Shown in pieces: positions 1 to 64,000 of a stretch of 64,000 nucleotides of DNA. The stretch comes from an uncultured Acidobacteriota bacterium. GTDB taxonomy: Bacteria > Acidobacteriota > UBA6911. Made by a program: the position numbers and the translations under genes. The notes under the pieces were generated by a model, which ran no database searches, was not told where the DNA came from, and saw nothing but the letters and a program-made list of their open reading frames with translations. Within the stretch, counting starts at the first letter, position 1, and each line of letters opens with the position of its first letter. The stretch lies in NCBI GenBank assembly GCA_963843575.1, contig CAWJKZ010000024.1, positions 1 to 64,000 of the forward strand, written 5' to 3'.

Positions 1-997
1 CCGTCATTCTATGGTCGGATTTACGGTGCGCGAGGAAGAGGATGACTGGACCGACGAGAAGGTCTGGATCAAGGCCAACCCTTCGTCTGATTCAGAACGG
101 CGGCTTCCTGCCAATCGAGAAGATCCGGGAGAAGTTCAAGGCGGCGCAGTCGGATCCCGAGGCCGAGTTCAGCTTCCGCAGATACTACCTGAACATGTGG
201 GGCCAGAAGGAACGACCGGGCCATCGACATGGCCCAGTGGGATGCCTGCGGCCGGCGCCCCAATGACGGGAAGGTGCAGTTTCTCCCCTGGAAGGCGACA
301 GGCCTGCTTCCGAAGGGCCCCGAGGATAAGGTCAGGCCGATCGCGGCGGCGACGCTTCAGCATTTCGCAAAGCGAAAATGCTGGGCTGGTCTCGACCTCT
401 CGATGACTACCGACATGTCGGCGCTGGTCTTCGTCTTCCCGTGTCCGGATGGCGGATATGAGTGGCTTCCCTTCATTTGGCTTGCCCGAGAGGGACATAA
501 AGAAGCGGCAGCTGAAGGATGGGGTGCCCTACCAGCTCTGGGCCCAGCAGGGGTTTCTGGAGCTCTGCGATTCATACGGCGGCGCCTTTATCGACCAGGC
601 GGAGATCGAGGCCAGGATAAACTGGGGAAAAGACAACTTCGACCTCAGGGAAGTCTGCTACGACCCGTGGAACGCTCACGCCCTGGCCGGCCGCCTGATC
701 GACATCGGGATCGAATGCGTCGAGATCCGGCAGGGATACGCGACCCTCTCCGCTCCGAGCAAAAAGGTCCTCGAGCTCGTCACGGCCGGGAAGCTTTATC
801 ACGGCGGTCATCCGGTGCTGAAATGGCACGCCTCATGTCTCACGAAGAAGGAAACGAACGATAACCTGATGTTCGTAAAACCGGAGCGCGGGAAGAACAA
901 CAACCGGATCGATGGCATCACCGGCGGCGTCAACGCAATGCGCCGGGCGATGCTCGAAGAGCAGGAGAAGCAGTATCAGGTGATCTTCGTCGGTTGA
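1..997 (+). CDS. terL: Phage terminase large subunit, C-terminal part (5' truncated, split by indels)
   Basis: WIKANPS, CWAGLDLSMTTDMSA, EVCYDPWNA, VEIRQGY..LS.PSK, HGGHPVLKW and RIDG motifs of lambdoid Terminase_1 nuclease domains, spread over several frames. Confidence 0.9.
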
Positions 998-1026
998 TGA
1001 CTTTCTGAAGTTTTGAAGCGGATTCC

Positions 1027-1057
1027 AAAAGCCTCGGCTCAGCCCGGGGCTTTTTCA
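1027..1057 (+). terminator. Intrinsic terminator-like hairpin before the protease gene
   Basis: aaaagcctcgg-ctcagc-ccggggctttttc: GC stem followed by a T run. Confidence 0.6.
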
Positions 1058-1070
1058 TTTGGAGGCAACG

Positions 1071-1634
1071 ATGGCGGCAGACAAAGTCACTCGGTTGTAT
1101 TCGGTACTGAACGTGAAGTCGGTGGACGAGGCGCAGCGAACCATTGAGGGTATCGCATCGACTCCGGCGCCGGACCGGTATAACGACATTGTCGAGCCAG
1201 CCGGCATCGAATTCAAACTCCCACTTCCCTTTCTGTATCAGCACAAGCATAGCGAGCCTATCGGATCTGTGGTCGACGCGCGGATTACCAGCGACGGCAT
1301 GGCCATAAAGGCCAAGGTCGCGTCGGCCGGGATTCATGCCGACATCGACCGTGCCTGGGCATACATCAAAGCCGGGCTCGTGCGCGGCCTCTCCATAGGA
1401 TTTCGCAGCCTCGAAGACGCTTACGATCGCGAAACCGGTGGCTACCACTTTCTCCGGACCGAGCTGATGGAAATCAGCGCGGTAACCATTCCGGCGAATG
1501 CGGAAGCCACCATCACAGCCGTCAAGTCCTACGACTCCGACGCGGCCGCGCTAGGCCACGAGCGTCGCGGGCCCGTCAGGCTCGATACCCCATCCAATCC
1601 ACCCGGCGTTTCGGGAACCAAGCAAACAGCGTGA
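1071..1634 (+). CDS. HK97-family prohead protease
   Basis: GIASTP..DRYNDIVEP, LYQHKHSEPIG, GLSIGF and MEISAVTIPAN motifs; GGAGG RBS before ATG 1071. Confidence 0.92.
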   Translation: MAADKVTRLYSVLNVKSVDEAQRTIEGIASTPAPDRYNDIVEPAGIEFKLPLPFLYQHKHSEPIGSVVDARITSDGMAIKAKVASAGIHADIDRAWAYIKAGLVRGLSIGFRSLEDAYDRETGGYHFLRTELMEISAVTIPANAEATITAVKSYDSDAAALGHERRGPVRLDTPSNPPGVSGTKQTA

Positions 1635-1645
1635 GGAAAAACGCA

Positions 1646-3014
1646 ATGGCAAAGACCATTCAGGAACAGATTGCAGCGATTTGAGGCGAAGCGGGCAGGC
1701 CCGGTGTCGCCCGAAGACCGAGATCATGGACAAGGCATTCGGATGAGGGCCGCACCCTCGACGCAACCGAGACCCAGGAGTGGGACGGTCTCGAGGTCGA
1801 CGTCAAGACCATCGACGAGCATCTGGTTCGCCTGCGGGCCCACGAGAAGCAGATGGTCACCAAGGCCACCCCGATTACGCGAGAAGACGGCGGGAACGCC
1901 GGACACCGGCAGCGCGGCGCGCGGCGGCATTGTCACCGTCAAAGGGCCGAACCTGCCGCGTCGGCACGGCCTTCACCCGGTACGCGATTGCCCTGGCGCG
2001 CGCACGCGGCAACATCGTGCTCGCGGCCGAAATCGCGAGGGCGTGGAAGGACTCCACCCCCGAGGTCGAACGGGTCCTCAAGGCAGCGGTCGCAGCCGGG
2101 ACCACGACAGGCGACGGCTGGGCCTCGGAGCTCGCCGATTACACTGTCATGGCGAGCGAGTTCATCGACTACCTGCGCCCGATGACCATCATCGGCCGGA
2201 TCCCGGGCCTGCGCAGGGTGCCGTTTGACATCAAGCTGCCTCTCCAGGACGCCGGCTCGACCGTGGGCTGGGTCGGAGAGGGAGCGCGCAAGCCGGTTTC
2301 GAACCTCCACTTCGACACGACCGAGCTGGGCCATGCCAAGGCAGCCGGAATCGTCGTGCTCACCGACGAGCTCGTGCGCGTCAGCAACCCGTCGGCCGAG
2401 GCGCTGGTCCGCGCAGACCTGGCGGCCGCAATCGTCCAGTTCCTGGACGAGCAGTTCATCAGCCCGCTCGTCGCTGCCAACGGGACCGTCTCGCCGGCAT
2501 CCATCACTTACGGCGCCGGGAACGGTGCCGCATCGGGAACGGATGCCGAGGCATTCCGTTCGGACTTCAAGGACGCGTTGACGGTGCTCCTCACCGCCAA
2601 CATCGATCCGACCGGGTTGGTGTCCGTCATGCAGCCGACCCTGGCGGTCGCCCTGTCCCTGATGAGGAATGCTCTCGGCCAGAAGGAATTCCCCGACATC
2701 ACCGCGGGTGGCGGCCGCCTCGAAGGCTACGACGTGGTCACGAGCATGAGCGTCCCGAGCGGCGACCTGGTCTTCCTGAAGCCGTCCGAGGTCTTCCTGG
2801 CGGACGACGGCGGGATCACCCTCGACGCCAGCCGCGAGGCCTCCCTGGTCATGGACGACGGCGGATCGCCGAACGTGACGACCATGGTCAGCATGTGGCA
2901 GAACAACTCGTGGCCCTGCGCTGCGAGCGGATCATCAACTGGAAGCGCCGGCGTGACGCGGCGGTCTACTACCTGACCGCCTGCGACTATGGCGGCTCCC
3001 AGTCCACCACCTAG
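1646..3014 (+). CDS. HK97-family major capsid protein (split by indels)
   Basis: Coiled-coil N-terminus, then KAAVAAGTT, EFIDYLRPMTIIGRIPGLRRVPF, WVGEG, IVVLTDEL, LDASREASL..DD, SMWQNN. Confidence 0.9.
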
Positions 3015-3040
3015 CGCCGCCCAGGCTTTCCCAGACAACC

Positions 3041-3072
3041 GAGCTCTCCCGGCTGACCGGTCGGGAGAGCTC
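3041..3072 (+). terminator. Strong hairpin after the capsid gene (no U tract)
   Basis: Perfect 11-bp stem gagctctcccg / cgggagagctc. Confidence 0.45.
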
Positions 3073-3095
3073 CCCCGAAACGAGAGAGGCTTTCC

Positions 3096-3405
3096 ATGAC
3101 CCGCGTGATCGCACTCAAGGACCACAAATACGCACAGAAGGGGGAAGCGCACTACGAGGCGGGCGAGAACACCTACTGGCGCGAGCCAGATGGACGTGCG
3201 CCTTCTTGAACCGGCACGCGTGACCAGAAAACAGGCGGCAGCGGTCGTCGCGGACCGCTCCGCCCCCATCCTGAGGCCCGCGCCCGAACCAACAGAGCCG
3301 GAACCAGTGATCGCGGATGCCTGCGTCGAAGACCGGTTCCCCGTGGTCGAATCGACGAAGCCCAGGCGGCGCTATCGGCGGCGTGACATGAAGGCGGAAG
3401 ACTAA
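3096..3405 (+). CDS. Small phage head-region protein (indel-split)
   Basis: ATG 3096 with RBS; basic C-terminus RRRYRRRDMKAED abutting the portal start. Confidence 0.55.
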
Positions 3406-4762
3406 ATGCGCAAAACCGTGCTCGGCAGGTTATTCGCCAAGGCCCTGAGTCTCATGCGGGTCAGCGGCACGGCCGCTTCCCGCTGGGCATGGAGTTGGAT
3501 CTCGGAGCCGTATACCGGGGCATGGCAGAAAAACGTCGTCGAACTCGACACCCAGGAGACCCTTCTCCGGAACTCCGCGGTCTATGGTTGCGTCACGGGT
3601 ATCGCCGATGATGTGGCAAAGCTCCGGATAAAGCTGACGACGAACAAGGACGGAATCTGGACGGAAATTACTTCGGGCTCGCCCTGGCTGCCGGTCCTGC
3701 GAAAGCCCAATCACTACCAGAACCGGATCAAGTTCATCGAGTCGTGGGTCCTCAGCAAGCTCCTGGCCGGCAATACCTACGCGCTCAAGAAGCGCGACGA
3801 CCGAAATGTTGTAAACGCGCTCTACGTGCTCGATCCGAAGCGCGTCTATCCACTTGTGGCCGAGGATGGCGGAGTCTACTACGATCTGCAGCAGGATTTC
3901 ATTTCCCAGCTTCCGGAACACGTCATCGTGCCGTCGCGGGAAATCATTCACGACATGATGCCGTGCTTCACCCATCCCCTGATCGGGACGCCTCCGTTGT
4001 ACGCCTGCACCTACTCCGCCACCTTGGCCAACCGGATCCAGGAGCACAGCACGGTCTTCTTCGACAACCGGTCGCTTCCCGGCGGCATCCTCACGGCACC
4101 CGGAAAGATCAACGACGAAACGGCGATCCGGATCAAGAAGGATTTCGAGAAGAACTTCTCGGGCGAAAAGGTCGGGCGGCTGGCAGTCTTGGGCGACGGG
4201 CTGAAATTCGAGCCCATGCAGGCCACGGCCGAGGCGAGCCAGCTTGCAGAGCAATTGAAGCTCACCGTCGACGATATTGCCCGCGCCTTCCATTACCCGA
4301 TCTTCAAGCTGGGCGGCGCCCTGCCGCCCGTACGCGGGCAATGTCGAAGCTCTGATCATCTCGTACTACACGGATTGCCTGCAGATCCTTATCGAGTCGC
4401 TCGAGCTGTGCCTGGATGAAGGTCTTGCGCTGCCGGGCGATTACGGCACGGAATTCGACCTCGACAACCTGATGCGAATGGATACCGCAGGCCTGTACAA
4501 GTCCAACAGCGATGCTGTAGGCGGCGGCTGGATGGCTCCTGACGAAGCGCGTTTCCGCGCCAACATGGGTAAGACACCGGGCGGTGCCGCGCCATACCTC
4601 CAGCAGCAGAACTACAGCCTGGCGGCTCTCGCCAAACGTGATGCGCAGGAAGACCCTTTTGCCAAATCTCAGGCCCCGGCCGCAACTCCGCCGACGCCGT
4701 TGTCGGAGGATGAGCTCGAGCTGCTCTATGGCGCGGAGCTGCGAAAGGACTTTGCGGCATGA
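3406..4762 (+). CDS. Phage portal protein (frameshift near 4330)
   Basis: EPYTGAWQKN, VLRKPNHYQNRI.F, KLLAGNTY, PGGILTAPG, QLAEQLK, Y.DCLQ..IESLELCLDEGL, YLQQQNYSLAAL. Confidence 0.92.
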
Positions 4763-7114
4763 TGGACGCAACCGAAAGATCGGCGTTATTCAAAGCCCTC
4801 ACGACAGCCGTGAAGGAGTACGTCTCCGGCATCGTACGCGGACTATCCGAACGTTTCGATCGAGTTGAGAGGCGACTCGATACGATTTCCGTGCTTAAGA
4901 CCGAGCGCGGTGAGAAGGGTGAGAAGGGAGACCCCGGGCCCTCCTGGCGAGTCGATTGTCGGACCCAAGGGCGAAAAGGGCGATCCTGGGGAGTCAATTC
5001 TCGGACCGGCTGGCCCAGCAGGGGAATCCATTGTCGGTCCCAAAGGGGAGAAAGGTGACTCGGGGGTATCGATAGTCGGTCCTCGCGGAGAAAAAGGCGA
5101 TTCCATTATCGGCCCCGCAGGTCCCAAAGGGGATCCAGGAGAATCGATTGTCGGTCCTCGCGGTGAGAAGGGCGAATCAATTGTTGGACCGCCGGGTCCC
5201 AAAGGGGAGAAGGGGGATCCAGGCGAGTCAATTCTCGGCCCGGCGGGCCCCAAAGGAGACCCCGGCGAGTCTATCGTTGGACCTCGGGCCCCAAGGGTGA
5301 GAAGGGTGACCCGGGAGAATCCATTGTCGGCCCTCCAGGCCCGAAGGGGGAAAAAGGGGACCCCGCAGAATCCGTTGTCGGACCTCAGGGCCTGCCCGGG
5401 GAGTCAGTAGTCGGACCCCGTGGGGAAAAAGGAGATTCCATCGTCGGGCCCGCAGGCCCGAAAGGTGACCCGGGCGAGTCGATCGTTGGACCTCAGGGCC
5501 CCAAGGGTGAGAAAGGTGACCCCGGGGAATCCATTGTCGGACCTCAGGGCCCGAAGGGGGAGTCCATAGTCGGACCCAAAGGAGATTCCATCGTCGGGCC
5601 TGCAGGCCCCAAAGGTGACCCAGGCGAGTCTATCGTCGGACCTCAGGGCCCAAAGGGTGAGAAAGGTGACCCGGGGGAATCCATTGTCGGACCTCAGGGC
5701 CCGCCTGGGGAGTCGATAGTCGGACCCCGTGGGGAAAAAGGAGATTCCATCGTCGGGCCCGCAGGCCCGAAAGGTGACCTCGGCGAGTCGATCGTTGGAC
5801 CTCAGGGCCCCAAGGGTGAGAAAGGGGACCCTGGAGAATCCATTGTTGGGCCTCAAGGCCCGCCTGGGGAGTCCATAGTCGGACCCAAAGGAGATTCCAT
5901 CGTCGGGCCCGCGGGCCCAAAAGGTGATCCAGGCGAGTCGATCGTCGGACCTCAGGGCCCCAAGGGTGAGAAAGGGGACCCCGGAGAATCCATCGTCGGG
6001 CCTCAGGGCCCGCCCGGGGAGTCAGTAGTCGGACCCCGTGGGGAAAAAGGAGATTCCATCGTCGGGCCCGCAGGCCCGAAAGGTGATCCGGGCGAATCTA
6101 TCGTTGGACCTCAGGGCCCTAAGGGTGAGAAAGGAGACCCAGGTGAATCTATCGTCGGACCCGCAGGGCCAAAGGGGGAGAAAGGGTGACCCTGGAGAAT
6201 CCATTGTTGGGCCTCAGGGCCCGCCTGGGGAGTCGATAGTCGGACCCGGGGAAAGGAGATTCCATCGTCGGGCCTGCGGGCCCAAAAGGTGATCCGGCGA
6301 GTCTATCGTCGGACCTCAGGGCCCCAAGGGTGAGAAAGGAGACCCGGGTGAATCTATCGTCGGACCCGCAGGGCCAAAGGGCGATCCCGGGGAGTCCGTC
6401 GTCGGACCTCAGGGTCCTCCTGGGGAATCTATCGTCGGACCCCGCGGAGAAAAGGGGGATCCCGGAGAATCCATTGTCGGGCCTCAGGGCACGCCTGGGG
6501 AGTCGATAGCCGGCCCTTGCGGTGAGAAGGGCGAAAAGGGAGATCCGGGCGAATCGATAATCGGCCCGCAGGGGCCGCCTGGAGCTCCTGGACGTGATGC
6601 CCTGCAGGTTGATGTCCTGCCTGCGGTGGACCTGTCGCGCTCCTATCCACGCGGCACCTATGCCCGTCACGACGGCGGCATCATCCGTTCGTTCCGCGAC
6701 ACCATCCCCGGGGCCGAGCTGCGTACCGCCGGCTGGGAGGTGGCGATCGCCGGCGTCGCCGACCTTGGTGTCAGCCAGGGCGACGACCCACGCGAATTCA
6801 GCGTTCTCCTCCGTCTCACAGGCGGGGAGCTCCGAGCATTGCAGTTCCGCATCCCCTGCATGATCTACCGGGAAATCTACAAGCCCGACGCGAAATACCG
6901 CCAGGGCGACGTCGTGACCTGGGGCGGGTCCGCGTGGCATTGCCAAGTCGACGACCCGAAATCCAGCCCCGGCAAGAACGGGGAGTGGAAGCTCATGGTG
7001 AAGGAAGGGCAGCGCGGCAAGGACGGCAAGGACGGGCAACCTGGGCCTGAAGGCCCGCCCGGACGAGACGGCAAAGATCTCACCCAGCTGGCATTCGACG
7101 GCAAAAAACACTGA
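4759..7114 (+). CDS. Collagen-like virion protein with C-terminal globular, CBM5/12-like segment (indel-split)
   Basis: Short coiled-coil N-terminus, ~1.7 kb of Gly-X-Y repeats, C-terminus [37 protein letters not shown] typical of the gene following the portal in this head architecture. Confidence 0.85.
4909..6600 (+). repeat. Collagen-coding tandem repeats, about 40 G(E/D)S(I/V)xGP units, with a 309-bp higher-order period
   Basis: tcggaccccgtggggaaaaaggagattccatcgtcgggcccgcaggcccgaaaggtga recurs at 5411, 5720 and 6029. Confidence 0.9.
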
Positions 7115-7145
7115 TCAACTCAGCAGGTACTGGTGGAGCTAAAGT

Positions 7146-7609
7146 ATGCCAAGACTCGCAACGAAGCGAACTCCGAACTGGGGCACAGGCTCTGGAAGAC
7201 CCTGCAGCGCACCTTCCGATTGAGCTGGCGGAACATCGCCGAGGCTCGGGGCCGGCATCGATAGCGAATGCGCTGGCCCGCAAGCGGCTCGGCAGGGGAT
7301 ACGGCCGAGTATTTCGAGGCCGCAGCCGAAAAAGGGCGGCAAGATGCGCTGGAATCCGGCGGCGCTCGCAGCGCTGATGGGGTCCTTCGCGATGCGGCCC
7401 TTCCAGCGAAAGGTCGCCTGATGGGACGGATTATTCAACGGATTCGAAAAGACGCCATCAGGAAGTGGCAACTCGACTATGCGGTAGCAGAAGGCATAGG
7501 GCTGGATCCGCCGAAAGGACCGTGTCCAACTGTCCCCCCGGGGTCGCGGATCAAGCTTGCGAACCAGGACTACGTCGTGCAGCCCAACGGTTCGTGGAAA
7601 CGTGCATGA
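7146..7609 (+). CDS. Hypothetical phage protein (probably indel-split)
   Basis: GGAG RBS and ATG at 7146; ORF 7268-7609 overlaps the next start (ATGA). Confidence 0.4.
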
Positions 7610-8272
7610 CTGGGCCTCTTGTCTCCTGCGTCATGCCGACCTGGAACCGCAGGGAGTTTATCCCTGCCGCGATTCAATCATTCCTGGAGCAGTCGTGGAA
7701 GAAGAGAGAGCTCATCATCCTGGATGACGGCGATGACCGGGTTGGAGATCTAATTCCGAAGGATCCGCAGAATCCGGTATGTCTCGATGGCACGACGGAA
7801 GCCAACCGGGGAAAAGCGGAACATCGTCTGCGAGCTGGCCAGGGGCGATGTCATCTGCCACTTCGACGACGACGACTGGAGTGCACCGGATCGCCTCGAG
7901 GATCAGGTCAGCCGGCTGATGGCGACCGGCGCCCCAGTGACCGGCTACAGCAGGCTTCTCTTTTGGGATTCGATCGCGGGTGTCGCGCGCTGGTACCGCG
8001 CCCGAACTCCCGGGTACGTGGTCGGAACCTCTCTCTGCTACACGAAGGAGTTGTGGCGGATTCACCCGTTCAAGCAGCAGCAGGTAGCCAGCGATAACGA
8101 TTTCCTCCGGCTCATCTTGAAGCGCGTTGCCTGTTCCTCGGAATATCGCCATATCGTGGCCAGGATCCATGACTGCCACCACACGTCGCACAAGAACAAC
8201 ATCAAGGAAATCGCCCCGCGCGAACTGATTCCCTCGGCATTCTGGGCAAACGAGGCATTGAGGACGTCATGA
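7606..8272 (+). CDS. Glycosyltransferase family 2 (frameshift near 7775)
   Basis: LVSCVMPTWNRREFI..AI.SFL.Q, RELIILDDG, G.KRN..CELARGD.ICHFDDDDWS. Confidence 0.88.
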
Positions 8273-8829
8273 GAACAGTGCTTATCACGCCGGCCACCTG
8301 GCTCCCTTTCGAGGTAGAAGCGATCAAGGATCGGCCCGAGCTCCGCCTCTCCGGAATTACCGAGGATGACGTGACCGTCGCGGAGGCAATCCAGGCCGCG
8401 GTGGAGGCCTACCAGGAGTACACGCGCCGCATTCTCTGCAGGTCCACCTGGGATCTGTATCTCGACGAATTCCCGGAAGACGACGACGTGATCGAGACGC
8501 CGGCGCCGCTGGCCAGCGTGGAGTCGCTGAAATATGTCGACTCCTCCGGAACGACGATCACGCTTGCGTCGAGCGAATACTGCGTCGGCACCGCTGATCC
8601 GCTGGCCGGCCGGATCCAGAAGATCGGCAGCAGCACGGCATGGCCCCTGGCGCTGGAACGAATTGACTCCGTGATTGTCCGCTTCATTGCCGGCTATTCC
8701 TGTCCGAATGAGATCCCGCGGATGATCAAAGACGGGCTGCTCTTGAAGATCCAGGAAATCATGGACGGGGTCGACCGGTCGGCAGCCTACGAAGCCAAGT
8801 GGTTGCTGCGCAGAATCTTCATCGCCTGA
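8269..8829 (+). CDS. Head-tail connector/adaptor (HK97 gp6-like)
   Basis: I.AA....EYT.R.L...TWDLYLDEFP, PL.SV.S.KY.D..G, WP, V.VRF.AGY. Confidence 0.85.
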   Translation: MRTVLITPATWLPFEVEAIKDRPELRLSGITEDDVTVAEAIQAAVEAYQEYTRRILCRSTWDLYLDEFPEDDDVIETPAPLASVESLKYVDSSGTTITLASSEYCVGTADPLAGRIQKIGSSTAWPLALERIDSVIVRFIAGYSCPNEIPRMIKDGLLLKIQEIMDGVDRSAAYEAKWLLRRIFIA

Positions 8830-8841
8830 AGAGCATTAGCC

Positions 8842-9522
8842 ATGCACGCCAATCCTCTGGTTTCCTGCATTATGCCGACGTTTGACCGCCGGCCCTTCAT
8901 CCCGGCCTCGGTCGCATGCTGGCTGGCTCAGGACTATGAGAACCGCGAACTGATCGTTCTCGACGACGGTAAGGACAAAATAAAGGACAGGCTCCCGGAG
9001 GATCCCCGGATCTGGTATTACGAGATCTCGCCGAGGGAACTCACGGGAAGAAAGCTCAATCACTGCTGCGAGCTCGCGCGCGGTGAAATCATCTGCCGGT
9101 TTGATGATGACGATTGGTCGAGCAACGACAGGATCTCTGACCAGGTCCGGCGCCTTCAGGCCGGCGGCGCGCCCGTCACCGGCTACAGCCACATGTTCTT
9201 TTGGAACATGATCAGAGGGGTGGCCAGCCTCTATCGGCCGAAACGACCCGACTGGATCGCCGGCACGAGCTTCTGCTTCCTCAAGGAATTCTGGCAGACT
9301 CATCAATTCCACGAAATACACCAGGGTTCCGACAGCAAATTCATAGGCTCGCTGATGGGTTCGGGGCTCATTGATCCATCGAGCGATCCTTGTCACATGG
9401 TGGCCCGCAGCCACAACATGCATCCCACCTGGCCCCGGGGAATCGTTGGGGATCCCATCAACAGAGGACAGCTGCCACAGGAGTTCTGGCAGAACGAGAA
9501 ACTCGTGAGACTGCACGCATGA
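8842..9522 (+). CDS. Glycosyltransferase family 2 (paralogue of 7606-8272)
   Basis: LVSCIMPTFDRRPFI, RELIVLDDG, CELARGEIICRFDDDDWS, GAPVTGYS. Confidence 0.9.
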   Translation: MHANPLVSCIMPTFDRRPFIPASVACWLAQDYENRELIVLDDGKDKIKDRLPEDPRIWYYEISPRELTGRKLNHCCELARGEIICRFDDDDWSSNDRISDQVRRLQAGGAPVTGYSHMFFWNMIRGVASLYRPKRPDWIAGTSFCFLKEFWQTHQFHEIHQGSDSKFIGSLMGSGLIDPSSDPCHMVARSHNMHPTWPRGIVGDPINRGQLPQEFWQNEKLVRLHA

Positions 9523-10548
9523 AGCTGACTGTTGTCATCGTTCAAAGCTCGGAGTTACCGCTCGCTTATCTCGCGCAGAATTTTGGATCCCTGAAAGAAT
9601 GGAACGCTGACGGCCTTTCGGATACGCAATTCGTCGTTATCTCACAGATGAAGGATTCCGGCCCGCTGAAGGAGCTCTGCGAAAAAAGCGGTCTTGCGAT
9701 CGATGTCATCTGCCCCGTCCAGGACTTTGTGGCGGATTGCCCCGTCTGGGACGTGCTCGCGTCACTGAGGGAAGCGTGGCCGAGCTTCCATGGGGACTAT
9801 CTATCGATACAGCATCCGGAGTTTATCTGGGCTCCCGGCAGACTCCGCCGAACGATTGACTACCTCAGTGCAGCGAAAACAGTTTCTCGTGCTCGGCAAT
9901 CTCAGGCGGCCCGTCGAAAAGGGGAAGGTTTACAGCCGGCACGATAGGAAGGGGTCCGACACTCTGACTTCCGCCATGTCCGCGGGCCACTGGACCGAGG
10001 CAGCGCAGATAGCAGAAACCGTGAATACGGTGCATTGGATTTACTGGAATGGTGCGCCGAGTCCGAAAGAAAACGGGTGGCTCGAGGACGTCTTTTTCGC
10101 CGACCGAGGATGGCTCGAAGCCTGGAAGATGCCCACTCACGGCGGCCGGCAGCCGTTCCAGGATATTTATGACCTTGTGGGCCGCGCCGGCCAGACCATG
10201 AGCAGATTCCGGATGATGCCCGTCGTTTCCAGGATGCCATTGGAGACGAACCGGATGATTCATCTCTGGCATCCGCGGGTCTGGAGCACCTGGACCATAG
10301 AGATGCGGGATTACTTCCTGAAACGTCCCGAGTGGCGAGGCACCGAGTTCGCCAATGCCATCCTCTGGCGGGAACTCATCGAGCTGCGCAAGCGATCGGA
10401 CAAGGGTCGCTTCAGGGCGGTAGTCCAGTTGCGAATGGGAGCACGCGGCACCGTGACGCGATATGGAATGGAGTTGCGGGCCTGGCTCGCGCACGGGGGT
10501 ACGAACCAGCTCCGGGCTTTCTACGACTCGCGGAAGGGCCAAGCATGA
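9519..10548 (+). CDS. Hypothetical protein, possibly a divergent GT-A-fold enzyme (frameshift near 9875)
   Basis: Starts MKLTVVIV; GDYL.I.HPEFIW; WLED; MIHLWHPR resembling a GT C-terminal HxxH; translationally coupled to both neighbours. Confidence 0.5.
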
Positions 10549-11055
10549 AGACCGCCGAAATCGTCCGGAATTCGAATATCTGGGAACTGCGCTGGCCGTA
10601 CTCCGGAGTTCGTGGACGAACTCCTCGAGCCCCATTCCGGAGGGAAAGGTCCTCGAGATCGGTGCAAGGACGCCCAGGTCGTTCCCGGATCGGACGGACT
10701 CGACATCGTTCAGTGGGAATGGTCCGCTCACCAATCATCCAACGTTTCGTTCAGTGGGACATCAGGCAAGTGCCCTGGCCGAAGGCCGACAAAGCAGTAC
10801 GACCTCGTTCTGGCCCTCGAGGTCTGGGAGCATCTCTACGAGCGTGAGGTCGAGGCATTCCGAGAATTGAAACGGATTACGCGCCCGCGCAATTCTCAGC
10901 TGTCCCTATCTGTGGAAACAGTCGAAGCACCGGAATCATGTCGGGCTCACATACCGCAAATCCGACAATGGACTGACCATTGCCCGATGAGCTTTTGCGA
11001 GGTGGTCGTGCCCGCCGGAGTGGCCGGATCTGCGTCACATAGTTGCAATGTTTGA
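10545..11055 (+). CDS. Class I SAM-dependent methyltransferase (indel-split)
   Basis: KVLEIGA motif I and YDLVLALEVWEHL...AFRELKR. Confidence 0.7.
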
Positions 11056-11106
11056 ATTCCACTAAAAGCAGAGGAACCGGCGACAGCCGAAAGGGAGATA
11101 TTCACA

Positions 11107-12797
11107 ATGGCAATCGGTGACGACTTCACAATTGCAGCAACATGGCGACATCCGGCACGCGTCGGGCACCGACACGGTACACCGGTGCTGGCATTCCACC
11201 GCTGGCTGCAGGACCTGGCGGACCAGGCGCAGGCTTCGGGCAACGACCTGCTGGACATCACCAGCATCACCCCGTCCGCCCGTGCGACCGACAACATCAT
11301 CACGCTGAACGCGCCGTACAACATCGACGACGCGGCGGCAGAGTTCCTGTACGACGGTTCCATCGAACAGGCCGGGGGCGACACGCTGTACTCCGGGCTG
11401 GTCGTCGTGGGCGCGGTGGCGGGGGCGACCACCCTGCAGGTCGTGCAGGACAACGCGCTGTACGACACCGATACGCCTTTCTGGGGCACCGGGATCAACG
11501 CGGACCCGACCGCGAACATCCTGTGCCGGATGCTGATCAAGACCCGCGATGTCCGGAGCGGACATCGACGGCAAGCGCATCCGCGTGTACGCCGCGGGAG
11601 TGGGGGCACACGTTCGCCGAGTTCTCCGTCACGATGGGCCTGGGCAACTCCGTCGCGGCTATCTTCACCCTGACCGACCTGAACAACGCGACCGCTCGCG
11701 GCGACGGTGGCGGGCTGGACCGACATCGTCGAACACCGAGGGCTACCAGACCATCGACCTGCAAAACGGCGACGGCGCGCAGCCCTACTACTCCAAGTGG
11801 GAAAAGATCGCGCACACGATCAACGACCTGTACGAGCGGGCCAAGTGGCTCACGCGCAGGGGGTCGTCCTCGACGATCCACGGCATGGACGGCGAACTGT
11901 TCCGGGGCATCACGCACCAGTGGAACTACGACAACGAAGCGAACGGGCCGTTCGTGGAAGACGAAGAACTGTCGTGGGGAACCGGCGCGACCGCAGGCAC
12001 GGGCATCCTGCTGGCGCTTCTGGACTCGGGTGCGACCGGGACCATGTGGATTCAGCTCCTGACCGGCGTGCCCCCGGTGGGCGACATGCAGGTTTCCGGG
12101 GCGACGGCGACCGCCGACGTGAACGGTGCGGTGACCTCGCGGTCGCTGTCTTCCGTGTTCATCGGCCAGTCCACGGGATCGGCGATGATTGGCGCGTTCG
12201 GCATCGGCGTCCTGCCTGCGGACCTGTCCAAGGACGACAAGCTGTTCGACCTTGCGAACACGCAGCGCACGCCTCCGAACAACGTCATCTTCTACGTCTA
12301 CGGGCTGGTGGCGAGCGAAGACCGCGTGCTGGTGACCAACGCGCAAACCGGAAGCATCGACTTCGACCAGATGACGCTGGCGACGGCGCTGACCGGCGGC
12401 GCAGAAACGCAGGTGGACGTGGGCGCGGGCAACATCCCTGCGGACACGCCGCAGACCGGGAACCTGCGCATCGAGCTGGACAGCGGGATCTACCGCAGCG
12501 TGCCTTACACGGCGCACGACGGCAGCAGGTACTTCACCATCGCGATCGACCAGCTTCGTCGATCCGAATGACGCGGCCAGCAGCAACAACGTGTTCCTGG
12601 CCTACATCGACAAGGACGCGGCCAGCGACACGGAGCAGGTCACGTTCAAGTACGTCGCGCCCAGAACGCTGTTCGTGCGCGTGCGCGACGGCGGTGGCGT
12701 TGCCAAGAGCAACACGCCGATCAAGACGTTCGAAACCACGGCGGGACTTGGCGTGGGCGGTGGATCGGCCACGGCGATCAGAACGCCCGACGCGTAA
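11107..12797 (+). CDS. Large virion structural/accessory protein (indel-split)
   Basis: Continuous T/G/A/D-rich beta-type sequence across frames (MAIGDDFTIAA...HRWLQDLAD...TPIKTFET...ATAIRTPDA); RBS upstream. Confidence 0.65.
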
Positions 12798-12952
12798 GGA
12801 TCTGGGTCTTGGCGGGGGCGAGCGCGTTCTAAGCAAACGCGGCCTGCGGGGTTCGAATCCCCCGGCGGCAATCCGGTTGGTGCTTAGACTGACCGAGAGG
12901 CCGTGCAGATAGGTCGGGGCAGCCCCTGCCAAGGATGGTTCGCACGGTTTGA
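12798..12952 (+). ncRNA. Candidate structured RNA / mini-insertion with T-loop and complementary loops
   Basis: 12-bp closing helix 12808-12819/12922-12933; three hairpins; GGTTCGAATCC; loops ctaagca and tgcttag are exact complements; acgcgtaa direct repeat on both sides. Confidence 0.65.
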
Positions 12953-12972
12953 ACGCGTAAAGCTGATAACAC

Positions 12973-14761
12973 ATGGCAACCCCAACGCTTGGCAGTCCGC
13001 CGACCACGATCAACGCGGCGGATGTCAACACCAACTGGCTGATCCTCACCACAGCCGACGCCGAGTTCAAAAAAGAAGGTCGAACTCGATGTCGGGCATC
13101 CTGCGCAACGACCTGGCGACAGGTCAGTACGGCCCGGTCACCGGCATTAGCATGGCGAACCAGCACATGCGTTGCTGGGTCAACTTCGGCGCTGTCCCGT
13201 ATCTGGCTGCGGAAGCGTCAGGCGGAATGGAGTTCTTGGGTCACCGACGGGACGAACACCGCCTACTACGTCATCTTCGGTTCAGACACGTATCTGGGCG
13301 GCTGGAAGAACTGCGTCGTCAATTTCGAAGCGCCCACTTCCGGCAACAAACCCACCGGCAACGTGACCACTTGGGGGTTGCGGCTTCACCGCACGGCAGC
13401 GCCTGCGCAGAAGATCAACACGTGGATCGACGCGCTGCGCTACGGCGACGGCTACGTCATTACGGGCGGGACTTCCGGCGACAAGGTCACGCTTGCGAAC
13501 ATCTATACCGTGGACAAGGCCAGCGCCTACGGCGTTCTGGACATGATCGAGGGCGTGTATCTTCGCGTACGGCAAGCTGACCTTCGGCAACGGCGCGACC
13601 ACGACCTACATCAACCTCGACAATGGTACGGTCCTGATCTTCACGAATTCCCGAAAGTCGCCACGGGGCTGTACGCGCTGATCGGGCAGGGGTCCGGCTG
13701 CAACATCGCCATCAGCGGGTCGGTCCTGCAATCGGCGGGCTCGACCGACGCCACGCGCTTCGTCGATCGACATGGACGACGCGAATTTCGCGGCGTTTTC
13801 AATGACCAGCAGCTTCATCACGCGGGCGGGCGCATGCAACTTCAAGTCCGGCCAGACGGTCACCGGGAACACATTCGACAACTGCGGCCAGATCACGGCG
13901 GCGGTGCGAACCTGTCCGGCAGCACCGTCAAGGGCTACGCGGGGACGGCAGACACGGCGGCGCTGCTCTGGGACGTGAACACGGACCCGGACACGCTGCT
14001 GGACAACATGGTGTTCACCAAGGGGTCGGCTTCGGCCCACGCGATCCAGTTCGGGACGAACAGCCCGACGACGATAAACCTGAACGGCATCACGTTCTCC
14101 GGCTACAACGCGTCCGACAGCCAGAACGATTCCGCGCTGCTGATTTCGCGCACGACCGGGACGGTCACGATCTACGCCAGCGGCTGCATGGGCACGGTCA
14201 GCTACAAGTCCGCCGGGGCGACCGTCGTCATCGTTCAGGATTCGGTCGCCTTTTCCGTGACCGTCAAGGACACGGCCGTCCCCCCGGTGGCGATCGACAA
14301 CGCACGGGTGCTGGTGCTGGCTGCGGACGCGGACGGGGCCGATGCCCTTCGACGAAACCGTGACGATCTCCAACAGCGGCACCACCGCCACGGTCACGCA
14401 CACGGCCCACGGCATGGCGACGAACGACAAGGTGCAGATCAAGGGCGCGAGCCTGTGGCAGAACAACGGCGTCTTCCAGATCACGAAGATCGGCGACAAT
14501 AGTTACACCTACACGCTGCCCAGCGCGCCCGGCAGTAGCCCAACCGGGACGATCAAGGCCACCTACGCAGCGCTGTACGGCCTGACCGGCCCTACGGGAA
14601 TCGTGTCAAGCAGCCGCGTGTTCACCAGCGACCAGCCTATTACGGGCCGCATTCGGAAGTACGGCACGTCGGCCCCGTTCTACCGGACTGCGGACATCAC
14701 CGGAACGATAGATTCCACCACCGGATATTCGACAACCGTTCAACTTCAACCGGACTCCTAA
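12973..14761 (+). CDS. Virion fibre/beta-rich structural protein (indel-split)
   Basis: T/S/G/N-rich sequence continuous across frames, beta-helix-like middle, C-terminal TATVTHTAHG...FQIT...YTY segment. Confidence 0.62.
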
Positions 14762-14764
14762 CGC

Positions 14765-15043
14765 ATGACCGATTATCAAAAACGCTACGAATCCGCGATG
14801 GTGGGGATCAGCGCGCTGCAACGCGAACTGGATCAGGTGAAGACGGAAAACGCCCGCCTGTTGCTGGAAAAGATCCAGTGGCAGTCCGAGAAGGACCGTC
14901 AGATGGCCGTCATCGCGCAGGCGGTGGGACAGGCCAATACCACCAGCAACGGCTATTTGGAAGAAAACAGAAAGCTGAAAGAAGAAATCCGGCGGCTGAA
15001 AGACGTGAACGATTCGCTGCAGGCACAATTGGACGCCGACTGA
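14765..15043 (+). CDS. Coiled-coil hypothetical phage protein
   Basis: Intact 92-aa ORF tightly packed between virion genes; heptad pattern. Confidence 0.7.
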   Translation: MTDYQKRYESAMVGISALQRELDQVKTENARLLLEKIQWQSEKDRQMAVIAQAVGQANTTSNGYLEENRKLKEEIRRLKDVNDSLQAQLDAD

Positions 15044-15044
15044 G

Positions 15045-15636
15045 ATGGCGATCACGATCAACTGGGCAACCAAGGTCATCAGCGTGCCACGGTCCGACAT
15101 GACGCTGGTGCAATCGGCCCCGGTGGAGGTCCGCGAACTGGACCTGAACGTGTTCCGGCAAGCGCTGAAGGATCTGGAGGACGCCGAAGCCGGAATTGTC
15201 TTTCTGGACACGCACCGCCACTTCACCGAAGTGTCACTTGGAACTCTGACGCTGGCCCGCGTGATCGAAATCATCAACGGCTACACGGTCACGTTCGAAG
15301 ACGGGCAATATGCCGTCAATCTCGTCGGTGCGAACAGCAACATCATGGATGTGCTGAACCCGAATCAGGTGTCCGTGCGGTCGAACAATTCGGCGGGGCT
15401 GATCGGCGCAGTCGGCGGTCAGGTTCTTGGACAGCGAAGACATCGAAACCGGGATCACTTTCCGGCACGCCCAGCGCCTTCAGCTGGCGGCTCTGGCGGG
15501 GATACTAGCGGGCGCGCAGCCGGGAAGCACGACCATTACCATCAAGAACGCGGGCAGCGGAACCAGAAGCCGGATCATCGCCACGGTGGACGAATACGGC
15601 AACCGCAGCGAACTGGTCTTCGACCTGACGGACTGA
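15045..15636 (+). CDS. Virion structural protein (frameshift near 15420)
   Basis: MAITINWATKVISVP...VIEIINGYTVTFEDGQYAVNLVGANSNI, then LAALAG...RIIATVDEYGNRS. Confidence 0.65.
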
Positions 15637-15637
15637 C

Positions 15638-16313
15638 GTGAATGCTGCGAAGTATTTCACCCCAAGATACTACCCGGCGGGATATTTCGCGACTCGCCCG
15701 GTCGAGATCGGAGAAGCGCACGCCTTCGCGTACGAGGCGTCGGGCGCCATCTGGATCGGAGGCGCGGCCGATATCGCCCGTTCCCGCTTCTTCAGCTATG
15801 AGGCCAGAAGGCGCAGTCTGGATAGTAGGTTCCGGCGACACCGGGCGCTCGCACATCTTCAGTTACACAGCGGACGGTGCCGTTTGGCTGGTCGGGGCTG
15901 CCGATACTCTCCGCTGCCGCTCCCTCAGCTACGAGGCAGACGGCGGAATCTGGATCATCGGCTCTGCCGAGCTCAGCCACGGAAAGGCATATGAGGGATC
16001 GGGCGCCATCTGGCTGGCCGGCGCCGCGGATCTGGAGTTTCTCCGAGGCATTCCGCGGCCGCTTCTGATCAAGGCCGTGATCATCGGCCAGAGGGCGGGC
16101 GCCGTCGGGTGGGCGGGAATGGCCGGTACGATTACGGTCGACGGCGTCGGGCCGCGCGCGGACATGCTCGGTAAGCAGCTGGCAGAGCTCTCTATCTCGG
16201 CAGATGGCCTTCGCGCGATGATTCGTGGCTGGTCGAAAATAGCGGCAGCGATTGAAGGGTCCGGTGCGAGCTCGCGGATAACGGGAAGTGGGCCGACGGC
16301 ATCGCTCAATTAG
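15638..16313 (+). CDS. Virion protein with five ~22-aa YEA.GA.W repeats (frameshift near 15805)
   Basis: YEASGAIW, YEA.GAVW, YTADGAVW, YEADGGIW, YEGSGAIW. Confidence 0.6.
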
Positions 16314-16322
16314 GAGACTCCG

Positions 16323-16673
16323 ATGGATATCGTCAATGAGCGGTCGAACTGGACGAGTAAGGTCTCCTTCATCGATCAGGACCGCAATCCGGTCACGCCC
16401 GATTCGGCTTCTTACAGGATCGACGACGTCGGGAGTCTCACCGAGATCCGGTCCGAAACCCCCCTCGAGGTGGAGGCGACCGAAATCGACATCAAATGGG
16501 AGTCAACGGACACCGCAATCCTGGATAAAAGCCATCCCTTTGAGCTCCGTCGAATGACGGTTTCTTGGCAGTACTTGGACGACAATGACGAATTACAGGA
16601 TGGCAACGAGCAATATCTCCTCCACGTGCGCAACCTCCCTGGCGTTCCCGAGCCGGACGCGCTGACGACCTGA
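16323..16673 (+). CDS. Small virion protein (Ig/BppU-N-like)
   Basis: Strong RBS (aggag); MDIVNERS...F.D....VTP.S.SYRIDD. Confidence 0.6.
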   Translation: MDIVNERSNWTSKVSFIDQDRNPVTPDSASYRIDDVGSLTEIRSETPLEVEATEIDIKWESTDTAILDKSHPFELRRMTVSWQYLDDNDELQDGNEQYLLHVRNLPGVPEPDALTT

Positions 16674-16701
16674 GCTCAGAAGACGGTGAAAGGCGGAGCC
16701 C

Positions 16702-17082
16702 ATGCCAATTCCAACGGCGCAAGAGCTCGATCAGAGGATCACGTTGCAGACCGTTCTTGGCGGCCCTTATTCAGCGGTCACGAAGGTTTCCCAGAACGTG
16801 CAGACCTTTGCGCGACCCTGGGCCAAGATCACTCAGGTCGGCTCGGGCGAGCTCGGGTTTGAAAGCCAGGAGGAACGCAGTCAGCGCCTCCAGTGGGAGA
16901 TCTGGATCCGCTATCTCGACGGTGTCAGCGGCCTGATGCAGATCGTTTGGAAAGGCCGCACGCTCGTCCAGACAGGGACACCGCAGCTTGTCACTGACCT
17001 CAATAATCGGCGCTGGTGGGTAATGATGGCGCAGGAGACCATAGAAACTTCCGGTCTTCCGGGTTTGAAGTGGGTGGAATAG
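16702..17082 (+). CDS. Head closure protein (SPP1 gp16-like); last codons supplied by the MITE
   Basis: LDQRITLQ, WAKI, IWIRY.DGV...MQIVW.GR. Confidence 0.75.
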   Translation: MPIPTAQELDQRITLQTVLGGPYSAVTKVSQNVQTFARPWAKITQVGSGELGFESQEERSQRLQWEIWIRYLDGVSGLMQIVWKGRTLVQTGTPQLVTDLNNRRWWVMMAQETIETSGLPGLKWVE

Positions 17083-17315
17083 GGAACTTGCGCTGGCCTC
17101 ACCGCGCCCACCCTTGGGCCAAAGGCATAGGACGCCTCCGGACGATGGAGGCCATGACCTCGTAACCCCTTTCCCTCGTAGAAGATGCGATTTGGCCTGG
17201 CGCCCGCAGCGGTCAAGGGCGCGCCAGAGGCGCGGCGAAGCGAACCCTTAACGGCGAGGACGACAGGCCCAGAATCAACGACGAGGCAAAGGGGTTACCC
17301 ACTTCAAACCCGGAA
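17057..17315. mobile_element. MITE / internally deleted IS with 19-bp perfect terminal inverted repeats
   Basis: ttccgggtttgaagtgggt (17057-17075) vs acccacttcaaacccggaa (17297-17315); internal 17/18 IR at 17162-17179 and 17281-17298; no transposase ORF. Confidence 0.75.
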
Positions 17316-17530
17316 CTTCTACCCTCACGAAACGGAACAGGTGTAGGATCGATGCCGCTCACGTATTCCCCCAGATCAGCGGGGTTCGGCGAGTAGCCAG
17401 TCCTGCGGGACTCCCCCGCCCTTCTGTAACTGATACACAAGAGCCTCTTGGAACGGACGACGCCGGGAGAGTGGACCACCAAACTCGGCAAGGGTATTTC
17501 ACCTATCTGATCATTTCTTGAGGACTTGTC

Positions 17531-18526
17531 ATGAAAACCTATCCAACTGTAAGTCTCTTTAGATGTGCTATCGCGTTCACCATGTTGTTGGCATCTCAAT
17601 CACTGAATGCCCAATCAACTGTCAGCATCACGCTTTTCAATACCGGAGTTCAGGACGACGGAACTCTTGTGCCGGACGGTGGCGTAGATCCGCACTACAC
17701 ACTCATCAGCAGTGATGATGCACGATTCCCGGCGCCGGGAAATACTTTCACTCTCCCAAGCCCCGACGAATTCCCTTTCGCATCCGGTCTTTGGGTATCG
17801 AATACTCCGATCTCGAAATGGATCGCACCCAACCCCGAGAACCTCACCAGCTATGCTCTGGGATATTACGTATACCGAACTACTTTCTCTCTCCCGGAAA
17901 CGTTTGATTCCACCACACAGGCAGCCTACATTACCGGCAGTTGGGCGTCGGACAACGCTGGCGTCGATATCCTAATCAACGGTGTCCACACCGGCAACTC
18001 AAACCCCGGAACGTGGGAACTCACCTATTTGTGGCCGCTCTCTATTACAAGCGGGTTTAGGGCTGGTCTCAATACATTGGATTTCGTCATTTTTGAGGAA
18101 GGGGGCACTCCGAGCGGCCTCCATGTTCAGTTGACGGGGATCGTGAACCTGGGTGCCAATCTGTTCAGTGAGGTTATCGTCAACGATAGGACGAGCTTTG
18201 TTGTCCAGGAAACCCTGTACGATCCAACCCCATGGCCGGGTGCTCCGGCCGGTCACTTTGTGATTTTCGCGCTTCTGACAAACACAAGTACGGACGTTCT
18301 TCAAATACCGATCAAAGCAATCGTGAGCACTTTGACCAATGGCAACATACTTATCACTGCTGCGGAAGGCGATGGCGGTGTGGGAAGCAGGCAGGGGATT
18401 GATGCTGGACCCGATGGCCTGCTGTTTCCAAACGAATCGGTCACCGTGCGGTTTAGGATCGGGCTGGCAAAGCGACGCGCGTTTACCTTTTCTGTTGACC
18501 TGTCCGGGACCGTTATTGGACCGTGA
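17531..18526 (+). CDS. Secreted two-domain beta-sandwich protein (cargo/moron)
   Basis: Signal peptide ending SLNA-Q; LFNTGV...DPHY...SKWI...YRTTF.L...W.SDN....ING...F..GLNTLDF domain of the type seen in PEP-CTERM exoproteins; visibly lower GC. Confidence 0.75.
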   Translation: MKTYPTVSLFRCAIAFTMLLASQSLNAQSTVSITLFNTGVQDDGTLVPDGGVDPHYTLISSDDARFPAPGNTFTLPSPDEFPFASGLWVSNTPISKWIAPNPENLTSYALGYYVYRTTFSLPETFDSTTQAAYITGSWASDNAGVDILINGVHTGNSNPGTWELTYLWPLSITSGFRAGLNTLDFVIFEEGGTPSGLHVQLTGIVNLGANLFSEVIVNDRTSFVVQETLYDPTPWPGAPAGHFVIFALLTNTSTDVLQIPIKAIVSTLTNGNILITAAEGDGGVGSRQGIDAGPDGLLFPNESVTVRFRIGLAKRRAFTFSVDLSGTVIGP

Positions 18527-18780
18527 TAAGTCGACAACTCAAGATTCTGGCTAACGAGGTTGCCGGGCCATGCCCGCTTTGTGGCAGAGATCTTACCATT
18601 ATCGAAGCCGCCAGCATTCTGAACCGATCGGGTTACATCCACTACGAGTGGATTCGAACCCTACGGGGAGAAAAGGCCCTGATCGATGTCAGGGACTTTA
18701 ATCCCCAGACCATGACGCCGATCAGTAGAGACCCGCCGCCGGCGCCGTCTCCAAACTCGAATCCGGAAGCAGAATTGTAA
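18523..18780 (+). CDS. Small hypothetical protein with CxxC
   Basis: 85-aa ORF overlapping the previous stop; CPLC. Confidence 0.45.
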   Translation: MISRQLKILANEVAGPCPLCGRDLTIIEAASILNRSGYIHYEWIRTLRGEKALIDVRDFNPQTMTPISRDPPPAPSPNSNPEAEL

Positions 18781-18816
18781 TCGCGTCTTAGGCTCTTCAA
18801 TTCAGCAGCTCAACCC

Positions 18817-18850
18817 GACCCGAGTTCCCGCAAGGGGGCCCGGGTTTTTA
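18817..18850 (+). terminator. Intrinsic terminator-like hairpin before the tail tube gene
   Basis: acccgagttccc-gcaa-gggggcccgggt followed by tttta. Confidence 0.6.
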
Positions 18851-18876
18851 ATTGCCCGAACGAAAGGATAGGCACC

Positions 18877-19308
18877 ATGGCCGAGACTCAGGGAATCACT
18901 GGTTTTACCACCGACGTGCAGATGAAGATCGACAGCACGTACCAGTCCATTCTGGAGCCGAAGGACATCACCGGCCCGCAGATCACGTCCGAAAAGGCGG
19001 ACTTCACCCACCAACAGTCGCCGGCGGGATTCCGGGAACGGAAGCCGACGATCAAATCCAGCGGTCAGCTTTCCTTCAAGTGCAACTACGTGAGCGGCAA
19101 CGCAACCCATCAGGCGCTCATCGACGCCGCGCTCGCCAACCCGCCGACGCTCGAGGAGTTCAAGGAGATCTACCCGGACGACAGCGGCTGGTACTTCAAA
19201 GCGTATGTCGACCTGCAGTGGGGCGCGCCCATGACCAATCCGTTGGAAATGACGGTGACGCTCGACATCGCCGGGGCCCTCACCCCGCTCGCCGACCTGA
19301 CCACGTAG
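18877..19308 (+). CDS. Major tail tube protein (siphovirus type)
   Basis: I.E.KDITGP..T....D.TH..SP.GFRE.KPTI..SGQLSF..NY, YPD...W.F.AYV. Confidence 0.85.
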   Translation: MAETQGITGFTTDVQMKIDSTYQSILEPKDITGPQITSEKADFTHQQSPAGFRERKPTIKSSGQLSFKCNYVSGNATHQALIDAALANPPTLEEFKEIYPDDSGWYFKAYVDLQWGAPMTNPLEMTVTLDIAGALTPLADLTT

Positions 19309-19361
19309 GTCCGGTCTCATCCTGGAAACTTCAACGATCCAACCCGACTACGGAGGGAAAT

Positions 19362-19482
19362 ATGGATAGGCTTGAGTTACGAACAAAATTCGCGAGCCGG
19401 ATTGAGCAGTTCCGGCTCGCCGAATTCGACGCCACCGTTTATCTGCGCTGTCTCACCGCCGCGGAGAGAAGCAAGTTCCAAG
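19362..19482 (+). pseudogene. Tail assembly chaperone, truncated after ~40 codons
   Basis: RBS plus MDRLELRTKF...EFDATVYLRCLTAAERSKFQ directly after the tail tube; the frame then loses chaperone-like character. Confidence 0.55.
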
Positions 19483-19811
19483 AGAGGGCCCCCCAGTCGG
19501 CAGAACCCAGGAGGCCGCCAGTAAACTCTGAAAGCGTACTGCACCGCCAGGGAAGTGAAAACTGGCTGGGAGTTCGACATGACGAGACTTGGCCCGGGCC
19601 GCCGGCACTGACCTCCCGGATCGTCAGCGGACCCCAACAGGGTGGTTTGCGGCGTCGACAGCCAGGGCAGGGCGACCATAAACGGCGTGCCCGTGTATCG
19701 GATCGGGCCCGAGCTCCGGGCTGCAAACGACGCCTACGACCGGAATTTCAGAAGGAAAAACCCCGCATCGGCCACGTCGGACCTATGCCCGGACTGTGAG
19801 GAGGTGACCGC

Positions 19812-20715
19812 ATGAGCACCGCACTCCAACTCGCCGACCGAGAGACATGGCTCCAGCAGCGGACGCTCGGTATCGGGGCCAGCGAGGCATCCACCATACT
19901 GAGACTCAACCCTTACAAATCCGCCTACACCCTCTGGGCCGAAAAGACGGGACTGATCGAGGCCGCGGATCTCTCGGACAACGAGGCGGTCGAGTGGGGC
20001 ATCGAGCTCGAGCCGCTGATCGCGAAGAAGTACGCGAAGGCAACCGGCAGGGAGCTGATCGATCCGGGCCGCTTCACGATCCAGCGGCATTCCGAGATCG
20101 ACTGGATGATTGCTTCGCTCGACCGAGTCATTCAGCCCATCGACAACCGCGGCCCCGGTGCCCTGGAGATCAAAACCACGGACGCACGGCACGCCGCGGA
20201 GTGGGACGAGGACGCTCCTGTCGGCTACCAGGTGCAGCTCATGCACCAGCTGGCCGTGACCGGTTTCCAGTGGGGAAGCCTGGCCGTGCTGATTGGCGGC
20301 CAGCAGTTCCGCTACATCGACTATCCCCGTAATAACGAGTTCATCGACCACCTCGTCCGGGCGGAGGCCGACTTCTGGAAGCGGGTCACGGAGCAGGAGC
20401 CCCCGCCGGCCGTGGACGGATCGGACTCCACGCGGGAGGCGCTGGCAAAGCTGTACCCGAAGGACAAGGGCACGACGTGCCTGCTGCCGCCCGAGACGTC
20501 GGGCTGGATCGAGCGCAGGGCGACCGCGAAGGCGGCGATCAGGGCGGCCGAGGCGGAAGTGCAGGAGTGCGAGAACTTCATCCGGGCCGCGATCGGAGAG
20601 CACTCGTATGGGTCTCATGGCTGACGGTTCCGGATTCGCATGGCGCACGCAGAAACGGGCCGGTTACACGGTACCCGCGAAGGAATTCAGAGTTTTGAGG
20701 GAGGTGAGGACATGA
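19812..20715 (+). CDS. YqaJ/lambda-exonuclease-like recombination nuclease (frameshift near 3' end)
   Basis: WL..R..GIGASE...L.LNPYKS...LW.EKTG, WG..LE, ASLDR, LEIKT, Y..Q..HQLAVTG. Confidence 0.92.
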
Positions 20716-21592
20716 GCACGGCAATCGTACCGTTCAGGGAGAAGGTCGCGACGGTCCAGACGCTCCTGAAGCAGAACGAGGCCGCCATCGAGTCCATCCT
20801 GCCGAGGCACATGACGGCGAGACCGCATGCTGAAGGTCGTCAACCTGATCGTCCGGAGAAACCCGAAGCTCCTGGACTGCACGCCGCAGAGCCTGATCGG
20901 CGCGGTCATGGAGGCGTCGAGCCTCGGGCTGGAGCCAGGCATCCTCGGGCAGGCGTACTTCGTGCCGTTCCGCAACACCAAGACCGGCAAGATGGAGGTG
21001 CAGCTGATCGCCGGGTACAAGGGGCTGATCCAGCTCTGCCGCAATACCGGCGAGCTCTCGACCATCTCCGCCCACGTCGTCTATGCCAAGGACAAGTTCG
21101 ACTGGACGCTCGGCACCGAACCGAAGATCGTCCACGTGCCCAAGCGAGGACGAAGAGCCCGGCGAACTCCGGGCGGCCTATGCCGTCGCCCACCTGAAAG
21201 ACGGCGGGATGCAGCTCGACGTGATGTTCCGCCGCGACGTCGAGAGGATCCGCAAGAGCAGCCGCTCAGCCGACTCCGGGCCCTGGGTCAGTCACTACGA
21301 AGAAATGGCCAAGAAGACCGTCGTGCGCCGGCTGGCGAAGTACCTGCCGGCCAGCACCGAGAAGATGCACCGCCTGGTGGAGCTGGACGAGCAAGCCGAG
21401 GCGGGGATCCCGCAGGATCTGGCGCTGCCGTCGATCGAGGTTGCGGAAGAGCCGGATGTGCAGCCGGCATCGAAGCTCGACGCCATCGTCGCAAGGGCGC
21501 GCAAGCCGAAGGAAGCGCCTGCCAACCCGGAGTCTGCCGGAAGCGAACCGGAACTGCCGCTGGAGCGAGAGCCAGGGTGCGACGACGCATGA
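20712..21592 (+). CDS. recT: RecT-family single-strand annealing protein (indel-split)
   Basis: NPKLLDCTPQSLIGA...LGLEP..LGQAY.VPF, GYKGLI.L..., GPW..HYEEMAKKTVVRRL.KYLP. Confidence 0.92.
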
Positions 21593-21668
21593 ATATCAAT
21601 CCCGGCGTGAGCCAGCTGTTGATGGAAGGCGAACTGGTGCTGAGCAAGACGCTGAGGAGGCACGCGTG

Positions 21669-21827
21669 ATGCCATACATGCTGGAGTGTCCCGAGTGCGA
21701 GCGCATGACGGTTGCCGATCCGCGGTGCGAGGAACCAGTTTGCCAGAACTGCGGCGAGCAGTTTCTGGATCAGGACTTTGACCCGCCGCAGACGGCCGAA
21801 GAGCTCTTCGGAGGACAGTGGCAATGA
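21669..21827 (+). CDS. Small zinc-ribbon phage protein
   Basis: MPYMLECPEC...CQNC; GGAGG RBS. Confidence 0.55.
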   Translation: MPYMLECPECERMTVADPRCEEPVCQNCGEQFLDQDFDPPQTAEELFGGQWQ

Positions 21828-22063
21828 ACATCGTGGCCTTCTTGGTAGGAGTGCTGGTCGGCGTTGCCGCCGGATTCACCATCATGGCGGCGGCGAGCGT
21901 GGCCGGCAGTGCCAGTCAGGCCGAGCACTTCCAGGAAGTCCTGTCCGCACGATGCGAGCAGTGCCCGAAGAAAGCCAATAAGTCGGCGCCGGCGGAAGTC
22001 ATCCCGCTCCCGATGCCCGGGAAAGACCGGTACGGCAGGATTAAGGGCTGGAGGGTGAAGTGA
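21824..22063 (+). CDS. Small membrane-anchored phage protein
   Basis: Hydrophobic N-terminal helix; overlapping start/stop junctions. Confidence 0.55.
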   Translation: MNIVAFLVGVLVGVAAGFTIMAAASVAGSASQAEHFQEVLSARCEQCPKKANKSAPAEVIPLPMPGKDRYGRIKGWRVK

Positions 22064-22380
22064 TCAGCTACCTTGAGGAGACGCTGCTTTGGCAGATACG
22101 GTGTTCCCAAAACTGCCCGGAACCACAGAGGGAATACCGGTTTGCTCCACCCAGGCGCTGGCGCCTCGACCTCGCTTGGCCGGCTAAGAAAGTGGCTGTG
22201 GAGGTGGAAGGCGCCACCTATTCACGCGGTCGGCATACGCGAGGGTCGGGCTTCCAGAAGGACGCCGAAAAACATAATGCTGCGGCGCTCGCCGGCTGGC
22301 GCGTGCTGCGGGTCACGGCAAGAGACATCAAGCGCGGAGTTGCGCTGAACCTGATCGAGAGGGCGTTATGCGAAGGGTGA
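22060..22380 (+). CDS. DUF559-like PD-(D/E)XK endonuclease
   Basis: EYRFAP.RRWRLDLAWP..KVAVEVEG...RGRH....GF.KD.EK.N.A...GW.VLR. Confidence 0.85.
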   Translation: MISYLEETLLWQIRCSQNCPEPQREYRFAPPRRWRLDLAWPAKKVAVEVEGATYSRGRHTRGSGFQKDAEKHNAAALAGWRVLRVTARDIKRGVALNLIERALCEG

Positions 22381-22561
22381 AGGAGATCCGGGGCTGGCAG
22401 CTGGTGAAGCTGTTGCGCGCTCTGAACGAGCGCGAAGGGCCGGGCCAACGAGGAGGTTTCTGACGTGCGGCATTGCACGGCTTTGAGAAACGCCAAACAA
22501 CGGACGCGGACGAGCTCGACCAGATCGAGGGATGTACGGCCGAGCTGACGAGGAGGTAGCC

Positions 22562-22759
22562 ATGCCGTTTCCGAACACGGAGCAGGAGCTGGCCGAGGCC
22601 GGCTACGAGTTCGAGAACACCGGAAAGTGTAAAGGCTGCGGGGTGGAAATCGCATGGTATCGAACGCCGCGCGGGCGGCATATTCTCCTCAACGAGGGAA
22701 CACTGGAGCGACATTTCAACTCGTGCCCGAAGGTGCAGGATCTTCGGAGACAAGTGTGA
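22562..22759 (+). CDS. Small zinc-binding phage protein
   Basis: GGAGG RBS; CKGCG..I.W..T..G.....N......HF.SC. Confidence 0.65.
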   Translation: MPFPNTEQELAEAGYEFENTGKCKGCGVEIAWYRTPRGRHILLNEGTLERHFNSCPKVQDLRRQV

Positions 22760-23718
22760 GTACCAGCACCTACTTCGTCCAGGACTCGGTGACAGGCGCC
22801 GTTAAGATTGACATTTCTGTGAGCGTCTCATCCCGTGTTGCAGCCCTCCAGACGTGTAATCCGCACAAATTGAACTTGCTCGGGATTGTCCAACGCAATA
22901 TTGAGCGAGAACTGCACTCTCAGTTCAAGGACATCAGACTTAACGGCGAGTGGTTCAAGGGAGAGCCAGAGCTCCTTCGGTGGTTAAAGGAGAACCTCGA
23001 ACTTAATAAGGCGGCCGCCGCCGAAATTGATGCGCAGATCAGAAAGATCCGCGATGGAAGATTGCAGCGGCTGCGTCCACAACAGGAAGCACAGGCATTC
23101 AGCGAGCTCGAGGTTTTATGTGACAGGATATTTGCCATCAGCCAGCATGACCCCGAAGAAGCAGCCCTCGACATTGTCGGCTACTGTGCTCCAGACGATC
23201 TTTACGCCTGCTTCTCCGATCCCGAGCTTGGGGACGAGTTCTGTTATGACGTCTGGGGATACGCGTGTGAGTGGCATACATGGGAAGACTCGATCAACGC
23301 GATTGTGGAGTCCGGACACGCAAGAAAGATCGGGGTCAATGAGCGGGAACGACTCATTTATGTCGTTCTCAATCCCGTCAACTCGGATGATTACCGATAT
23401 TGGCTCATCGACGAGCTTCCCGATATCGGCATGGAGTTAGACAATCTAGCATGGACGCTCGAGGTAAGCCTGTTCGATCCAGTCGCCGGCATCTGCCGGG
23501 ATCGCCTCAACTGCGCCGCCCTCTGGGTTGAACGTCTTGTGGAACAAAGGCGACCCGATCTTGCCCCGTTCGACCGCCAAGTCCTCACAGGCTACATAAT
23601 CGAGCGGCTTGGAATACCCGTCCATGTACCCGAGGAGAAGCGCAGTCGGCCACATATTCGGCCGGCAAATGCTGCGCAACTGGCCCTTTTCTGCACTGCG
23701 AGGCAGTCCGATGTCTGA
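22756..23718 (+). CDS. GIY-YIG (T5orf172/MUG113-like) domain protein with unknown acidic C-terminal domain
   Basis: TYFVQ...VKI..S...R...LQT.NP..L...E.ELH..F...R..GEWF; lower GC than neighbours. Confidence 0.75.
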   Translation: MSTSTYFVQDSVTGAVKIDISVSVSSRVAALQTCNPHKLNLLGIVQRNIERELHSQFKDIRLNGEWFKGEPELLRWLKENLELNKAAAAEIDAQIRKIRDGRLQRLRPQQEAQAFSELEVLCDRIFAISQHDPEEAALDIVGYCAPDDLYACFSDPELGDEFCYDVWGYACEWHTWEDSINAIVESGHARKIGVNERERLIYVVLNPVNSDDYRYWLIDELPDIGMELDNLAWTLEVSLFDPVAGICRDRLNCAALWVERLVEQRRPDLAPFDRQVLTGYIIERLGIPVHVPEEKRSRPHIRPANAAQLALFCTARQSDV

Positions 23719-23983
23719 GCGGCTCGTCGTTGTTCCAGTCAAACACCCATCGCCGATCCAACCGGCGGCAATGCACGAGCTTGCCGCGGCCAAGTATATC
23801 GGCACAAACCGCACCTATTTCCGCCAGCTGGTTGAACGGGGCGTTATCCCGTTCACGGTCCACCTCGTGGGCAAGGCCCGCCTGTATCTTCGATCCGATC
23901 TTGATGCGTACCTTTGCAGCCTCAAAAAGCGTAGTATGGCCTCGTGCGAAAACCCGCCATCTCCGAAAGAGGTGGCTCAATGA
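23711..23983 (+). CDS. xis: Excisionase-like HTH protein
   Basis: AAKYIG.......LV..G.IP......K..Y.RSDLDAY, coupled to the integrase start. Confidence 0.75.
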   Translation: MSERLVVVPVKHPSPIQPAAMHELAAAKYIGTNRTYFRQLVERGVIPFTVHLVGKARLYLRSDLDAYLCSLKKRSMASCENPPSPKEVAQ

Positions 23984-25036
23984 GCGTTCGATTGGACAAA
24001 GAGAGCGGCAATTGGTTCGTCGACACGCGCGCCTGGCCGGATGGCATCAGGACGCGCAAGTGGATGCCGGACCTCGAAACCGCGAACCGGATCAACAAGA
24101 AAATCGAGGTGGCCTGTGCTGACGAGGAGCGGATCTGGCGGCGGCTCCGCCGTGACTTGGGTCTCGACTTCAAGGCGCTGGGTACCTTTAAGAATTTCGT
24201 GGATACCATCTACGTACCGCAATACGTCACGGTCTACAACCGCGACGTCGGTAGCAAGCTGGCAAAGCTCAACATTCTGTGCCGACACCTCGGCAAGGTT
24301 TCGTTCGAGGGCATGAACCTTCAAAATGTTTGTCAATTCGTCGGCCGGCGCAAGGCTGACAAAAAGGCCGACACCACCATCCACCACGACCTTGACGTCC
24401 TTCATCACGTCTACGAGTGGGCGGTAGAGATGGAGTACCTGCTGTCCAACCCGATTGCCAAGATGAAGTTCGTCGACGAGGACACGCCTGAACGTCCCCG
24501 GCCGGCGGAAGAGGCAATTGACGACATCATGGAAAAACTCGACCAGCGCGCGCTTCCGGTGTTCGCATTCCTCCGCGACACTGGGGCTCGCCGCGGCGAG
24601 GCTATCACGCTACACCCCGACCAGCTGGACCTCTCTAGGTGCGAGGTCGTCCTCAAGAACATCAAGATCGGCAAGTCACGGTCGCGGCGGGTTCCCCTGA
24701 CGGATCTCGGCATCTGGGCCGTGCAGGCCATGCCCAGGGTCGGCGAATACATTTTTTACAATCCGGATAACCTGAAGCCGTGGACGGGTGATTCGGTGGC
24801 GCTGCAGTGGGAACGAGCCAGGGAAGCGGCAGGGCATCCCCGGCTCTGGATTCACGATTTGCGCCATGCCTACGCGATCAAGCTCGCGGAGGCGGGCTGT
24901 CCGATGCATTACATTTCGGCAATGCTCGACCACTCGTCCGTGGATTTCACCAGAACAAGAGTACGCGCGTTTCAGTCCTGAATCGGCATCGAAACACGTT
25001 TTAGAGGTGCTCCAAGGGTTGCGCGGCAAGAAGTAG
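23980..25036 (+). CDS. int: Tyrosine integrase (frameshift near 24955)
   Basis: TGARRGE, K, HDLRH, LDHSS, and the catalytic Y (YARF) in the shifted frame. Confidence 0.92.
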
Positions 25037-25108
25037 GGAAGGGCAGTATGTGGGCAGGGGCAATTTTTGACGGAAGTTCCGAAACGCTGCAAGTGCATTG
25101 ATTCTAAA

Positions 25109-25185
25109 TGGTACGCCTGGCTGGGTTCGAACCAGCGACCTTCGGCTCCGGAGGCCGACGCTCTATCCATCTGAGCTACAGGCGC
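25109..25185 (-). tRNA. tRNA-Arg: tRNA-Arg (anticodon CCG); likely prophage attachment site
   Basis: Cloverleaf, anticodon arm tcggc-ctCCGga-gccga, encoded CCA. Confidence 0.95.
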
Positions 25186-25214
25186 ACTTTGAAAGGCCTT
25201 CCCCCCAAGTTGGG

Positions 25215-25291
25215 TGGCGCACCCGGCCCGACTCGAACGGGCGACCTGCGGATTCGAAGTCCGACGCTCTATCCAACTGAGCTACGGGTGC
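25215..25291 (-). tRNA. tRNA-Arg: tRNA-Arg (anticodon TCG)
   Basis: Cloverleaf, loop ctTCGaa, encoded CCA. Confidence 0.92.
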
Positions 25292-25306
25292 CCCTCTTCG
25301 AAAGTT

Positions 25307-25383
25307 TGGGGTGAGCGAGGGGATTCGAACCCCCGGCCGCTGGAGCCACAATCCAGAGCTCTACCAACTGAGCTACGCTCACC
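25307..25383 (-). tRNA. tRNA-His: tRNA-His (GTG), including G-1
   Basis: Anticodon arm ctgga-ttGTGgc-tccag; C73 discriminator and CCA. Confidence 0.95.
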
Positions 25384-25395
25384 ACACAACCCGGG

Positions 25396-25472
25396 TGGTA
25401 CGCCCAGCAGGACTCGAACCTGCGACCCTCTGCTTAGAAGGCAGATGCTCTATCCACCTGAGCTATGGGCGC
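25396..25472 (-). tRNA. tRNA-Arg: tRNA-Arg (anticodon TCT)
   Basis: Anticodon arm tctgc-ctTCTaa-gcaga, encoded CCA. Confidence 0.95.
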
Positions 25473-25694
25473 AAACCATTAATTTTCAATGAGGACGCCA
25501 CCTGCCGTCAAGGCAGGGGAAAGCGAGTATAGCAGAACAGGTCATGGGTTGGCCAGTGCGCCGAAGCCCGCCCCCACCTGGGGGCCTGGCGGAAGGGACG
25601 ACACATCCTCGGAATCTGAGCGTTGGACACGCCCCGGACGTTTTTAAAGCCGTTGCATATCGTGACAGATGCACTTTGCAGCTACTGCAAAAGA

Positions 25695-25721
25695 CGTCCG
25701 GGCTGAAGCCCGGACCCACTT
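25695..25721 (-). repeat. GTGG-type REP palindrome
   Basis: Exact reverse complement of 29179-29205 (aagtgggtccgggcttcagcccggacg). Confidence 0.75.
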
Positions 25722-25845
25722 GTCTTACGGGCAGGGCGGGTGGTTCAACCGTTGGACAGCCTCTTCAGCCCGGGCCTAACCGATGCGCATAAACCGCAGG
25801 TTCCGCGCTAACAGGTTCCGCGCTAATATGATATCCGTCGACAAC

Positions 25846-27073
25846 ATGAGAGCCCTGATCCTCTTCTACTCCAAGTCCGGCGTTCGCATCGCGGTGCAGT
25901 CCTACGCGCCGTTGTTCTCGGCGCTGATCGCCTGGATCATGCTGAGCATGTACCCCGCGGCGACGGTACGCAACATAGCGGCCGGGTTGTTTGCGCCCCG
26001 GCCGGCACTGCCCGGGGTGTTCGCGCTGGCGGCACTGGCATTTTTGCTGCCCGCCTGGGCGGCTCTCCGGCTCGCGGCGGGAGTCAACGGCTGGATGAGG
26101 CACCTGCCGTTGTCTGGTGCGGCGCACCGGGGCGGCCTGACGCTGGCGCTCGGCATCGTGCAGGCTCCGCTGGCCGCGGCGCTGGCACTCCTGGCCGTGG
26201 TGGCGTCGGGCCAGCAGCTCGCCGTTGCCGGCCCGCTTACGCGGCACCTGCTGGTCCTGATTGCGGGTGCCGTCGGCGCTCTGCGGGTGGCCCGCAGGTT
26301 TGTTGTGCTGTCCCTGGCGCCGGCCGCCGCCGCGACGGCCGCGTTCGGGGCTTGGTGGGCCGTGCCTCTGTCCGTCCCGTTGCTGGTCGCCGCCGGCTGT
26401 CTTGCGGGATCCATCCGCGAACGGCGCCGTCTGCGGCCTCTGCCGACGGCCGGGACATTTTTCGAGCTGCGCACCGCCTGGCGCGCCGTGCGCTGGCGCA
26501 TACTCCGCGCGTATGGCGCGGGGTTGGCGGTGGTCGGCGCGACCGCCCTGTTTGCCTCCAACAACCCGATGCCCGGCCCCCTGCTTTCCGCGACCGTCCG
26601 GTTCGGGGGCTCATTCGCCGTGGCGCTCTTCATGACGGTTCTGGCCCAGCAGTTGGCAGTACGCCGGCCCGTCTGGCCCTGGGCCCGGTCCCTGCCGTAC
26701 TCGTCAGGGCGGCGCATCCTGTCGGACGCGCTGATCCTGGGTCTGCCGGCCGTCCCGCTCCTCGCGCTGGCGTCGTTTGATCGACGCCGTGGGCGCGCTG
26801 GCCTCCCTGTCCGCCATGCTCTTGCTCTCGTTGCGTGCGGCTGGGTACATCCGGCGCATACCCGAGCGAAAGACCGGGGGCGGCATGATCCTGGTCGAAG
26901 GATTTGCCCTGGCGGCGGCGCTGGCGCTGTTCGCATGGTCGTCGCTGGTCTGGTTGGCCGTGGTGCCTGCGGCGTTCGGCGCGGCCCGGCGGCTCGAGAC
27001 GAGGCAGAAGGTGACCCGTTGGCTCGAATTGCACCACACCGCCGCCGGCGATCCCATGTCCTGGAGTGGCTGA
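25846..27073 (+). CDS. Multi-pass membrane protein, probable ABC exporter permease (frameshift near 26778)
   Basis: Many hydrophobic helices, two xLP(L/Y)S motifs, coupled to an ABC ATPase. Confidence 0.65.
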
Positions 27074-27795
27074 TGATCCGGTTTACCGGGGTTTCGTTTG
27101 ACTATGGCAGCGGCAACACGGTCCTGAAGGATGTCACGGTCGACATCGGCCAGGGACTTACGCTGCTGCTGGGGCCCAACGGGGCCGGAAAGAGCACCCT
27201 GCTGAAGCTGGCGGCAGGGGTCGAGCGGCCCGACTCGGGGAAGGTCGAGATCGACGGCCTCGACCTATGGCGCGAGGAGGCCGCCGCACGTCGCACGCTC
27301 GCCTACGTAAGTGAACAACCGGATCTGACGCCCTACGCGACGATACGCGACGTGCTCCAACTCGTCTGCAGGCTGCGTTCGGTGGCGCCCGCATCGGCCG
27401 GGGAGGTCCTGGAGAAGTGCGGCCTCGGAAGCTTTTCGGGCCGCTCCATTCGGGAGCTCTCGATGGGGCAGAGGCGCCGGGCCGTCCTGGCCGCCGCCTG
27501 GATCGGGGAACCCCGCACCGTGTTGCTGGACGAGCCGCTTGAGGCGATGGATCGCGGCATGAGGGACGACATCATTTCGTGGATCGACCGGCTGCTGGCC
27601 CGGGAAGCGCTCGTGTTGGTCGCTACGCACGACATCGAGCCGTTTGTCGCACGGGCCCGCCGCGCCCTCACCGTCGCGGGCCGCCGCCGGCTTTTCGAGC
27701 CGCTGCCCGGGGCGGCGGCCGAGCGCCTCGCCTGTCTCGAAGCCCTGAGTCGCGGCCAGGTCCTGCCCGCGCTCGCCCTTGAGGAGAGAGTCTGA
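27073..27795 (+). CDS. ABC transporter ATP-binding protein
   Basis: GPNGAGKST, LSMGQ, LLDEP, THD. Confidence 0.92.
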   Translation: MIRFTGVSFDYGSGNTVLKDVTVDIGQGLTLLLGPNGAGKSTLLKLAAGVERPDSGKVEIDGLDLWREEAAARRTLAYVSEQPDLTPYATIRDVLQLVCRLRSVAPASAGEVLEKCGLGSFSGRSIRELSMGQRRRAVLAAAWIGEPRTVLLDEPLEAMDRGMRDDIISWIDRLLAREALVLVATHDIEPFVARARRALTVAGRRRLFEPLPGAAAERLACLEALSRGQVLPALALEERV

Positions 27796-29159
27796 TGGAA
27801 CCCTTCCGCTATCACGTCTACCTCTGCTGCCAGGTGAAACCCGAAGGAGTGCCGGGGTGTGGCGCCCAGGGGGCCGGCGGCGTCATCGAGGCATTGCACC
27901 GGGAGATCGCCGCGCTGGGCCTGACCGATGCGGTGCAGGTCACCACCTGCGGCTCGCTGGGCCTGTGCGAGCACGGCCCGAACATCGTCGTGTATCCGGA
28001 AGGCGTGTGGTATTCGGGTGTGACTCCCGCCGACGTCGCCGAAATCGTCCGATCGCACCTGCGCGACGGCGTGACCGTGGAGCGCCTCGCCCGCGTCGAC
28101 ACGGCCGACGTCCGTGCTGAGATACTTCAGAATCGCGAGAAATTCCAGGCAGCCCAACGCACCAGGCAGGTCTCCGGCGGGCTTCCCGACGAATTCCTGC
28201 AGACGGTCCGGGCCTTCCAGGAAAGCCGCGTCGTGCTGACCGCCATCGAGCTCGACCTATTCACCGCCGTCGGTTCGGGCGCATCCGCGCGGGACGTCGC
28301 GGGCCGCCTCGGCACGGATCCGCGGGCCACCGAGATGCTGCTGAATGCCCTGGTGGGCATGCAGCTGCTGAAGAAGGAGGCCGGCATCTTCAGCCAAACG
28401 CCGGTCTCGGCGCGCCACCTCGCCGAAGGGTCTCCTGAAGACGCGCGGGCAGCCCTGATGCACACGGCGCACCTGTGGCAACGCTGGTCGACCCTCACCG
28501 ACTGCGTGCGCACGGGGGGAGCCGTGGCGATCGAGGAGATGGCGCAGCGCGGCGACGCCTGGACGCGTCCCTTCATCGCCGCGATGGACCGCAACGCTGC
28601 CGAAAGGGCGCCGGTCGTAGTGCGCGCAGTCGGTGCCGGGGGAATTCGGCGCATGCTGGACGTAGGCGGCGGGTCGGCCGCCTACTCGATCGCTTTCGGA
28701 CGGGCGAACCCGACGCTGCAGGCGGAGGTGTTCGACCTCGAGACGGTAGTCCCGATCGCCCGCGCGCACATCGAGGCCGCCGGCCTCTCGGACCGCATTT
28801 CTACACGGGCGGGCGACCTGAGATCCGATGAATTCACGAACGATTTCGACCTCGTACTCGTCTCAGCCATCTGCCACATGCTCGGTCCGCGAGAAAACCA
28901 GTCCCTGCTCGAGCGCTGCTTCAGGGCGCTCGCCCCGGGGGGACGCGTGGTCGTCCAGGACTTCCTACTCCAGTCCGACAAGACCGCCCCGAAGTCGGCG
29001 GTCCTTTTCTCCTTGAACATGCTAGTCGGCACGCGGGAGGGAAGCAGCTACAGCGTCGACGAGTACGCCGGCTGGCTGCGCGCCGCAGGGTTTGCGGACG
29101 TGCGCCACGTGCGTCTGGCTGGGCCGTCGGGGTTGATGATCGGCCAACGCCGGGATTAG
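27795..29159 (+). CDS. Thioredoxin-like [2Fe-2S] ferredoxin fused to an O-methyltransferase (family 2)
   Basis: HVYLC...C...CGSLGLCEHGP.IVVYPEGVWY, then dimerisation HTH and MLDVGGGS motif. Confidence 0.88.
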   Translation: MEPFRYHVYLCCQVKPEGVPGCGAQGAGGVIEALHREIAALGLTDAVQVTTCGSLGLCEHGPNIVVYPEGVWYSGVTPADVAEIVRSHLRDGVTVERLARVDTADVRAEILQNREKFQAAQRTRQVSGGLPDEFLQTVRAFQESRVVLTAIELDLFTAVGSGASARDVAGRLGTDPRATEMLLNALVGMQLLKKEAGIFSQTPVSARHLAEGSPEDARAALMHTAHLWQRWSTLTDCVRTGGAVAIEEMAQRGDAWTRPFIAAMDRNAAERAPVVVRAVGAGGIRRMLDVGGGSAAYSIAFGRANPTLQAEVFDLETVVPIARAHIEAAGLSDRISTRAGDLRSDEFTNDFDLVLVSAICHMLGPRENQSLLERCFRALAPGGRVVVQDFLLQSDKTAPKSAVLFSLNMLVGTREGSSYSVDEYAGWLRAAGFADVRHVRLAGPSGLMIGQRRD

Positions 29160-29178
29160 CGATTCTCGAAGCGGTGCA

Positions 29179-29205
29179 AAGTGGGTCCGGGCTTCAGCCC
29201 GGACG
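29179..29205 (+). repeat. GTGG-type REP palindrome
   Basis: GTGG-led gtccgggc-ttca-gcccggac; identical inverted copy at 25695. Confidence 0.75.
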
Positions 29206-29285
29206 GTTTGCGGTCGCTATGCAGTGCAAGTGGAACTCTATGGAACGGGCTTACGGGTAAGGCGGGCAGATCAACCGCGTCTTTT

Positions 29286-29332
29286 GGGGCCGCGTCGGGC
29301 CGACGCGGCCCACTTCCGACGCGGCCCACTTC
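29286..29332 (-). repeat. Second REP-like palindrome with partial tandem duplication
   Basis: gggccgcgtcgg-g-ccgacgcggccc followed by a second ccgacgcggcccactt. Confidence 0.55.
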
Positions 29333-30686
29333 AACTGGAACGTACGAGGCTCAAGACGCGCGATTCGACGGCCTCCCTGATCAATTCCAGCTGCCGCTCG
29401 TCGCTTGCTTCGAAGCGCAAGACCAGGACCGGCTGCGTATTCGACGCCCGCACCAGCCCCCACCCGTGTTCGAACACGATGCGCGCGCCATCGACGTCGA
29501 CGACCTTGTGAGTCTGGCGGAACTGCTCGGTCAGGGTTTGGACGACGCCGAACTTGAGCTCGTCGGGGCAATCCATGCGGATTTCGGGGGTGAACACCGT
29601 TTTCGGCAGATCCTCGAGGAGGCTGGACAGGGGGGCCGGGCTGTACGAGAGGATCTCCAGCAGCCGCGCCCCGGCGTAGACCGCGTCGTCGAAGCCGAAG
29701 TAGCGGTCGGCGAAAAAGAGGTGTCCGCTCATTTCGCCCGCCAGCGCCGCGCGCGCCTCCTTCATTTTAGCCTTGATCAGCGAGTGTCCCACCTTCCACA
29801 TCACCGGGCTGCCTCCGTGGCGGCGTATGTCCTCGAACAGGGTGTTGGAGCACTTGACCTCGGCGATGATCGTGGCGCCGGGCGAGCGCGCCAGGATCGA
29901 CCGCGAGAATATGACCATCAGCTGGTCTCCCCAGATGATCCGGCCCCGTTCGTCGACCACGCCAAGGCGGTCGCCGTCGCCGTCGAATGCGACCGCCAGG
30001 TCGGCAGCGTTGGCGCTGACCGCCGCGATCGCGTGGCGCATGTTTTCGACCACGGTCGGGTCCGGGTGGTGGTTGGGGAAGCGACTGTCCGGCTCGCAGA
30101 AGAGCGGCACGACGTCGCACCCGAGGTCGACGTACAGGGGTGCGCCGACCACGCCCCCTACGCCATTGCCGCCGTCGACCACCACCCTGAGGCGGCGCGG
30201 CCCGAGCCGGATATCCGACTTGATGCGCCCGAGGTAGGCCGGCACGACGTCGCGGGACTCCACCGCCCCGGAGCCCTGGGCGAACGCACGCGACTGCGCG
30301 ATGTCGCGTACCTCGGCGATCTGGCGGCCGAAAATGGCGCTCTTGCCCAGGCAGAGCTTGAACCCGTTGTTGTCGGCGGGATTGTGGCTGCCGGTGATCA
30401 TCACGCCGGCCGCGGGTCCCTGCGTGAACAGCGTGAAGTACAGCACGGGGGTGGGTACCATCCCGACGTCGAGCACGTCGCACCCGGTCTCGGTCAGGCC
30501 CCGCACGAAGAGGTCGCGGAACCGCGGCGAACTCTCTCTCGCGTCGCGGCCCAAGCCCACCAGCCTCGAACCGTGGCGGCCAAAGTACGTCCCGACCGCG
30601 CGCGCGAGGTCGTAGACGGTGTCGTCCGTGAGGTCCCGGCCGACCACGCCCCTGATGTCGTATTCGCGAAAGATGTTCGGGTTCAT
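29331..30686 (-). CDS. Phosphomannomutase/phosphoglucomutase
   Basis: IFREYDIRG, TGSHNP, FDGDGDR, GEMSGH, RASNT. Confidence 0.95.
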   Translation of the reverse strand: MNPNIFREYDIRGVVGRDLTDDTVYDLARAVGTYFGRHGSRLVGLGRDARESSPRFRDLFVRGLTETGCDVLDVGMVPTPVLYFTLFTQGPAAGVMITGSHNPADNNGFKLCLGKSAIFGRQIAEVRDIAQSRAFAQGSGAVESRDVVPAYLGRIKSDIRLGPRRLRVVVDGGNGVGGVVGAPLYVDLGCDVVPLFCEPDSRFPNHHPDPTVVENMRHAIAAVSANAADLAVAFDGDGDRLGVVDERGRIIWGDQLMVIFSRSILARSPGATIIAEVKCSNTLFEDIRRHGGSPVMWKVGHSLIKAKMKEARAALAGEMSGHLFFADRYFGFDDAVYAGARLLEILSYSPAPLSSLLEDLPKTVFTPEIRMDCPDELKFGVVQTLTEQFRQTHKVVDVDGARIVFEHGWGLVRASNTQPVLVLRFEASDERQLELIREAVESRVLSLVRSS

Positions 30687-30772
30687 GGCGCTCCTCGGGT
30701 TGTCTGGCATCGTTTGTCGGTCCATTATTATGCAACGGGCCCGTATTGCAAGTGCGGGGAGCGGGGGTTCTC

Positions 30773-32674
30773 ATGACGGGAAGTCGGGGCGGGGCGCGGT
30801 TGCCCGGCAGCTACCGGCCGCAACTGGCCACGCTCGTCGGTTCCGCCCCCGCCGGCGACCGCTGGCTGCACGAGGTCAAGTACGACGGGTACCGCATCGG
30901 CTGCTTCATCGAGGGCGGCCAGATCAGGCTGGTCAGCCGCAACGGCCACGACTGGACCGGCAACTTTGGCGAGATCGTCGAGGCTGCAAAGTTGCTCGGG
31001 GTGAAGCGGGCGCTGCTCGATGGCGAGGCGGCCATTCTCCTAGGCGACGGACGCACCAGCTTTCAGGCGCTCCAGAATGCCTTCAGTGGCGGCTCCCGGG
31101 CGGGGCTCGTCTATTTCGCCTTCGACCTGCTGCACCTCGAGGGCGAGGACCTCGCGCCTCTCCCACTGGAAGAGCGCAAGGCCGCCTTGCAGTCGATCCT
31201 CGCGCGGGCCGGGGCCCAGGATCGGATCCGTTATGCGGACCACGTCTTGGACGACGGGGAGGCCGTGCTGCGGGAGGCCTGCCGTCTCGGGTTGGAGGGG
31301 ATCGTGTCCAAGCGGCGCGACGAGCCCTATCGCCCGGGCCGCAACGACGGCTGGCTGAAGGCCAAGTGCATCCGGCGCCAGGAATTCGTGATCGGGGGAT
31401 TCACCGATCCGGAAGGTTCGCGCGCGGGCATCGGCGCCCTGCTCGTCGGCGTCCACCGGGGAGGCACCCTCCGGTTCGCGGGGAAGGTCGGCACCGGCTT
31501 CACCCAGAAGCTGGCCGCAGGCCTGCGCCGGAGGCTGGACGCGATCGAGCAGGGCGAGTGCCCGTTCGACCCGAGGCCGGCGGGGCCGCTGGGCCGCCGC
31601 GCGCATTGGGTTCGGCCGGAGCTGGTGGGCGAGGTAACTTTCTCGGAGTGGACCACAGACGGAAGGATCCGCCACCCGTCCTTCCAGGGACTACGCGAGG
31701 ACAAGCGTCCCGCCGAGGTGATGGCAGAGGAGCCGTCGGCGCCGGCCTCGAATCCTGCACCCCCGCGGTCCACGGGGCACCGGCCGCCACGGAACGGCGG
31801 CTCGGGCGTCGCAGTGGCCGGTGTCGCGCTCAGCCACCCGGATCGGATCGTTTACCCCGTTGCAGGCTTCACGAAACTCGACGTCGCGAAATACTACGAA
31901 AGCGTCGGCGAGTGGATGCTGCCGCACGTGGGCGGCCGGCCTCTCACGCTCGTCCGCTGCCCGGAGGGGCTAGCCGCGGCGTGTTTCTACATGAAGCACT
32001 CGAGCGCACGGGTCCCTCCGGCCCTGCGCCGCGTGCGGATCCCGGAGAAGACGAAGGTCGGCGAGTACCTCGTCGTCGATTCGGTCGCGGGGCTCATATC
32101 CCTGGTTCAGATCGGCATTCTCGAGATCCACACGTGGAATTCCCGCGTCGGCAACATCGAGCAGCCGGACCGCATCGTCGTCGACATCGATCCCGGCCCC
32201 GAGGTGAAACCGGCACGAGTCGTCGAGGCGGCCCGCTTGGCGCGCCGCGTCCTGAATGAATTCGGACTGGAAAGTTACGTCAAGACGACGGGGGGCGCGG
32301 GGCTTCACGTCGTCGCGCCGCTCGAGCCGGCGGCGGGCTGGGATGAATGCCTCGAGTTCTCTCGCCGCGTCGCCCAACTTATGGTGCGCACGGATCCCAC
32401 GTGCTACACGACGAGATTCCCGAAAAAAGGCCGGGAGCGGAAGATTCTCGTCGACATCCTGCGCAATAGCCGCGCCAGCACATCGGTCGCGGCGTTCTCG
32501 ACGCGGGCTCGGGAGGGAGCCCCGGTGTCGGCCCCGCTGACATGGGAGGAGCTGCGCCCCGGGCTGCTCGTCCGGCCATTCACGATGCGGTCCGTCGTGC
32601 AGCGCCTGAAACGCCTGAAGGGCGATCCGTGGGCCGGCTATGGGCTTTCCCGCCAGCAACTCCCCTCCATTTAG
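30773..32674 (+). CDS. ligD: NHEJ DNA ligase D (ligase plus polymerase domains)
   Basis: [33 protein letters not shown]; LSHPD, DIDPG, KTTGG.GLH. Confidence 0.93.
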
Positions 32675-32712
32675 CGGGCTTTTCTGCTATGCTCCGCCGT
32701 CAGGAGGAAAAC

Positions 32713-33644
32713 ATGCCCAGGCCACAAAGCAGGATTGCAGCCGGATGGTGGGACTACACCACCCTCGATCCTTCCATATTGCGCGACGCCGCCGGCTTGA
32801 CGCCGGGTCAGATGCAGGGCCTCTCGCGCGACGGGTTCCAGGTGCGTTTCTACGACACGCTCGAGGATTTCTATCTCGCGGAGGCGCTGGAGTACATCGA
32901 GGCGTGGCGCCAGGCAACGCCGGATCGCCCCGCGGGGATCTGCGGCCCAATCGGCCCCACGGAGCAGCTGCCGCTGGTCGCGCGTCTGGTGAACGCGCTC
33001 GACCTGCCGCTGCGCCACGCGCACTTCTGGGGCATGGACGAGTGGGTGCTCGAGGGCAAGGAGGTTGCGGAAACCCACCCGCTTTCGTTCGCGCGCGCGG
33101 ACCGTGAGCTCTGTTTCGACCGCATCCGCCCGGAACTTGCCATGCCCGAGGAGAACCTGCACTTCCCGAAGGCCGATCCCCGCGAGTACGTCTCCTCGTG
33201 GGAGAGGGCGCGCTGCGTCGTCATGCAGGGCGGGCAGGGGGACGTCAAGCACTGGGCCTTCAACGATCCCTTCCCGCGCGCAGGGACGGTACAGTATCCG
33301 ACCCGCCGGCGCCGGAGGAATACCTGCGGTTGAACACGCGGGTGGTCGATCTGCACCCGGTGACGATCATGCAAAACGCCCGCACCTCGGGCGGAGGCAG
33401 GCTCGACCTCGTCCCCAGCCAGGCCGTTTCCGTGGGCCCGCTGCAGACCTGGAAGGCCGAGCGGGTCTCGATCTGGCACGCGGGCACGCACGACAACCCG
33501 TTCGGTATGCGGCTCACCACCCTCATGATCGGAAAGAAGATCCCCGACTCCTCGGTCCCGATGTCCCTGCTTGCCCTGCACCCGAACGTGCAGTTCAACT
33601 TCTACCGCCCGGCGGTGGCGTCCCTCTCGGTCGAAATGCACTGA
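32713..33644 (+). CDS. Glucosamine-6-phosphate isomerase/deaminase-like protein (frameshift near 33290)
   Basis: [33 protein letters not shown]. Confidence 0.78.
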
Positions 33645-33650
33645 CGGCCC

Positions 33651-34856
33651 ATGGTCGGAGATACTGAAATGCCATCGATTCACACCACCGCGGTTCACGC
33701 GGGTGAACGTGCGCCGAAGCCGGAGTTTGTCCCCGTGTCCACGCCCGTCTATGCCAGCTCCAGCTTCTTCTATTCGGACATGGAGACCCTGGACGCGGCG
33801 TTTGCCGGCACCTACGGCGGCCCGATGTACACACGGTACGGCAACCCGACGGTTTCGGCGTTGGAGACCGCCGTGGCGGCCCTGGAGGGCGGGGAAACGG
33901 CGCTGGCCTACGGCTCGGGGATGGCCGCCATCCACGGGGCGCTGCTGGGGGCGGGGGTGCGCTCCGGTACGACCGTGGTTGCGGGCCACGACGTCTATGG
34001 GGCGACCTACACGCTGCTCGACAACCTGATGTCCGGCCTGGGGGTCCGGGTACGGTTCGCCGACGCTTCAGACAGCGCCGGATTCAAGGCCGCGATCCGT
34101 GAAGCCGGTCCCGTCGCCGTCGTCGTCGAAACCATCTCCAATCCGCTTCTCAAGATGCCGGACCTGGAGGAGCTTTCGGAAGTGTGCCGTTCCGTGAAGG
34201 CGGCGCTGATCGTCGACAACACGTTCGCCACCCCCTACCTGTGCCGGCCGCTGGCGCTGGGGGCCGACTTCGTCGTGCACAGCGCCACCAAGTACCTTGG
34301 CGGCCACGGCGACGTCCTTGGGGGCGTCGTGGTCACCTCCGCGGAGCGGCGCAAGTCGCTGTTCGAGATCAACAAGCTGCTCGGCGCCAACCTCGGCCCG
34401 CAGGAGGCCTGGCTCGTGCTGCGCGGCATAAAGACGCTCCCCCTCAGGGTGCAGCGGCACTGCGAGAACGCCGCGTCGGTTGCGGCCTGGCTGGCTGTGC
34501 ACGCGAAAATCGAGCGGGTCAACTACCCCGGGCTCGCGACGCACCCGCAGCACGATCTGGCCGTCCGGTTGCTGGAGCGGGGCCTCTTTGGCGCTATGAT
34601 CAGCTTCGACCTGCGAGACGGGAGCCGGGCGCGGGTTTTCCGTTTCATGGAAGCGCTCAAGCTCGTGCTCCCCGCGACCACCCTTGGCGACGTCTACAGC
34701 CTGGTGTTGTACCCGGCCATGTCGTCGCACCGGGCTCTCGACCCGGCGACGCGGCAGAGGATCGGTATCGGCGACGGTCTGGTGCGGCTCTCGGTTGGCA
34801 TCGAGGACCCCGCCGACATCATCGCGGACCTCGGCCAGGCGCTCGCGCGCGCCTGA
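33651..34856 (+). CDS. PLP-dependent trans-sulfuration enzyme (cystathionine gamma-synthase/methionine gamma-lyase family)
   Basis: YTRYGNPT, SGMAAI, VDNTFATP, HSATKYLGGHGD, RLSVGIED. Confidence 0.93.
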   Translation: MVGDTEMPSIHTTAVHAGERAPKPEFVPVSTPVYASSSFFYSDMETLDAAFAGTYGGPMYTRYGNPTVSALETAVAALEGGETALAYGSGMAAIHGALLGAGVRSGTTVVAGHDVYGATYTLLDNLMSGLGVRVRFADASDSAGFKAAIREAGPVAVVVETISNPLLKMPDLEELSEVCRSVKAALIVDNTFATPYLCRPLALGADFVVHSATKYLGGHGDVLGGVVVTSAERRKSLFEINKLLGANLGPQEAWLVLRGIKTLPLRVQRHCENAASVAAWLAVHAKIERVNYPGLATHPQHDLAVRLLERGLFGAMISFDLRDGSRARVFRFMEALKLVLPATTLGDVYSLVLYPAMSSHRALDPATRQRIGIGDGLVRLSVGIEDPADIIADLGQALARA

Positions 34857-35085
34857 GTTCGTCGAGCGCCGAGACTCGGGAAAACCGCACCTGCAGGTCC
34901 CTGCGCAGTAACTCTGCGTGGGATTCGATTCAACACCCTCATCGATTCGTCACGGATACCGTGGCCGCGATCATCCCGTGCGGGCGCCGTGTCAGCGGCA
35001 GGTCCGGCGACACCAATCCCACGAATTCCCATCCAAATCGAGGGTGCCTTCGTGTAACAATCCGGGAAAACGGACGGAGGCACGA

Positions 35086-36396
35086 ATGGACGACAACCGG
35101 ATTACGCGCAGGACTTTTCTGGACCGCACGGCTCCGCTGATCGCGGCGCCGGCTTTGTCGGCGCTCTCTTACGGACGCATCCCGGGAGCGAACGACCGCA
35201 TCACGCTCGGGCATATCGGCGTCGGCAACCGCGGGCGCGGCCTGGAGTGGATAGTGTCGCAGCTCGCCAGAAAGCTGAATGTCGAGCTGACCTCGGTTTG
35301 CGATCTTTGGAGGGTGAACCGGGAACGTGCCGCCGTCGCGGCGCAGAAGTACTATGGGCGCCCCGCGCGCGCGTTCCAACGCATGGACGACCTGCTGGCT
35401 CTGAAGGACGTGGATGCGATTCTCATTTCCACACCGGAGCACCAGCACTCACCCATGCTGAAGCGCGTCGCGGAAGCCGGCAAACACGCCTACTGCGAGA
35501 AACCCATGGGGAACGTGCTCGAGGAGGCGAAGGCGGCGCGCGACGCCGTCCTGTCGCGCAACCTGATCGTCCAGGTGGGAACGCAGCGCCGCAGCGAGCC
35601 CTACCAGGTGGCGGCGCAGAAGTTGTTCCGTTCCGGGGCGTGCGGCGAAGTCAGCAAGGTGGAGGTGGTGTGGAACTATCACGGCCCCCGCTGGCGCGGG
35701 CGCCCGGAAGTGAAGCAGATCCGTGAAGAGGACATCGACTGGCGCGAGTGGCTGATGACCCGGCCCTATCGTCCCTTCGATCCCCGGCTCTATTTCGAAT
35801 ACCGCCTGTACAGGGAATTTTCCAGCGGCATCCCCGATCAGTGGATGAGCCACGGGATCGACCTGGTGCACTGGTTCATGGACGATCATTTCCCCCGCTC
35901 CGTGGTCTCAAACGGCGGCGTGTTTGCCTGGCACGACGGGCGCGAAAATCCCGACACCTTCGAAACGCTGCTCGATTATCCCAAGGGCTTCCTGGTCAGC
36001 TACTCCACCAGCTTCGGAAACGACGCACCCAGCCACATCCGTTTCATGGGCAAGAAAGCCACCCTGATGAATTTCGGCACGGAGGGAACCCCTCGCTGGA
36101 AGTGGGTGGAAGAAAAGGGGAATTTCGAAGAGACCCCGGAGATTCAGCGGGAGGAGAAATGGGTGTCCCTGCCCGGCGACGGCGGCAAGGGACCGGCGAT
36201 GACCCCCGACGAGGATCTCTCTCACGTGTCGAACTGGCTGGAAGCCATACGCGCCGGGAAACAGCCTTCGGCGCCGGTACAGGCTGGGTATGCCCACTCG
36301 GTTGCCTGCATTATGGCCACGCGTTCTTATTGGGAGGGGAAAAAGCTCTACTGGGATCCGGCGACGGAGTCCATCGTCGACCGCGCTCCGGCATAA
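35086..36396 (+). CDS. Tat-exported Gfo/Idh/MocA oxidoreductase
   Basis: TRRTFL twin-arginine signal, IGVGNRG, YCEKP, VGTQRRS. Confidence 0.92.
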   Translation: MDDNRITRRTFLDRTAPLIAAPALSALSYGRIPGANDRITLGHIGVGNRGRGLEWIVSQLARKLNVELTSVCDLWRVNRERAAVAAQKYYGRPARAFQRMDDLLALKDVDAILISTPEHQHSPMLKRVAEAGKHAYCEKPMGNVLEEAKAARDAVLSRNLIVQVGTQRRSEPYQVAAQKLFRSGACGEVSKVEVVWNYHGPRWRGRPEVKQIREEDIDWREWLMTRPYRPFDPRLYFEYRLYREFSSGIPDQWMSHGIDLVHWFMDDHFPRSVVSNGGVFAWHDGRENPDTFETLLDYPKGFLVSYSTSFGNDAPSHIRFMGKKATLMNFGTEGTPRWKWVEEKGNFEETPEIQREEKWVSLPGDGGKGPAMTPDEDLSHVSNWLEAIRAGKQPSAPVQAGYAHSVACIMATRSYWEGKKLYWDPATESIVDRAPA

Positions 36397-36593
36397 GTAA
36401 CGACGGAGAAGGCCGGTACTTTCCGGGACTTCGTTTCCGTGACCTCAGGCACCATGTCGTGACAAGGCTGGCCCTGAGACGGGGGAATTGAGACGCTGAA
36501 TCCTCCGATCGGATCCGCCGCCCCTGTGCCGGCCGAATCAGTGCAGCCGCTCAATAAAACCGATCCTTGATGGCTGTAGGCTGTCGGGAGGGT

Positions 36594-36670
36594 TGGTCGG
36601 GGCATCCAGATTTGAACTGGAGACCTCCTGCGCCCAAGGCAGGCGCGCTACCAGACTGCGCTATGCCCCG
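36594..36670 (-). tRNA. tRNA-Pro: tRNA-Pro (TGG)
   Basis: Anticodon arm cctgc-ctTGGgc-gcagg, encoded CCA. Confidence 0.95.
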
Positions 36671-36695
36671 ACCCTGTGAAGGCCAACATTTTAGC

Positions 36696-37325
36696 TCAGC
36701 GGCGCGGCGACCGCCAGTCCCGCAGTCGCGCGACCAGCGCGGCGGCGGCGCGGGCGCGGTGGCTCAACCGGTTTTTCTCCTCGTCTGTCAACTCGGCGTA
36801 GGTGCGGCCGAGCTCCGGTAACTGGAAGATCGGGTCGTACCCGAAGCCGTTGACACCGCGCGGCAGCCACCCGATGGTTCCCCGGCACTCGCCTTCGGCT
36901 TCGGCCAGGAGTTCGCCTGTGCGGGCGAGCGCGAGGGCACAGACGAACCGGGCGGCCCGGTCCGCTCCGGCGCCGTCGAGTTCGGCCAGCAGCTTGCGGT
37001 TGCGGTCCGCGTCGGTCGCGCCCGGGCCGGCGTAGCGTGCCGAATAGATCCCGGGCCGCCCTCCCAGCGCGAACACCTCCAGCCCGGAATCGTCCGCCAG
37101 CACCGGAAGGTCGGTGGCGCGCGAGCAGGCGAGCGCCTTCTGGGCGGCGTTCTCCCGGAAGGAGGTCCCGGTTTCCTCGAATTCGGCCCGGATCCCGGCT
37201 TCGTCGAGGCCCATCAGCAGCCGCCAGCCCGCGGGTTCGAACAGGGCGCGGAACTCGCGCAGCTTGCCGGCGTTTCGGGTGGCGACCACGATCGGCTCGA
37301 GGTCTGGAAATACGTGCGGGGTCAA
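36696..37325 (-). CDS. rdgB: dITP/XTP pyrophosphatase (HAM1 family)
   Basis: ATRNAGK, ADDSGL, GFGYDP, SHRARA. Confidence 0.95.
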   Translation of the reverse strand: MTPHVFPDLEPIVVATRNAGKLREFRALFEPAGWRLLMGLDEAGIRAEFEETGTSFRENAAQKALACSRATDLPVLADDSGLEVFALGGRPGIYSARYAGPGATDADRNRKLLAELDGAGADRAARFVCALALARTGELLAEAEGECRGTIGWLPRGVNGFGYDPIFQLPELGRTYAELTDEEKNRLSHRARAAAALVARLRDWRSPRR

Positions 37326-37346
37326 GATCGCGGCCTCATCGAAGGT

Positions 37347-38097
37347 TCAGGCGAGCGGCATGAGACGCTTGAGGTTGGCGCGCGCGCCCAGCGCTGTTTC
37401 CTGGTAGCCGACCAGCGTGCGGATCCCGGCGGAGCCGAGGGCGAGCATCTCCTGCAGCTGAGTGCCCGAAAACGACGATTTTTCGGCCGTCCCCTGGATT
37501 TCGACGTACTGCCCCTTGCCCGTGACCACCAGGTTCATATCCACTTCGGCCTTGGAATCCTCCGCGTAATCCAGGTCCAGGCACGCGATGCCCCCGACGA
37601 TGCCGACGCTGGTCGCTGCGATGTAGTCGATCAGCGGGCGAGAATTCGAGCAGACGCCTCGCCATGAGGTTGTCTACCGCCAGGGCCAGCGCCAGGAATC
37701 CGCCCGTGATCGAAGCGGTGCGTGTGCCCCCGTCGGCCTGAATGACGTCGCAGTCGATCAGCAGCGTCCGGGTGCCGAGCAGCGACAGGTTGACGATGCT
37801 GCGGAGGGACCGCCCGATCAGGCGCTGAATTTCCACCGTGCGGCCTGTCTGCTTGCCGCGGGCCGCCTCGCGCGGCGACCGGGTGCCCGTGGAACGCGGC
37901 AGCATCCCGTACTCCGCCGTGACCCAGCCCTGGTTCATGTGGTTCAGAAAGGGCGGGACCTTCTCCTCGACGCTGCACGTGCACACCACGCGCGTGTCCC
38001 CCACGCTGATCAGTACCGCCCCCTCGGCATGCCGGGTGTAGTCCAGCTCGATCTTGACTTCCCGAATTGCCTCGGGATCCCGCCCGCTCGGTCTCAT
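37347..38097 (-). CDS. rph: Ribonuclease PH (frameshift near 37637)
   Basis: [47 protein letters not shown]. Confidence 0.93.
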
Positions 38098-38190
38098 CGT
38101 CGCCATCCGCTTGAGTAGGACGTGCATTCTACCACGCGGCTGCGGCGGGCCTCGGTTGAATTCACCGGTCGATTCCCCTACGATAAGGCC

Positions 38191-38934
38191 ATGAACTATT
38201 ACTCGAACTCCACCCGGGTTTTTTTCGGCGGCCCGGTGACGCGCACGGTAAAACTGCTCATTATAATCAACGTCGCCGTGTTCGCGTTGCAGACCATCCT
38301 GCGCGCCCTGGGCGGATATTCCCTGGTGGGCTACTTCGGCCTCATCCCGGCCGCGGTGACGTACGACCTCAGGGTCTGGCAGTTCGTCACGTACATGTTC
38401 CTTCACGGCGGCATCTTCCATATCTTCTTCAACATGCTGACTCTATTCATGTTCGGTAACGACCTGGAACGCTACTGGGGAACGCCCCGGTTCCTGAACT
38501 ACTACTTTCTCACGGGGATCGGCGCCGGCGTGTGTTCGTGGCTGGTTGCGATGAACAGCCGGAGCATCATCATAGGGGCCTCCGGGGCGATCTACGGGTT
38601 GTTGCTGGCCTACGGGATGCTTTACCCGAACCGCATCGTCTATCTGAACTTCCTGCTTCCGGTCAAGGTGAAGTGGCTCGTCCTGATCATGGGGGTGATG
38701 GCGTTCTTTTCCTCGATCGCCGGGGACGAGCCGGGCGTGGCGCACATCGCCCATCTCGGGGGCATGCTCGTCGGTTTTGTCTTCCTCAAATCCAAGGACT
38801 GGCTCGCGCAGTATCACGTCCATCAGGAGCAGAGAAAGCGGGAGCAGCTGAAGCGCCAGTTCGAGGTGTATTACGGCGACGTGCGGCGCAAGATCGACGA
38901 GGACAACAGGAAGGGTCCCCCGACGATACACTAG
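38191..38934 (+). CDS. Rhomboid intramembrane serine protease
   Basis: [27 protein letters not shown]. Confidence 0.93.
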
Positions 38935-38966
38935 CGCTGGCTTCAAACTCACTCACCGGGTCCCCC

Positions 38967-40485
38967 ATGTCCGAATCCAAAGAGTACGTTCTGGCCCTCG
39001 ACCAGGGCACATCCAGCTCGAAGGCATTTGTCTTTGATCGTCACGGGCGGATCATCAGCCGCGGCTCGTGCGATTTCCGCCAGATCTACCCGAAGCCGGG
39101 GTGGGTCGAGCACGACGCGGAGGAAATCTGGCAGTCGCAGCTGGCGGCGGCGCGACAGGCGCTCGGCGGTTCCGGGGTCGGGGCCGAGAAGATCGCGGCC
39201 CTAGGGCTGACCAACCAGCGTGAAACGACCGTCCTGTGGGACAGGCACACCGGGAAACCGGTGCACAACGCGATCGTCTGGCAATGCCGCCGCACGGCGG
39301 ACCGGTGCGAGGAGCTCAAAAAAGACGGGTTCGACGCGGTTTTGAAGGAGCGCACCGGGCTCGTCACGGACGCCTATTTCAGCGGCACCAAGGTCGCGTG
39401 GCTGCTGGATAACGTCGAGGGCTGCCGGGCCGCGGCCGAGCGGGGCGACGTCCTTTTCGGCACGGTGGATTCCTGGCTCATCTTCAACCTCACCGGCGGC
39501 CGAGTGCATGCCACCGACTGCTCCAACGCGTCCCGCACTCTCCTGTTCGACATCCACCGCGGGGAATGGGATCCGGAGATCCTCGCCCGGCTGCGCATAC
39601 CGCGACGCATGCTGCCGCAGGTCGTGGCGTCTTGCGGCGTCGTCGGCGAAACCGCACCGGAGCTGTTCGGCGTGCCGATCCCCATAGCCGGCATCGCGGG
39701 CGACCAGCAGGCGGCGCTCTTCGGCCAGACGGCCTTCGAGCCGGGAAAGGCCAAGAACACTTACGGCACGGGGTGTTTCATGCTCCTCAACACGGGCTCG
39801 AAAGCGATCCCGTCGAGTAACCTGCTGACGACCATCGCCTGGGGGATCGGGGGAAAGCTGACCTACGCGCTCGAAGGGAGCGTGTTCATCGCGGGCGCGG
39901 CGATCCAGTGGCTGCGCGACGAACTGAAAATTCTGGGCAGCGCGGCGGAAAGCGAGCCGATCGCTGCGTCGGTGCCCGATTCTGGCAGGCGTCTACTTCG
40001 TGCCGGCGTTCGTGGGCCTCGGGGCTCCGTACTGGGACCCGTTCGCCCGGGGCACCATCGTCGGACTGACCCGCGGCTCGGGCCGGGCTCACATCGTGCG
40101 GGCCACCCTGGAGTCAATCGCCTATCAGACGCGCGACGTCCTGGAGGCGATGGAGCGCGATTCAGGCCTGGCGCTGCAGGTACTCGGAGTCGACGGCGGC
40201 GCCGCCGTCAACAACGTGCTCTGCCAGTTCCAGGCCGACATCCTTGGTGTACCGGTGGAGCGGCCGGGAGTGCACGAGACGACGGCGCTCGGGGCCGCCT
40301 ACCTCGCCGGGCTGGCCACGGGAGTGTGGGCAAACCTACCGGAGATCTCGGCCAACCATCGGGTCGAGGCGCGCTACGCCCCCGCCATGGATCCTGCCCA
40401 AAGGGCGCGCCTGTACGCCGGCTGGTCCCAAGCCGTTACGGCCGCTCTCGGGGACGGACCTGAGAAATCTCATTCATCTCAATGA
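38967..40485 (+). CDS. glpK: Glycerol kinase (frameshift near 39990)
   Basis: [48 protein letters not shown]. Confidence 0.95.
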
Positions 40486-40732
40486 CATATCGGGGGAAAG
40501 CACTCTAAAACGGGCCTTACTTCGTTTTATTAGGGCGTCGAAAGATTTCACTTTTGGGTGCACCCGAAAGTGAACCACGGAATACGACTGAACGCGAGAT
40601 GGCGCTTTGCACCTTCCCTTCTCAGTTTGAGAAAAACGCACGCCAAAACCTGAAATTAAGGCCTGTTAATTCAGGCCTTAGTTCTCGCTGAACACAAAAA
40701 CAAAAAAAGACTTACCTCGGTCTAGACCTCTC

Positions 40733-42927
40733 CTAAAAGCCGGGGCCCAGAGAGAGGTAGAAGTTGAACCGGCCGCCTTCGCCCAAGCCGGCGGTGAGTC
40801 GGGCGGGTCCGAGCGCCGTATCGATGGAGAGCTCCCACGCCGGCGCCGTGGTACAGGGCGAACCGGTAGGGGGACGATTCCCGCACGCTCACGGCGGCGA
40901 CGTTGTAGGATCCCGTCAGGAAAATGCGCTTGGCGAAGCTGATCGGGCGGGCGAACATCTCGCGCCGATAGCTCAGCGAGGCGATCCCCAACTGGCGCGC
41001 CAGGAGTTCGTCGCGGCTGTACCCGAGCAACTGCCGCGGGCCGCCGTCGGAGAAGGTGAAGCCACCGACATAGAGGCTGTCATAAAACGGGATGTTTCCT
41101 TCCGTGTAGCCGGCGGTGCCGCGGAACGCCAGCGTCGATTTGCCGGTCAGCGGGAGAAAACGGTCGATATCGAGCTGCCATTTCCAGTAGTCGAAGTCGC
41201 TTCCCATCGACACACTCCTCCGGTCCATCTGAAACCGGAGGGACATGCCGTTGCTGGGGTACTCCTGGGCATCAAGCGTGTCTCGGTTGATCCGCAAGGT
41301 TAGGCCGGCAAGCTGCCGCGGGTCGGCCTGCAGGTTCGGCGAGGTGCCGCCGCGCACCGAGATGCGGTCCAGGCGGTAGCCGAATTCGACTTCCAGGCGT
41401 TTGAAGAAAGTGCCGCCCAGCATCAACTGTCCGCCGACACGCCGGTCGGTGTACTGGTCGATCGAGGTGATGGTCGCGCACGTCCATCCGTTCGCGGCGG
41501 CGCAGGTGCACCTTCGGCTCGACGTACAGGAAGGGTAGCGCCGGAGAGATGTAGCGGAGTGCCGGCGGAGTGGTTTTGCAGGCCTCCGAATTGGCTCGAA
41601 AGGGTGGCGCTCGAATAGCTGTTGAAGAGCTGTCGCGCCGTGATCTCGGCCAGGGCGACGAATTTGTAATCGTTGTCGTACCGGATGCTGGCGCCGAGCG
41701 TGTTTAGGGGCGATTCCTTCAGGATGTAGTTCAGCCGGTACTTGTCTTCGCCGACCGGTTCGAGGCTGCAGTCGACGCGATCGAACAGCCGGGTGGCATA
41801 GAGCCGGCTCAAGGTCCCTGTGCGAGCACCTCCGGCCTAGTTTCTGGCCCGTCCTGGTCCGGATGTCGTTCCGGAGTTGCCGCGCGGGCACGTTGTGGAG
41901 GCCCTGAAACGAAATGGCGGTCACGATCGCGGGGAGGGGGCTGGGGGCTCGGCCTGCGGGCTCGGAGCTTTCACGGCGAGCGAGCCGATGAGCCCTCTCA
42001 GGTCCGGGACACGGCGCTCGGCCCCGCGTTCGCCCCGTTTGAGGATCTCGCGGACGCGGGTGTAGTCGCTGTAGATGAACTCGTCCAGTTCCGGCCGGAT
42101 CACGACGTCGGCCAGCTTGCTGTTACCGTCGACCGACTGGCGCATGATCATGCTGATCGACTGGTCCATGACGTCGATGAACGTGCGGATGGCGTCCTTT
42201 TTCAGCAGCGGCGATGTGACGTCCACGGCGATGACGAAGTCGGCCCCCATGGACCGGGCGATGTCGGTCGGGAGGTTATTCACCAGCCCGCCGTCGACCA
42301 GCAGCATGTCCCCTTTTTCGACCGGGGTGAACAGCATCGGGATCGCGATCGACGCGCGCAGGGCTTCGGTCATGGGGCCGTCGCGAAAGATGTACTCCTT
42401 GCCGGTGATCAAGTCCGTGGCCACGGCCCGAAAGGGTATTGGCAGCCTGTCGAAGTCGTAGCGCGCCGCCAGCATGCGTTCCGTCGTGAGCGAGTTGAGG
42501 ATTTCCGTCAGCTTCTGACCGCTCCAGAGCCCGGTCGGCAGTTCCGGGCTGTACCCCTGGAACGCGAGCTGGCCCTGGTAGCGGAAATTCTTTCGCTCCA
42601 GCAAGGGGGAGAGGCGTCGGTCGGGCGCGTCGGAGAATACCCTGTCCCACTCCTGCTTGGTGAAAATGTCCTCGATCTGCGCGGCGCTGTAGCCGACCGC
42701 GTACAGGCCGCCGATCAGCGCGCCGAAGCTCGTGCCCGCGATGTAGTCGACGTGAATCCCTTCGCGTTCGAGCACCTTCAGGACGCCGATGTGGGCGGCC
42801 CCCCGCGCTCCTCCCCGCTCAGCGCGAGGCCGATTTTCCGCGGTGTCTCCGCCCTGGCGCAGGCGGGGATCAGCGCCAGGAGTGCGACGACAAGAAACAG
42901 CGTTTTGCGACCAGAATCCGTTTTCAC
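40733..42927 (-). CDS. Patatin phospholipase-POTRA-beta-barrel protein (PlpD-like), indel-split
   Basis: Signal peptide, GLALSG, GTSFG, DGG catalytic motifs, POTRA-like segment, C-terminal YLSLGPGF. Confidence 0.85.
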
Positions 42928-43093
42928 CGGGACTACCTCACGATGGCGGAATTCTACATCAGCAGGGTGGCGATTGAGGCCAGGATCGAGCGGGTGCGGC
43001 GGGGCGGAGTCGGCCGGGCGCGGCCCGGGATAGTCGGCGGTGACGCGGGCGGGACCGGTGCGCGACCCCGCCCGCGTTTTCAAGCGTCACTCC

Positions 43094-44260
43094 TCACTCG
43101 GCCCGACGGCGCCGGAAAGCCGGTTCGTCCAGGTTGTCCTTCATGCTGGAGACCCGGTAGTCCACCTTGTCGTGATCGAGGCCGGGTACCCGGAGCGGGG
43201 CATCGTTCAAGGGGACGACGTTGCCGGCAGGGCGGCCGAATTCGTTCTTCGGCCTCTCCTGGGCGTTCTGGTTAAAGCCGGTGGCGATCACCGTGATCTT
43301 CATCCTGTCGCCCATCGTTTGATCGTAGACGGCCCCGAAGATCGTGTCCTCGCTGTTGGCGGCTTCCTGGATGATCTTGGCCGCGGCATCGACCTCGTGC
43401 AGCCTGAGGCTGTCCCGGGTGGCGGTGATGTTGATGAGCACCCCCTTGGCGCCCCGGATCGAGGTTTCTTCCAGCAGCGGGCTGGATATCGCGCGTTGCG
43501 CCGCTTCGACCGCGCGGTCCACGCCTTCCGCGGTTCCAGTCCCCATGAGCGCCATGCCCTTGCCGACCATGATGGTCCGCACGTCGGCGAAGTCGACGTT
43601 CATGATCCCGGGCATGGTGATGATGTCCGAGATCCCCTGGACGGCCTGGCAGAGGACGTCGTCGGCGTACTGGAAGGAGCCCTCGAGCAGCGACTCGGAT
43701 TCCATGGCGTAGAGCAGCCGCTCGTTGGGGATCGTGATCAGGGTATCGACCACTTCCTTGAGTTCCCGGATCCCCTCCTCGGCCAGCAATTGTCGTCTCT
43801 TACCCTCGAAGGCGAACGGTTTGGTCACGACGCCGACCACGAGGGCGCCGAGTTCGGAGGCCAGGCTGGCGACGATGGGGGAACCGCCGGTGCCGGTGCC
43901 CTTGCCCATCCCGGCGGTGACGAAAACCATGTCGGCGCCGTCGAGCAGCTCGATGATGCGTTCGGTGTCTTCGAGCGCCGCCTGGCGGCCGCGCTCGGGC
44001 ACGGCGCCGCAGCCGAGCCCGTTGGTGAGCTTGGCGCCGAGCTGCACTTTGATCGGGGCCAGCGAACTCCGCAGCGCCTGCAGGTCGGTGTTGGCCGCGA
44101 TGAATTCCACACCTTCGATTTTGTTCTGGATCATGCGGTTGACGGCGTTGCCGCCGGCGCCGCCGATCCCGATGACCTTGATCTTTGCCGGTGGCTGGCG
44201 GTCCTCGTCGAACTTGAACCGCGCCGCCTCTTCGTCAAACCGCAATTTATCCGTCTGCAT
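43094..44260 (-). CDS. ftsZ: Cell division protein FtsZ
   Basis: [25 protein letters not shown]. Confidence 0.97.
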
Positions 44261-44284
44261 CCGTCCCTCCTTGTATGACTTCGT

Positions 44285-45521
44285 CTAGCTTCCGATCCAA
44301 GACAAGAAACGATTCACGAATCGCCGTGATCCCGCTTTGCCCGGCTGCTTGTTCCGGTCCCCGCTGTCCTGGGCGCCGAGCAGGGCCAACCCGATCGCCG
44401 TGGCGTACACCGGGTGGGACAGCTCCTCCGTCAAACCCTGCACCCCGTAAGGCAGTCCCTGGCGGACGGGCAACTCGAGCGTCTTCTCGGCCAGTTCCAG
44501 CATGCCGCCCAGCATGCTCCCTCCGCCGGTGAGAACGATCCCGCCCACCAGCTGGTCGCGGTCTCCGCCGCGCTCGAGCTGGGCCTTGACGAGTTCGAGC
44601 AGTTCCACGCCGCGGTCGCAGAGTATCTGGCAGGCGGACTGGCGCGAGGCCTGCCGCGGCTCGCCGGTTCCCACTGCCGGTATGTCGACCAGTCTCGTCC
44701 GCCGCGATCGCCTCGAAGACGACGCTCCCGAATTCCTTCTTGATGCGTTCCGCGTCCTCGACCGGGGTGCGCAGCCCCACGGCCAGGTCGCGGGTGAAAT
44801 GGGCGCCCCCAACCGGGAGAACCGAGGTGAAGCGGATCGCAGTTGCGCGCAAACAGGGCGATGTCGGTCGTCCCGCCGCCGATGTCGACGACGCCGTGCC
44901 CAGCTCCTTCTCGTCGCGGGTGAGGACCGACTCGGCGCTCGCCAGTTGCTGAAGGATGACCTTGCCCGACACGCATCTGCGCATGGTTCACCGCGTTGAT
45001 GACGTTCTGGTTCAGCGCGCTGTCGCACGTGACCACGTGGATGTTGACGTCCAGCCGCGAGCCGGTCAGCCCGACCGGGTTCTGGATCTCACCGCGGCTG
45101 TCGAGGAAGTACTCCTGGGGCAGCACGTGGATGATCTCGCGGCCGGCCGGGATCGGGATCGACTGGGCCGCCTGCGACGACCTGCTCCATGTCCCTCTGG
45201 GTCACCTCCTGGTGCTTCCCCTCGATCGAGACCGCGCCATGGCAGTTGTAGCTCTGGATGTGATCGCCGGAAATCCCGACGGTCACCCAGTCGACGGAAA
45301 TACCGGCCTTCTGCTCCGCCTCGTCGGCCGCCTTGCGGATGGATGCCGCGGCCTCCTCCAGGTCCACCACGACTCCCTTGCGCAGTCCGCCCGATTCGGC
45401 GTAGCCGGTCGAGATCACCTCGATCGGCTGGTCCGGGCACCGCGCGCGCGATCAGCATGCAGATCTTGGTCGTCCCGATGTCGAGTCCGCAGACGATTCG
45501 TTCTTTCTTGCTCACGTTCAC
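44285..45521 (-). CDS. ftsA: Cell division protein FtsA (indel-split)
   Basis: GLDIGTTK, DIGGGTT, AERIK, GIVLTGGG, YATAIGL. Confidence 0.93.
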
Positions 45522-45545
45522 CTTCGCGGATGCATCCCTGCCCCT

Positions 45546-46452
45546 TCAGGGCTGTGCTTCCGTGGCCTCGGCCTGCCGCGTGCGGAACACGATCTGCCCC
45601 TCGTTGCGCAGGTCCACCGAGCTGATTTCCTCGTACTGGGTTTTGATTTCCCGATACTGCGTCATGTTGGACATCAGGGTCCGGAATCTCTTCAGAAAAT
45701 CGTGATCTCCGAGAAGAATCTCAGCCGACTCGTCGACGAGCAGGATCTTGACGTTGGCCTTGTCCGAGAGGTCCACTTCGGACAGTTCGTTGGTGAAAGC
45801 CGAGGACCCCGACTCGAGCTCGGCCAGCAACTTCAGCCCGAGCTTGATCCTTTCGGCGTTTTCCTGCTGGTACAGGCGGTAGCCCTCGGCATTTGCGCCG
45901 AGGACCCCCTTGAAAATGGGGACGTGGAGCCTGCCGAATTTCGGGTCGTACCTGTCGAGCAGGATGCCCTCGGCGTCCGCGATCATCTGCTCTCCCCGCT
46001 ATTTCGAGCACGACGGCCGGGACGCGCTCCTCGACGTACACGACCAGGTCCGAGGGGAGCACGCGCCGTATCTCGGCCCGGCGGACCCACGGTTCCTGCT
46101 CGAGCCGCTCGCGCACCCGGTAGAGGTCGATCCGGAGTGTCTGGGCGGAGAAATTGTCGCGAACGATCGCCGCGAGTTTCTGGGCGTCTGCCCGGGTGCA
46201 CCCCTGGATCGTGACGTCGCGCAGCGAAAGCCGTTCCGACGTGAGCGTGAACACGCCCAGCGAGACGAGAAGTGCGGCTGCGAGCGCCAGGACGGCAACC
46301 TTACCCAGGAGGCGCACGGCCCGCAGGGCCAGGCGGCTCGCCCCGGGTCCCTTCCGAACCTTCTGCGGCGCCGGCCGGCGCAGGTAGCGGCTTTTTTCCT
46401 GCGGCGGCGCAGCCTCCGCGGCTTCTTTCTCCCGTGTCGTTCTTATCTCCAT
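45546..46452 (-). CDS. ftsQ: Cell division protein FtsQ (frameshift near 45995)
   Basis: Single TM helix, POTRA (PWVRRAEIRRVLP), VDLR C-terminus, position before ftsA. Confidence 0.88.
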
Positions 46453-46485
46453 AGACAACCCAACCACTGTGCGGCGCCCGCTGGA

Positions 46486-47856
46486 TCAGCGGGACTGCTT
46501 ATCCACGAACGCGTCGCCGACCTTCCACACGTCTCCGGCGCCGAGCGTGATCAGCAGGTCTCCCGGCTTGAGCCTGTTGCGCAGCATCTCTTGGGCGGCC
46601 GCGATGCTCTCGACATAGGAGACGTCCCGGTGCCCGAAATCTTTGACATCCCGGGCCAGCCGTTCCGCCGTGACCCCCGGGATCGGGTCCTCGCCGGCCG
46701 CATAGATCGGCAGCACCACCAGCACGTCGGCGTGATAGAACGCGCGGGCGAACTCGGCCCTGAGCGCCTCGGTCCGGGTGTAGCGGTGCGGCTGGAACAC
46801 GGCGACGATGCGGCGGTCGCAGGCCCCACGGGCTGCTTTCAGGGTCGCCATGATCTCCGCCGGGTGGTGGCCATAATCGTCGACCACGAGTACGCCGTCC
46901 TTCTCGCCTTTGACCTGGAACCGGCGGTCCGCGTTCTGGAATTCCGCCAGGCCCGCAGCGATCTTTTCGAACGGGATGTCCAGTTCGAGGGCGACTGCGA
47001 CGGCGGCGAGGGAGTTCAGCACGCCGTGCTGGCCGGGCACCTGCAGCCGGATCGAGCCGAGCGGGTTGCCCCGGCACCGCACCGAGTAGGACGACCCGAA
47101 GTCCTTGAACTCCACGTGCGCAGCCGACACGTCCGCCTGGCCGCTGGTGCCGTAGGACACGATCCGGCGCTGCACCCTGGGGAGCACCGCCTGGACGAAC
47201 GGATCGTCCAGGCACAACACCGCCGCCCCGTAAAACGGGACCTTGTTGACGAAGGTCACGAACGCGGACTGGATCTCCTCCAGGTCGGTGTAGTGATCGA
47301 GATGCTCCCGGTCGATGTTGGTGACCACCGCGATCGTCGGGCTCAGTTTCAGGAAAGAGCCGTCGCTCTCGTCCGCCTCGAGCACGATGAAGTCGCCCCG
47401 GCCCAGCTTGGCGTTGCTGCCGAAGGCGTTCAGCCTGCCTCCGATGACGGCGGTGGGGTCGTACCCGGCGTGAACCAGCACGGTGGCGATCATCGAGGTC
47501 GTCGTCGTTTTCCCGTGCGCCCCGGCGATAGCGATGCTGTACTTGAGGCGCGCCAGCTCCGCGAGCATCTCGGCGCGGGGGATTACCGGGATTGGGCGGC
47601 GCTTGGCTGCCGCCACCTCCGGGTTGTCCGGCCGGACCGCCGAGGAGACCACGACGACGTCGGCTCTCTCCACGTTCGCCGCCGCGTGCCCCGCGAACAC
47701 GGTCGCGCCGAGCGCCGCGAGACGGTCGGTGATGGGGCTGCGCCGCGCGTCGGAGCCGGTGACCTCGTACCCGAGGTTGAGCAGAAGCTCGGCGATGCCG
47801 CTCATCCCGATGCCCCCGATCCCGACGAAGTGTATGGTCCTGATTTTCTTGAACAA
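46486..47856 (-). CDS. murC: UDP-N-acetylmuramate--L-alanine ligase
   Basis: [36 protein letters not shown]. Confidence 0.96.
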
Positions 47857-47870
47857 CGTCGCCTCGCGAC

Positions 47871-48962
47871 TCAAAGTCCGGTGATCATGTCGGCGATGGC
47901 GCAGGCCGCGTCCGGCTTCGCCAGCGCGCGTGCCGCCTCCGCCATTTTTCCCATTTCCTGCGGGTGATCCCGAAAGTAGCCGATTTCCCGGGCCAGTCTC
48001 CCGGCTCCCCAATCGGTTTCCGGTATCATCCGCGCGGCCCCGTACCGCTCGAGGGCCCGGGCGTTCTTGGTCTGGTGGTCGTCCGCCGCCCCGGGGAAGG
48101 GCACCAGGATCGCCGGCCTTCCCGCGACAGTGAGTTCGGCTATGGTGCCGGCTCCCGCGCGCGACAGGACGAGGTCGGCCCGGGAGAGTTCCTCGTAGAT
48201 AGCCGGCAGGAAAGGCCGGACCTCCGAGTCAAGCCCGGCGTCCGCGTGCGCCTGCCGGACCTGTTCGTACTCGCGCTCCCCAGTCTGGTGGATCAGGTGC
48301 AGGGCCACTCCGAAGGCCTTCAGCTCCGGCAGTGCGTCGCACACGATCCGGTTCAGCGCGTGGCTCCCCTGGCTCCCGCCGTATACCAGCAGGGTCAACG
48401 TGGCGCCCGGCGCCCGGCGCGGTATGGCCGCGAACTCCCGCCGCACCGGGATCCCGGTCACGACCCCCTTTTCGCCGAAGTAGTTGCCGACCTCGGGGAG
48501 TGCCAGGGCGGCCGCGTCGACGATACGCGCCAGCAGGCGGTTGGTCAATCCGGGATGTGCGTTTGGTTCCACCACCAGGGTACGGCGACGCGCAAGCCAG
48601 GCGGCGAGGACGACCGGGCCCGAAGCGTAGCCGCCCACCCCCACGACGACGTCGGGGCCGAATTCGCGCAGCACGCGTCGCGACTGCACCAGGCTGCGCG
48701 GCACCAGCAGCAGACTGCGGAGCCGCTTCATGGACCTCATCCCCTTGAGTCCCGCCGATTCGATGAACGCAATTTCAAACCCCTCGCCGGGCACGATGCG
48801 GGCTTCGAGCCCGCGACGGGTTCCGACAAAGAGCACCGGGCACGCCGGTGCGCGCCGCCGCAGTTCCCGCGCCAGTGCGACCGCGAGGTACACGTGACCG
48901 CCGGTGCCGCCGCCCGCGAACATCACCCTCACGTTCCGTCCAGCCCCGGGCGCGCCCTTCAC
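47871..48962 (-). CDS. murG: MurG N-acetylglucosaminyl transferase
   Basis: GGGTGGH, GGYAS, GGSQG, RAGA, HQTKNA. Confidence 0.96.
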
Positions 48963-50068
48963 TCCGACTCCAGCGCGGCCGCGTCGCCGTGGCGCGAGAT
49001 GTTGAGCAGCACGCCGGTGGCCAGCAGGTTCATGAGCAGGGAGCTTCCACCCTGGCTCAGGAAGGGGAGAGCGATCCCCTTGGTCGGGATGAGGGAAAGC
49101 ACCATGGAGATGTTGATGAGCGCCTGCAGGACCACCATGGCCGTGATCCCCATCCCCAGATAGAATCCAAACCTGTCGGGCGCCTTCAGACTGATCTTCA
49201 TCCCGCGGTAGAAAAAGAGGACAAAGGCTGCCGTGACCAGGAGCGTGCCGATCAGTCCCAGTTCCTCCCCGATCACGGCAAAGATGAAGTCGCTGTGCGC
49301 CAGCGGCAGGAAAAAGAGCTTCTGCTTGCTTCCCCCCAACCCGAGCCCGAGGAACCCGCCGCTGCCGATCGCGGTGAGCGACTGGATGGTCTGCCAGCCG
49401 GAACCCAGGGGGTCCTGGAACGGGTTCAGGAACGCGCGCACGCGTTCCCAGCGGTAGTGCACCAGCACCACGAAAAAGTAAAAGGCCGGCACGCAAAGCA
49501 CCACTGCCGAGGCGATGTACTTCCAGCTCAGGCCGGCCACAAACAGCAAGACGACCGCGATGGAGACGACGCAGAACGCCTGGCCTAGGTCGGGTTCCAG
49601 GGCGATGAGCCCCGCGAACAGCAGCACGACCGCCAGGCAGGGCAGGAGACGCCTGACAAAGCTGTTGATTTCGCCGGCGTAGCGGTGGAGAAACCCCGCC
49701 AGGAACATCAGCAGGACCAGTTTGGCCATCTCGGAGGGTTGAAACGACATCGGGCCGCGCAGCCAGCGGTGCGACCCGTTGATCCGGGGCTGCGTAAAGA
49801 CAAACAGCAGGCTCACCAGGCTCACCAGCAGGAGGACAGCAATCAGCTTCCGCTTCTGCCACAGGTGGTAGTCGACGTTCATCAGAATGACCATGGCCAG
49901 ATAGCCGAAGCCCGCGCAGGCGAGCTGCCGGACAAAGTAGTACGACGACATGCCGTGCTTCGAGGACGCCATCACCGACGACGCGCTGTAGACCATCAGG
50001 AGCCCGAAGACCGTCAGCAGGCTGGTCACGATGAGGAGCGTGCGATCATTGCCGGCCCTGTATGCCAC
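48959..50068 (-). CDS. ftsW: Peptidoglycan polymerase FtsW
   Basis: MVYSAS, FQPSE.AK, PDLG, HSDFIF, LPFLSQGGSS. Confidence 0.95.
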   Translation of the reverse strand: MAYRAGNDRTLLIVTSLLTVFGLLMVYSASSVMASSKHGMSSYYFVRQLACAGFGYLAMVILMNVDYHLWQKRKLIAVLLLVSLVSLLFVFTQPRINGSHRWLRGPMSFQPSEMAKLVLLMFLAGFLHRYAGEINSFVRRLLPCLAVVLLFAGLIALEPDLGQAFCVVSIAVVLLFVAGLSWKYIASAVVLCVPAFYFFVVLVHYRWERVRAFLNPFQDPLGSGWQTIQSLTAIGSGGFLGLGLGGSKQKLFFLPLAHSDFIFAVIGEELGLIGTLLVTAAFVLFFYRGMKISLKAPDRFGFYLGMGITAMVVLQALINISMVLSLIPTKGIALPFLSQGGSSLLMNLLATGVLLNISRHGDAAALESE

Positions 50069-50072
50069 GCCG

Positions 50073-51464
50073 TCATTTCTCCGTTGCGAGCGCGCGCACC
50101 GCGTCCTTGAAGACGCGGCCGCGGTGTTCGTAATTGTCGAACATGTCGTAACTGGCGCACGCAGGCGCCAGCAACACGATGTCTCCGGGTCGCGCGTGCG
50201 CATGGCACACGGAGACCGCTTCGGGCAGGCTCGACGCCGCGTGCAGCTCCGTCGCCCCGGCGAGCGCCTCGCGCAGCTTCCCCGCCGCCTCCCCAATCAG
50301 CACGGCCTCCCGCACACGGCGTCGGACGGCGGGCAACAGCGTGGTGAAGTCGGCGCCCTTGTCCCTGCCGCCGGCGATCAGGTGAATCCCGCCCGGGAAG
50401 GATTCCAGCGACTTGATGGCCGCATCCACGTTGGTGGCCTTCGAGTCATTGAAGTACTGCACGCCGGCGATGTCGGCCACCCACTCCATGCGGTGTTCCA
50501 CCCCCGCGAAGCCCCGGATGGTCTCTCGCAGCGCGTCCGCGCGGGCCCCTGCCACGAGGGCGAGCGCACAGGCCGCCAGCACGTTCTCCAGGTTGTGTCC
50601 CCCCTTGACGGCGACGTCCTCGAGTGCGAACAGCGGCTGCTCGCGCCCCTCCAGGTCGCGGAAGAACAACCGGCCGGCGTGCACGAAGGTCCCGGCCGCC
50701 GGTTCCGTCGTCCGGCTGAACCACATCGGTTGCGAGGGCACCCGCGACGCGAGCGCGGCGGTCCGGGGATCGTCCCGGTTCAACAGCGCCACGTCGCAGG
50801 GATGCTGATTCAGGAAGACCCGCTCCTTTGCCCGGACGTAGGCGTCGAAATCCGGGTAGCGGTCGAGGTGATCCGGGGTGAGGTTCAGGACGGCCGCCGC
50901 ATGCGGCCGGAAGCGGTCGATCGATTCGAGTTGAAAACTCGACAGCTCGACGGCGTAGATGTCCTCGGGCGTGGACTCCTCGGCCAGGCTGATCAGCGGC
51001 ACGCCGATGTTGCCGGCGGCGTGCCCCTTCAGCCCGGACCCGCGCAGGAGTTCGGCCGCGAGGGTCGTGGTGGTCGTCTTGCCGTTGGATCCGGTGATCC
51101 CGAGCACGGTGCCGCTCAGGTGCCGCCACGCGAGCTCGACCTCGCCTATGATCGGGATGCCCGCGCGACGGCTGAGGTCGAACAGCCCCATGCTCAGGGG
51201 GACGCCCGGGCTTTCCACCACCAGGTGGCAGTGCTCAAAGGCTTCCGGGTCATGGCGGCCGAGATCCAGCCTCAGGCGCCCGGCCGACTCCGGGAGCGCC
51301 TCGAGCTGCGCGACAGTGCCTTCGAGCTTGTCCCTGGTCTTCGTGTCGGTGAGGACGACCCGGGCTCCGCGGGACAGGAGGAAACGCGCCACGGCGATGC
51401 CGCTGCGCGCGGCGCCGACCACCAGGACCGTCATCCCCGAGTACTCCTGCCCTGCTGCCGTCAT
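50073..51464 (-). CDS. murD: UDP-MurNAc-L-Ala--D-glutamate ligase
   Basis: GSNGKTT, ELSSFQL, DHLDRY, NDSKATN, PACAS. Confidence 0.96.
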   Translation of the reverse strand: MTAAGQEYSGMTVLVVGAARSGIAVARFLLSRGARVVLTDTKTRDKLEGTVAQLEALPESAGRLRLDLGRHDPEAFEHCHLVVESPGVPLSMGLFDLSRRAGIPIIGEVELAWRHLSGTVLGITGSNGKTTTTTLAAELLRGSGLKGHAAGNIGVPLISLAEESTPEDIYAVELSSFQLESIDRFRPHAAAVLNLTPDHLDRYPDFDAYVRAKERVFLNQHPCDVALLNRDDPRTAALASRVPSQPMWFSRTTEPAAGTFVHAGRLFFRDLEGREQPLFALEDVAVKGGHNLENVLAACALALVAGARADALRETIRGFAGVEHRMEWVADIAGVQYFNDSKATNVDAAIKSLESFPGGIHLIAGGRDKGADFTTLLPAVRRRVREAVLIGEAAGKLREALAGATELHAASSLPEAVSVCHAHARPGDIVLLAPACASYDMFDNYEHRGRVFKDAVRALATEK

Positions 51465-51488
51465 AGCTCCTGCTTCGCCGGCCGCGCC

Positions 51489-52604
51489 CTAGCGCAGCTT
51501 CAGCGTCGATAGGCTGAACAACGCGAAGAATATCGCCACGATCCAAAACCGGATGACGACTTGGTTCTCGTCCCACCCGGCGAGTTCGAAATGGTGATGA
51601 AGGGGGGCCATCCTGAAGATCCGCCGGCCTGTGAACTTGAAGGAGGCGACCTGCAGGATGACCGAGAGCCCCTCGATGACGAACACGCCGCCGATCATCG
51701 GCAGCATCAGTTCCTGTTTGATCAGAACAGCCACGGTGCCGATCGCGCCACCCAGGGCCAGAGAGCCCACGTCGCCCATGAAGACCTGGGCCGGGTGCGC
51801 GTTATACCAGAGGAAGCCCATCGTGGCCCCGACCATCGATCCGCAAAAAATGGTGAGTTCGGCCGCGTAGCTGTTCTTGATGAGGTCCAGGTATTCGGCG
51901 AAGCGGACGTGGCCACTCACGTAGCAAAGCACGGTCAGCGCCGCCGACGCGACGATCACGCAGCCGGCCGCCAGCCCGTCGAGCCCGTCGGTGAGGTTGA
52001 CCGAGTTGGACGACCCCACGATGATGAAGACCACGAAAAACGCCAGCGGGAAGGTGATCGGCAGCCACCAGACGTGCCAGAGGCCGAGTTCGGGCGTGAA
52101 GTTCTTGACGAAGGGCACGCTCAATTCGGAGTTGTAGAGTCCCACGCTCGACAGGTAGTAGAGGGCGACGCAAACCCCGAGGCTGGTGAGGGTCTGGTAG
52201 AGAATCTTTGCGCGTGCGGTCATGCCGAGGGACCGCTTCCGGGCAATCTTCGAATAATCGTCCACAAACCCGATCACGCCGAAGCAAAACGTGGCGGAGA
52301 CCGCAACCCACACGTAGAGGTTGCTGACGTCGCTCCACAGCAGCGTGGGGATGAGGATCCCCACGACGATGAGGATGCCCCCCATCGTCGGGGTGCCCGC
52401 CTTGCTGAGGTGCGACGAGGGTCCGTCGGAACGGATCTGCTGGCCGATCTGGAACTGCCGCAGCCGCCTGATCAACCACGGGCCGAGCACGAGACTGATG
52501 AACAGCGCCGTGATGCCCGCCGCCGCCGTCCGGAACGTGACGTAGCGGAAGACGCGGAAGGGTGGTATCCACTCGTGCACCCAGTAGAGGAAGTAGTACA
52601 GCAT
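51489..52604 (-). CDS. mraY: Phospho-N-acetylmuramoyl-pentapeptide transferase
   Basis: KAGTPTMGG, NLTDGLDGLA, FMGDVGS, APLHHHFE. Confidence 0.96.
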   Translation of the reverse strand: MLYYFLYWVHEWIPPFRVFRYVTFRTAAAGITALFISLVLGPWLIRRLRQFQIGQQIRSDGPSSHLSKAGTPTMGGILIVVGILIPTLLWSDVSNLYVWVAVSATFCFGVIGFVDDYSKIARKRSLGMTARAKILYQTLTSLGVCVALYYLSSVGLYNSELSVPFVKNFTPELGLWHVWWLPITFPLAFFVVFIIVGSSNSVNLTDGLDGLAAGCVIVASAALTVLCYVSGHVRFAEYLDLIKNSYAAELTIFCGSMVGATMGFLWYNAHPAQVFMGDVGSLALGGAIGTVAVLIKQELMLPMIGGVFVIEGLSVILQVASFKFTGRRIFRMAPLHHHFELAGWDENQVVIRFWIVAIFFALFSLSTLKLR

Positions 52605-54098
52605 CAGCGAACCTGCTCCGCGAAGTTGGACCGCAGGAACTGCACCATCTTCTCGAGATGCACCCCCCGGGAGCCCTTGATGAGGACGAGGTCCCCCGCC
52701 CGCACCGTCCGGCTCACGTAATCGATCGCCGGATTCACCTCGGTGAAGAAGTGCACGGCGTTTTCCGGGGTTCCGGCAGCGACGGCAGCGCGGGTGATCT
52801 GGCGCGCCTCGCCCTGGACGCCGACGATGATCTCGATGCCTGTCCTGGCCGCGTCGGTGCCGCACGCGTAGTGGAGCGCCCCGGATTCCGGGCCCAGTTC
52901 GAGCATCTCGCCCGCGACCAGGATGCGGCGGCCGAAGTTCGGGATCGCCGCGACCGTGGCGATCATCTGGGAGAGCGCGCGGGGGTTCGAGTTGTAGGAG
53001 TCGTCGACGACGGTGAACCCGTCTTTGAACTGCACGATCTGGCCGCGCATGTGTGTCTGGCGGAGATGGCGCAGGCTCTCGACGATCTGCTCGAGGTCGA
53101 TGCGGTAATGGATCCCCAGCGCCACCGCGGGGAGCGCGTTGACGACGTAGTGGCCTCCCGCCATCGGGATGGAGGCTCGGCAGGTTCTGCCTGCGGCGGA
53201 GAGGCGGAAGCGGGTTTCCTGAAGCCCGGTAATCTCTATGCTGCCCGCGTGGATCTCGGCACCCTCGGTCAGCCCCACCGGGACTTTCCGGCCGCGGGAA
53301 GCGGCAGGCGATGTCGCGCACGAGCGGGTCGTCGGTGTTGTACACGAGAAGGCTGTCGCCCTGCAGCCCATCCGCAAGCTCCTCCTTGGCGCGGGCGATC
53401 TCCTCGAGCGACGCGAAGTGCTCGAGGTGCACGGGGGCAACATTGGTGACGATCCCGATCGAGGGGCGGGCGATGCGGCACATCTCGGCGATCTCGCCCG
53501 GTGCGCTCATTCCCATCTCGAAGATGCCGATGTGATCGTCCGGGCTGAGCCCGAACAGCGCAAGCGGCAGCCCGAACAGGTTGTTGTAGTTGCCGGGCGA
53601 CCGGTAGACGCCGTACTCGGCCTGCAGCACCTGGGCCGCGAATTCCTTCGTGGTGGTTTTCCCCATGCTTCCGGTGATTCCGATCAGGGTGCCCCGCCAG
53701 AGGCGGCGCACGTCCATGGCGAGATCCTTCAGGGCCTGGTGCGTGTTCTCGACGCGGATCAGGATCTTCCCGGCCGGGAAGTCCGGGGATGGCTCGTAGC
53801 CGCCGTCGACCACGGCGCCCGCCGCGCCCTTGGCGAGGGCCGCGGCGATGAAGCCGTGCCCGTCGTGGTGCGGTCCGCGGATGGCGAAGAAGAGGTCGCC
53901 GATCCGGACGGTGCGGCTGTCGATCGAAATCCCGGAGACCATCGCGGTCCTGGAGCCCGCAAGGAGCAGTCCCCCGGTGCTCGATTCCACCTGCCCCGCC
54001 CCCATGTTTGCCATGATCAAGTCCGTCATGATGGCCAGCACCGGCCGGAGGCCGAAATACCTGCGGTCCTGCACCGTGCGGTTGTCGATGTAAGTCAC
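52604..54098 (-). CDS. murF: UDP-MurNAc-tripeptide--D-Ala-D-Ala ligase (frameshift near 53290)
   Basis: SIDSR, ITGSMGKTTTKE, EMGMS, DDSYNSNP, IKGSRG. Confidence 0.93.
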
Positions 54099-54203
54099 AT
54101 CAGCCTCGCGCCCGGCCGGCGTCGTGCAAGACGGCCGCGGCGGCTCGACGCGGCCCGTGGATCCTGCCCGTCCGGCGGTTTGACAGCACCACCTCGGCTG
54201 CAC

Positions 54204-55700
<1,497 letters not shown>

Positions 55701-55707
55701 GGTGTCC

Positions 55708-57798
55708 TCAGGGCCTGATTGCCGACACCTGCGCGACAGAGTTGCCGATGGTTGCGGGTTCCGGGGAGGGTTCCTTCGCCCGGGCGGCATTGACGCGGGC
55801 GAAGGTCACGCTGCAGGAGGCTCCTCCGGCAATTGTAGTGCCTGCCGCAGGCACCTGGAAGACCGCAAATCCTGAACCGCTCGACTGGAGCCGGATCCCG
55901 AGTTCGAGGCAGCGATCGAGCACCTGCCGTTTGGCCATGCCGCGGAAGTCGGGCAAGACCACGCCGCCGGTCGACACCCGCACGACGCGTTCGTCCTCCT
56001 GGGACGGGACACCGTTGACGGATCCCCCGGGGGCCTGCAGCGGCGTAGCGTTCGGGATGTAGTCTTCCAGACTGGCGAGCGTCAACTTGCGGTCGAGTTG
56101 CGGCAGCGGCAACGTCTGGTCCGTCGGGACCTGAAGCCGCATCAGCGCCTGCTGTGCGATGCGGGCGAAAACAGGCGCGGACACGTCGCCGCCGTAGATC
56201 CTCCCGCTCGGCTCGTCCAGCTGCACCAGGATGGTGATTCGGGGCGCCGGCAGCGGTGCGAAACCTATGAACGACGCTACGTATTTCGTGTCCGAATACC
56301 GCCCGGCGACGATCTTCTGCGCGGTGCCGGTCTTGCCGGCGGCCCGGTATCCCTGCAGGGCCGCCTTGCGCCCCGTGCCGCGGAGCACCACCCCCTCGAA
56401 CGCCTCGCGCACCGCCGCTGCCGTCTCCGTGCTCATGATGCGGGTGCGCTCCGGCGTCTTGATGCGCACGAGGTCCCCGTCCTGGTCGATGACGCGATCG
56501 ACGAGCGAGGGGCGGGTGCGGTAGCCGCCGTTGGCGATGGCGTTGATGGCGCACAGGATTTGAAGGGACGTGACGCCGACTTCCTGGCCGAAAGAGATGG
56601 CGCCGATGGACAGCCCGGACCAGTCGTGCCAGTCGCGCACTAGCCCGACGCCCTCGGCAGGCAGGTCGATCTCGGTGGGCGAGCCGAACCCGAAGGTGCG
56701 CAGAGCCTCGTAGAGCCGCTGCTCTCCGAGCCGCAGGCCCAGCTTCGCCGCGCCCACGTTGGACGAGTGCTCCAGCACCTCGTTGAATCTCAGGAGACCG
56801 TAGGGTTTGTGGTCGTGGAAAACGTGGCCGCCGATCCTGATGGACCCCATCTGACAGTCGATCAACTCGTCAGCCCGGGTCAGCCCGGCCTCCAGCGCCG
56901 CGGTCGCCACCACCACTTTGAACGTCGAGCCGGGCTCGAAGAAATCGGACACCGCGCGGTTCCTCAACCGCTCCACCGGATACTCGTTGTAAGCGTTGCT
57001 GTTGAAATCGGGGTAGTTGGCCAGCGCGAGAACCCTTCCGGTGTCGGATTCGAGCACGATGGCCACGCCCGCCTGGGCTTTGACCTCTTGAACCCCCGCG
57101 GCCAGTTCACGCTCGGCGATGTGCTGGATCGAGCGGTCGAGGCTCAGGACGAGGGAGTGACCCTGCGCCGGCGCTTTTTCCACGCGTCCCCTGAAGGACT
57201 TGCGGCGGGCGTCCACCTCAAACGAGATCTGCCCTTCCTCTCCCTTGAGCTCCCTGTCGTATTCCTGCTCGAGCCCCGCCCCGCCGTCGCCGTTCATGTT
57301 CACGAAACCGAGGGTCTGTGAAGCGAGGTTCCGGTTGGGGTAAACGCGCATGCTCTCCGGCACGAGATAGACCCCGTCGAGCTTGAGGTTCTCGATGCGC
57401 GCCTCGGTCTTGGGATCGACCCTGCGCTTCACGAACAGGAAGCTCTTTCGACTCGGGTCCGACATCCGGGCCTGTAGTTCCTGCGGGTTGAGTTCCAGGA
57501 TCGACGAGAGGTTGCGCACGGCGCTGGAGAGGTTCCGGATCCGGCGCGGCTCGGCCGCCACCGTGCTCACCGTGATGCTGGTGGCGAGCTCGTCCATGTG
57601 GCTGTCGTAAATCACCCCGCGTGGCGCCAGCACGGCGCGCGTGACCTGCTGTTTTTCCAGCGCCCGCTGGACGAACACCTGGTGCTGGAATACCTGGAGA
57701 TGGACAAGGCGGGCCGAGATGACAACGCCCCAGAGGGTGATAGAGCCTATCACCAGTAATACTCTGCTGGCATAGGGGCGGTTCCCGCTCTCAGGCAT
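55708..57798 (-). CDS. ftsI: Division penicillin-binding protein with PASTA domain
   Basis: EPGSTFK, SSN, KTGTAQK. Confidence 0.94.
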   Translation of the reverse strand: MPESGNRPYASRVLLVIGSITLWGVVISARLVHLQVFQHQVFVQRALEKQQVTRAVLAPRGVIYDSHMDELATSITVSTVAAEPRRIRNLSSAVRNLSSILELNPQELQARMSDPSRKSFLFVKRRVDPKTEARIENLKLDGVYLVPESMRVYPNRNLASQTLGFVNMNGDGGAGLEQEYDRELKGEEGQISFEVDARRKSFRGRVEKAPAQGHSLVLSLDRSIQHIAERELAAGVQEVKAQAGVAIVLESDTGRVLALANYPDFNSNAYNEYPVERLRNRAVSDFFEPGSTFKVVVATAALEAGLTRADELIDCQMGSIRIGGHVFHDHKPYGLLRFNEVLEHSSNVGAAKLGLRLGEQRLYEALRTFGFGSPTEIDLPAEGVGLVRDWHDWSGLSIGAISFGQEVGVTSLQILCAINAIANGGYRTRPSLVDRVIDQDGDLVRIKTPERTRIMSTETAAAVREAFEGVVLRGTGRKAALQGYRAAGKTGTAQKIVAGRYSDTKYVASFIGFAPLPAPRITILVQLDEPSGRIYGGDVSAPVFARIAQQALMRLQVPTDQTLPLPQLDRKLTLASLEDYIPNATPLQAPGGSVNGVPSQEDERVVRVSTGGVVLPDFRGMAKRQVLDRCLELGIRLQSSGSGFAVFQVPAAGTTIAGGASCSVTFARVNAARAKEPSPEPATIGNSVAQVSAIRP

Positions 57799-57800
57799 CG

Positions 57801-58220
57801 TCAGTTTGTCGCGGAGAATCTCTTCGATTCGGGCGAACCTTGGGAAGGGCCAGCCATGGCGAGGGTGGTGGCGAATTCGTTGTCCTGCCACTGTGCCGCG
57901 ATCACCTGGCCCGGCTGCACCGGGACCATCCTGAGATCGTTGCGCGCTATGGTGTCGATGCGGTCCAGGTTTTTAAGGGTCTGCTCCTCGAGCACCAGTT
58001 GCCGCTCGGAGAGCAGCAGCCCGGCTTCCTGCTCCTGGAGCATCTGCTCCGCATACCCCTGGTTGACCATCTGGTTGCGGACCCAGGAATAGAACAAGAG
58101 CACCCCGGCTATCACGACCATGGACGAAACGATCCATGTCGTCTCCTTCACGCTGCGCGCGTCGGGCGCGCGTCGGATCCCGTAATTGCGGACCTGAACT
58201 CCTGCTGCCCAATCCACCAT
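57801..58220 (-). CDS. ftsL: Cell division protein FtsL
   Basis: TM helix plus coiled coil between rsmH and ftsI. Confidence 0.8.
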   Translation of the reverse strand: MVDWAAGVQVRNYGIRRAPDARSVKETTWIVSSMVVIAGVLLFYSWVRNQMVNQGYAEQMLQEQEAGLLLSERQLVLEEQTLKNLDRIDTIARNDLRMVPVQPGQVIAAQWQDNEFATTLAMAGPSQGSPESKRFSATN

Positions 58221-58232
58221 GGTACTCCCCTC

Positions 58233-59189
58233 CTAACCTGCAACCCGTTCGATACCGCGCAGGCGGGCGCTCCGGGCACGGGGGTTGCCCGCCACCTCCG
58301 ACGCACCCGGTTTGAGGGCGCGCGAAGTCAGCAGCCGGCCCTGCTCCCGCCTGGGGCACAGACACAGCTCCGGGGGCCGCTCGCAGACGCATTGCCCCGA
58401 GAGCATCCGGAACGAGTGCTTCACGATGCGGTCTTCGAGCGAATGGAATGCGATGACGACCAACCTTCCGCCCGGCTTGAGAAACGTCAGCGCTTCGGCC
58501 AGAAAACCGTCCAGACCGTCCAGCTCCTGGTTTACCGCGATCCGAAGCGCCTGAAACGTGCGGGTCGCGGGGTGCACGCCGGGGATGCTACGCACCCGCA
58601 CCGCGCGGCTCACAATCCCGGCCAGCTGCGCGCATCGGGTGATCGGTGCCTGCTCGCGCGCGGCGACGATCGCCGAGGCGATCCGGCGGGACAAACGCTC
58701 TTCCCCGTACTGGTAAATGATGTCGGCGAGCTCCTCCTGCCCCAGCTCGTTGACCAGGTGAGCCGCCGTGATCCGCTGGCTGCGGTCCATCCGCATGTCC
58801 AGCATCGCGTCGCTCTGAAAACTAAAGCCGCGCTCCGGCGACAGCAATTGGTACGAAGACACGCCGAGGTCCAGGAGTATCCCGTCCACCGCCCGGGCGC
58901 CGAGGTTGTTCAGCACCAGCGGCAGGTTCTTGAAGTTGTCGTGCACGAGACGGACGGAGGTGCCGAAGGGCGCCAATCGCGCCATCGCGCGGTCGAGCGA
59001 TTCGCGGTCCCGGTCCAACCCGATGAGCAGGCCGCCCGGCCGGATCCGCTGCAGGACCGCCTCGGCATGGCCCCCGAGCCCGACCGTGCCGTCGACGTAG
59101 ATCCCCCCGGGCCTGCAACTCAGCAGGTCCAGGACCTGCTCGAGCATGACGGGCTGATGTTCGATCGCGCTGTCCGAGGGCGTCTCCAT
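58233..59189 (-). CDS. rsmH: 16S rRNA m4C1402 methyltransferase
   Basis: DGTVGLGGH, DLGVSS.Q, FQALRIAVN.E, FHSLEDR, NPRARSA. Confidence 0.96.
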   Translation of the reverse strand: METPSDSAIEHQPVMLEQVLDLLSCRPGGIYVDGTVGLGGHAEAVLQRIRPGGLLIGLDRDRESLDRAMARLAPFGTSVRLVHDNFKNLPLVLNNLGARAVDGILLDLGVSSYQLLSPERGFSFQSDAMLDMRMDRSQRITAAHLVNELGQEELADIIYQYGEERLSRRIASAIVAAREQAPITRCAQLAGIVSRAVRVRSIPGVHPATRTFQALRIAVNQELDGLDGFLAEALTFLKPGGRLVVIAFHSLEDRIVKHSFRMLSGQCVCERPPELCLCPRREQGRLLTSRALKPGASEVAGNPRARSARLRGIERVAG

Positions 59190-59241
59190 GGTCCGCAATT
59201 TTGCTATCGCTTTCAACGTTGCTCCCCAACCCCGGCGCGCT

Positions 59242-59682
59242 TCAGAATCCCTGGTCCGCCAGCCGCTCTCGGTCCGCATCCGTCAGCGGCGCTTCCTTGA
59301 GACTCTGCCGGATGACCTCGTTGTTCCAGACTTCGAGGTGATCGTTCTTGCCCATGACGATCACGTCGCCCGAGATCTGCGCGTCTTCGCGAAGGGATTG
59401 GGGTATCAAAATCCTCCCCTGCGGGTCCATCTGGGTCAGAATTCCGTAGTAGCTCGTAAACTTCTGCAGCTTCTGCTTTGCCGGGTCCATTCGCGGCGTT
59501 TCCAGGAACTTCTGAGCCACGCGCTCCCATATAGGTATAGGATAGATCTGGGCGCACTTGCCGTCGTCGCTCGTGACGTAGTACATGTTCTCTTCGGTGT
59601 CGGGAAGATCGCGGCGGAACTTGGCCGGGATTTTCAACCGGTACTTTTCATCGATTTTTGCGGGATAGCTGCCCCAAAGCAT
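59242..59682 (-). CDS. mraZ: Transcriptional regulator MraZ
   Basis: D.K.R..IP and D.QGRILIP repeats, HLEVW; first gene of the dcw cluster. Confidence 0.93.
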   Translation of the reverse strand: MLWGSYPAKIDEKYRLKIPAKFRRDLPDTEENMYYVTSDDGKCAQIYPIPIWERVAQKFLETPRMDPAKQKLQKFTSYYGILTQMDPQGRILIPQSLREDAQISGDVIVMGKNDHLEVWNNEVIRQSLKEAPLTDADRERLADQGF

Positions 59683-59744
59683 ATGTCGCGACCGAACTTA
59701 CGCTGGGAAACTTCCTAAAACCGGAGAAGAAGCCTAAAGACGGA

Positions 59745-59768
59745 CTACAAATTACCACTGCACTCCAC
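59745..59768 (-). promoter_or_regulatory. MraZ-binding repeats
   Basis: GTGG-N6-GTGG-N6-GTAG on the minus strand just downstream of the promoter. Confidence 0.7.
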
Positions 59769-59784
59769 TTTTGACCTCGCCGGC

Positions 59785-59813
59785 AGTCTAGGACGGTTGG
59801 TTTGCCCTGTCAA
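59785..59813 (-). promoter_or_regulatory. Sigma70 promoter of the dcw operon
   Basis: TTGACA-17 bp-TAGACT on the minus strand. Confidence 0.8.
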
Positions 59814-60075
59814 GCAAATCTTTGGGATCGTTAGGAGTTCGGGCAGTCCGTGGATCTTGTTTTGTTGCAGCAATCGGGGTGCAGTGCCCCCTGCGAGGCG
59901 CGCCCCTGTGGTCGACATGCCCCGCTTGGCGCCAAAACTAAGCGCGGCGGTGCGGCGCGGCCGGGCCGCGGTCGCATTAAATAGGGTTGCCCTGACTTGG
60001 CTGACGTCGTCGCGGAGGCGTTTTAGGGCGGCTATGCTAATATGTTCCCCTTTTTAGCGCAGGGAGGGTTGGTCC

Positions 60076-61185
60076 GTGAGGGTCGGGATCGTCGGGTTGC
60101 CCCAGGTGGGGAAGACAACTATCTTCAATCTTCTGACTCGCGGCGACGTGGATGTGTCGTCCTGGGGCGGCAAGAGCGAAGCACACATCGGGGTCGCCGA
60201 AGTCCCCGATGCCCGCCTGGACGAATTGACTCGCGTGTTTCGCCCGCGCAAGACGGTGTACGCCACCGTGGAGTACGTCGACCTGCCCGGACTGGCGCGC
60301 GGCGAGGGGAAGGCGGCGCTGCAGGGGCAGGCGCGTGACATGAGCGCGTACCTCAACAACCTGAAAAACGTCGACGCGCTCCTGCACGTGGTCCGGGCCT
60401 TCGATGATCCGGCGCTGCCTCACCCGGAGGGCTCGGTCGACCCGGCGCGCGACATCGGGCTCTTCGAACTCGAAATGATCTTCTCGGACCTGGCCGTCGT
60501 CGAGAAGCGCCTCGAGCGCCTCGCCAAGGACCTGAAGAAGGCTAAGAGCGCGGATCTGGAGCTCGAGCATTCCGTGCTTCTGAGGTTTCGCGGGGCGCTC
60601 GAGCAGGAACGGCCGCTGCGGGAACTCGAGCTGTCCGCGGAGGAGGAGAAGCGCGTCAAGGGCTTCACGTTCCTGTCGGCCAAGCCGGTTCTGCAACTGG
60701 TCAACCTCGGGGACGGAGACACGGCCAAGGTTCACCGGGTGGTCGAGGAATGCGGGCTGCGGGAACGGGCGGCGAAGCCCAACGTGAGGATCACGGCTGT
60801 CTGCGGCAAGATCGAAGCGGAGATCGCATCGCTCCCTCCCGAGGATGCCCGCATGTTCATGGCGGATCTCGGGCTGGGCGAGAGCGGCTTGGCGCGGGTC
60901 ATCCAGGAATCGTATGCCCTGCTGGGTTTGGTGTCCTTCTTCACGGCGGGCGAGCCGGAGGTACGGGCCTGGACTATCCCGCGGAACACCACGGCACAGC
61001 GCGCCGCCGGGGTCATCCACACCGACATCGAGAAGGGCTTCATAAAGGCCGAGGTCGTCTCCTATCCTGAACTGGTTCAGCTCGGCTCGTTTCAGGTCGC
61101 CAAGAACAAAGGCGTGCTCCGTCTCGAGGGCAAGGACTACCTGGTGCAGGAAGCCGACGTCATCCTCTTCCGCTTCAACGTGTGA
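60076..61185 (+). CDS. ychF: Ribosome-binding ATPase YchF
   Basis: GIVGLPQVGKTT, VPDARL, FFTAGEPEVRAWT, AAGVIHTD, FRFNV. Confidence 0.96.
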   Translation: MRVGIVGLPQVGKTTIFNLLTRGDVDVSSWGGKSEAHIGVAEVPDARLDELTRVFRPRKTVYATVEYVDLPGLARGEGKAALQGQARDMSAYLNNLKNVDALLHVVRAFDDPALPHPEGSVDPARDIGLFELEMIFSDLAVVEKRLERLAKDLKKAKSADLELEHSVLLRFRGALEQERPLRELELSAEEEKRVKGFTFLSAKPVLQLVNLGDGDTAKVHRVVEECGLRERAAKPNVRITAVCGKIEAEIASLPPEDARMFMADLGLGESGLARVIQESYALLGLVSFFTAGEPEVRAWTIPRNTTAQRAAGVIHTDIEKGFIKAEVVSYPELVQLGSFQVAKNKGVLRLEGKDYLVQEADVILFRFNV

Positions 61186-61266
61186 TCGGCGTCGTCGCCG
61201 GAGGCGCTCCGGCGGCTTGGGTGTTGTCGGAGGTGGATTTCTCAGTGCTCCCGCGGCCTTGTGCCG

Positions 61267-62016
61267 ATGGAAACGCCAATGTCAGAACGGTTCCCGATTC
61301 TACTGCTGCTCGGGCTCGTGGCTTCGTTCGCCAACGTGATCGGCGGGTGGATAGTCTCCTCCCGCGCGGATATCCGGCGGACGGTCCTGAACGCGCTCAT
61401 TTCGCTGGGTGCGGGTTTCATGCTCACGGCCTGCATCGTAGAGGTGATGCCGCGCAGCATCAAGGCCAGCGAAAACGCGGCGGTCATCATCCTGGCGGGT
61501 TACCTGTTTGTGCACCTGGTGGAGCACACGATCGCGACCCACTTCCACTTTGGCGAGGAGACGCATTCCGACCACGTGCTGGACGCCCGCACAGCCTACT
61601 CTGCGCTCTCGGGGCTCGTGCTGCACGCCTTTTTCGACGGGGCGCTCATCGCGGCGGGTTTCTGGATCTCGATGCGGCTGGGTTTGCTGATGTTCCTCGC
61701 GATCATCTTCCACAAGATACCCGAGGGCTTCACGGCGGCGAGCATCATGCGCGCCTCGGGCCGGAGGAAACTCGAGGTCAACATCGCGACGGCAGCCATC
61801 AGCGTCAGCACGCTCGCCGGGGTGCTGAGCATCGGGTTCAACGGCGACTTCGCCCGCAACGCCCTTCCTTTCAGCGCCGGCGTCACGCTGTATGTGGCGG
61901 CGTCGGACCTGATCCCGGAAGTCAACAAAGAATGGGGCGGTACGGTCTCGATTGGGGTATTCTTGGGCGTCGTTTTCTTTTTTCTCTCAGAGACGTTCCT
62001 CAGCCGGTTTCTATAG
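61267..62016 (+). CDS. ZIP-family metal transporter
   Basis: HFHFGEETH loop, HAFFDG, HKIPEG, LIPE. Confidence 0.9.
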   Translation: METPMSERFPILLLLGLVASFANVIGGWIVSSRADIRRTVLNALISLGAGFMLTACIVEVMPRSIKASENAAVIILAGYLFVHLVEHTIATHFHFGEETHSDHVLDARTAYSALSGLVLHAFFDGALIAAGFWISMRLGLLMFLAIIFHKIPEGFTAASIMRASGRRKLEVNIATAAISVSTLAGVLSIGFNGDFARNALPFSAGVTLYVAASDLIPEVNKEWGGTVSIGVFLGVVFFFLSETFLSRFL

Positions 62017-62196
62017 CGAGGCCGTGAAAACTGCGGTCCCTTCGGGCATCTATGATGCCGAGGCAAGCTCCTTCCGGCTCGGCCGCCGCTACGGGCGGGC
62101 GCGGAACCCGGACAGGCGCGGCCTTCCGACCCTCCGACCGGACCTGGATTGACGCCGGATACCGCAGTCGAAGCGTCCGGCGGGCCGTTTGAACAG

Positions 62197-64000
62197 ATGC
62201 CAAAGCTTCGACACTTCCTTGCGGTCTCTTTCCTTCTGGGATCTGCCACGATCCGCGCCGAGGCACCTCAGTCCGGCCCGGGGCTGGAGTTCTTCGGCCG
62301 GCCGGTGCGGGCTGTAGAATACGTCGCGGACCAGCCGTTGGAGCGCTCCCACCTGGATCCGGTCGTCTCGCTGCCGCCGGGCCTGCTGCTGACCAGAAGT
62401 TCGGTCAAGCAGGCGATCCAGGCGCTGTACGACACCGGGCGGTTTTCAGGGATTTCGGTGGAGGCTGTTGCGGAGGGCGAGGGGGTGGTGCTGCGGTTCA
62501 ATCTCACCCTCAACTACTACTTCAACAGGTTCTCGCTCGAGGGGGACGTCCGGCTCGGCCGCCGCTCGCTCTGGGAGCTGTTGTCCTTGCCGGTGGGCGA
62601 GCGTTTTACCAGCGGGAAACTGGAGGAAACGCGCCGGGCGGTCCTCAAGCTCATGCAGGACCGGGGTTATCTTCTGGCCGAGATCGACGCGCGCACGACC
62701 TCGGATCCCCGCACTCGGCAGGTGGACACTGTATTCGTCGTCAGGCCGGGTGGCGCGACGACGGTGCGTGCGCTCGACGTCCTGGGGGTCCCCGACATCT
62801 CCGCCCGCGAAATCGGGAAGCGGGTCGGCTTCCGCGAGGGGAGCATTTACGATCGGCAGCGGCTGCGCAGGCGCCTCGAGTCGCTCAAGCAGTATTTCGT
62901 CAGGAGCGGCTATCTGGCCGCGACGGCCGAAATCGGCGAGGACTTCAGGCCCTCGGACAACACGGTCGGGGTGACGCTCAGCGTGGCGAATTTCGGCCGG
63001 GTGCGGGTGGCGGTCGATGGGTTCAAGATCGAGAAGGACCGTCTGAGGCGCCTTCTCCCGATTCTCACGGGGGAAGGGCTGCAACCCGATCTGCTGGAAG
63101 AGGGAGCCCGCAACATCAAAGAGTACGTCGAGGAGCGGGGCTACCCGGAGGCCAAAGTCGGGTATCAGGACGAACTGGACAAATCCGGCGGGCGGGTGCT
63201 GCACTATCGTATCGAGCCGGGCCGCCGGGTGACGGTGGCCTATGTCGGATTCCGGGGCAACCGTGCGATTTCCGAGCAGGAGCTCCTGGGGACGATTCAG
63301 ATCCAGCCCTCGCGTTTCCTGCAGCCATCCGCTTACAGCGCGACCAGGCTGGATGCCGACGTCGCTGCGCTTCACGCGTTGTACCAGTCCCGCGGTTATC
63401 TCGGGGCGGTGATCGTCCCGCTGATCGAACCGGTCAAAGGCGCCCAGAAGCTCCGCATCATCTTCGAGTGTGACGAGGGGCCGCTGTCGCGGACGAAGTC
63501 GCTCCAGCTGACGGGCAATGCGGGTCTCTCCACAGGGACCCTCGAGTCCAGCCTGGCGTTGAGGGTTGGTGCCCCCTACTCGCCCTACCTCGCGGAGCGT
63601 GACCGGCAGGCGCTGCAGGCGGCCTACAACGATGCCGGCTTCCTCCAAGCGCGCGTCAACTCCCGCCCCGGGGCCCCCGACGAACACCACGCGCATCCCG
63701 TGGTGTTCGACATCCAGGAGGGAATCCGCTCCTACGTCGCGCAGGTGGTTATTCTCGGTAACGAACGCACCAGACGCTCCGTGATCGAACACCGCGTGAC
63801 GCTCAAGCCGGACGAGCCGCTGAGCCTTGGGAAGATGCTGCAGAGCCAGCAGGCGCTGCACAACCTGGGTATTTTCGACCTGGTGCGGGTGTCGCCGCAG
63901 AACCCGGAAGGAGTCGCCCCGTTTCAGAACGTGGTCGTCCGCGTTCAGGAGAGCAAGCAGCTGACGCTGCGCTACGGGGCGGGGTACCAGGAGCGAGAGC
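62197..64000 (+). CDS. Omp85/BamA-family protein with multiple POTRA domains (3' truncated)
   Basis: Signal peptide MPKLRHFLAVSFLL; repeated POTRA signatures (ALYDTGRF, Y..RGY..A, GN.RT...VI); frame runs off the window. Confidence 0.85.
   Translation, partial: MPKLRHFLAVSFLLGSATIRAEAPQSGPGLEFFGRPVRAVEYVADQPLERSHLDPVVSLPPGLLLTRSSVKQAIQALYDTGRFSGISVEAVAEGEGVVLRFNLTLNYYFNRFSLEGDVRLGRRSLWELLSLPVGERFTSGKLEETRRAVLKLMQDRGYLLAEIDARTTSDPRTRQVDTVFVVRPGGATTVRALDVLGVPDISAREIGKRVGFREGSIYDRQRLRRRLESLKQYFVRSGYLAATAEIGEDFRPSDNTVGVTLSVANFGRVRVAVDGFKIEKDRLRRLLPILTGEGLQPDLLEEGARNIKEYVEERGYPEAKVGYQDELDKSGGRVLHYRIEPGRRVTVAYVGFRGNRAISEQELLGTIQIQPSRFLQPSAYSATRLDADVAALHALYQSRGYLGAVIVPLIEPVKGAQKLRIIFECDEGPLSRTKSLQLTGNAGLSTGTLESSLALRVGAPYSPYLAERDRQALQAAYNDAGFLQARVNSRPGAPDEHHAHPVVFDIQEGIRSYVAQVVILGNERTRRSVIEHRVTLKPDEPLSLGKMLQSQQALHNLGIFDLVRVSPQNPEGVAPFQNVVVRVQESKQLTLRYGAGYQERE

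What the first reader, a model, noticed from the sequence alone, without database searches (positions are those of the whole stretch)
12790..12960. 155-bp multi-helix RNA-like element with T-loop and kissing loops, flanked by an exact 8-bp direct repeat, inside the virion operon
Seen: (1) acgcgtaa occurs at 12790-12797 (it contains the upstream stop) and at 12953-12960; removing one copy plus the insert leaves a 12-nt stop-to-ATG gap. (2) A 12-bp closing helix forms between cttggcgggggc (12808-12819) and gcccctgccaag (12922-12933), with one G-U pair. (3) Hairpin A is cgcgtt-ctaagca-aacgcg (12823-12841). (4) Hairpin B carries a canonical tRNA T-loop, gggg-TTCGAAT-cccc (12848-12862). (5) Hairpin C is cggttgg-tgcttaga-ctgaccg (12874-12895). 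(6) gcct/aggc closes B and C. (7) The loops of A and C are perfect 7-nt complements. There is no ORF and no terminal inverted repeat. Inference: a compact structured RNA that may have arrived by insertion with target-site duplication (SINE-like or ribozyme-like mobile RNA), or a cis-regulatory or assembly RNA of late genes. Complementary loops could also pair between molecules, as in phi29 pRNA.
Basis: partly seen in the sequence, partly recalled or inferred. Interest (0 to 1): 0.82.

Follow-up and report, generated by a model that had tools for sequence, protein, structure and literature searches.

The report
Orphan folded spacer with tRNA-like arm
A 175-base non-coding spacer between two prophage virion genes can fold into a stable RNA shape that includes a copy of a tRNA arm, but it has no relatives anywhere we could search, so it is most likely a one-off insert with at best a local role in the late messenger RNA.

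Summary
The sense strand folds better than shuffles: core z = -2.63, 3 of 200. The antisense strand does not (z = -0.47). The hairpin GGGG-TTCGAAT-CCCC is identical to host tRNA T-arms and is far from chance. The two complementary loops are also unusual (0 of 150 shuffles).

The 8-bp direct repeat is not significant (274 of 2000 shuffles; 61 of 277 real slices). There are no terminal inverted repeats, and the element is single-copy in its genome.

It matches no Rfam family. That includes tRNA, tmRNA and YrlA, which Rfam holds and which scores well on control loci. No homologue was found in 169 related phage loci, IMG/VR pattern scans, 60 related genomes or GenBank phages. Covariation therefore cannot be tested.

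Most relatives have a 2-15 nt gap at this junction. The nearest relative carries an unrelated, unstructured 110-nt spacer.

Best reading: a lineage-specific insert with a tRNA-derived arm, acting at most as a folded intercistronic mRNA spacer. Modest interest.

The parts
11107..12797 (+). Upstream gene: conserved ~555-aa beta-rich virion-block protein. In this assembly it reads in three frames.
   Evidence: tblastn of P0002 gives three pieces, 11107-11547, 11552-12541 and 12546-12794, in frames 1, 2 and 3. The family has 1406 hits. The C-terminus matches the family consensus ...SATAIRTSDA. The frameshifts are assembly errors, because host rpoB is split in the same way.
12790..12797 (+). First copy of acgcgtaa (last codons plus the TAA stop of the upstream gene)
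   Evidence: Read. A repeat of this kind is at chance level.
12798..12972 (+). The whole 175-nt non-coding spacer
   Evidence: No GC3 signal. Single copy in the genome. No Rfam match.
12808..12819 (+). P1 clamp helix, 5' strand (the MFE fold adds 12807)
   Evidence: Pair probabilities 0.93-1.0
12823..12841 (+). Hairpin A (6 bp, loop ctaagca). Uncertain: it competes with an alternative helix, 12840-12846 / 12910-12916.
   Evidence: Pair probability about 0.28. The fold with A forced is -68.4 against an MFE of -69.4.
12847..12864 (+). tRNA-type T-arm: GGGG-TTCGAAT-CCCC (12848-12862), or a 5-bp stem with an 8-nt loop (12847-12864)
   Evidence: Identical 15-mer in host tRNA-His, tRNA-Ser and tRNA-Gln. 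It aligns to T-arm positions of the tmRNA and mascRNA models only. Pair probability 0.87-0.94.
12874..12895 (+). Hairpin C (7 bp with two G-U pairs, loop tgcttaga; can extend to 12872-12898)
   Evidence: Pair probability 0.98-0.99. Its loop is complementary to loop A; the loop-loop duplex is -8.4 kcal/mol.
12922..12933 (+). P1 clamp helix, 3' strand
12953..12960 (+). Second copy of acgcgtaa
   Evidence: Read. Not significant. Absent from L088.
12973..14761 (+). Downstream tail-fibre-like gene (594 aa and intact in L088). It is frameshifted in this assembly near 13081 and near 14200. There is no Shine-Dalgarno sequence before its ATG.
   Evidence: blastn to L088 5343-7127, 78% identity. tblastn pieces in two frames. 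A related contig has +A at 13081, which restores the frame. The C-terminal piece hits a baseplate-wedge PHROG. Upstream letters shown.

Best explanation
The 175-nt spacer is a single-copy, lineage-specific piece of non-coding DNA. It became fixed at the junction between a conserved virion gene and the exchangeable tail-fibre-like gene of a prophage that sits next to a tRNA cluster.

Part of it, the variable-loop and T-arm stretch, looks derived from a tRNA (His-like) gene. The rest has no detectable source.

It is transcribed as part of the late polycistronic mRNA (inferred from gene orientation, with no promoter or terminator signal). On that sense strand it folds into a 12-13-bp clamp helix. 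The clamp encloses a T-arm hairpin, a stable 7-10-bp hairpin and a third, less certain hairpin whose loop can kiss the loop of the second.

Most likely action (inferred, not shown): a cis-acting folded intercistronic spacer. It would break the tight translational coupling seen in relatives, so that the tail-fibre-like gene, which has no Shine-Dalgarno sequence here, is made at a different level. It could also serve as a barrier or cleavage site, with the tRNA-like arm as a possible handle for tRNA-processing enzymes, giving the upstream message a protected 3' end.

It is not a tRNA, tmRNA, YrlA or any other Rfam family, and it is not a transposon-like insertion with a target-site duplication.
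For: Non-coding status and position in a virion block:
- GC3 plots and homology place the upstream stop at 12797 and the downstream ATG at 12973.
- Capsid, portal, integrase and baseplate-like hits surround the site.

Insert relative to the family:
- Of 150 loci with a measurable junction, 99 have a gap of 30 nt or less, and the median is 12 nt (loci not de-duplicated).

Sense-strand folding:
- z = -2.40 and -2.63 for the sense strand against -0.47 for the antisense strand.
- The G-U pairs in P1 and hairpin C would be C-A mismatches on the other strand.

T-arm:
- It is identical to host tRNA T-arms, with 0.02 matches expected by chance.
- The match to host tRNA-His extends into the variable loop. 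It covers 22 of 24 positions with two 1-nt gaps and scores 34, against a maximum of 30 in 100 shuffles.

Complementary loops: 0 of 150 shuffles reach the observed value.

No promoter-like or terminator-like site lies in 10500-15500 on the + strand, which fits read-through transcription.

The sequence is confirmed by an identical 240-nt public contig.
Against: - No homologue exists in anything searched, so there is no covariation support for any helix, and the statistical support for the fold is only moderate (3-4 of 200 shuffles).
- The nearest relative, L088 (75-81% nucleotide identity in the flanks), has an unrelated spacer at the same place. Interior alignment gives z about 0. That spacer is not significantly structured (z = -0.94, 35 of 200). 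A conserved need for a folded element at this junction is therefore not evident.
- Hairpin A and the gcct/aggc helix are minority conformers.
- There is no transcript-level evidence of any kind.
- The assembly carries many indel errors. The element's letters rest on one identical short contig that may come from the same sample.
Confidence: 0.42

Rival explanations
1. Functionless recombination scar. The spacer is leftover DNA from exchange of the tail-fibre module or from a decayed tRNA or moron gene. It is tolerated because it lies between genes, and its stable fold is a by-product of 63% G+C and an inherited tRNA arm.
For: - It is an orphan: no homologue in 169 related loci, in its own genome, in 60 related genomes, in GenBank phages or in IMG/VR pattern scans.
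- The sister phage L088 has a different, unstructured spacer at the same junction.
- Downstream genes differ widely among relatives.
- The fold z-score is only about -2.5.
Against: - The strand asymmetry of folding.
- The intact canonical T-loop.
- The loop-loop complementarity, which no shuffle reached.
- No relative carries a tRNA gene at this junction; 4 of 169 loci have tRNAs, all elsewhere.
Confidence: 0.3
2. Free-standing structured small RNA. It would be a tRNA-mimicking RNA cut out of the late transcript, built like bacterial Y RNAs of the YrlA type (closing stem - V hairpin - T-arm - acceptor-like hairpin). It might act as a decoy or tether for tRNA-binding host factors, or pair loop-to-loop between molecules.
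For: - The order of elements (clamp helix, hairpin A, T-arm, 7-bp hairpin C) is the order stem-V-T-AS that Chen et al. 2014 describe for YrlA (PMC4201824, sections 5 and 6 read).
- A near-match to their 5' motif GNCGAAN0-1G is present: GGCGAGCG at 12817-12824, with one mismatch.
- The T-arm is canonical.
- The loops are complementary.
Against: - The Rfam YrlA model RF02553 scores 30-76 bits beside TROVE genes in control loci of the same phylum. It gives no match to this element at E<=10, either locally or in the whole genome, where only tandem tRNAs score.
- No TROVE/Rsr gene is found in the 88%-complete genome.
- The nearly invariant D-arm of YrlA is not present; only a 3-bp candidate with probability 0.0 exists.
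- There are no promoter or terminator signals.
Confidence: 0.12
3. Mobile element (MITE-, SINE- or ribozyme-like) that inserted with an 8-bp target-site duplication.
For: - acgcgtaa flanks the stretch.
- Most relatives have an 'empty' junction of 2-15 nt.
Against: - A repeat of this kind is at chance level: 274 of 2000 shuffles and 61 of 277 real slices.
- There are no terminal inverted repeats.
- The genome holds one copy, by BLAST and by covariance model.
- L088 shares the first ~12 nt after the stop, so the boundary is not at the repeat.
- No ribozyme family matches.
- For contrast, a real multi-copy palindromic element with 19-bp terminal repeats sits in the same prophage at 17057-17315.
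Confidence: 0.04

Closest known systems
YrlA / bacterial Y RNA-like RNAs (Rfam RF02553; Chen et al. 2014, PMC4201824)
   Same: A long stem formed by the 5' and 3' ends encloses a variable hairpin, a canonical tRNA T-arm and an acceptor-like hairpin, in the same order. YrlA RNAs also occur in phages (abstract and sections 5-6 read).
   Different: No score with the family's covariance model. No D-arm. No Ro60/TROVE gene in the genome, whereas YrlA genes lie within 4 kb of one. Here the element sits between virion genes on the mRNA strand.
tRNA genes and tRNA-derived fragments
   Same: The T-arm is identical to host tRNA T-arms. There is 22-of-24 similarity to the variable loop plus T-arm of host tRNA-His. 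Hairpin A and the T-arm are spaced roughly like an anticodon arm and a T-arm.
   Different: ARAGORN and the Rfam tRNA model find nothing. There is no acceptor 5' strand and no D-arm. The loop of hairpin A would give an anticodon AAG followed by C37; that this is not a normal bacterial tRNA feature is recalled, not tested. No tRNA gene with this 3' part occurs in 400 genomes of the phylum.
tRNA-like processing signals inside mRNAs (plant mitochondrial 't-elements'; RNase P cleavage of bacterial polycistronic transcripts)
   Same: A tRNA-like arm placed between coding regions of one transcript. This is the functional analogy behind the best explanation.
   Different: The analogy is recalled from general knowledge plus a search listing only. 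No cleavage has been shown here, and the element lacks the 7-bp acceptor plus T-stem stack in the tRNA topology.
phi29 pRNA (packaging RNA)
   Same: Similar size. Two loops that could pair between molecules.
   Different: No Rfam family matched at all. The element is not next to a packaging ATPase or a genome end. The phage has an integrase and an HK97-type capsid, unlike phi29-type phages (recalled). Oligomerisation cannot be tested here.

Membership tests
tRNA (RF00005 / ARAGORN) | Complete cloverleaf: acceptor stem, D-arm, anticodon arm and T-arm | tested here: not met
   ARAGORN finds 5 tRNAs in the window and none here. Rfam gives no tRNA match at the gathering score or at E<=10, even when the stretch is cut at 12822 to allow truncated matches. 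Only the T-arm is present.
tmRNA (RF00023) | tRNA-like domain plus tag reading frame | tested here: not met
   ARAGORN finds none in the window. The only match is 8.1 bits on the 15-nt T-arm. The genome's own tmRNA is elsewhere on the contig.
YrlA (RF02553) | Score with the family covariance model | tested here: not met
   No match at E<=10 in the local scans or in the whole-genome scan, where the lowest listed hit is 15.5 bits and all strong hits are tandem tRNAs. The model works on controls: 30-76 bits beside TROVE genes.
YrlA (RF02553) | Ro60/Rsr (TROVE) gene nearby on the same strand | tested here: not met
   PF05731 has 0 matches in the genome (88% complete). In the phylum sample, 11 of 201 genomes have a match, none in the same class.
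YrlA (RF02553) | Conserved T-arm and D-arm, and the 5' motif GNCGAAN0-1G | tested here: inconclusive
   The T-arm is met. The D-arm is not found; a 3-bp candidate at 12901-12917 has probability 0.0. The motif is present with one mismatch, GGCGAGCG. The feature definitions come from PMC4201824, section 6.
MITE / insertion with target-site duplication | Terminal inverted repeats, several copies, and a duplication beyond chance | tested here: not met
   No terminal inverted repeats. One copy. The 8-bp repeat occurs in 14% of shuffles and 22% of real slices.
Intrinsic terminator | G+C-rich hairpin followed by a run of T | tested here: not met
   No + strand site in 10500-15500. No T-run follows P1.
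Any curated RNA family (Rfam 15; 4227 models, including ribozymes and riboswitches) | Match at the gathering score | tested here: not met
phi29-type pRNA | Loop-loop pairing between molecules that forms a ring on the portal | not testable with these tools
   Only the loop complementarity can be shown.

The most novel reading that the evidence does not exclude
The element is the first seen member of a new class of phage RNAs. It would be a compact, Ro-independent tRNA mimic, cut from the late transcript. A clamp helix presents a genuine T-arm beside two hairpins whose 7-8-nt loops pair, either within one molecule to lock a tRNA-like L-shape or between molecules to build dimers or rings. It would then act as a decoy or scaffold for host tRNA-binding factors or for virion assembly.
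Probability: 0.07. Interest if true: 0.75.

Novelty: new variant of a known kind. Interest (0 to 1): 0.3.

Why it matters
If the fold is real and functional, it would be an example of a phage borrowing a tRNA arm to punctuate or tune its late mRNA. It could also be a Ro-independent relative of Y-like RNAs. Either would be a small but useful addition to the short list of structured phage RNAs.

As it stands the element is a single orphan sequence in an error-prone metagenome assembly. Its main value is as a negative lesson. The apparent target-site duplication is at chance level. A textbook T-loop alone does not make an RNA family. Covariation, the only decisive computational test, cannot be run.

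Tried and rejected
Homologue searches, all negative for the element:
- blastn and nhmmer against 86 and then 169 related loci.
- A single-sequence covariance model, R1, over the same loci (1.14 Mb), the window and the whole genome. With filters off on L019, L088 and L095, the best foreign hit was 20.9 bits inside a coding region, and the L088 spacer scored 7.3 bits.
- DNA search of 60 related genomes with 12300-13500.
- GenBank phages with 3.6 kb and with the 175 nt.
- IMG/VR exact-pattern scans.
- A T-arm-plus-downstream pattern in 400 genomes of the phylum gave two 3-mismatch hits, judged chance.

Close-relative protein scans with the window's own 340-aa fragment found nothing. Alignment-based scans gave the loci that were used. 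The metagenome scan's best relative is only 65% identical.

L088 as a homologue is rejected. Only the first ~12 nt after the stop and a short CAGCCCC align; the interiors are at shuffle level.

attP or an att remnant is rejected. Similarity to host tRNAs stops at the T-arm and variable loop. The prophage's integrase and its tRNA-Arg site are 11-12 kb away.

A decaying prophage is rejected as the cause of the frameshifts. Host rpoB comes back as 7 pieces in at least 4 open frames, so the indels are assembly errors.

Sequencing runs: no RNA holder is listed. Three DNA runs hold small shares (0.15, 0.07, 0.05). When laid, they gave one identical 240-nt contig, one L088-like 3' end and one relative with +A at 13081. 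No contig joined across the element.

Function of the 555-aa neighbour: there are no Pfam or PHROG hits. The AlphaFold model has pLDDT 85.4, but no PDB match has a TM-score above 0.2 over the whole chain.

They list phage YrlA RNAs and might bear on the Y-RNA comparison. For the literature on RNase P and intercistronic processing I saw only a search listing with abstracts.

Full report
**What is there.** The window is the first 64 kb of a 520-kb contig of a 6.68-Mb, 27-contig genome that is 88% complete. Bases 1 to about 25.1 kb are a prophage. It has an HK97-type capsid gene (1780-2976), a portal gene (3406-4419) and a family-2 glycosyltransferase (8842-9522). It also has a YqaJ recombinase (19812-20624) and a tyrosine integrase (23944-24981). 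The integrase abuts a cluster of four tRNA genes at 25109-25472.

The finding lies between two co-directional genes of the virion block. The upstream gene (11107-12797) belongs to a large unannotated family of ~555-aa proteins. The search returned 1406 hits at E<=0.001 among the 8000 candidates scored. The gene's C-terminus matches the family consensus. The downstream gene (12973-14761) is 78% identical in DNA to an intact 594-aa gene of the nearest relative, L088. Its C-terminal part hits a baseplate-wedge PHROG.

**Assembly quality.** Both genes are frameshifted in this assembly. The upstream gene reads in three frames. The downstream gene switches frame near 13081 and near 14200. This is not prophage decay. 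The host's own rpoB is recovered as 7 pieces in at least 4 open frames, so the assembly is riddled with indel errors. A related public contig carries one extra A at 13081 that restores the frame. The element itself is backed by a 240-nt public contig identical to 12801-13040, although that run may be the assembly's own source.

**The observation.** The sense strand folds to -82.9 kcal/mol over 186 nt (z = -2.40, 4 of 200 shuffles as good). The 136-nt core gives z = -2.63, 3 of 200. The antisense strand is ordinary (z = -0.47, 64 of 200). That fits the G-U pairs in the clamp helix and in hairpin C.

In the ensemble, the clamp helix P1, the T-arm and hairpin C are near-certain, with pair probabilities from 0.87 to 1.0. 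Hairpin A has only about 0.28 and gcct/aggc about 0.08. A competing pair of helices takes their place: 12840-46 with 12910-16, and 12865-69 with 12900-04. Forcing hairpin A costs only 1 kcal/mol.

Loop-loop complementarity of 6 nt or more among hairpins of near-optimal folds was reached by 0 of 150 shuffles. An 8-nt inverted repeat as such is common (48 of 300 shuffles). The T-arm 15-mer has 2 matches in the window, this element and tRNA-His, against 0.02 expected.

The 8-bp direct repeat is at chance level. It appears in 274 of 2000 shuffles and 61 of 277 real slices of the window.

**What it is not.**
- ARAGORN finds no tRNA or tmRNA here.
- Rfam 15 gives nothing at gathering scores for the whole window except the five true tRNAs.
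- At E<=10 on the local stretch, the only hits on the element are 15-nt alignments of the T-arm hairpin to unrelated or tRNA-clan models.

The architecture recalls bacterial Y RNA-like YrlA: a clamp stem, then a variable hairpin, a T-arm and a 7-bp hairpin. Chen et al. 2014 describe YrlA as stem, V, T, acceptor-like stem and D-arm, with a 5' GNCGAA motif (PMC4201824; abstract and sections 5 and 6 read). I tested this directly.
- Rfam holds YrlA (RF02553). It scores 30-76 bits next to TROVE genes in loci from the same phylum.
- It gives no match to this element locally or in a whole-genome scan, where only tandem tRNAs score.
- The genome has no TROVE gene.
- No D-arm can be drawn.

So the element may look somewhat like a Y RNA, but it is not a member of that family.

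**Origin.** The T-arm similarity to host tRNAs extends, for tRNA-His, into the variable loop. It covers 22 of 24 positions with two 1-nt gaps and scores 34, against a maximum of 30 in 100 shuffles. It does not extend into the acceptor strand. No tRNA gene with this T-arm plus downstream sequence was found in 400 genomes of the phylum. It is therefore not an att-site copy of a host tRNA. A tRNA-derived fragment is the most economical source for this part.

**Relatives.** I collected 169 loci that encode the upstream gene family. They came from IMG/VR, GTDB genomes and JGI metagenomes.
- None contains anything like the element by blastn, nhmmer or a covariance model built from the element.
- The element is also absent from the rest of its own genome, from 60 related genomes and from GenBank phages. 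Two IMG/VR pattern scans were also negative.
- Of the 150 loci where the next gene could be placed, 99 have a gap of 30 nt or less. The median gap is 12 nt (loci not de-duplicated). Several larger gaps hold small reading frames.

So the window's 175 nt is an insertion relative to the family norm.

The nearest relative, L088, is 75-81% identical in the flanking genes. It has its own 110-nt spacer. That spacer shares only the first ~12 nt after the stop and a short CAGCCCC with the window. Its interior aligns no better than shuffles. It is not significantly structured and matches no Rfam family. A public soil contig shows a third, L088-like version. No relative carries a tRNA gene at this junction.

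**Interpretation.** The mobile-element reading fails on every defining feature: no terminal repeats, one copy, a chance-level duplication, and a left boundary shared with L088. For contrast, a genuine palindromic repeat element sits in the same prophage at 17057-17315. It has a 19-bp perfect terminal inverted repeat, folds at z = -4.65 and has a 79%-identical second copy on another contig.

What remains is a single-copy, sense-strand-foldable spacer with a tRNA-derived arm, at a junction where tail-fibre modules are exchanged. With no promoter or terminator signal around it, it is most simply part of the late polycistronic mRNA.

I therefore favour, at about 0.4, a cis-acting folded intercistronic spacer. 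It would uncouple the two genes. The downstream ATG has no Shine-Dalgarno sequence here, unlike in L088. It may also provide a processing or 3'-protection site.

The main rival, at about 0.3, is that it does nothing. A free-standing tRNA-mimic RNA remains possible (about 0.1) and is the interesting reading. All functional steps are inference. Nothing at the RNA level could be observed, and no RNA run holds the sequence.

**Verdict.** The structure is moderately better than chance and the T-arm is genuine. The target-site duplication and the mobility story are not supported, and no known family fits. The element is an orphan, so the decisive covariation test cannot be done. Interest is modest until homologues or transcript data appear.

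Noticed in passing
window 17057-17315: A strongly folding palindromic element. It has a 19-nt perfect terminal inverted repeat (17057-17075 / 17297-17315) and a nested 25-nt repeat. MFE is -129.5 kcal/mol, z = -4.65, 0 of 200 shuffles. A 79%-identical second copy lies on contig C25 (260254-260517), and a 28-nt exact arm match on C18. No Rfam match. It looks like a MITE-type repeat inserted in the prophage just before a low-G+C gene (17531-18526) that encodes a protein with a signal-peptide-like start.
   Followed up: partly
whole genome G000; for example C24:252860-257103 (rpoB) and window 11107-14761: The assembly has frequent single-base indels. rpoB is recovered as 7 pieces in at least 4 open frames, and two adjacent phage genes carry about four frame switches. 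Gene calls and 'pseudogenes' in this genome should not be trusted without polishing.
   Followed up: yes
window 11107-12797 and alignment A1: The ~555-aa virion-block protein belongs to a very large family (1406 hits at E<=0.001 among the 8000 candidates scored) found on phage contigs from many habitats and host phyla. It has no Pfam or PHROG match. A confident all-beta AlphaFold model (pLDDT 85.4) has no convincing PDB fold match. Some members carry an in-frame ~80-aa insertion near residue 290.
   Followed up: partly
window 5200-6300: Repeated GGGCCCGCAGGCCCGA-type units form many inverted and direct repeats. I read these as collagen-like Gly-X-Y repeats of a phage fibre gene.
   Followed up: no
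loci L182, L183, L187, L188 (genomes of the same phylum): TROVE/Ro60 genes there are flanked by YrlA-like RNAs (30-76 bits) embedded in arrays of 5-10 tRNA genes. One sub-threshold Twister-sister hit (29.2 bits against a 34-bit gathering score) overlaps a YrlA match in L187.
   Followed up: no
window 23944-25185: The prophage integrase gene ends 128 nt from the 3' end of tRNA-Arg(CCG), the first of a tRNA-Arg/Arg/His/Arg cluster. This is the likely integration site. The other prophage end lies beyond the contig start.
   Followed up: no
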